Source: Candidatus Thorarchaeota archaeon | GTDB taxonomy: Archaea; Asgardarchaeota; Thorarchaeia; Thorarchaeales; Thorarchaeaceae | NCBI GenBank assembly: GCA_048882485.1 | Contig: JBHLRP010000049.1 | Location: 1 to 24,501 of the forward strand | Direction of reading: 5' to 3' | Length of the DNA: 24,501 bases | Shown: positions 1 through 24,501 of the stretch, one piece after another | Layout: each line of letters begins with the position of its first letter | Position numbering within the stretch: position 1 is the stretch's first letter | Notes under the pieces: generated by a model | Seen by the model: only the letters and a program-made list of their open reading frames with translations | The model's database searches: none | Told to the model about the DNA's origin: nothing | Position numbers and translations under genes: made by a program

Positions 1-214
1 ATCCACGATGACTCACCCACGCACTCAGACAACTAGCTCTATGCTGATAAGCCATACCCTTCTCCCGATTCGTTCTCGCTTTCCGTCATATCTATCACGG
101 TAATTTTGACGCCTAAATGATCCACGAGCATAATATCAGCAAACTAGGTATGGAGAAATCGTTAATTAGGAATAGTGTCCCAAAATTGACCTCTATTCAA
201 GAGAGATGATTTGA

Positions 215-1192
215 ATGACAAAGAAGGCTGTAGTCGCAATAGGTGGAAATTCTCTCATTCGAGATAAGACGAAGAAGACGGTCCCTGATCAATATGCCGC
301 CACAGCGGAAACCTGCAAACACATAGCAGATATGATAGCTGAAGGGTGGGATGTAGTCATCACCTCTGGGAATGGTCCTCAAGTTGGATTCATTCTCCGG
401 AGGTCTGAATTAGCAGAACATGAACTCCATCCAGTCCCTCTAGATTACTGCGGAGCTGACACACAAGGTGCAATTGGATATATGATTCAGCGGGCACTTT
501 ACAATGAGTTCCATAAGCGGACAATCGACAAGCATGTTGCAACAGTGGTAACGCAAGTAAGAGTTGCCAGAGACGATCCAGCATTTGAAAACCCAGCAAA
601 GCCCATCGGCTCATTCATGGATGAGAAGACTGCAAAGAAGCGTGCTGAGGCGAAAAACTGGCAAATTAAGGAAGACTCCGGAAGGGGGTGGAGAAGAGTC
701 GTAGCCTCACCTATCCCCAAAGAGATTATTGAACTTCCGGCCATCAAAACTCTCAACAAGAACGGCATTATCGTTTACGCAGTGGGCGGAGGTGGAATCC
801 CCGTTGTTGCGGGTACCGATGGTCAGCTCGAAGGCGTGGCGGCAGTTATCGATAAAGACAGAGCATCAAGTCTTCTCGCTACCGGGCTTGACGCAGACCT
901 CCTTCTAATCTCAACTGCTGTTGAAAAGGTGTATCTCAATTTCGGTGAGGAAAATCAAGAAGCGATTGATAAGATGGATCACATCGAGGCTCAAGGATAT
1001 CTAGACGAGGGACACTTCGCTCCAGGAAGTATGAAGCCAAAGGTTGAGGCATGCATCGAGTTCATAAAGAATGGCGGAGAGATGGCCATAATCACCGATC
1101 CTCCAAACATCACCAAAGCTCTTCGAGGAGAAACCGGCACTAGGATTGTAGGAGGACATGCGGTACCTCCACCGCCTCCGGTAAGGCATTGA
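215..1192 (+). CDS. arcC: Carbamate kinase
   Basis: N-terminal VVAIGGNSL, GNGPQVG, GADTQGAIGY, PAKPIG, GRGWRRVVASP, GGGGIPV, AVIDKD and GSMKPKVEA motifs of the carbamate kinase family; 325 aa. Confidence 0.95.
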   Translation: MTKKAVVAIGGNSLIRDKTKKTVPDQYAATAETCKHIADMIAEGWDVVITSGNGPQVGFILRRSELAEHELHPVPLDYCGADTQGAIGYMIQRALYNEFHKRTIDKHVATVVTQVRVARDDPAFENPAKPIGSFMDEKTAKKRAEAKNWQIKEDSGRGWRRVVASPIPKEIIELPAIKTLNKNGIIVYAVGGGGIPVVAGTDGQLEGVAAVIDKDRASSLLATGLDADLLLISTAVEKVYLNFGEENQEAIDKMDHIEAQGYLDEGHFAPGSMKPKVEACIEFIKNGGEMAIITDPPNITKALRGETGTRIVGGHAVPPPPPVRH

Positions 1193-1238
1193 CCGCTACA
1201 TTAATGCTGAAGATTGATGCTGAGCTATATGAACTCCA

Positions 1239-1619
1239 ATGAGTCGAGAAGTAGTTTCATCAGATGAGGCACCAAAAGCAATTGGCCCCTATTCACAAGG
1301 TATCAAGGCAAACGGCTTTGTATTCTGCTCAGGGCAGATACCCTATAATCGAGAAAGGGATGAGATGGTCACAGGTTCCATAACTGACCAGACCAAGCAG
1401 GCGCTGAAGAATATCAAAGGAGTCCTTGAGGCTGCAGGCACGAGCATGGACAAAGTTGTCAAGGTTTCTGTGTTTTTGAAAGACATGGATGACTTCGTCG
1501 AGATGAACGCTGAATATGCAAAATGGTTTGGTGAGAATCCTCCAGCCAGAGCGGCAGTGCAAGTAGCCAGATTGCCAAGGGATGTAGATATCGAGATAGA
1601 AGCGATTGCGATCCAATAG
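1239..1619 (+). CDS. ridA: RidA / YjgF-YER057c-UK114 family enamine/imine deaminase
   Basis: [35 protein letters not shown] (catalytic Arg) and IEIEAIA; 126 aa. Confidence 0.93.
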
Positions 1620-1742
1620 GATATTGCCATCAAAAAGGCTCGCGGTGGATTTTTACCATGAGAACAAACCTTTTCTAGGGATTTTCTCGCTTCCCAATCA
1701 AGGGTTGGACCACGTTAAATCGTTGATGCTTCACGTGGGGGT

Positions 1743-2384
1743 TTGAACTTGACCATAGGAAATGCCGAGTCCCAAGGAGTTGTTCAGATTCTTAGTCAGG
1801 CTTCGGGTCTGATGAAGAAATCAAGATTCCTTGAAGCTGCGAATGCATTGGAAGATGCTCTGGCAAAATACCCTACCAACAAGGAAATTCTGCAGCAGCT
1901 TGTTGTCTGCAATATTGAGCTAAAAAGACCTCAGAGTGCGCTATACATGCTAGACAGGATTACAAAAAGTGCTCCCGGTGAACTATCCGCTTGGTCAGAC
2001 AAGGGCTTCTTGCACCTGCTCCTAAATGAGAACCAAGAGGGGATTGAAGCTCTTACGAAAAGCCTTGAATTGGACTCACGAAATAGTCATGTGTGGCAAC
2101 TGCTCGGTCTCGCACTCATGGGAGAAGAAAAGTGGGCAGAGGGACTCGACGCCTTCGAGCGTTCGTTGCTTTTGGATCCTAACTCAGCTATCACTTGGTA
2201 CAACCGTGCAGTGTGTTTCTTCTTTCTGGAATACTTCCAGGAAGCGCTCGCTTCCGTGGAGCAGGCGTTCTCACTTGATCCAGACCTCAAAGCATTGGCC
2301 GAAGAATGGGTGGCCATCTTGCAGGACGCGGCAGATGAGCTGGGCATTGATTACGTGGATGATTTCGAAGCTCAAGCTAGCTAG
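1743..2384 (+). CDS. Tetratricopeptide repeat protein (~5 TPRs) with acidic C-terminus
   Basis: Repeated 34-aa units such as AWSDKGFLHLLL..EGIEALTKSLELD, VWQLLGLALM..EGLDAFERSLLLDP and TWYNRAVCFF..EALASVEQAFSLDP; TTG start preceded by GGGGG. Confidence 0.88.
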   Translation: MNLTIGNAESQGVVQILSQASGLMKKSRFLEAANALEDALAKYPTNKEILQQLVVCNIELKRPQSALYMLDRITKSAPGELSAWSDKGFLHLLLNENQEGIEALTKSLELDSRNSHVWQLLGLALMGEEKWAEGLDAFERSLLLDPNSAITWYNRAVCFFFLEYFQEALASVEQAFSLDPDLKALAEEWVAILQDAADELGIDYVDDFEAQAS

Positions 2385-4335
2385 TGTTTTCATTCGTTGT
2401 CGCTTTAGCTTTTTTCTTCCTAGTTGATTTTCGTCGCTTCTTTGGCTTGGGAGGTTCAATTCCATCTATTAGCTCCTGGATGGTCTTTTGTTGGTCTTTC
2501 ATCTTGAACTTCTCAGCTGACTCAAGCGCCTGCCTCAATGCTCCCTGAAGACGCTCTGACTCAATCTTCTGCTCCTCTGGGTCCGTCATTTCAGCAATAG
2601 CGGCTTTGCGTTTTGGGAGTACTCGTAGGAAGCCCTCGATAGCCGCCATGGCTTCCTCTTTGCTGACAAGCTCATCCATTGGATCGGTTTCAGTTGCGTC
2701 GATAATCCGGCAGATTTGCGAGTATACTCGTCTGTGTTCTTCAAGAGCATCACTGAGAATTGACTCCACCTCACTTCCGGGCTCTGCTTGCTTTAGTTTA
2801 TCACGTATCTTCGCCATAGCATCCTCAAGGAATGCTTTTCGCTCATTCAGACTAGTCTTCTTTCTCTCCATCCAACGCCATTCATTTGTGATTCCATGAG
2901 TCAGAGTCAATGCTTGATTGACCGTTTCTCTGTATTCATTGACGTTTGCCATTGCTTCCTTCAATTCGGCCTCCAAGGTGTCAGCAACATCAGTTAGCTG
3001 GTAACTCAGAATATCACCGGCCTGTGCATCGGACAGGACGCGACTCTCTTTGATAGCTCTAGCTGTTTCATCCCAAAGCTTGTCGATCACATCATCTTGG
3101 AGACGAACATGAGTACCCGGCTCAACCTGTGCAGATATCTGCCTGATCCGCTCAGTTAGTGTCCCAAGCTCTTGAATCTTGGACTTTACGAGAGAACGAC
3201 CAAGTCGTTCATTCAACTCCTCCGTTAATTGTTGACGCTCCTCTGGCACTTCCAGCAATGCATGTGTATTATCTATCAAATATTGAAGTGCTTTCTCGTA
3301 GGAGGCAACTGCTTCTTGATGATTTCCCTCATCGAAGTATCCATCTCCTTGTCTCTGAAATACCAGCACAGATTCTAAGACATCATAGGGGGAGGTTCTA
3401 AGAAGGCTGACTCCGTATCGCGACTCGCTTGACATACTGAGATCGAGCGGAACCTCGCCAATAGTCAAGGAGAGAACGAGGATTCCATCAGATCCCACTG
3501 CATACACGTGAAGTTTGTCTGCATCGATGTATCCGATTTTATAATTTTCAATTAGGAATCGGCCCATCTCATTTCCTCTAATTAGGTCCCAGACTGTGAT
3601 GAGCCCTGAGTTCATTACGGCGACTAGATAGGAGCTGTTTGACCACATAGAAACAACGGGATTCGAGGACTTATCTTGAAGCGTGCGAATAAGCTGCCAT
3701 TCAACTCGATCCCATATGCCTATCTCGCCAGATTCAGTCCCTATAATCACAAATTCGGAATTGCCAACAAAAACAGTAGGACGAATCTTCTTATCGAGTC
3801 TTGCTAGCTCGGTAGGCGCCTTATTTGGTTCATGAAGCCAAGCTCTTGGCTCTTCCTTCCGACTTCCAGTTAGGATGACTCTATCGTCTGACCATAGCGT
3901 CGATATATCAGACTTATGAAGCTGCCAGCTTGAAGTCTCGTGAGTGTCCTTCTTGATAGAAACTAACCTTCCATCACGTGCGCCGACATAGAAGCTGTCA
4001 CCTTGGAGGGTGGATGTGATTGCATGATATGTCAGCTCAAACCATCCAGTCATGCCCCATGTTCCTTTCTTCCAGACATATACGCGGCGTTCGCATGTTG
4101 CGTACACTCTTTCTTCATCGACATGAACTACAAGAGGCTCGCTACTAGTTTCCCCAAGCTCCGCTACTAGTTGCCAGTCTTCCTTTGACCAGACTCTTAC
4201 CTTCAGGTCTCTACAGGCAGCGTATAGAAACCTCTCATCATGAACAATATGAACTGCGTCCGCCTCTAGGACTGTAATGATTTCATGACCAAGTGGTAAA
4301 GCCTCACCTGTGCTGCCTCCTGCAGAGATGGGCAT
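2377..4335 (-). CDS. WD40 beta-propeller + TPR/MIT-like helical bundle + coiled-coil protein with basic C-terminal tail
   Basis: Seven ~38-42-aa blades in aa ~25-295 (KVRVWS, RVYVWK, GARDGRL, GEIGIWD, GLITVWD). TPR/MIT-like segment GDGYFDEGNHQEAVASYEKALQYL at aa ~318-388, followed by a heptad-rich helical region and the tail PKPKKRRKSTRKKKAK. Confidence 0.8.
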   Translation of the reverse strand: MPISAGGSTGEALPLGHEIITVLEADAVHIVHDERFLYAACRDLKVRVWSKEDWQLVAELGETSSEPLVVHVDEERVYATCERRVYVWKKGTWGMTGWFELTYHAITSTLQGDSFYVGARDGRLVSIKKDTHETSSWQLHKSDISTLWSDDRVILTGSRKEEPRAWLHEPNKAPTELARLDKKIRPTVFVGNSEFVIIGTESGEIGIWDRVEWQLIRTLQDKSSNPVVSMWSNSSYLVAVMNSGLITVWDLIRGNEMGRFLIENYKIGYIDADKLHVYAVGSDGILVLSLTIGEVPLDLSMSSESRYGVSLLRTSPYDVLESVLVFQRQGDGYFDEGNHQEAVASYEKALQYLIDNTHALLEVPEERQQLTEELNERLGRSLVKSKIQELGTLTERIRQISAQVEPGTHVRLQDDVIDKLWDETARAIKESRVLSDAQAGDILSYQLTDVADTLEAELKEAMANVNEYRETVNQALTLTHGITNEWRWMERKKTSLNERKAFLEDAMAKIRDKLKQAEPGSEVESILSDALEEHRRVYSQICRIIDATETDPMDELVSKEEAMAAIEGFLRVLPKRKAAIAEMTDPEEQKIESERLQGALRQALESAEKFKMKDQQKTIQELIDGIEPPKPKKRRKSTRKKKAKATTNENTS

Positions 4336-4385
4336 AATTCTATCCCGGTTTTTCTGCTTCAGTGCTTAAGTCTTTGGTTCTTGGT

Positions 4386-4393
4386 GTATAAAA
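4386..4393 (-). promoter_or_regulatory. Putative TATA box of the WD40 gene
   Basis: TTTTATAC on the minus strand about 50 nt upstream of the ATG at 4335. Confidence 0.35.
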
Positions 4394-4599
4394 CTCAATT
4401 TAGGACCGATTTGCGCATTCTGGAGTCCACGCGGGATTTGTTGAAAAGGAGTTTTTAGTTTTATTGAGCAATGCATTCACGAATGAGTTGGCCAACTTAC
4501 AGGTGATCGATTTTTCGACGTCTAGTTTGCAAACGGATAATCTCTGACGCATGATAGACTTTCAGGCTCTCGATAATCATCATAGCACACTTCTTCCAT

Positions 4600-5175
4600 C
4601 TACGCATCTCCTTCAGCCTCCAAGTTCTGCATCAGGTCAAGCTCTTGCAGGTGGCCGGCGAGTATCCTTGCCGCCTCGGGAACTTGCTTCTCGCTTTTGG
4701 CGCCCACGATGACAAACTTTCCGGAGCCAAATATCAGGACCACGTTCTTTGGGTCCCTCATCCGATAGATCAGGCCCGGGAACTGCTCAGGTTCATACAT
4801 GCTGTTCTTGAGTGTCATGACAGCCCTCTCAAGGTCTACGGACCTACCGAGACTGCCACAGCCCACGACATTCTGTATTGTGATGGTGGGGCTGCCAGCC
4901 ATCCTGTAGCCGGCCTCATTGAGGCTCTTCACAATCTTGCCGACCGCCTTCTTGACATCCTTCTCACTCTTGGCCCCGGTGCACACCATATTCCCGGTAT
5001 TGAAGATCAGTGTAGCTGTCTTGGGCTTCTTGAGACGGTATACCAGACCCGGGAAATCTTCTGGCGCATATTGAACTTCGGGCATCCCTGCTGCTATTTC
5101 TTCCAGGTCCAGCTTCTGGTCTAGAACGACTGAAGCTACAATGTTCTCAATCTTGGTCGTGATCTTTCTCGGCGT
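4600..5175 (-). CDS. tbp: TATA-box binding protein (start codon position reads ACG; possible near-cognate start or inactivated copy)
   Basis: Two TBP repeats: KIENIVASVVLDQKLDL..YAPEDFPGLVYRLKKPKTATLIFNTGNMVCTGAKS and IQNVVGC..YEPEQFPGLIYRMRDPKNVVLIFGSGKFVIVGAKS. The essential NIVAS strand lies upstream of the ORF-track ATG (5085). The frame is open to 5319 with no ATG/GTG/TTG, and ACG at 5175-5173 follows SD-like GAGAGTG. Confidence 0.9.
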   Translation of the reverse strand, partial: TPRKITTKIENIVASVVLDQKLDLEEIAAGMPEVQYAPEDFPGLVYRLKKPKTATLIFNTGNMVCTGAKSEKDVKKAVGKIVKSLNEAGYRMAGSPTITIQNVVGCGSLGRSVDLERAVMTLKNSMYEPEQFPGLIYRMRDPKNVVLIFGSGKFVIVGAKSEKQVPEAARILAGHLQELDLMQNLEAEGDA

Positions 5176-5427
5176 AATGACACTCTCTGGTTTTTCTACA
5201 CGTGAGAGAGATACAGGCTCTCCATATGCTTCTTTGCATTCACTCGCGCATGGATGGTTTCGCGGGGCGGAATAATTCGAAGGATGCTGATGTGAATCAT
5301 AGTTTTTTGAATCTTCACGCTATTTGGCCCCCTACTTTCCACGTGCAGGTCGATAACATAGACGCATCGAGACTTCAGTTAAATGTTCGTGCCCAGAAAG
5401 TGAAGATGGCAAAAGGAGTGGAAGTCA

Positions 5428-5844
5428 TTGTCAAAGAGTGAAGAAAAGAAGCTGCTTCTAGTGGAACAGAAGTTCATTGAATATTATCAAGAAGTCAGTA
5501 AGTCATCATCTCCCCCGAGAATTAGTAGCGATCTTGACAAGATGCTCGATGAGGATAAAGAGATCGTTGAGATATTCAATGAATGGGGAATGGATTACGC
5601 TGACATGATACACAAATGGTTCGATGAGAACAGCTTTGAGAACTCAATGAGCCCTATCAAGGCGAATCTCGTTGCTGAGTACATGATTAGTGGACCACTC
5701 AGTTTTGCTGGAGGATATGAGAATTATGTGCAGAAGACATTCCTTGTCAATGGACAGAAACATGGTGTTCTCGCATTCCTTATACCAAATGAAGATCCAA
5801 AACTTGCTGCACTGCACATACTCTTCACCAAGGAGGAAGAATGA
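5428..5844 (+). CDS. Hypothetical protein, 138 aa
   Basis: TTG start after SD-like GGAGTGG; protein-like composition (helical N-half, beta-rich C-half); no family recognised. Confidence 0.65.
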   Translation: MSKSEEKKLLLVEQKFIEYYQEVSKSSSPPRISSDLDKMLDEDKEIVEIFNEWGMDYADMIHKWFDENSFENSMSPIKANLVAEYMISGPLSFAGGYENYVQKTFLVNGQKHGVLAFLIPNEDPKLAALHILFTKEEE

Positions 5845-6094
5845 AGACACAGTAATCGCATAGCAGAGAAATTTGAATTTCTCAAGAAGTGTCATCCTGA
5901 ACTGAAGACCTTCGCTCTGGAATCCTGGAATGTTCAGAGCTTGGATGCTCCGCCACAGCCCTGTTTCAGTCATGACTCTGTCATTGGATATCCTATTTAA
6001 ACGACACAGAGTTTTTAGAAAATGTCAGCCCCAGAGGACTCCTTTTTATGCGTTCATTCTTAATAAGTTCGTCTGGGCGAGCTTTTTGCCATAG

Positions 6095-6101
6095 TATAAA
6101 A
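6095..6101 (+). promoter_or_regulatory. Putative TATA box of the small membrane-protein gene
   Basis: TATAAAA at 6095-6101, then GGGGT SD-like motif (6126-6130) and TTG at 6139. Confidence 0.45.
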
Positions 6102-6138
6102 GAGCACTCCAATTGAAGGTAATTTGGGGTAGTTTCTA

Positions 6139-6360
6139 TTGGAAAAGATCAAGTTGCCAAGCCAATCCTCAGAAAGAATCCTCTACATTGTTTTGGGGCT
6201 AGTAATTGCAGCAATCTTCTTTCAGGATGCATTCCGCCTAGTATAGGAAACTAGCCAGACTGTTTCTGATGCTGCAACGAGAGTGCTTTTTGTGGGAGTG
6301 GCGCTAACATTGCTTTGCTTTCTGATGCGAAGAAGACGCACTGGATATTCCACCTATTGA
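6139..6360 (+). pseudogene. Small two-TM membrane protein interrupted by in-frame TAG (pseudogene or amber read-through)
   Basis: Hand translation: MEKIKLPSQSSERILYIVLGLVIAAIFFQDAFRLV*(TAG 6244-6246)ETSQTVSDAATRVLFVGVALTLLCFLMRRRRTGYSTY*. A hydrophobic helix lies on each side of the stop, with a positive-inside RRRR after TM2. Absent from the ORF track. Confidence 0.6.
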
Positions 6361-6755
6361 CAAGCTCCCGCACACACCCCAGTCCCCCGACAACTCAGCT
6401 CCCCATCTTTGGCACTGCATACAGTTTCACTACGGATCTGGCTTTAGACCTGGTACTGCAGTACTCACCACGCCCCTCGAGAACCTCAATATGTCCAGCA
6501 TCCGCTCCAGTTCCACCAGCCTTCCGGCCTCCCTTGCCTGTGCCCTGGTCTCCACCTCCGGACTGTTCAGCATCACCCTCACGTCAGGCACTCCCTCACC
6601 TGCCCTGGCCTCCATCACCACCGCCATGTGGGGCTCGTGCCTGAACTCCGGACTGCTATGTATACTCTTGCCGTCACTCTCTGCCAGGAACAGCTTCGCG
6701 TTCACTGCAACGAACACCTCTCCCTCCCCGGAGGTGGCAAGTCTGCCTGAAAAAA
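6361..6755 (-). pseudogene. Clipped high-GC foreign fragment: probable 3' part of an unknown gene (stop at 6430) plus the decayed start of a zinc-ribbon gene (ATG 6420)
   Basis: About 59% GC by hand count (6361-6720). The minus frame has strong G/C-ending codons (GAG, GTG, AGG, CTG) and runs from a TAA at the 6756-6767 palindrome to TAG at 6430. It is followed by MQCQRWGAELSGDWGVCGSL, resembling CxxCGxxL-x5-CxxC with two Cys lost. Confidence 0.45.
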
Positions 6756-6767
6756 GGCCTTAAGGCC
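6756..6767. repeat. Perfect 12-bp palindrome GGCCTTAAGGCC
   Basis: Seen directly; located at the right edge of the high-GC fragment, about 125 nt upstream of the tubulin-like operon. Confidence 0.5.
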
Positions 6768-6892
6768 GTTAAGATAGCACGTGTTTGTATGTCTCGAGGA
6801 GTCAGTAGGCCATTCATTCATATGTCAAAGTCCACTGATAACCATAGCTCGAAAAATAGAAGATACCAATCCCTAGGCAGGAGGTAGTCATT

Positions 6893-9580
6893 TTGGATAG
6901 TCACGCATGGAGACGCGAAATCGATAAGGTCGCTGAAATTAAAGGAATGTTGATTCAGCTCAACAAATCCCTTGAAGACCAGACTGACAGAACCGTGCGC
7001 CATTTATATGACACACTGGCGAAGTTCGCAAAGTTCGAGAGTGATGCAGGTTCAGCAGGTTTCATGAAAAAGAGAAAGTTAGTATCACAGATGGAAACGA
7101 CCAAAAATGCTCTCGAAGAGGACTTCATGAGAGCAGTCAGGGATTTCTCAGATTTACTCCGCAAGGAGCATCGAGAAACCGCAGCGGTTCTTCCAAAGCT
7201 TCAAGCACAGAAACCCAACGAGGCGAAGGCAATCAGCGTGTTGACTTTTCCATCAACTGGAACAGGGGATGCCAAAGACCTAGAAACTCTCCTGACATTT
7301 GCTAAGAATTTCTCAAAGCTCACAACAGGTGTCCATCATGACCTTGCTAGGGAAGTCAAAGAATTTCTTGACGAGAGCAAACGAATCGTTGAAACCTATG
7401 AGAGGCATATTACCATAGATCGAGGCGAAGTTGCTTCCACTTTGTCATATGAAGATGTAGCCCATCTGCCAGTAGGGGACATCATCGGGCTATCAGACAA
7501 ACTTAAAGCTGAACGGACATATCTCGATGGGCGAAAAGACGAAGTAAGTAAGATGATTGGAACCGCATTGATAACAGAAGTAGAGTCATTGCAGGCGTCC
7601 GTTGAAACAGCCTCCAGATTGGGTCTAGAACTGCCAATGGACTTTGGCCAGCAACTCAGAATTATTGCAAGGGATTCATCGAAGACAACTAATCTGACTT
7701 CACTCATTGCTTTAGAGAATCAGCTTCACTCTGCAAAGGTAAAGATGTCAAATCTTCTCAGGGACAGGATTATCAATATGAAGCACGAAGTTACTTCCAA
7801 TATAGTCGAAGGCGGCATTCCTGTCACTGCAGCAATCATCCCTGAAGCACCTATCGTGGGAGTGGAATCAGAGGATGTTGCCAGTCAATTATCAGGCTAT
7901 CAAAAGATGGTTGAATGGGAATCTCAAGTGAAGATATCCCTGAAAGACCATGTAGAAGAGGTTTTGGAGGAAATTGAAAAAGCCACTGATGCCCCAGATG
8001 ATACCGGTATCAAAGATGCCGTTGAGGTCAGAAAGTGGATTGCTGATGCCAAAAAGAGCTTGAAGAAGCAAGAGATAGACGCCATGGTTGCAACCTACGT
8101 GAAAGCAAATGGTATGCGTGAAGAATACCGAAAGAACCTGACAGATACCATTCGAAGCTACATAACTAGATTCAATGAACTTGCCACTTCAGCAGATCGA
8201 GTTTTGGATTACGCCCAGCTTAGCAAAAAAGCGCCGAAAGTCGAAGACCTTGAGGGAGGCATAGTCTATCTGCTCCAATCATTAGCAAGTCTTCGCGTAG
8301 CTGTTGAAGATGGAGTTGCTACATTCCGAGATGCTTGCAAGCAAGAGATCGAAGTCATTGTTGAGGACCTTCAGACGATCAAGCCTGCATATGCAGAGAT
8401 CTTTATGCCAATCATTACCGAGCTTGACGAAGGATCCATGAGAATAGAGAAACTGAACGACTTCGGAGAAATCAGGTCTGAGATGAGGACAATCAAGGAC
8501 ACAATTCTTGTCAAGGCGCAAGAGTCATTGGAAAATCTTCGTTACAGGCTTGGGGTCAAGATTCGACTTGCTGCTGCAAAGCTTATGGGAGCTGGTGTTG
8601 AGATTCCCAAGGAGGCCCAAGAAGCTATTGGTGAACTCAATAGTATAGGTGTGGCCGCTGACACAGTATTCAGTCTACCTGCGATTGCTCGCAAAATGGT
8701 TGAGCTATATGAGCACAAGATAAGCGCCGAAGTTATTGAGTCACTGAAAGAAGAGGTAGCCAAACTCCAGAAATCATTCGATCAGGCACACGCGATTGGA
8801 GTTCCAGTAGACAATGAGTTGAAACTGCTGAAGAAGTTGCGGGATACTCCTCCAGAGGAACTCGAATCCGCTGCAGACTCATTTGACCAGCTCATGGGTC
8901 TAACCACATCACCAGATGTGCACAAGAAGATCAAGACTCGTGCAGAAGAAGCGTACCGCCAGATTCAAGGCGCCGTATCAATCTTTGAGGAACAAGGCAT
9001 GTCTGACTTTGTTGGTCGTCTAAAGGGACTGCTGGAACAGGTTCCAGATCAACTCGCCAAGGACTCAAAGCACATCTTCGAAGTGCTTGATGTGTGTTTG
9101 ACATTAGCAAACATCCAAGATGAAATGTTGCAGGTCATAAAGGGAATCGCGACCAAGGATGGAGAAGCACATCAAGAAGAGATTAAGAAGCAGTCGGAGT
9201 ATTACTCAACTATCGAAGCAGTCTACAATAAGCATCCCAAGGACTTCAGTAAGCTCATATTCCCACTCCAGAAGCTCAAGAAGCTTGAGACTGACCTAGC
9301 TGAGGCCAAAGCACTTGAGGATGCTATTGAGAGCTTTAACGAACTCAAGGGACTTCGATTGGAATGGGTCGAGAAAGCGGCAAAGATGGATGACTGGCAC
9401 AAGTCCATGAAGGTCTTTATGACAGGTTTCAGTCCATCGGGCACATCCGACCAACGTGAAACATTCCTTACTGATGCAATCAAGAAGGTCAAGGAAACAT
9501 ACAGCAGAGAGGACATCAGTTCCTATCTGACTTGGGCGATTCGGGAGATTGCCGATAGAATGGTAGAGAAGAGAGGTTAG
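6893..9580 (+). CDS. Large all-alpha protein built of ~65-aa helical repeats (rod-like); first gene of tubulin-like operon
   Basis: 895-aa ORF; TTG start after GGAGGT SD; E/K/L/A-rich amphipathic helices punctuated by G-hydrophobic turns at aa ~244, 308, 372, 568, 636, 702; no Walker motif, no TM segment. Confidence 0.85.
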   Translation: MDSHAWRREIDKVAEIKGMLIQLNKSLEDQTDRTVRHLYDTLAKFAKFESDAGSAGFMKKRKLVSQMETTKNALEEDFMRAVRDFSDLLRKEHRETAAVLPKLQAQKPNEAKAISVLTFPSTGTGDAKDLETLLTFAKNFSKLTTGVHHDLAREVKEFLDESKRIVETYERHITIDRGEVASTLSYEDVAHLPVGDIIGLSDKLKAERTYLDGRKDEVSKMIGTALITEVESLQASVETASRLGLELPMDFGQQLRIIARDSSKTTNLTSLIALENQLHSAKVKMSNLLRDRIINMKHEVTSNIVEGGIPVTAAIIPEAPIVGVESEDVASQLSGYQKMVEWESQVKISLKDHVEEVLEEIEKATDAPDDTGIKDAVEVRKWIADAKKSLKKQEIDAMVATYVKANGMREEYRKNLTDTIRSYITRFNELATSADRVLDYAQLSKKAPKVEDLEGGIVYLLQSLASLRVAVEDGVATFRDACKQEIEVIVEDLQTIKPAYAEIFMPIITELDEGSMRIEKLNDFGEIRSEMRTIKDTILVKAQESLENLRYRLGVKIRLAAAKLMGAGVEIPKEAQEAIGELNSIGVAADTVFSLPAIARKMVELYEHKISAEVIESLKEEVAKLQKSFDQAHAIGVPVDNELKLLKKLRDTPPEELESAADSFDQLMGLTTSPDVHKKIKTRAEEAYRQIQGAVSIFEEQGMSDFVGRLKGLLEQVPDQLAKDSKHIFEVLDVCLTLANIQDEMLQVIKGIATKDGEAHQEEIKKQSEYYSTIEAVYNKHPKDFSKLIFPLQKLKKLETDLAEAKALEDAIESFNELKGLRLEWVEKAAKMDDWHKSMKVFMTGFSPSGTSDQRETFLTDAIKKVKETYSREDISSYLTWAIREIADRMVEKRG

Positions 9581-9599
9581 CTGAAAGGGGACACAAACA

Positions 9600-10985
9600 A
9601 TGCTACGAGGAACATCGAGTGATGATGATCTGACAAAGGCCGCGGAGGTCTTTGCAATTGGGATTGGTGAGTGTGGGAGCAATATTGTAGGCTCCTATCT
9701 GAAAGCCAGTGAGGATAGGAAACTGCCTTCCAGAGTCAGAGGCTATTTGCTCATGAACACTGATAGAGCAGACCTTACCAAGGTGAGACAGAAGTATGGT
9801 ATCCCCAAGGAGCATACAATGCTCTATGGTGCATCAGAAATAGGCGTTGGTGGAAGATTCATGGACGGATATAATGCCGTCCTCGAGTCGAAGGACATCA
9901 TCTTCGAACAGCTCAAAGACCTAGGATTCGAAGGAGTTTCGGGATTCTGCATCTTTACAAGCCTTGGTGGTGGTACAGGTTGCGGCGGAACTCCCGCCAT
10001 AATCGAACTGCTAAAGCAGAGATTCCAAGAAGAAGAAGGGCGGCGAATCTTCGTTTACGTTGTAGGCATTTTGCCATTCGAAGGACAGTCGAGTGAGGCT
10101 CTGAACTCGATCTGGGCTGTATCCCGTCTTCTCAGGGCACAGCTCCAAGAACGCGGAGCAGACCTAACAATTCTCCTAAGCAACAGAACTATGCTAAAGC
10201 GAATCCTCCAATCAAGAGGAGCTGACAGTGTCGACTATCTTCAACGTGAGCTAGAGATTGATATTGCCAATGTCAACCAGATTGAAAGCATGGTACCATC
10301 CACTCTGGATGAGGGCGGCGAACTTGAGGCGCGAACTGAACAGGCATTTGTTGAGTTGGTGAACCCACTAGCATTAGATGTTGTTGAGGCAATGCTCTCG
10401 CCAGGAGTATATGAACCTCATAAGGATGTGTTCCCGACAACAGACCTTGCGGACTATGCAAGAAAGCTTGACCCTGTCGTTGTTCCAGCACTCTACACAG
10501 ATGTTGGATTGATACCGGATGCAGGCAGCATGCCAAAGCAACTCAAGACAATGATGGATTTTGCAGTGAAGGAATGCTCCTATGCTGATGTAGGTGCAGA
10601 GCCAAATGCAGAGAGTGTATACTATGTTTTCTCGGGCCCAAGGCACATCTCCAAAGCTGAATATGGAATGCACCTTAAGGAAGCACTCAATGGATTCATT
10701 GCACCTGGCGCTGCCATCACTCCATGCTATGTTCAATATAACATCAAAGATCCTACTACTAACCTTCTTGTTCTTCTTGGTCTGCCAAAGATTCCAGAGC
10801 TTGTACAAATCATCAACGAGGCAACACAACTCGTTAATCTTCACAGCGGTTCTTCACCACTCAAGCAGGGGTGGTTCATGCGAGCCAAAGGAACAAGTAG
10901 AAAGGAGCTTGTCGATGCCATTGCTGACTTCCGTGAGCTGTTCTCCTACTACATGACACCTGGAGATGCAGCTGAACCGATGTAG
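9600..10985 (+). CDS. Tubulin/FtsZ superfamily GTPase, divergent tubulin-like type
   Basis: T1 IGIGECGSNI, NTD, T3 GVGGRFMDG, signature SLGGGTGCGG (9960-9989), ILPF, T7-like TTDLADY, and C-terminal helices resembling tubulin H11/H12. Confidence 0.93.
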   Translation: MLRGTSSDDDLTKAAEVFAIGIGECGSNIVGSYLKASEDRKLPSRVRGYLLMNTDRADLTKVRQKYGIPKEHTMLYGASEIGVGGRFMDGYNAVLESKDIIFEQLKDLGFEGVSGFCIFTSLGGGTGCGGTPAIIELLKQRFQEEEGRRIFVYVVGILPFEGQSSEALNSIWAVSRLLRAQLQERGADLTILLSNRTMLKRILQSRGADSVDYLQRELEIDIANVNQIESMVPSTLDEGGELEARTEQAFVELVNPLALDVVEAMLSPGVYEPHKDVFPTTDLADYARKLDPVVVPALYTDVGLIPDAGSMPKQLKTMMDFAVKECSYADVGAEPNAESVYYVFSGPRHISKAEYGMHLKEALNGFIAPGAAITPCYVQYNIKDPTTNLLVLLGLPKIPELVQIINEATQLVNLHSGSSPLKQGWFMRAKGTSRKELVDAIADFRELFSYYMTPGDAAEPM

Positions 10986-11004
10986 ATGATGGGATGGTGC
11001 GGAC

Positions 11005-12093
11005 TTGACTGAAGGAACCAACATTGCAGAGGACCTTCTTGACAGAGTCCTCTTGATAGTGACTTTGAATTCAACTCTCCTTCATTTTCTTCTAAGCACC
11101 CAAGTAGACGGCACAGTTGATCCAGACAGAGTAGATTCATTGATTCAAGGACTCCTGAGAACTCGTCGATGGATGGAGGAAGCAACTGAACTGAAGAACA
11201 TAACTCCATCAACACAGAACATCATTAGTCTAATCGTAAAGAGACTCTCTCAAATTGAGAGCCTATTGCCAAAGCTTTCAGCTAGAGCAAAAGAAGCTGA
11301 GGCAAAGGGAGCTCCAGCTGCAGAAATAATCTCCCTATTGGATGATGGCGCTAAAGTAACGACGACAACAGCTGCAAAGACCTCATCAACAGCAACCGCA
11401 ACAAAGACAACGGCAGCACAGGAATCCGGCGTGATTCCTCTCATAGGGGAAGAGGAGGAACAGCCCCCAGAGCCTTATCGAAAGGTGGAAGTTGAAAATG
11501 ACGAATGGGGTCTCATAGGGCAGATGCAGAGGATGATTACACAATACAGCAAGAGATGCCATGTCCTTCTGCCGACATTCTGGGTTGATACTCTTCGGGA
11601 ACTCCACAAGTATCGGTCTGACTCGCCATTCTATGGAGATGTCATTGAAATCCCAGGTCGAGTTCTTGTTAAGATTGTGAAGGGGCTTCTCACGGAAGCT
11701 CCGGGAGCAAGACTTCTTCAAGATTTATCCAAAAAGCGCCCCCAAGAGAATTATCTGAATCCTTCTGAGATGGAGCGGATTGAACGCGCTGTGGCCAAGT
11801 ACTTTTCCGGCGTAGTGGATGTTCTTACTGAGAGCGAATTCAATGTGGATGAGAAGATTGGAGAGGCGCAAGCAAGTTTTGATTCATTTGGCTGGGGAGG
11901 CCCAGAGCTAGAGAAACGAATCATCAAGAGGATAAATCAGCAGGTCCAGGAAGCAATTCAGAATGCAGAATCTGCTAGTGACCCTCCAAGACAGGTAATC
12001 TATTCTGAGATTGCCAAACTCCTGACGAAACTTCAGCATGCAATCCTTGCAGAGCCTAGATTGAGAGAAATTCTAGCTCAAATGAAACCTTGA
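11005..12093 (+). CDS. Hypothetical helical two-domain protein with Thr/Ala-rich linker; third gene of tubulin-like operon
   Basis: 362-aa ORF starting 19 nt after the tubulin-like stop; helical aa 1-110, linker TTTTAAKTSSTATATKTTAA..EEEEQPPEP, helical C-domain. Confidence 0.8.
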   Translation: MTEGTNIAEDLLDRVLLIVTLNSTLLHFLLSTQVDGTVDPDRVDSLIQGLLRTRRWMEEATELKNITPSTQNIISLIVKRLSQIESLLPKLSARAKEAEAKGAPAAEIISLLDDGAKVTTTTAAKTSSTATATKTTAAQESGVIPLIGEEEEQPPEPYRKVEVENDEWGLIGQMQRMITQYSKRCHVLLPTFWVDTLRELHKYRSDSPFYGDVIEIPGRVLVKIVKGLLTEAPGARLLQDLSKKRPQENYLNPSEMERIERAVAKYFSGVVDVLTESEFNVDEKIGEAQASFDSFGWGGPELEKRIIKRINQQVQEAIQNAESASDPPRQVIYSEIAKLLTKLQHAILAEPRLREILAQMKP

Positions 12094-12168
12094 GACATTG
12101 CATGTCCAACAGCATATTTGATATAAGGAGCAACTTCAAAGGCGACTCAAGACAGTTGAGGGAAGTCC

Positions 12169-13575
12169 ATGTCAGGTCTCAAGACAATGCTTAATCCAAA
12201 AGTTACAGCTGTGGTTGGCGTTTCAACATCCAATCCATTTTCGCCGGGAAATGTTATCTTTAGGAAGCTCGCTTTCGAGAACGACCTCCCTACGTATCCG
12301 ATAAATCCCAAGGGGGGGTTTGTAGAGGGAAGACAGGTTTACAAGAGCATTAACGAAGCACCAGATGACATTGAGCTAGTCGTGATATCAGTCCCGGCGA
12401 GATACGTGCCTAGTGTTCTACAACAGTGTGCTGACAAGGGAATCAAGTCTGTGATAGTGGTTTCAGGAGGATTCAGCGAAGTTGGAGAGTCCGGAGCGTC
12501 TCTTCAAGACGAGATTGTGGAAATTGCAAACAGCAATGGCATCTCAATGGTTGGTCCTAACTGCATCGGTGTCTTCGTGCCGGACCAGCTAGACACATTC
12601 TTTCTACCATCTGAACGTGTTGCGCGTCCCAGAAGGGGATGCGTTGCGATAATAAGTCAAAGTGGAGGCTGGCTTGTAGAGAGACTTGAGGAATTCGCGG
12701 CTCGAGATGTAGGAATTGCGGCGGCCATTTCGATAGGCAATCAAGCTCAAACAAATGTTACTGACTTTGTTAGACACTTTGGGGAAGATCCGAAAACTCA
12801 CGTTATCCTAGCCTATATCGAAGGATTTGGCAAGGATGAAGGTAGGGCATTTGTCGAAACCTGCTCGAAGATTGCTCCAAAGAAGCCTGTAATTGCTTTG
12901 AAAGGGGGTGAGTCCGAAGCAGGCCATCGAGCCACTCAGAGTCATACGTCCTCACTTGCAGGAGATAGTGCAATTGCAGAAGCGGCTTTTGAGCAATATG
13001 GCGTGATTCATGCAATTGATGAAGACGAGGTAATGGCATATTCAAAGGTGTTCTCGACTAGGCCAAAACCAATGCCAGGGAGAGGCATTGGAACAATGAC
13101 CGTGAGCGGAGGTCACGGAGTAATAGCTAGTGACGAGGCTGCTCATTACGGTTTGGAATTTCCAGCATTTACCAAGGAACAACAACAGAAAATGAGAAGT
13201 GTTATGACACCTGCATATCAGGGGATTGCCTCATTTAGAAATCCTATCGACCTTACTGGTAGTGCTGCAGATGTTGATTATGAACGCGTCTTGGATGTAA
13301 TGCTTACCTTCGACTCTATTGATGCCGCACTGCTGCTGCTGCTTCCTTATGCGCCAGGAATATCTCTCCAGATAGGTGCAAGAGTCGCGAATGTTGCTAA
13401 GAAACATGCGAAGACTGTTGTCTCATATGTGCCAAACTTGGATAAGTATGAGGTCATTATTCGGGGCTTCGAACTGAATGGAATTCCTGTAGCGGATACA
13501 ATCGAGGAAGCGGTACAAATGCTAAATGGAATTCGGAAACGCTCAAAATATCTGAAAAGGATTGGAGCGCTCTAA
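12169..13575 (+). CDS. acdA: ADP-forming acetate/acyl-CoA synthetase alpha subunit
   Basis: CoA-binding domain (AVVGVS, YPINPK, SGGFSEVG, MVGPNCIG), ISQSGG, YIEG, LKGG, phospho-His motif SHTSSLAG, SGGHG and NPIDLTG. Confidence 0.88.
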   Translation: MSGLKTMLNPKVTAVVGVSTSNPFSPGNVIFRKLAFENDLPTYPINPKGGFVEGRQVYKSINEAPDDIELVVISVPARYVPSVLQQCADKGIKSVIVVSGGFSEVGESGASLQDEIVEIANSNGISMVGPNCIGVFVPDQLDTFFLPSERVARPRRGCVAIISQSGGWLVERLEEFAARDVGIAAAISIGNQAQTNVTDFVRHFGEDPKTHVILAYIEGFGKDEGRAFVETCSKIAPKKPVIALKGGESEAGHRATQSHTSSLAGDSAIAEAAFEQYGVIHAIDEDEVMAYSKVFSTRPKPMPGRGIGTMTVSGGHGVIASDEAAHYGLEFPAFTKEQQQKMRSVMTPAYQGIASFRNPIDLTGSAADVDYERVLDVMLTFDSIDAALLLLLPYAPGISLQIGARVANVAKKHAKTVVSYVPNLDKYEVIIRGFELNGIPVADTIEEAVQMLNGIRKRSKYLKRIGAL

Positions 13576-14696
13576 CCAGCGATCTTTTTGTAATCTATGT
13601 CTAAGGATTTGAGAGCATCAATAAGTTGACCGCTCAGAATCAGAGGTTTCTCGGCTAGATCATCGACTGCGCTGCAGCCCGTAAGATACATTGCAACCTT
13701 GAGACCCTCTAGAATCCTTTCTACTTCAACAACCACATCGAGGACAGAGCCCATTGCCGCAGGTCTAAGTAGAGGATGAGCAACGCCAGCTGCCATGGCA
13801 CCAAGAGATAGAGACTTCGCGATATCAAGGCCGTTTCGAATTCCACCAGTAGCGATTACATCAAGCTCAGTTGCATCTCGAACCATAATCACGCTCAGTG
13901 CAGTTGGGATCCCCCAGTTCCAAAAATCGAGTCCTAGCTTTGCTTTCAGGTCATCATCTTCCTTCACCGCCCTGAAGTACTCGACCGCGGACCAGCTAGT
14001 CCCTCCTACACCTCCGACATCAATGGCATCCACCCCAACAGATTCCAGTGATTGAGCTACCTCCCCTGAGATTCCAGCTCCGGTCTCCTTCACAAGCACG
14101 GGTACATCAACTAAATCCACTATGGAGGCGATGTTCTCCAAGGCTCCTTCTGAATTTGAATCCCCCTCGGGTTGAATTGCTTCTTGTAATGGATTGAGAT
14201 GAATTGCGAGTATGTCTGCATCAATCATCTCAACAGCATCAGGAGCCACATCAACATGAGTTGCGCCAATGTTTGCGATTACTGGGACTGATGGAGCAGT
14301 TTCTCTTACAACTCGGAAGGTATCTGCGAGTGAAGGATCCTCTACTGCAGCTCTTTGACTGCCAACCCCAATAGGTATTCTGAGCTCTTCTGCGGCCCCT
14401 GCTAGCTTCTTGTTGATATCATACGTCTTAGGGTGGCCGCCAGTCATAGCTGCAATGACAAGAGGAGCATGAGCACGCAGTCCCAAGAAATTGGTCGTGA
14501 GGTCAATCTTGTCTTTGTCAATCTCAGGCAATGCATTATGAATGAAGTTAATGTGCTCGAACATTGTAGAACGACGGCATTGTACATCCTCATCAAGACA
14601 TATCTCGATGTGCTCAATCTTCCTTCGTCGAGTCATAGAAGCTTCGGACAATTCATCCTCTAATATATCGTCTGTAACTGGCTCTCCTTTCGCCAT
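13572..14696 (-). CDS. fni: Type 2 (FMN-dependent) isopentenyl-diphosphate delta-isomerase
   Basis: RKIEHI, HNALPE, AMTGG, GVGSQR, NIGA, HLNPLQEAIQPEGD, VKETGAG, GGTSWSAVE, WGIPT and GGIRNGLD; start set at ATG 14696 (GGGAG SD). Confidence 0.95.
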   Translation of the reverse strand: MAKGEPVTDDILEDELSEASMTRRRKIEHIEICLDEDVQCRRSTMFEHINFIHNALPEIDKDKIDLTTNFLGLRAHAPLVIAAMTGGHPKTYDINKKLAGAAEELRIPIGVGSQRAAVEDPSLADTFRVVRETAPSVPVIANIGATHVDVAPDAVEMIDADILAIHLNPLQEAIQPEGDSNSEGALENIASIVDLVDVPVLVKETGAGISGEVAQSLESVGVDAIDVGGVGGTSWSAVEYFRAVKEDDDLKAKLGLDFWNWGIPTALSVIMVRDATELDVIATGGIRNGLDIAKSLSLGAMAAGVAHPLLRPAAMGSVLDVVVEVERILEGLKVAMYLTGCSAVDDLAEKPLILSGQLIDALKSLDIDYKKIAG

Positions 14697-14831
14697 AGGG
14701 TTATCTCCCTGTGAACGGACTGTGTACAAGGATGTTGATAGCCATTTTGGTTGAAACCAAATTCAATTGCCCGCTGCTTGTATGCAAAGGTTTTATTCAC
14801 GGTCACCAGGGTAGACATATTGGTGTAGACC

Positions 14832-15371
14832 ATGGAAGACGAGTCGAGGTTCAGAGTTGAGTCTCCTGACGAGGAGGAAAAGGAGAAGACTGGACTCCTT
14901 AAACCGCTTCCTGAATCTGTAGAGCCATCGGCAGCCCAGATAGAAAAAGCAGAACCAATTGTGAAATTGCTAGGGATAAGCATGACTGAAAAGCGTAGAG
15001 ACCGCTTTCTCTTTGTGTTGGTACCTATGCTTGCAGGGCTGATTGATGCCGCCATGTTTTCACAGATTATAGTGGCAAGACTTGAATCTACAGTACTCGT
15101 CACATTCGTCTTTCCATTGGTTGTCGCTATACCCATTGGTCTGGTGGTCGGAAGAACTAATCAAACCATTTTTGCTGCATTGTTGGCGACAGTCTTTTTC
15201 GTACTATTCTTTATGCTGTTCTTGATTAGCCCTGCTTTACTCTGGCCAGCACTCGACATTGGTCTGTTCCTACTGAACGGAGTGGTTGTAGCTGTCGTCT
15301 ACATGTTATTGGTTGTATTTGGATCACTCTTCGGAGCACTCATAGGAATCCTAGTTCGCGAGTTCCTCTAA
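14832..15371 (+). CDS. Hypothetical multi-pass membrane protein (~4 TM) with charged N-terminal extension
   Basis: Acidic/charged aa 1-57 followed by four long hydrophobic segments. Confidence 0.75.
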   Translation: MEDESRFRVESPDEEEKEKTGLLKPLPESVEPSAAQIEKAEPIVKLLGISMTEKRRDRFLFVLVPMLAGLIDAAMFSQIIVARLESTVLVTFVFPLVVAIPIGLVVGRTNQTIFAALLATVFFVLFFMLFLISPALLWPALDIGLFLLNGVVVAVVYMLLVVFGSLFGALIGILVREFL

Positions 15372-15374
15372 TAC

Positions 15375-15833
15375 CTAGAAATCGCTCTCAGCAAGATAGC
15401 TCCAACCGGATTCAACCATCTTTCGCTTATCTTTTTGCCATGAGTCGTATCCTTCATCACGAATCTTCCGCAATGATGGCAATGCCCATGATTGAGTTTT
15501 TAGTTCGGAACAAGTTTCCATCCGAATACAGTCAAGGCATGTCCTATAGCCTCTATCAATCGAGCATGCTCTTACTTTGCAGTCTAGGATTCCTCCCCCC
15601 TTTCGACAGCCTTCGCAGCCTTCAAAATCATCCTTTCCTCCATCAAGCACCCTCTCAAACCGTTCAAGATGCACTATGACTGATTCCTCTTCACTGATTT
15701 CTGCTGGATTTGATTTGTATGTAGTAATCGCGCTTCGAAGACCATCAATGCCAGAGGCGGCTTTACTTTTGTGCATATCACAGCCTGGACAATAGAGACC
15801 GCAGTAGGAGGTCAGGTCATAAGAGCCAGGCAT
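15375..15833 (-). CDS. DUF3795-like cysteine-rich metal-binding protein
   Basis: CGLYCPGC ... CEGCR ... CKVRAC ... CLDC...C pattern; ATG 15833 follows AGGTGAG SD. Confidence 0.8.
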   Translation of the reverse strand: MPGSYDLTSYCGLYCPGCDMHKSKAASGIDGLRSAITTYKSNPAEISEEESVIVHLERFERVLDGGKDDFEGCEGCRKGGGILDCKVRACSIDRGYRTCLDCIRMETCSELKTQSWALPSLRKIRDEGYDSWQKDKRKMVESGWSYLAESDF

Positions 15834-15983
15834 GCTACTCACCTAGGCAGTATATAGACATCAGTTCAAGATAAACCTTCTAGACTCAAGTGTTCCGACC
15901 ATTGCTTTCCTAGCACAGCATTATTAACAGCTTCATCCAACACAACCTAGACGCTTCAGGCAGGTATTCGGAGGCTTGTTGTC

Positions 15984-16691
15984 ATGACGATAGCTATCGT
16001 CAAGTTTCCTGGGACAAATAGCGAGAAAGACGTGCTTCGAGCACTTTCATTGATACCAGGTGCAAATCCATATGTAGCCTCGAGCCAGAAAGGGCCAGAA
16101 GTCCTGCAGGAGGCGGATGCTGTTGTGATCCCAAGCGGAGCCTCAATTGACGCGTATGTCAGTGTGAGCGCTGAGAAGTGGATTGACAATGTAGAAGACG
16201 CAATTCAGGGCATTGCAGAATCAGGCAAGCCAATCTTGGGAATTGGAAATGGCGTGCAGATGTTGACAAGATTTGGTTTGCTTCCAGGTCAGCTTCGTCT
16301 GAATGAAAATGGGAGATTCATCTGTAAATGGGTATATCTTAGGGTGTGTGAGGACTCCACCATCTTCACTGAAGGTCTTGAAGGACTAGTGATTCGAATT
16401 CCGATAGCGAACTCCCACGGGAGATTTCACTTCAAAAAGAAGGAGCTCGAGAGAATCAATGAAACCGGAGGAGTTGCGTTCAGATACTGCAATCAAGAGG
16501 GAGAAGTTGTTCCTGAAGCCAATCCAAGTGGGTCAATAGAGAATATTGCCGGAGTGAAAAATGACAGCGGAAATGTGTTAGGAATTATCCCTCATCCGGA
16601 GAGGGCAACTAGAGATGAACTAACATCTTGTGACGGTCTGATTCTTCTAGAGAGCTTTGTTCGGTCTATAAAGGCAAGGAGTCTTTCATGA
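15984..16691 (+). CDS. purQ: PurQ-like glutamine amidotransferase homolog lacking the nucleophilic Cys
   Basis: FPGTNSE, GLLPG, RFICKWV, NPSGS..IAG and PHPER match PurQ, but LGICNGFQ reads LGIGNGVQ and PGGFSYGDY reads PSGASIDAY. Confidence 0.85.
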   Translation: MTIAIVKFPGTNSEKDVLRALSLIPGANPYVASSQKGPEVLQEADAVVIPSGASIDAYVSVSAEKWIDNVEDAIQGIAESGKPILGIGNGVQMLTRFGLLPGQLRLNENGRFICKWVYLRVCEDSTIFTEGLEGLVIRIPIANSHGRFHFKKKELERINETGGVAFRYCNQEGEVVPEANPSGSIENIAGVKNDSGNVLGIIPHPERATRDELTSCDGLILLESFVRSIKARSLS

Positions 16692-18835
16692 TATCCAAGC
16701 AGGAGAGAGAGCAGCTAGCGCTGGCATTGGGACGAGAGCCAACAGAAACTGAGCTGGAAGTAGTTTCTATCCTTTGGTCCGAACGCAGGAGTTACAAAAG
16801 CAGCAAGCGTTGGTTCAGGGAGTTCAAGACGGAAGGTGACAATGTCGTATTGGGGCTAGGCAAAGGAGCAGGAATTGTCGACCTAGGAGATGATGTGTTT
16901 CTTGGTGTTGCAATGGAATCCAATAATCATCCAACGCAGGCAAATCCGTATATTGGATCTGCATTAGGAATTGCTGGCGTGATCAGTGATGTGATTGCTC
17001 ATGGCTGCAAGCCAATTGCGCTACTGAATTGCCTTAGATTTGGAGAACCTAGCATTCGGGAGAATGCCACTGCGCTAAAGGAAGCAGTAAGAGGAATTTC
17101 ACAATTCGCCAATAACATAGGGATCCCTATGATCGGAGGGGACACTGAGTTTGACGAATCATTTGAGAACAACAGTGTTTTGAATGTGGTCTGTGTCGGA
17201 ATAACGAGTCCAGGCAGTATGGTTATGAGTAGAGCTTCAACCCCTGGGCATCATCTAGTGCTCTTTGGAGCGAATACTCGAAGAGACCGCCTTATTGATT
17301 ATAGTGGATCCTCCGGAAAGGCAGGAGCAGCAGTTCCTGGGAATCCTCTCGCTGAACGGATAGTCATTGATTCACTTGACCAGCTTATTGATGGGAAGCT
17401 TCTGGTCGGGCTTGAAGATGTTGGTGGAGGCGGATTGGCACTTGCAGGAGCAAAACTTGCTGCAAGGGGGGAAACCGGGGTTGAGCTTCATGCGGACATG
17501 GTCCCAATTGATGATGAAGAAATGAGCACAGTCGAAATCATCACATCTGATTCGCAGAATCGAATGCTTGCTGTAGTTGCTCCCGAGAATTTGGAAAGAG
17601 TCCTATTAATACTTGGCTCCTACGATACCCCTCACGCGGTTATCGGTCAGGTGACCGACAAAGGACTCTACAATGTATATCACCATGGGGAACTGAAGGC
17701 AAGCCTACCAGCAGTTCTTTTAACTAGCGGATTCCCCGAACCAGATAGATTTGAGGAGTATCTTCCCGAGAGGACTGCATCTATCAGTTGGTTAGTAGCG
17801 CCAGAGGATCAAGCGCAGATGCTGCTATTGATGCTTTCCTCACCCAATATTGCTGACAGGTCGTGGATCTATAGTCAGTTCGACCAGCACATTCAAGCGA
17901 ACACCATTGTTGACATAGGAGACAACTCAGGCGTTATCGAACTTCCTAGAGGGAAGAGAATTGCACTAACCACATCATCAAACTCCTTCTGGAGCTATTT
18001 ACACCCCCAGATTGGAGCGGCGAATTCTGCTACACTTGCCCTAAGGAATCTAGTAGCATCAGGTGCAAAGCCCACCTTCATAGCGGATTGCATAAACTTT
18101 GGTAATCCCGAACGTCCCGAATCGTATGCGGAATTTGTTGAAGCAATAAAGGGCATAGGTAGTTTCTCGCACGATTTTGATATTCCTGTTATAACCGGTG
18201 GAGTTTCTCCCTATAACGAAAAGGTGATAGATGGCAAACACAAGAGGATTCATCTTACCCCCCAGATAATGATGGCAGGAGTTCTATTGCAGGGACATCT
18301 CCCCACTAGGAGAAGACTTTGTACACCGTGGGCGAACATCTTTCTTGTTGGCGAAACCCATCGAGAATTGAATGGATCTGAGCTACAACGAATCCAACTG
18401 GGGAAGGTTCAGGGACTTCCACCCGGATATCAACCCGCTGCCGAGAAATCCGCTATGGAAGCCATGCTATCTTCATTTGCCAAAGGGCTTGTGAGATCAT
18501 GCAACGATATTGGGCGGGGCGGCTTGGCTGTCGGTTTGATGAAGATGGCTCTTCGAGGAGATTTGGGATTCAGACTCGACCTCAGTGATGTTCCTGGATC
18601 CGCGAAAGGACTAACTGAGATTCTCTATTCAGAAACATCCGCTAGATATCTTGTCGAGGTGACTGAAACAAATCAGGATGAATTCTTGCACACAGTTGAG
18701 AAACATAGAGTTGCAGCCACTGAGCTAGGTTTGACCTTGAATGAACCTATAGCCAATTTTGGCGCTTTTAGCATCAATTTGAAAAAAGCCAGAGAAGCAT
18801 ACCTGAATGGGATAGCGAGAATTCTGAACAAGTAA
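16688..18835 (+). CDS. purL: Small-type PurL (FGAM synthetase II) homolog with substituted active-site histidines
   Basis: LGREPTETEL, SYKSS, LRFG, DCINFGNPE and PVITGGVS.YNE match small PurL; WSEHC reads WSERR and ESHNHP reads ESNNHP; ATGA overlap with purQ. Confidence 0.88.
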   Translation: MISKQEREQLALALGREPTETELEVVSILWSERRSYKSSKRWFREFKTEGDNVVLGLGKGAGIVDLGDDVFLGVAMESNNHPTQANPYIGSALGIAGVISDVIAHGCKPIALLNCLRFGEPSIRENATALKEAVRGISQFANNIGIPMIGGDTEFDESFENNSVLNVVCVGITSPGSMVMSRASTPGHHLVLFGANTRRDRLIDYSGSSGKAGAAVPGNPLAERIVIDSLDQLIDGKLLVGLEDVGGGGLALAGAKLAARGETGVELHADMVPIDDEEMSTVEIITSDSQNRMLAVVAPENLERVLLILGSYDTPHAVIGQVTDKGLYNVYHHGELKASLPAVLLTSGFPEPDRFEEYLPERTASISWLVAPEDQAQMLLLMLSSPNIADRSWIYSQFDQHIQANTIVDIGDNSGVIELPRGKRIALTTSSNSFWSYLHPQIGAANSATLALRNLVASGAKPTFIADCINFGNPERPESYAEFVEAIKGIGSFSHDFDIPVITGGVSPYNEKVIDGKHKRIHLTPQIMMAGVLLQGHLPTRRRLCTPWANIFLVGETHRELNGSELQRIQLGKVQGLPPGYQPAAEKSAMEAMLSSFAKGLVRSCNDIGRGGLAVGLMKMALRGDLGFRLDLSDVPGSAKGLTEILYSETSARYLVEVTETNQDEFLHTVEKHRVAATELGLTLNEPIANFGAFSINLKKAREAYLNGIARILNK

Positions 18836-18914
18836 TTCACAGGATTAGATGGCTGAGATATTATATCGCGTAGATAATAAGGCCGCTTGGGACTGTTCAA
18901 GTCGTGCATCATCC

Positions 18915-20063
18915 ATGAGCGGGAAGTTAGTTTATCCATATACAGATGCGCTATTGCAATACGAGTTTAGGGATGACCATCCCTTGAAGCCTGATCGGCT
19001 TTCCTTGACATACGAATTATCCAAGGAGCTTGGTCTTCTCAAGCATGTCGACCAATTTGAACCGGCAATGCCCAAGAGAGAAGATCTTGAGACATTTCAC
19101 AGCCCGCAATACATCGACGCAGTGATTGAGAGTGGTGACACCTTGACGTCAATGCCGAGATATGGACTTGGAACGATGGATAATCCTGTCTTCCCGAATC
19201 TGTATGATGCTGCAGCCCGATACGTTGGAGCCACTCTGGATGCAATGAAAGCTATGATGAACGGGGCGCCTAAGGCATTCGTCATCTCCGGAGGACTACA
19301 TCATGCGCATGAAAGCATGGCGTCAGGCTTCTGCGTCTTCAATGATGTTGTAATTGCGATTAAGCATTTTCAGAAGAAGAAGCCAGCAAAGGTCCTATAC
19401 TTGGACATTGACGCTCACCATGGCGATGGAGTACAAAACGCCTTCTTTGGGTCGAAGGATGTATTGACAATCTCAGTTCACCAACACGGGCAGACTCTGT
19501 TTCCAGGCACAGGATTCACTCATGAGAACGGAAGCGGGGAAGGCGTAGGCTATTCAGTCAACATCCCCGTATTGCCTGGAGCAGGAAGTGAAGAACTAAT
19601 CCAAACATTCGATGAGGTTGTTGTTTCACTTTTTGAGGCATTTCAGCCAGATCTCCTAGTCACGCAACTAGGAGTGGATGGCCACTTTTTAGATCCACTA
19701 GCGCAGCTTAGCTACTCCACCAAGGGTTACGAGCATGTCCTCAGGAATTTGAAGAAGATGGCGGAGAAGACTTGCGGTGATGGATGGCTCGCTGTTGGAG
19801 GGGGCGGATATCATCCTGTCAATGTCGCGCGCCTCTGGTCTTTGTTCCTATCTTTCATATTAGACAAGAATATACCTTCAGAGATGCCGGAATCTTTCAT
19901 ACAACTCTGCCGTGAAAAGGGATACACAAAATTCCCTGTGAGGATGAGAGATGAAGATAATGTAGTTCAGGTCTATCTTCCAATAGAGCAAATCAGACTT
20001 GATCTTGATAGAGTTCTCCGACAAGTCAGAGAGAAAGTGTTTCCTTGGCATGGTCTCTCGTGA
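18915..20063 (+). CDS. acuC: Zn-dependent histone deacetylase family / AcuC-like deacetylase
   Basis: HPLKPDR, GGLHHA, SGFCVFND, DIDAHHGDG, FPGTG, GVDGHFLDPL and GGGGY all intact; start set at MSGKLVYPY (ORF-track start 18849 is also possible). Confidence 0.92.
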   Translation: MSGKLVYPYTDALLQYEFRDDHPLKPDRLSLTYELSKELGLLKHVDQFEPAMPKREDLETFHSPQYIDAVIESGDTLTSMPRYGLGTMDNPVFPNLYDAAARYVGATLDAMKAMMNGAPKAFVISGGLHHAHESMASGFCVFNDVVIAIKHFQKKKPAKVLYLDIDAHHGDGVQNAFFGSKDVLTISVHQHGQTLFPGTGFTHENGSGEGVGYSVNIPVLPGAGSEELIQTFDEVVVSLFEAFQPDLLVTQLGVDGHFLDPLAQLSYSTKGYEHVLRNLKKMAEKTCGDGWLAVGGGGYHPVNVARLWSLFLSFILDKNIPSEMPESFIQLCREKGYTKFPVRMRDEDNVVQVYLPIEQIRLDLDRVLRQVREKVFPWHGLS

Positions 20064-20064
20064 G

Positions 20065-20685
20065 TCATTCTTCTTTCTCGAGACTAATATCTATCCACTC
20101 TCGCACCATTCTGGTAACCATATCGGATGCTGCCGCGATAATTAGAGCATCAGCATCCTCAGAAAGCAATGAGGACGGGTCAACACCTGAACGAGCCATG
20201 CGAAGGAGTGACGGATAGCAAAGAAAGCCTAAAGCTTCCACAATCTCCATCGCATCAGCACCTGTGACTTGCAGACGACTTCGCAGCAGGTCAGGGGGTG
20301 AAATTCTTGCGTCGCTGTCAAGCAAGTCAATAAGGGTTTCAAAGTCTGATGTAATTAGAACATCTGGCTCAACGCACTCATCATATACTTTTGTCAATCC
20401 TCCATCAAACACAATGGAATATTCATCATCTGTATCAGAAGTTTTGAAACAAAAGGAGATGTTAGCGAATGAGCTTGCACTAGAATTCATGAACTCTTCG
20501 AATTCATCTTCAGACATATTGTGAAGCTGTCTTGCCTTCTCAACACTCACACTTAGAGCTGATCTGCATCCATCTACGATAGGACCCAGATATTCCATCA
20601 ACATAAATCTGTCTGCATTAACGTCAGATGATATTTGATTTAGGCTGCGTCGAATGCTTCTTGGCCTTTCTTCATTCTCGGTCAA
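20065..20685 (-). CDS. Hypothetical protein with SCP2 (sterol-carrier-like) domain
   Basis: YSIVFDGGLTKV..PDVLITSDFETLIDLLDS..SPPDLL..RLQVTG fits the SCP2 pattern; helical flanks; start set at TTG 20685. Confidence 0.55.
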   Translation of the reverse strand: MTENEERPRSIRRSLNQISSDVNADRFMLMEYLGPIVDGCRSALSVSVEKARQLHNMSEDEFEEFMNSSASSFANISFCFKTSDTDDEYSIVFDGGLTKVYDECVEPDVLITSDFETLIDLLDSDARISPPDLLRSRLQVTGADAMEIVEALGFLCYPSLLRMARSGVDPSSLLSEDADALIIAAASDMVTRMVREWIDISLEKEE

Positions 20686-20798
20686 CTGACTCGAGAGAAA
20701 TGTAGGGGTCTTCCTTTTAGAGATGGTGATAAGCTCCCAATAAATAATAAAACTCAATCCAAGTAGTAAAAAGATGCACTAGAAGAGGAGTGCACCTC

Positions 20799-21554
20799 AT
20801 GACGACTGATATTCACACGCATCTTGGAACGGACAGGAATTCGCTTCACGAAGTTGATAAGCACAATCTCACAGAGCAAGTGGACCTTCTTATCAGTCGC
20901 ATGGACCATTTCGGCATCGAGAAAGCTGTGCTCACTCCCCTGAATCCATTCAAGGACAATGAGCTGAATCTTTCCGCCGCAGCTATCTATCCTGATCGCC
21001 TGTTTAGTACGTGTACTCTACTCCCTCGTCCTATTGATTCTGCAAGGGAGAGGCTCATACACTACATCAATGAGGGATGTGTGGCCGTTGTTCTTGACGA
21101 TAGCCACTATGGACCAGAGGACCCTGCTGCACTAATGTTAATCCGAGAAGCAGTAGATCGCAATGTGCCAGTCTATATTCATAATGATGTCTTGACTGCT
21201 GGTGGCCTTGCGTTCATAGATAAGGCATCAACCATGTTTCCAAAAGCTAAATTCGTGATTCTACATATGGGGGGTCTATTCGGATTCCCTCAACTCATTC
21301 CATTGATGTCACGTCAGAACATATGGTTGGATATATCCATCACACTAGTGAAACTCGTAGAATCACATCTCAGAGTCTTTCTTGATGCACTAGCTCAGGA
21401 CATTGGTGTTCGGCGGCTAGTTTTTGGTTCAGAGCATCACAGTGAATACTTGGATTTGAGGGCAGCTTTGAATCTATTAGATTTGAATGTAGAAACAAGC
21501 CGGATAATTCGGGCTGAGAATGCATGGGTCCTATTGGGAATTGATTTCACGTAG
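20799..21554 (+). CDS. Amidohydrolase_2 family TIM-barrel metallohydrolase
   Basis: DIHTH, MDHFGIEKAV, PVYIH, ILHMGG, IWLDIS, LVFGSE and ENA; ATG after GAGGAG SD. Confidence 0.85.
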   Translation: MTTDIHTHLGTDRNSLHEVDKHNLTEQVDLLISRMDHFGIEKAVLTPLNPFKDNELNLSAAAIYPDRLFSTCTLLPRPIDSARERLIHYINEGCVAVVLDDSHYGPEDPAALMLIREAVDRNVPVYIHNDVLTAGGLAFIDKASTMFPKAKFVILHMGGLFGFPQLIPLMSRQNIWLDISITLVKLVESHLRVFLDALAQDIGVRRLVFGSEHHSEYLDLRAALNLLDLNVETSRIIRAENAWVLLGIDFT

Positions 21555-21568
21555 GGAGCGGTATTCCT

Positions 21569-21910
21569 CTATTGCAGATATTGTGAAAGCATCTCTTGAT
21601 GAATTAGCTGCTCAAGATCATCCACTCGGGGCATTCCGACTATCCTGGATTTCGCAACGAAAATAGTTGGCACAGCCAGGACCTGATGTTTTTCTGTCAG
21701 AGCGGGCTTCTTATCAACCCGAGATTCCACCACTTCGAGGTAAGGGTGATAATAGGAAACTCGCTCAACGGCTTCCTTCAAAACCTCTCTTGCTTCTTCA
21801 CAGAATGCACAAGCATCAGATGTGAAGAGAGTTATCTTGATGGACTCTCTTGTGGCATCGATTTCTTGCATGAGTGACGTTTTTTCGCTTATGGAATTAC
21901 GATGCATCAT
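21569..21910 (-). CDS. Thioredoxin/glutaredoxin-like protein
   Basis: ITLFTSDACAFC (CxxC), AVPT cis-Pro loop and IVGMP; start set at ATG 21910 (GAGG SD). Confidence 0.85.
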   Translation of the reverse strand: MMHRNSISEKTSLMQEIDATRESIKITLFTSDACAFCEEAREVLKEAVERVSYYHPYLEVVESRVDKKPALTEKHQVLAVPTIFVAKSRIVGMPRVDDLEQLIHQEMLSQYLQ

Positions 21911-21926
21911 GGCGAATTCCTCAGCG

Positions 21927-22160
21927 TTACTCAGCAAAGGCTGGAGGCTTCAGACGAATATGGTCTTCAACCCGGTCAACGGCTCTTAGAGGTATGATTT
22001 CCCATGTATGAGGTCTTTGATCGGTCTCGGATCTCTCAATAATCACTTGCGGACCAGTATCGTCATCATACCATACCTGCTTCACACGACCTAGAGGAAA
22101 GCCTCTGAAGTCACGCACGACCTTTCCTTTTAGCAACCATTTCACTCTGTCACTCTTCAT
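21927..22160 (-). CDS. Stand-alone PRC-barrel domain protein
   Basis: LKGKVVRDFRGFPLGRVKQVWYDDDTG..IIPLRAVDRVEDHIRL is the PRC-barrel pattern; 77 aa from ATG 22160. Confidence 0.8.
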   Translation of the reverse strand: MKSDRVKWLLKGKVVRDFRGFPLGRVKQVWYDDDTGPQVIIERSETDQRPHTWEIIPLRAVDRVEDHIRLKPPAFAE

Positions 22161-22251
22161 CGTTCTCAAGGTGACATAGATGCAAGTCATTGAAGAGCGT
22201 GTGTACAACCTAGACAATATTCACACATGTATTGGGAGCTGTATTACTCCC

Positions 22252-22839
22252 TTACCTACTCTGGTTTTCCTCTTCCTCATATCCCCAATCCACTATCATT
22301 TCATCACCTGTTGGGAGAAAAGAGCCTGTGAGGAACCAGCCAGTGCCACCCATAATGAGTCCGAGGATGTTCAGCGATCCTCCAGTGACTATAAACAAGC
22401 GTGAGTCAGTCATCTGGGTGAATCCGATATCCATGAGTGCTGTTTCATTGGCTCTATCCAGCGTGATTGTATATTGACCAGGAACCACATCTATCATCTG
22501 TCGTGATACATACGTTGGTGGGTTCGAGCCTGGAACCACATCATTTGAGGTAAGAGTGAAATTCATAGTATAGACATGGGACGATTCATCATTTTGGACT
22601 GTGAAGTCAATAGCAATAGCTGCTGTAATATTGCTTGAAGCGCGTATATCAACCGAGATTTCAAGCTGCGGATAATATCCAGATACATCTCGAACGGTGA
22701 AGGGCATTCTTTCTCCAACACTTGCTCTATAGATAACGATGTTGTACGGAGCGCTCAGCACAATGATTCCTCCTAGTATGATTACAAATGCGCCACCAAA
22801 ATAGAGGAATGCCTTCTTTGAGCGCCACGGACTGCTCAT
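22252..22839 (-). CDS. Membrane protein with N- and C-terminal TM helices flanking a beta-rich extracytoplasmic domain
   Basis: TM at aa ~10-30 and ~148-172; beta-rich middle region with N-x-S/T sequons; acidic tail. Confidence 0.75.
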   Translation of the reverse strand: MSSPWRSKKAFLYFGGAFVIILGGIIVLSAPYNIVIYRASVGERMPFTVRDVSGYYPQLEISVDIRASSNITAAIAIDFTVQNDESSHVYTMNFTLTSNDVVPGSNPPTYVSRQMIDVVPGQYTITLDRANETALMDIGFTQMTDSRLFIVTGGSLNILGLIMGGTGWFLTGSFLPTGDEMIVDWGYEEEENQSR

Positions 22840-22959
22840 GCTTTATCTACCGAGTGAGAAGTCAATACTATCAGATATAGGTGTAACGAACAGGACATTG
22901 GCGCTATTCTTCAAAGTGTGAAACTTAAAGAGATAACAAATGATTACGGAATATTGAGA

Positions 22960-24501
22960 ATGACCGAGTTTCTGAAAATCGCTGAAACAATGGATAAGAT
23001 TGCTGCTGTTTCTAGCCGGAATGCCAAGCTTGACCTAGTCGCTACACTTCTTAGAGAAGTTGACCCTGTCGAAGTCAGGACTTCGGCGTTGTTTTTAGGT
23101 GGCTGCATATTCTCGGAAAGCGATGATCGAGTTCTCAATGTATCATGGGGCGGGCTCAAGTCAGCACTAAAACAGGTAATTGACTTTTCTATGGAAGACT
23201 TGAGTGAATCATATCAGGGTGATACTGGTGATGCTGTTGCGGCTCTACTTGAATCAGGAAAATTCACTGTGCAGACAGGTCTCTTCTCAACCCCGCTATC
23301 AATAAAATCTCTCGAAGACAACTTCAGTGTCATTGCTGGACTTCAGGGTGTAGGTTCAAAGAAAAAAAAGGAGGCAATCCTAGCACAGATATTGAGGGAA
23401 GCAGCTCCAATAGAAGCGAAGTATATTACAGCCCTCGTGTTGAACGACATGCGTGTTGGACTGTCTGAGGGTCTCTTGGCGGAGGGAATTGCCAGAGCTT
23501 TCAGCATAGAACCAATCCTTGTAAGAAGAGCGTGGAGTCTCACTGGAGATCTGGGCCAAGTTGCTGAGATGGCTGCAAAGGGAGGGGCGTCAGCGCTAGA
23601 TGAAATCAAGGTGACTCTTTTCAGGCCTGTGAAGCCCATGCTTGCCAGTCCTGCTGATTCTGTTGATGAGGTATTTAGGACAGGTTCTTCATATGCTTTC
23701 GAATTCAAGCTCGACGGAGCTAGAGTTCAGATTCACAAGCAAGGGGATAAAGTCACCATCTATTCCCGGAGGCTCCAAGATGTCACTGAAAGCCTACCGG
23801 ATATTGTAGAGATTGTGAGGAGGAAAGTAGCAGCAGAGCTGGCAATCTTGGACGGTGAGGTGGTAGCTGTCAATGACAAAGGACAGCCGTTTCCCTTTCA
23901 GGTCGTGATGAAGCGTTTCGGAAGGACGCGAGAAGTCGAGAAGACAAAGGATGAAGTCCAATTGCATCTATATGTCTTTGATCTTCTATTGCTTGAAACC
24001 AAGCAGCATATAGACTCCAAATTTACTGAGAGAAGAGAATTGTTGGAATCTATAGTACCTCAGGAACTTCTGATAGAGAGCTATTACACTACGAGCGAAA
24101 ATGAAGCTGAGAGTTACTTCGATAAGAGTAAGACTCTCGGACATGAAGGACTGATAGCAAAACAAGTAGATTCAGCCTACGTGCCAGGAACGAGGGGCAA
24201 GAACTGGTTCAAGATAAAACACTCGTTGGACACTATGGACTTGGTTATCATCGCTGCAGAGTGGGGACATGGAAGAAGGAAGAATTGGCTTTCCGATTAC
24301 CACCTTGCAGTAAGAGACCCTGATACAGATTCTTTCATTATGATCGGTAAAACATACAAGGGTCTGACTGACGTCGAGTTTGATGAGATGACAAGCAAAC
24401 TCAAATCAATCGCTACTGGCAAGAAGGGACATGTTGTAACAGTGAAGCCTGAGATTGTGGTCGAGGTTCTGGCAGACGAAATACAGGAAAGTCCAACATA
24501 C
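22960..24501 (+). CDS. lig: ATP-dependent DNA ligase (3' end beyond the window)
   Basis: Hand translation (missing from the ORF track because it has no stop): MTEFLKIAE.., PVKPMLA, motif I EFKLDGARVQIH (Lys codon 23707), ILDGEVV, YVFDLL, HEGLIAK and WFKIK..DTMDLVI. Confidence 0.95.
   Translation, partial: MTEFLKIAETMDKIAAVSSRNAKLDLVATLLREVDPVEVRTSALFLGGCIFSESDDRVLNVSWGGLKSALKQVIDFSMEDLSESYQGDTGDAVAALLESGKFTVQTGLFSTPLSIKSLEDNFSVIAGLQGVGSKKKKEAILAQILREAAPIEAKYITALVLNDMRVGLSEGLLAEGIARAFSIEPILVRRAWSLTGDLGQVAEMAAKGGASALDEIKVTLFRPVKPMLASPADSVDEVFRTGSSYAFEFKLDGARVQIHKQGDKVTIYSRRLQDVTESLPDIVEIVRRKVAAELAILDGEVVAVNDKGQPFPFQVVMKRFGRTREVEKTKDEVQLHLYVFDLLLLETKQHIDSKFTERRELLESIVPQELLIESYYTTSENEAESYFDKSKTLGHEGLIAKQVDSAYVPGTRGKNWFKIKHSLDTMDLVIIAAEWGHGRRKNWLSDYHLAVRDPDTDSFIMIGKTYKGLTDVEFDEMTSKLKSIATGKKGHVVTVKPEIVVEVLADEIQESPTY

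Follow-up and report, generated by a model that had tools for sequence, protein, structure and literature searches.

Work on tubulins in Asgard archaea has so far centred on the true tubulins, which are rare and occur in about 1% of genomes (PMC13394414). A CetZ-like clade, Asg.Tub, was named in 2023 by Santana-Molina, del Saz-Navarro and Devos (PMC9871819) with a reference set from SMTZ1-83, AB_25, LC_3 and B3-JM-08. The tree of that paper has Asg.Tub outside canonical CetZ; its text covers four sequences and remarks on unknown coiled-coil neighbours of these groups, and it also reports two coiled-coil genes on either side of OdinTubulin. A conserved triplet, partner families, binding and function do not appear in the text. 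Our literature searches found no bench study of any Asg.Tub member and, mainly among open-access papers, no description of the gene triplet reported here. CetZ1, the nearest characterised relative of the GTPase, forms polymers with GTP and has an M-loop that is important for cell shape (10.1101/2024.04.08.588506). Tubulin-superfamily proteins with co-encoded partners are also found in AtubA/B, OdinTubulin and BtubA/B/C and in the type III partition system TubZ-TubR-tubC.

In our window, the whole stretch of 24,501 nt analysed from a Candidatus Thorarchaeota contig, an Asg.Tub gene stands between the genes of two helical proteins, and we find this clade in six classes with the same two fixed partners. 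Unlike CetZ, the GTPase has a long insertion before H7, fixed partners and an M-loop that is a predicted protein-binding site. Unlike AtubA/B, OdinTubulin and BtubA/B/C, the module has neither a Tubulin_C domain nor a paralogue pair, and unlike TubZ-TubR-tubC it consists of chromosomal core genes with no recognised small DNA-binding adaptor.

The three genes and their products

The locus comprises three intact open reading frames on the plus strand, preceded by an insertion:

4475..6843, no strand: 2.37-kb insertion outside the system, which replaced the operon's TATA-like box and bears an extra TBP gene
6893..9580, plus: rod protein A, 895 aa, TTG start; chain of helical bundles (AlphaFold2, homologues)
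7058..7081, plus: GFMKKRKL, rod residues 56-63; hydrophobic-basic tip of the N-terminal hairpin and candidate anchor
9392..9517, plus: C-terminal patch of the rod, residues 834-875; W835 invariant; predicted GTPase-binding site (complex model)
9600..10985, plus: Asg.Tub tubulin-superfamily GTPase T, 461 aa; PF00091; ~40-residue insertion before H7
9765..9923, plus: H2, H2-S3 loop, S3 and H3 (residues 56-108); where protein C is predicted to bind (complex model; mapped by motifs and published alignment)
9966..9986, plus: T4 signature GGGTGCG (residues 123-129), glycines invariant in 67 homologues
10437..10454, plus: T7 catalytic loop TTDLAD (residues 280-285), which retains the two aspartates and has Thr at the Asn position
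10500..10574, plus: M-loop equivalent and helix H9 (residues 301-325); side on which the rod is predicted to bind (complex model; mapped by published alignment)
11005..12093, plus: two-domain protein C, 362 aa (AlphaFold2, homologue family)

When re-measured, the spacing was as the sequence-only reading had given it, with gaps of 19 nt between the rod and GTPase genes, 19 nt between the GTPase and C genes and 75 nt to acdA at 12169. A candidate TATA-like stretch is present ahead of acdA at 12117-12127, and the GC content of the triplet genes (44-49%) is host-like, matching the remainder of the window. GGAGGT stands at 6880-6885, upstream of the TTG start. An Rfam search of the locus gave zero RNA matches, and a promoter and terminator scan, which applied bacterial models to an archaeal host, gave a signal no better than chance. 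The earlier statement that no mobility genes lie nearby stands for genes as such; for the locus it needs correction, since the insertion directly upstream occupies the operon promoter and is missing from the nearest relatives (L001, L002 and L004). Locus L005 carries a related insertion at the identical site, flanked by an 8-nt direct repeat. In relatives, the region upstream of the triplet measures only about 200 nt.

The middle gene had been assigned to the tubulin/FtsZ superfamily, and its product matches Pfam Tubulin PF00091 with 74.2 bits (cut-off 33), as do 67 of 67 homologues. Among these, D282 and D285 of TTDLAD, which the published alignment matches with tubulin T7, are invariant, as are the T1, T4, T5 and T6 loops and N255. 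By its sequence, the GTPase is a member of the published Asg.Tub clade: it is ~93% identical to KXH77455.1 of the published set, in a by-eye count of the C-terminal half only, and the LC_3 member P0112 shares 51% identity with it across 97% of its length. The claim that it fits nothing described is thus unsupported, and unknown coiled-coil neighbours had already been seen by the authors of the clade (PMC9871819). Its closest solved structures are CetZ (4b46, 3zid, 4b45), and with Haloferax CetZ1/CetZ2 (4b46, 4b45; 3zid) it shares a homopolymer-type catalytic loop and the position of a non-division paralogue beside FtsZ1/2; the similarity is distant only (profile E about 1e-13, N-terminal domain). 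Against the FtsZ equivalog TIGR00065 it scores 34 bits (cut-off 295), with no FtsZ_C match, and two separate FtsZ genes lie on other contigs of the genome. Tubulin_C (PF03953) is matched neither in this genome nor in the 85 genomes of its family, and is matched in 8 other Asgard genomes. The GTPase is single-copy in the locus and in the genome, with no tandem paralogue.

Both flanking proteins had been described as soluble, helical and of no recognised family, a picture that our searches uphold: their models are all-helical, no 19-residue window exceeds a hydropathy of 1.6, and neither matches Pfam or NCBIfam above cut-off. A PDB sequence search found no solved relative of either; Foldseek, VIA-align and ESM Atlas, with the C-terminal domains queried only as part of longer chains, gave nothing significant, VIA-align returning generic helical bundles at most, and no homology to microtubule-associated proteins was shown for either. 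Both are acidic. As modelled (AlphaFold2, pLDDT 87.6, pTM 0.41), the rod is modular: helical bundles follow one another along its length, and the unit, degenerate in sequence, spans about 62-66 residues (self-match probability 75%, weak periodicity); a slice-by-slice repeat search within it was not significant, and in comparison with spectrin-type three-helix repeats the unit has no Pfam match. Homologues range from 870 to 1400 aa, and 24 of them gave zero Pfam matches, GCP families included. VIA-align placed the rod against EzrA (Z 6.1, rmsd 17.3, 201 aligned), PRC1 (Z 6.5, rmsd 20.8, 350 aligned) and a 76-residue stretch of a gamma-tubulin ring complex chain (Z 6.4, rmsd 3.0); any helical rod would give scores like those for EzrA and PRC1. 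PRC1, EzrA and the gamma-tubulin complex proteins are analogues in being long rods of helical bundles with tubulin-family binding partners, with no sequence match and fold scores at helical-rod background, and EzrA has a transmembrane anchor, which the rod lacks. The GFMKKRKL motif is located at the turn joining helices 25-54 and 57-106 in the rod model; in 69 of 81 homologues its region is the most basic of all 10-residue windows, while the median net charge of these proteins is -27, and it is a candidate membrane or nucleic acid anchor. Protein C comprises a three-helix bundle (3-100), a disordered linker (105-143) and a conserved helical domain (145-362; AlphaFold2 pLDDT 84), and belongs to a small, closed family of 53 representatives. 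Fold searches with it gave no clear match, including to a TubR-like DNA-binding adaptor, and DNA-binding Pfam families were not found among 74 homologues.

Conservation of the triplet in six Asgard classes

The triplet is kept in Thor-, Hermod-, Sif- (Borrarchaeum), Baldr-, Asgard- and Heimdallarchaeia (Hodarchaeales). Of the 111 loci that could be assessed in the gene-neighbourhood check across Asgard genomes, 108 have the rod gene directly 5′ of the GTPase gene and 104 have the C gene directly 3′ of it, which is far above chance. Outer neighbours differ from class to class while the triplet is constant, and the trees of the three genes each yield identical class-level groups. Among 400 Asgard genomes, the GTPase occurs in 125 and C in 123, both confined to the same nine families; near-complete genomes of these families carry the GTPase in 83 of 87 cases, compared with none of 180 from other families, and the main Hodarchaeales family has the module in 20 of 22 genomes. 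The locus is chromosomal and lies in a housekeeping context, also in the complete chromosomes CP070658 and CP070761. The idea of a resident, dedicated three-gene module is thereby strengthened, both flanking genes being co-conserved with the GTPase across six classes. Within Thorarchaeia, long synteny (TPR, WD40, acdA, idi) surrounds the triplet. The acdA gene follows it in Borrarchaeum and, with few exceptions, throughout Thorarchaeia, but not in Hermodarchaeia or Hodarchaeales loci; it is therefore a neighbour outside the core, unrelated to the triplet as first proposed.

A few loci have an interrupted or split triplet, and one contig has C without the other two genes. Two GTPase matches labelled Bathyarchaeota and Thermofilum cluster with Baldrarchaeia at 90% identity and are probably mis-binned. 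Hodarchaeales also have second GTPase copies with no adjoining C gene, in genomes that still encode C; a 311-aa gene beside these copies showed no detectable homology to C. Conservation of the C-side residues is 0.41 vs 0.47 overall in the second copies and 0.47 vs 0.51 in the first.

Complex prediction and competing explanations

Prediction of the three-chain complex indicated binding of both partners to the GTPase, with a score of 0.64 against 0.10 for the best of 3 controls; 58 of 80 solved complexes attain this mark, compared with 2 of 110 mismatched pairs, a rough calibration for three chains with our own alignments, and blind-picked neighbouring genes pass the same test in 7 of 44 cases. 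Runs share at least 90% of contacts, with partner pLDDT of at least 80, and the model is unlikely to have been copied from a known complex because neither partner has a solved relative. In the model, the C-terminal domain of the rod docks on the M-loop/H9 side of the GTPase and that of C, less certainly, on the opposite H2-S3/H3 side (contacts with expected error <8 Å), leaving the head-to-tail polymerisation faces free. The site of C is the weaker one, as the 25 lowest-error contacts are all between rod and GTPase. A control retaining C and the GTPase with the rod swapped out scored 0.10, so binding of C without the rod is unsupported, although we do not count this as evidence against it. The rod patch is more conserved than its domain (0.56 vs 0.41, p about 0.003), and the interface residues of C, with P233, G298, R305 and K361 invariant, exceed their own domain (p about 0.001); these values drew on the same alignments as the model and are not independent of it. 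The side faces were mapped from the published alignment, our own profile alignment to AtubA/Odin tubulins being unreliable past the GTPase domain. The three proteins probably form a physical complex.

That the three proteins merely share a conserved neighbourhood and form no complex would agree with the long synteny in Thorarchaeia and the few interrupted or split loci, but the triplet stays while its outer neighbours change, the presence patterns of GTPase and C match, and the complex model far exceeds its best control (0.64 vs 0.10), which makes this highly improbable. GCPs are bound to the minus-end face of tubulin, and a similar stoichiometric scaffold or switch could have the GTPase as a GTP-sensing subunit on the rod, like gamma-tubulin on GCP, without long dynamic filaments. 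The rod indeed has a GCP-like layout (~900 aa of helical bundles with the tubulin-binding end C-terminal), and the very high conservation of the GTPase (72-100% identity within Thorarchaeia), the Thr for the T7 Asn and the long pre-H7 insertion would fit. However, both T7 aspartates are invariant, the modelled contacts spare the head-to-tail faces, unlike those of GCPs, the GCP Pfam match is absent in 24 rod homologues, and true tubulins occur in other families than the module; we consider such a scaffold unlikely.

TubZ-TubR-TubY is a filament GTPase with two co-encoded partners, and a TubZ-type (type III) segregation of the chromosome, with the basic rod tip or C binding DNA, would resemble it. 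DNA binding is conceivable for the conserved polybasic tip, and TubZ is related to CetZ (PMC9871819). Against this, the module consists of chromosomal core genes amid housekeeping genes, 74 C homologues have no DNA-binding Pfam family, both partners are acidic, the upstream region of relatives offers merely about 200 nt, and the tip also has conserved hydrophobic residues, so that segregation appears decidedly unlikely. We hold an accessory division module alongside FtsZ1/FtsZ2, with the rod acting like EzrA, to be very unlikely: the genes are core wherever present and the rod gives long, weak alignments to EzrA (Z 6.1) and PRC1 (Z 6.5), yet such scores are typical of any helical rod, the two separate FtsZ genes lie on other contigs, and a search of 180 near-complete Asgard genomes from other families did not find the module.

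On balance, we lean towards a dedicated three-protein Asgard cytoskeletal module, apart from FtsZ1/2 and the true tubulins, that forms a decorated, cortex-tethered protofilament. The GTPase is likely to form filaments, which would be dynamic protofilaments of one subunit type. The rod is predicted to sit with its C-terminal domain on the M-loop/H9 flank and C, less certainly, on the opposite H2-S3/H3 flank; both would cover surfaces that microtubules use in tube closure, so the filament would be decorated and would stay open. The rod may serve as a spacer of lineage-specific length, by our estimate roughly 40 nm if spectrin-like, with its hydrophobic-basic tip, for which nucleic acid is an equally plausible ligand, tying the filament to the membrane, and C, via its flexible linker and three-helix bundle, could connect the filament to another component. 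By analogy with CetZ, the likeliest role would be organising cell shape or the cortex, although we propose the membrane tether and the shape role only tentatively.

Implications for Asgard cytoskeletons

Among 400 Asgard genomes, true tubulins occur in 8, all lacking the module, while the module is found in 125, about a third, and in almost all genomes of nine families. It could be that Asgard archaea have, as their most widespread tubulin-family system other than FtsZ, a protofilament tethered to the membrane and bound at its sides by two dedicated proteins without a known family, a suggestion we make with some reserve. The GTPase family was already named, and we see no link by descent between the partners and eukaryotic proteins. 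The module is core in Hodarchaeales, an order with cultured strains (10.1101/2025.02.26.640444); if our reading is true, the proposed closest-to-eukaryote lineage therefore carried independent filament-associated proteins, which use the same side faces as microtubules do in tube closure. With three soluble proteins and predicted sites, pre-eukaryotic side-binding and tethering partners of prokaryotic tubulin-family filaments become directly testable.

Gene arrangement and range of the triplet

The triplet consists of three ORFs, for the rod protein A, the GTPase T and the two-domain protein C, which are separated by 19 nt (A–T) and 19 nt (T–C) and followed by acdA after 75 nt, exactly as the sequence-only reading had described.

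Features of the window
1743-2384, + strand, TPR gene, convergent with the WD40 + TPR/MIT-like gene
2377-4335, - strand, WD40 + TPR/MIT-like gene transcribed divergently from the operon
4475-6843, insertion of 2.37 kb in the promoter, between the WD40 and rod genes; the three nearest relatives lack it
4600-5190, - strand, extra TBP gene inside the insertion
6893-9580, rod gene A, ORF of 895 aa
9600-10985, GTPase gene T, ORF of 461 aa, Pfam Tubulin match above cut-off
11005-12093, gene C, ORF of 362 aa

The GC content of the triplet matches that of the window, in agreement with the host-like composition proposed before, and the nearest relatives of the window are Thorarchaeia records. The WD40 + TPR/MIT-like and TPR genes are syntenic in most Thorarchaeia and not in other classes. 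Downstream, a PurQ/PurL-like pair (15984-18835) apparently lacks the usual catalytic motifs.

Co-conservation of the flanking genes with the GTPase was confirmed by our neighbourhood comparison: of 111 testable loci, A adjoins T in 108 and C does so in 104, the seven loci without an adjacent C being second copies in Hodarchaeales. A and C lie on either side of T in Thorarchaeia and Hermodarchaeia loci, and A-T-C also occurs in LC_3 and other Hodarchaeales, Borrarchaeum and Asgardarchaeia (homology confirmed by BLAST) as well as in Baldrarchaeia, with classes of families assigned from the source labels of the records. T and C are found in the same 9 of 33 families; among genomes at least 85% complete, 83 of 87 from these nine families and 0 of 180 others carry T, although these genomes are related and hence not independent tests. 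FastTree trees of the three genes recover the same class-level groups. Since the outer neighbour genes vary from class to class, the triplet is the conserved unit, whose gene content and conserved residues are directly observed.

Several loci deviate from this arrangement. One Hodarchaeales family (f11, L113-L119) has a second, paralogous rod and GTPase pair that lacks C; in six of these loci the pair is preceded by a conserved gene of 311 aa that belongs to no known family. In two Hodarchaeales genomes the rod and GTPase genes are separated by large insertions (L105:7655-11263 and L109:5369-7690), whose products are large acidic proteins related to each other and encoded on different strands, and in genome G387 about 8 kb separates T from C. 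A lone C homologue (L126:7001-8038) has MoCF and CDC48 genes as neighbours, which is the setting of the whole triplet in L076. The intact triplet of L125 combines a 1311-aa rod with a 602-aa C homologue (7001-8809) that has an extra N-terminal part of ~280 residues.

An insertion upstream of the rod gene

The three nearest relatives carry a TATA-like run ~45 nt upstream of A, which is replaced by the insertion in the window's genome; the A, T and C ORFs are intact. Of the earlier view of a resident system with no mobility genes nearby, the residence of the module stands, whereas an element has in fact been inserted into its promoter. At this site L005 has a related insertion, also with an extra TBP gene and flanked at both ends by 8-nt direct repeats, which suggests site-specific integration. 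The left end appears deleted in the window, and no integrase was recognised in the 4475-6843 element. In its TBP gene the first ATG comes only after the conserved first strand, and the start is therefore either non-standard or lost. Close copies of this gene (78-82% nucleotide identity) occur at two places in genome G371 and in G351, and another TBP is encoded on contig C64.

The GTPase and its partner proteins

The assignment of T to the tubulin/FtsZ superfamily was borne out by its Pfam match. Its FtsZ equivalog score is 34 bits against a cut-off of 295, and CetZ proteins are its nearest solved relatives. T lacks a Tubulin_C domain; of 400 Asgard genomes only 8 have this domain, none of them from T-carrying families. 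Judged by sequence, T belongs to the Asg.Tub clade, whose published alignment comprises proteins from SMTZ1-83, AB_25, LC_3 and B3-JM-08 (PMC9871819); identity to the SMTZ1-83 protein is ~93% over the C-terminal half by a count made by eye. Asg.Tub was termed CetZ-like, with unknown coiled-coil proteins as neighbours (PMC9871819). The idea of a GTPase unlike any described one was therefore not upheld, the clade being already known, by name only. Among 67 T homologues none of the nucleotide loops varies, nor does either T7 aspartate; the GTPase signature of T has Cys where Ser/Thr is usual, and a ~40-residue insertion precedes H7.

As anticipated, A and C have no above-cut-off match in Pfam or NCBIfam, and fold searches with either gave no significant match. 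A is modelled with confidence as a string of helical bundles (pLDDT 87.6), at low global certainty (pTM 0.41), as expected of a long flexible rod. Its long helices recur at ~66-residue spacing, and weak sequence periodicity near 61-66 or its double is seen in four lineages (z ~3), the strongest signal being z 7 at lag 125 in one lineage. Its homologues are 870 to 1400 aa long. They conserve the C-terminal 120 residues and a hydrophobic-basic motif where the N-terminal hairpin has its tip; in 69 of 81 homologues, acidic elsewhere, this motif forms the most basic window. Weak long alignments of A to PRC1 (Z 6.5, rmsd 21) and EzrA (Z 6.1, rmsd 17) offer analogies only. C, from a small and closed family, has a three-helix bundle followed by a disordered linker and then a helical C-terminal domain that is conserved.

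Predicted complex and proposed role

The predicted binding of A and C to T is supported by modelling. A joint model of T 10-455 with A 594-895 and C 145-362, in which T was the scored partner, gave a score of 0.64, compared with 0.10 for the best of three controls. Among solved complexes 58 of 80 reach the score mark, and among mismatched pairs 2 of 110, which is a rough guide for a three-chain job with its own alignments. Runs share at least 90% of contacts, with pLDDT of at least 80 for T. A 834-875 is predicted to contact T 301-325, and C 232-236, 297-311 and 361-362 to contact T 56-80 and 99-108. The 25 residue pairs of lowest error all lie between A and T. In microtubules, the M-loop/H9 and H2-S3/H3 sides meet between protofilaments. 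T 56-108 spans H2, the H2-S3 loop and H3, and T 301-325 aligns to the tubulin M-loop and H9 in the published alignment.

The interface residues of A and C are more conserved than their own domains, a comparison only partly independent of the model. Mere synteny of the three genes is very improbable. The complex model places no predicted contacts on the T4 or T7 loops of T; that T instead sits on a non-polymerising scaffold is unlikely, and a module for DNA segregation slightly more so. Two FtsZ genes, separate from T, are present in the same genome, and we consider a role as FtsZ accessory improbable.

We somewhat favour a dynamic T protofilament decorated on both sides. The rod would keep it a fixed distance away from the membrane, and C may act as a flexible adaptor. 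Our search of the literature found no description of the triplet, its range or its predicted side-binding partners; what is new is the complex model with its controls, together with the mapping of its contacts onto the tubulin sides. Such a module could help to shape the cell or organise its cortex, in the manner of CetZ1.

Follow-up and report, generated by a model that had tools for sequence, protein, structure and literature searches.

A conserved three-gene cassette

The window analysed here, a stretch of 24,501 nucleotides from a Candidatus Thorarchaeota archaeon, carries at positions 9600 to 10985 of the forward strand an open reading frame that starts with ATG, is open throughout and encodes a protein of 461 aa (P0001). 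This protein was assigned to the tubulin/FtsZ superfamily of GTPases, and within it to the Asg.Tub family, based on its PF00091 match (E 2e-20; 74 bits, cut-off 33), an AF2 model and the published Asg.Tub alignment. Its C-terminal 235 aa are almost identical to the Thorarchaeales sequence KXH77455.1 of the published Asg.Tub-C alignment, OLS30664.1 is likewise near-identical, and the Heimdall LC-3 Asg.Tub member OLS26264.1 (P0113) shares 51% identity with P0001. Judged by these sequence comparisons, P0001 is an ortholog of Asg.Tub. Clustering at 50% identity gave only two full-length representatives, after which scores fell from 491 to 155 bits. It also has a variable insert of 40 residues at aa 201-245.

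The name Asg.Tub comes from Santana-Molina, Saz-Navarro & Devos (2023; PMC9871819), whose set consisted of four sequences with a C-terminus without match, in gene contexts that were called unrelated and among coiled-coil neighbours of unknown function. They found that its position varied between CetZ and tubulin, at times basal to the tubulins, and their verdict was that Asg.Tub is nearer to CetZ. The family has been little studied, and its treatment in the literature so far is that of a small 'CetZ-related' outgroup only. Since the lineage was already published in 2023, the present work is no discovery of a new one. What is new with respect to that paper is the wide Asgard distribution (126 of 400 genomes), a fixed three-gene cassette with homologous partners, and the co-distribution of the downstream partner; in addition, the C-terminus is now predicted to form H11-H11'-H12, with profile similarity to tubulin.

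The Asg.Tub gene is flanked on the same strand by two genes for helical proteins. The upstream gene (6893 to 9580, forward strand) ends 19 bp before the Asg.Tub ATG and encodes an acidic, soluble, all-helical protein of 895 aa in which no transmembrane segment was found and whose conserved domains span aa 42-304 and 650-885. Searches of Pfam and NCBIfam returned no match and the PDB no credible one (best profile hit a designed ice-binding helix, E 0.003), and a search for internal repeats gave weak signals only (E ~1e-3, probabilities up to 22%). Homologues of 874 to 1393 aa are nevertheless encoded directly 5' of the tubulin-like gene elsewhere, and BLASTP connected the protein to its Heimdall (E 7e-22) and Hod (E 4e-17) counterparts. 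The downstream gene (11005 to 12093, forward strand) encodes a helical, two-domain protein of 362 aa. Its AF2 model (pLDDT 82 overall, ~95 for the C-terminal domain) consists of a three-helix bundle (aa 4-100), a disordered linker (107-151) and an all-helical C-terminal domain (160-362). For this protein, too, neither Pfam nor NCBIfam gave a match and the PDB profiles gave no credible one (best E 0.11); Foldseek found nothing in the PDB at E <=0.001, and a wide VIA search with aa 1-111 returned generic three-helix bundles only (Z <=10.6), with the C-terminal domain barely covered.

That the operon partners are real was borne out by their strict conservation. The upstream partner adjoins the tubulin-like gene in 51 of 58 Thor loci and all 24 non-Thor loci, mostly with gaps of 3-19 bp, and the downstream partner does so in 57 of 58 and 23 of 24, respectively. 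Across ~60 loci the spacing within the cassette is 0-27 bp, and the three cassette genes, which have adjacent locus tags in public MAGs, are the only genes common to Thor and non-Thor loci. A second, duplicated copy of the cassette keeps the pair of upstream partner and tubulin-like gene. This adjacency is evidence of functional linkage, not of physical contact.

About a third of the Asgard species genomes (126 of 400) contain an Asg.Tub gene, and the downstream partner was found in 123 of 400, in the same lineages. Asg.Tub is near-universal in Thorarchaeota and present in several Heimdall, Hod, Hermod, Borr, Sif and Baldr lineages. True tubulins were detected in 8 of these 400 genomes, and never in the same Asgard families as Asg.Tub; an earlier report puts them in only ~1-2% of Asgard genomes (PMC13394414). 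The genome that encodes P0001 also has two separate FtsZ genes, FtsZ1 and FtsZ2.

GTPase motifs

The motifs listed for this reading frame by the first-pass annotation are real and in place, and almost all of their positions are either invariant or conserved to at least 90% among 42 homologues from several Asgard classes. In the T1 nucleotide-binding loop GIGECGSN (aa 21-28, 9660 to 9683), G21, G23, E24, G26 and N28 are invariant, and conservation of C25 is 90% or more. The same range of conservation (invariant or at least 90%) applies to N53 and T54 of the NTD motif (aa 53-55), to G82, G84 and G85 of the GVGG motif (aa 82-85) and to G115 and F116 of the stretch SGFCIFTSLGGGTGCGGTP (aa 114-132); the PFEG motif is present at aa 159-162. 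The T4 signature GGGTGCGG (aa 123-130, 9966 to 9989) has Cys at the usual Ser/Thr position, a variant that also occurs in a few unrelated superfamily members; here G123-G125, G127, G129 and G130 are invariant, and T126 and C128 reach at least 90% conservation. In the T7 loop PTTDLAD (aa 279-285, 10434 to 10454), at which a helix (283-287) begins in the AF2 model, both acidic residues are present and Thr replaces the usual Asn; P279, D282 and D285 are invariant, and T280 and T281 at least 90% conserved. All these motifs lie on the forward strand. The GTP-binding set T1, T3 and T4 is complete and strongly conserved in Asg.Tub, and the combination of Cys128 with Thr for the T7 Asn may give it unusual kinetics.

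The family-wide conservation of these two atypical features would also fit a non-polymerising GTPase or pseudo-GTPase, which as monomer or dimer would form the regulatory subunit of a complex built by the two helical partners. We consider this very improbable, given that all Gly and Asn/Asp positions contacting the nucleotide and both acidic T7 residues are invariant, and that the predicted fold resembles that of filament-forming relatives (Z ~35). The family is also under strong purifying selection: within Thorarchaeota the GTPase retains 83-96% identity, versus ~65% for its partners.

T1 and SGFCIFTSLGGGTGCGGTP had been noted as tubulin-like. Both are present, but an E/Q-C-G T1 and a 'GGTP' after the signature occur in canonical CetZ as well, and the two latter traits are therefore not specific to tubulin.

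Placement in the superfamily

We compared Asg.Tub with the established families using two trees, one computed by FastTree (126 rows) and the other by a quick IQ-TREE run under LG+C20 (50 rows). Tubulins were represented by 10 Asgard tubulins together with one gamma- and one delta-tubulin, and the sampling was without artubulin, TubZ/PhuZ, BtubA/B and alpha/beta-tubulin. Both trees gave Asg.Tub a clade of its own with a support of 99, separate from canonical CetZ (99), FtsZ (97) and tubulin (100), and the tubulin clade held the eukaryotic gamma and delta sequences without Asg.Tub. The view that the protein is neither FtsZ, canonical CetZ nor true tubulin thus stood, as the family nested in none of the three. 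An identity as FtsZ was rejected, as TIGR00065 covered just the N-terminal 128 residues and scored 34 bits, with a cut-off of 295, and FtsZ_C had no match in P0001. CetZ_C (PF21011) did not match P0001 at E <=0.01, whereas four true CetZ proteins scored between E 4e-9 and 4e-49; with its position outside the CetZ clade in the LG+C20 tree, this led us to reject canonical CetZ. Tubulin_C (PF03953) was found neither in P0001 nor anywhere in its genome, while 8 other Asgard genomes did match, and true tubulin was likewise rejected.

Whole-length comparisons placed Asg.Tub closest to CetZ-like groups. With hhalign, the best score was obtained for a Methanosarcinales CetZ-like clade (214, over 326 columns), followed by CetZ (192), and tubulin had the lowest score of the four groups (103). 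The Methanosarcinales clade was also the nearest one in the LG+C20 tree (95). A profile search of the PDB listed CetZ first (48, 35 and 33 bits, versus ~26 for Asgard and bacterial tubulins), and the middle domain (aa 203-392) aligned to the Methanosarcinales clade, not to tubulin. The N-terminal GTPase domain is, by sequence, nearest to CetZ. In the AU test, forcing Asg.Tub together with tubulin cost 2.1 lnL (p-AU 0.41) and forcing it together with CetZ cost 17 lnL (p-AU 0.14), and neither clade was rejected. The first-pass proposal of a lineage intermediate between FtsZ/CetZ and true tubulins was not sustained by these results, in which the CetZ-like clade and CetZ outranked tubulin by profile, the free tree did not put Asg.Tub beside tubulin and the AU test rejected neither placement; 'intermediate to tubulin' is still a possible description. 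On present sequence data, Asg.Tub is best described as a deep branch of its own in the vicinity of the CetZ-like groups.

The Methanosarcinales clade, presumably the 'Halo.Tub' of the 2023 Asg.Tub paper, has the T4 motif GGGTGNGS, and its whole-length match to Asg.Tub includes the C-terminal domain. It differs in that the C-terminal helices have no match there, and its locus, where two tubulin-like genes lie with an AAA ATPase, lacks homologues of both Asg.Tub partners. Among more distant relatives, P0125 (457 aa) has neither partner, and P0235 (510 aa) has a 1085-aa gene without Pfam match 4 bp upstream.

The likeness to CetZ extends beyond scores. Compared with Haloferax volcanii CetZ1/CetZ2 (4b46, 4b45) and the Methanosaeta protein (3zid), which gave the best sequence match to the GTPase domain and Z scores of 34-34.8, Asg.Tub has similar T1 and T4 flanks, with 'GGTP' after T4, and a short H1-S2 connection, and like CetZ it is an archaeal paralogue that occurs alongside FtsZ1 and FtsZ2. 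It could accordingly be regarded as a divergent CetZ subfamily, as was judged in 2023 (PMC9871819), in which case the C-terminal helices would be a lineage-specific extension that came to resemble tubulin H12 convergently, through the packing of amphipathic helices on the same face, and would be silent on tubulin origins. The order of the hhalign and PDB profile scores, the T4 flank, the H1-S2 connection and the survival of the joint clade in the AU test all speak for this option. We nevertheless hold it to be the less probable account, although one to be taken seriously: PF21011 is absent from P0001 and present in true CetZ, Asg.Tub lies outside the canonical CetZ clade, joining CetZ costs 17 lnL compared with 2 for joining tubulin, and the C-terminal profile, as described below, matches tubulin alone, at the homologous terminal position. 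The variable insert and the different gene neighbours also set Asg.Tub apart from CetZ.

The predicted C-terminal helices and a candidate filament system

The AF2 model of P0001 (pLDDT 84, pTM 0.86) has the two-domain tubulin/FtsZ fold. In a VIA structure comparison its Z score was 35 to OdinTubulin and 34.8 to CetZ2, and across OdinTubulin, CetZ, BtubB and beta-tubulin it ranged from 33 to 35, with 325-370 residues aligned. The first-pass annotation had proposed H11/H12-like helices at the C-terminus (aa 397-451, nt 10788-10952), and the model agrees with this, with three predicted helices at aa 399-414, 420-430 and 434-451 (10794 to 10952, forward strand; pLDDT ~88-94) that resemble H11, H11' and H12. 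In CetZ, a disordered tail comes after H11. Going by the end points of the VIA alignments, tubulin chains followed the model out to residues 454-460, whereas CetZ chains, which have no equivalent of H11'-H12, ended after H11, at 413-423; the aligned residues numbered 357-370 for tubulins versus 325-329 for CetZ. Tubulins were the only solved structures that covered the model to its C-terminal end. AlphaFold may, however, lean on knowledge of tubulin in packing these helices.

At the sequence level, a profile of aa 393-455 aligned to tubulin H11'-H12 (positions 383-424) with an hhalign score of 27.5 (P 8e-4), at a probability of only 24%. None of 300 column shuffles reached this score (mean 13.0, sd 2.5, maximum 23.3), the reversed profile scored 12.2, and tubulin was the only one of the groups compared to give a match. 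The likeness to H11'-H12 is weak, yet above chance. In the alignment with beta-tubulin that had been drawn by eye, the W...G register requires a one-residue indel. Within the family, W425, F426, K430 and G431 are invariant among the 42 homologues, and H11' is about as conserved (0.74) as the GTPase domain (0.76).

These features raise the question of whether Asg.Tub survives from an intermediate stage on the line of true tubulins, or from a sister branch of that line, with an ancestral H11-H12 surface that docks both partners in the manner of MAPs. The exclusive reach of tubulin structures to the end of the model, the confinement of the C-terminal profile similarity to tubulin, the conservation of H11', the small cost of a joint clade (2.1 lnL, p-AU 0.41) and the occasional basal position in published trees (PMC9871819) are consistent with this scenario. 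We regard it as unlikely, as the free ML tree kept Asg.Tub apart from tubulin, tubulin ranked last of four groups by whole-length profile, Tubulin_C went undetected, the middle domain aligned with the Methanosarcinales clade instead, and nothing ties the partners to the H11/H12 face. In comparison with true tubulins (OdinTubulin 7evb, AtubA/B 9f6t, BtubA/B 2btq and eukaryotic alpha/beta/gamma), Asg.Tub shows a whole-length overlay of its model including the three predicted C-terminal helices, a shared 'GF' before S4 and a similar H11'-H12 profile, and its co-encoded helical partners recall BtubC, which accompanies BtubA/B, and the coiled-coil proteins encoded next to OdinTubulin. It differs from them in the missing Tubulin_C match, the short H1-S2 connection, the FtsZ-like NTD motif and the D..D T7.

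Taken together, we think it probable that P0001, as an Asg.Tub ortholog, belongs to a GTP-dependent filament system with dedicated partners, for which we infer polymerisation, GTPase activity and partner binding. Asg.Tub would bind GTP and assemble head-to-tail into protofilaments, in which the T7 loop of one subunit would complete the GTPase site of the next, as is the case in FtsZ, CetZ and tubulin. The filaments would act with the upstream protein, large and rod-like, as the candidate core partner, since even the duplicated cassette retains it. The smaller, two-domain downstream protein would join as well, and the partners could serve as scaffold, bundler, anchor or regulator. Since FtsZ1 and FtsZ2 are encoded in the same genome, the role of Asg.Tub is probably not primary division; by analogy, a part comparable to that of CetZ, in cell shape, protrusions or internal organisation, seems more likely.

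The rarity of true tubulin in Asgard archaea leaves the question of what most of them use beyond FtsZ and actin. Our broadest reading, which we put forward as a long shot, is that Asg.Tub and its two partners constitute a hitherto unrecognised filament system of roughly one third of the Asgard lineages, the ones that yielded no true tubulin, and that its H11'-H12 is homologous to that of tubulin, so that this docking surface would be older than true tubulins and would have been lost in canonical CetZ. If Asg.Tub polymerises and its C-terminal helices bind the partners, it would offer a tractable prokaryotic model for the gain of an accessory-protein surface, and such a model would have a direct bearing on how microtubules arose. 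Should it act as an ordinary CetZ, it would still be a widespread Asgard cytoskeletal module, encoded by three clonable genes.

The Asg.Tub gene and its relatives

The open frame at 9600-10985 (+) encodes a tubulin/FtsZ-superfamily GTPase of 461 aa (P0001), in which the Pfam scan recognised the N-terminal Tubulin/FtsZ GTPase domain alone (PF00091, E 2e-20); CetZ_C, Tubulin_C and FtsZ_C were all without a match, and the FtsZ equivalog model, with a cut-off of 295 bits, gave a score of 34. The motifs listed in the first-pass annotation (T1 GIGECGSN, NTD, GVGG, SGFCIFTSLGGGTGCGGTP, PFEG and T7 PTTDLAD) were all found in the protein, as was the C-terminal stretch containing W, G and Y, and they are invariant or almost so across 42 aligned homologues with 49-93% identity. 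The nucleotide-binding set is intact and conserved, with both acidic residues of T7 retained, and the family is under strong purifying selection. Two departures are family-wide, Thr in place of Asn in T7 and Cys128 in the signature, and may tune the kinetics in one way or another.

Thorarchaeota MAGs supply the nearest homologues, at 83-96% identity, and further full-length homologues (50-63%) are encoded in MAGs that carry Hermod-, Borr-, Sif-, Heimdall-, Hod- and Baldrarchaeota labels. Of note, contig JBHLLF010000027.1, titled 'Candidatus Hermodarchaeota archaeon isolate DZ1M.409', carries a stretch 100% identical to 9600-10985. There, the tubulin-like gene and the genes around it share 93-98% identity with Thorarchaeota MAGs but only ∼62% with other Hermodarchaeota-labelled MAGs, and the label looks inconsistent with the sequence. 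A search of 1.84 billion cluster representatives (50% identity level) with the family profile gave two full-length representatives (728 and 491 bits), followed by one 457-aa relative (155 bits); the remaining matches were below 80 bits and covered the GTPase domain alone.

The lineage is not new, since Santana-Molina et al. (2023; PMC9871819) already described an Asgard paralogue group named 'Asg.Tub'. These authors reported an unstable placement between CetZ and tubulin, considered the group nearer to CetZ, obtained no match to its C-terminal HMM, and noted coiled-coil genes of unknown function as neighbours. Their supplementary C-terminal alignment holds four sequences, of which two from Thorarchaeales are nearly letter-identical to P0001 and one, from Heimdall LC-3, is a protein also recovered here (P0113). 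Judged by this near identity of sequence, the gene is an Asg.Tub ortholog. Our literature search did not find the name Asg.Tub beyond that paper, and found no experimental work.

Predicted structure and phylogenetic position

An AlphaFold2 model built on the 42-sequence alignment (mean pLDDT 84, pTM 0.86) shows that P0001 has the predicted tubulin/FtsZ fold, with a short H1-S2 connection and a poorly conserved insert of low confidence at ∼201-245. Past the C-terminal domain, helices are predicted at 399-414, 420-430 and 434-451 (block pLDDT 88-94), and the model ends in a disordered tail of 10 residues. Foldseek and VIA-align placed OdinTubulin (Z 35.0 over 368 aligned residues) and CetZ2 (Z 34.8 over 329) level at the top. 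Among the tubulins, the chains of Odin, BtubB, beta-tubulin and AtubB align to the model from ∼14 through 454-460, reaching their own residues 423-441, whereas the alignments of three CetZ structures stop at model residues 413, 417 and 423. Going by these end points, which are all that the comparison gives, and by a model that is itself a prediction, CetZ would cover H11 only and the tubulins all three predicted helices.

This part of the protein was also compared as a profile (family aa 393-455) with four group alignments. The profile matched tubulins alone, at positions 383-424 of 428, corresponding to H11'-H12 (score 27.5, P 8e-4, 39 columns), and shared G, K, L, D, A, A and Y with the top-ranked Asgard tubulin; against the CetZ, FtsZ and Methanosarcinales sets P was ≥0.24. 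Column shuffling of the query (300 shuffles) gave a mean of 13.0, an sd of 2.5 and a maximum of 23.3, and the reversed profile scored 12.2. The similarity to tubulin exceeds chance but is weak, at a hhalign probability of 24%, and it may also reflect convergence of amphipathic helices. For the middle part of the protein (aa 203-392), by contrast, the match was to the Methanosarcinales CetZ-like clade (P 3e-4) and not to tubulin. Conservation of H11' is on par with that of the GTPase domain (majority fractions 0.74 and 0.76), with H12 at 0.62 and the tail at 0.23.

Searched against PDB sequences, the family profile hit the N-terminal domain in every case, with CetZ on top (48, 35 and 33 bits), followed by Asgard, Odin and bacterial tubulins (∼26 bits), eukaryotic tubulins (∼24) and FtsZ (23). 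Whole-length hhalign against four group alignments built from sequences gathered here ranked the Methanosarcinales CetZ-like clade first (214, 326 columns), ahead of canonical CetZ (192), FtsZ (136) and tubulins (103). Trees were constructed with FastTree (126 rows) and, as a quick tree, with IQ-TREE LG+C20 PMSF (50 rows), from a sampling without artubulin, TubZ, Btub and alpha/beta-tubulin. In both, the family formed a clade (support 99), joined with 96-98 support by four long-branched relatives (P0125, P0136, P0152 and P0235); the mixture tree has the Methanosarcinales clade as its sister group (95). Canonical CetZ, anchored by CetZ_C-bearing proteins (99), FtsZ, including both FtsZ of this genome (97), and tubulin, with Asgard tubulins and eukaryotic gamma and delta (100), are all separate clades, and therefore the family nests within neither CetZ nor FtsZ. 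AU tests rejected neither a grouping with tubulin (delta lnL 2.1, p 0.41) nor one with canonical CetZ (delta lnL 17.1, p 0.14), so that either placement may hold, in line with the literature. The family is a distinct superfamily lineage, for which the intermediate position proposed in the first-pass annotation is a possibility.

A conserved three-gene operon

The main addition of this analysis is the conserved operon. An 895-aa gene (6893-9580) ends 19 bp before the tubulin-like gene and a 362-aa gene (11005-12093) begins 19 bp after it, neither with a family match. Species-level genomes provided 66 loci with this layout, in which a gene of 830-1393 aa, the tubulin-like gene and a gene of 336-365 aa follow one another with gaps of -35 to +52 bp, mostly 0-27. 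The upstream partner is homologous across classes (BLASTP 7e-22 and 4e-17), its N- and C-terminal regions being conserved and its middle variable; the downstream partner shows 19-29% identity across classes, with invariant positions. When every ORF of the window was compared with every ORF of 82 loci, the non-Thorarchaeota loci had the upstream partner in 24/24, the tubulin-like gene in 24/24 and the downstream partner in 23/24 cases. Conservation of the other genes was confined to Thorarchaeota, except for an ADP-forming acetyl-CoA synthetase-like gene (12169-13575, +; CoA_binding and Succ_CoA_lig domains), which also lies beside the cassette in four Sif/Borr loci. In one Heimdall locus (L004:102-1037) and one Hod locus (L006:393-944), an Arf/Ras-family small GTPase gene precedes the cassette by ∼7 kb; none was found beside the cassette in the window.

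Of 400 Asgard species genomes, 126 had the tubulin-like gene and 123 had the downstream partner. By family, the respective counts were 75 and 73 of 85, 21 and 20 of 22, and 15 and 16 of 19, with both genes in 5/5 and 4/4 genomes of two further families; both were absent from the remaining families (0/135 in the largest). The tubulin-like gene and its two partners are strictly co-inherited. Tubulin_C-bearing genes were present in 8/400 genomes, in agreement with the published share of ∼1% (PMC13394414), within four families in which the tally found no Asg.Tub; with so few tubulin-bearing genomes, this non-overlap is an observation and not a test of exclusion.

A complete 4.9-Mb Asgard genome (G067) has two copies of the system (L101:6920-11680, -; L102:3849-9868, +). 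One is the full cassette and the other a diverged pair of upstream partner and tubulin-like gene, without the downstream partner, whose place is occupied by a convergent gene. Since this second copy keeps the upstream partner, the large protein is suggested to be the core partner. At least 7 further genomes of the same family have two full-length tubulin-like matches.

No homologues of either partner were found beside the nearest outgroups. For the nearest of them, the Methanosarcinales CetZ-like clade (T4 GGGTGNGS), a metagenome contig (L103:2792-11218) shows a cluster on one strand with an AAA ATPase gene, a further tubulin-like gene of 464 aa and four genes without a Pfam match; unlike the Asgard loci, this cluster contains no gene homologous to the partners. 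The long-branched P0235 (510 aa) groups with the family; beside it and its cluster members P0442 and P0443, two contigs have a Pfam-less gene of 1085 aa that ends 4 bp upstream, and two others have truncated ORFs of 478 and 368 aa there, with the 4-bp spacing unchanged. Judged by this spacing, the large-partner pairing may reach beyond Asg.Tub proper.

Partner proteins and possible function

The downstream partner (prediction at pLDDT 82) has three predicted parts: a three-helix bundle (aa 4-100), a disordered linker (107-151) and an all-helical domain predicted with very high confidence (160-362, pLDDT ∼95); structure and sequence searches with it gave no significant match. The upstream partner is an acidic protein in which E, L, K and A abound; its internal repeats are no more than weak, no TM segment is predicted in it, and the three proteins look soluble. 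In a possible mechanism, Asg.Tub would polymerise head-to-tail in a GTP-dependent manner, with T7 completing hydrolysis, and the filaments would act together with a rod-like upstream protein and a two-domain downstream protein. Because two ordinary FtsZ genes (FtsZ1 and FtsZ2) lie on other contigs of the genome, this role would be one other than primary division.

Altogether, the first-pass observation is confirmed and its interpretation partly supported: the family is a distinct tubulin-superfamily lineage that combines a CetZ-like N-terminal sequence with predicted tubulin-like C-terminal helices. Worth pursuing are the widespread, strictly conserved three-gene module and the predicted H11'-H12 surface.
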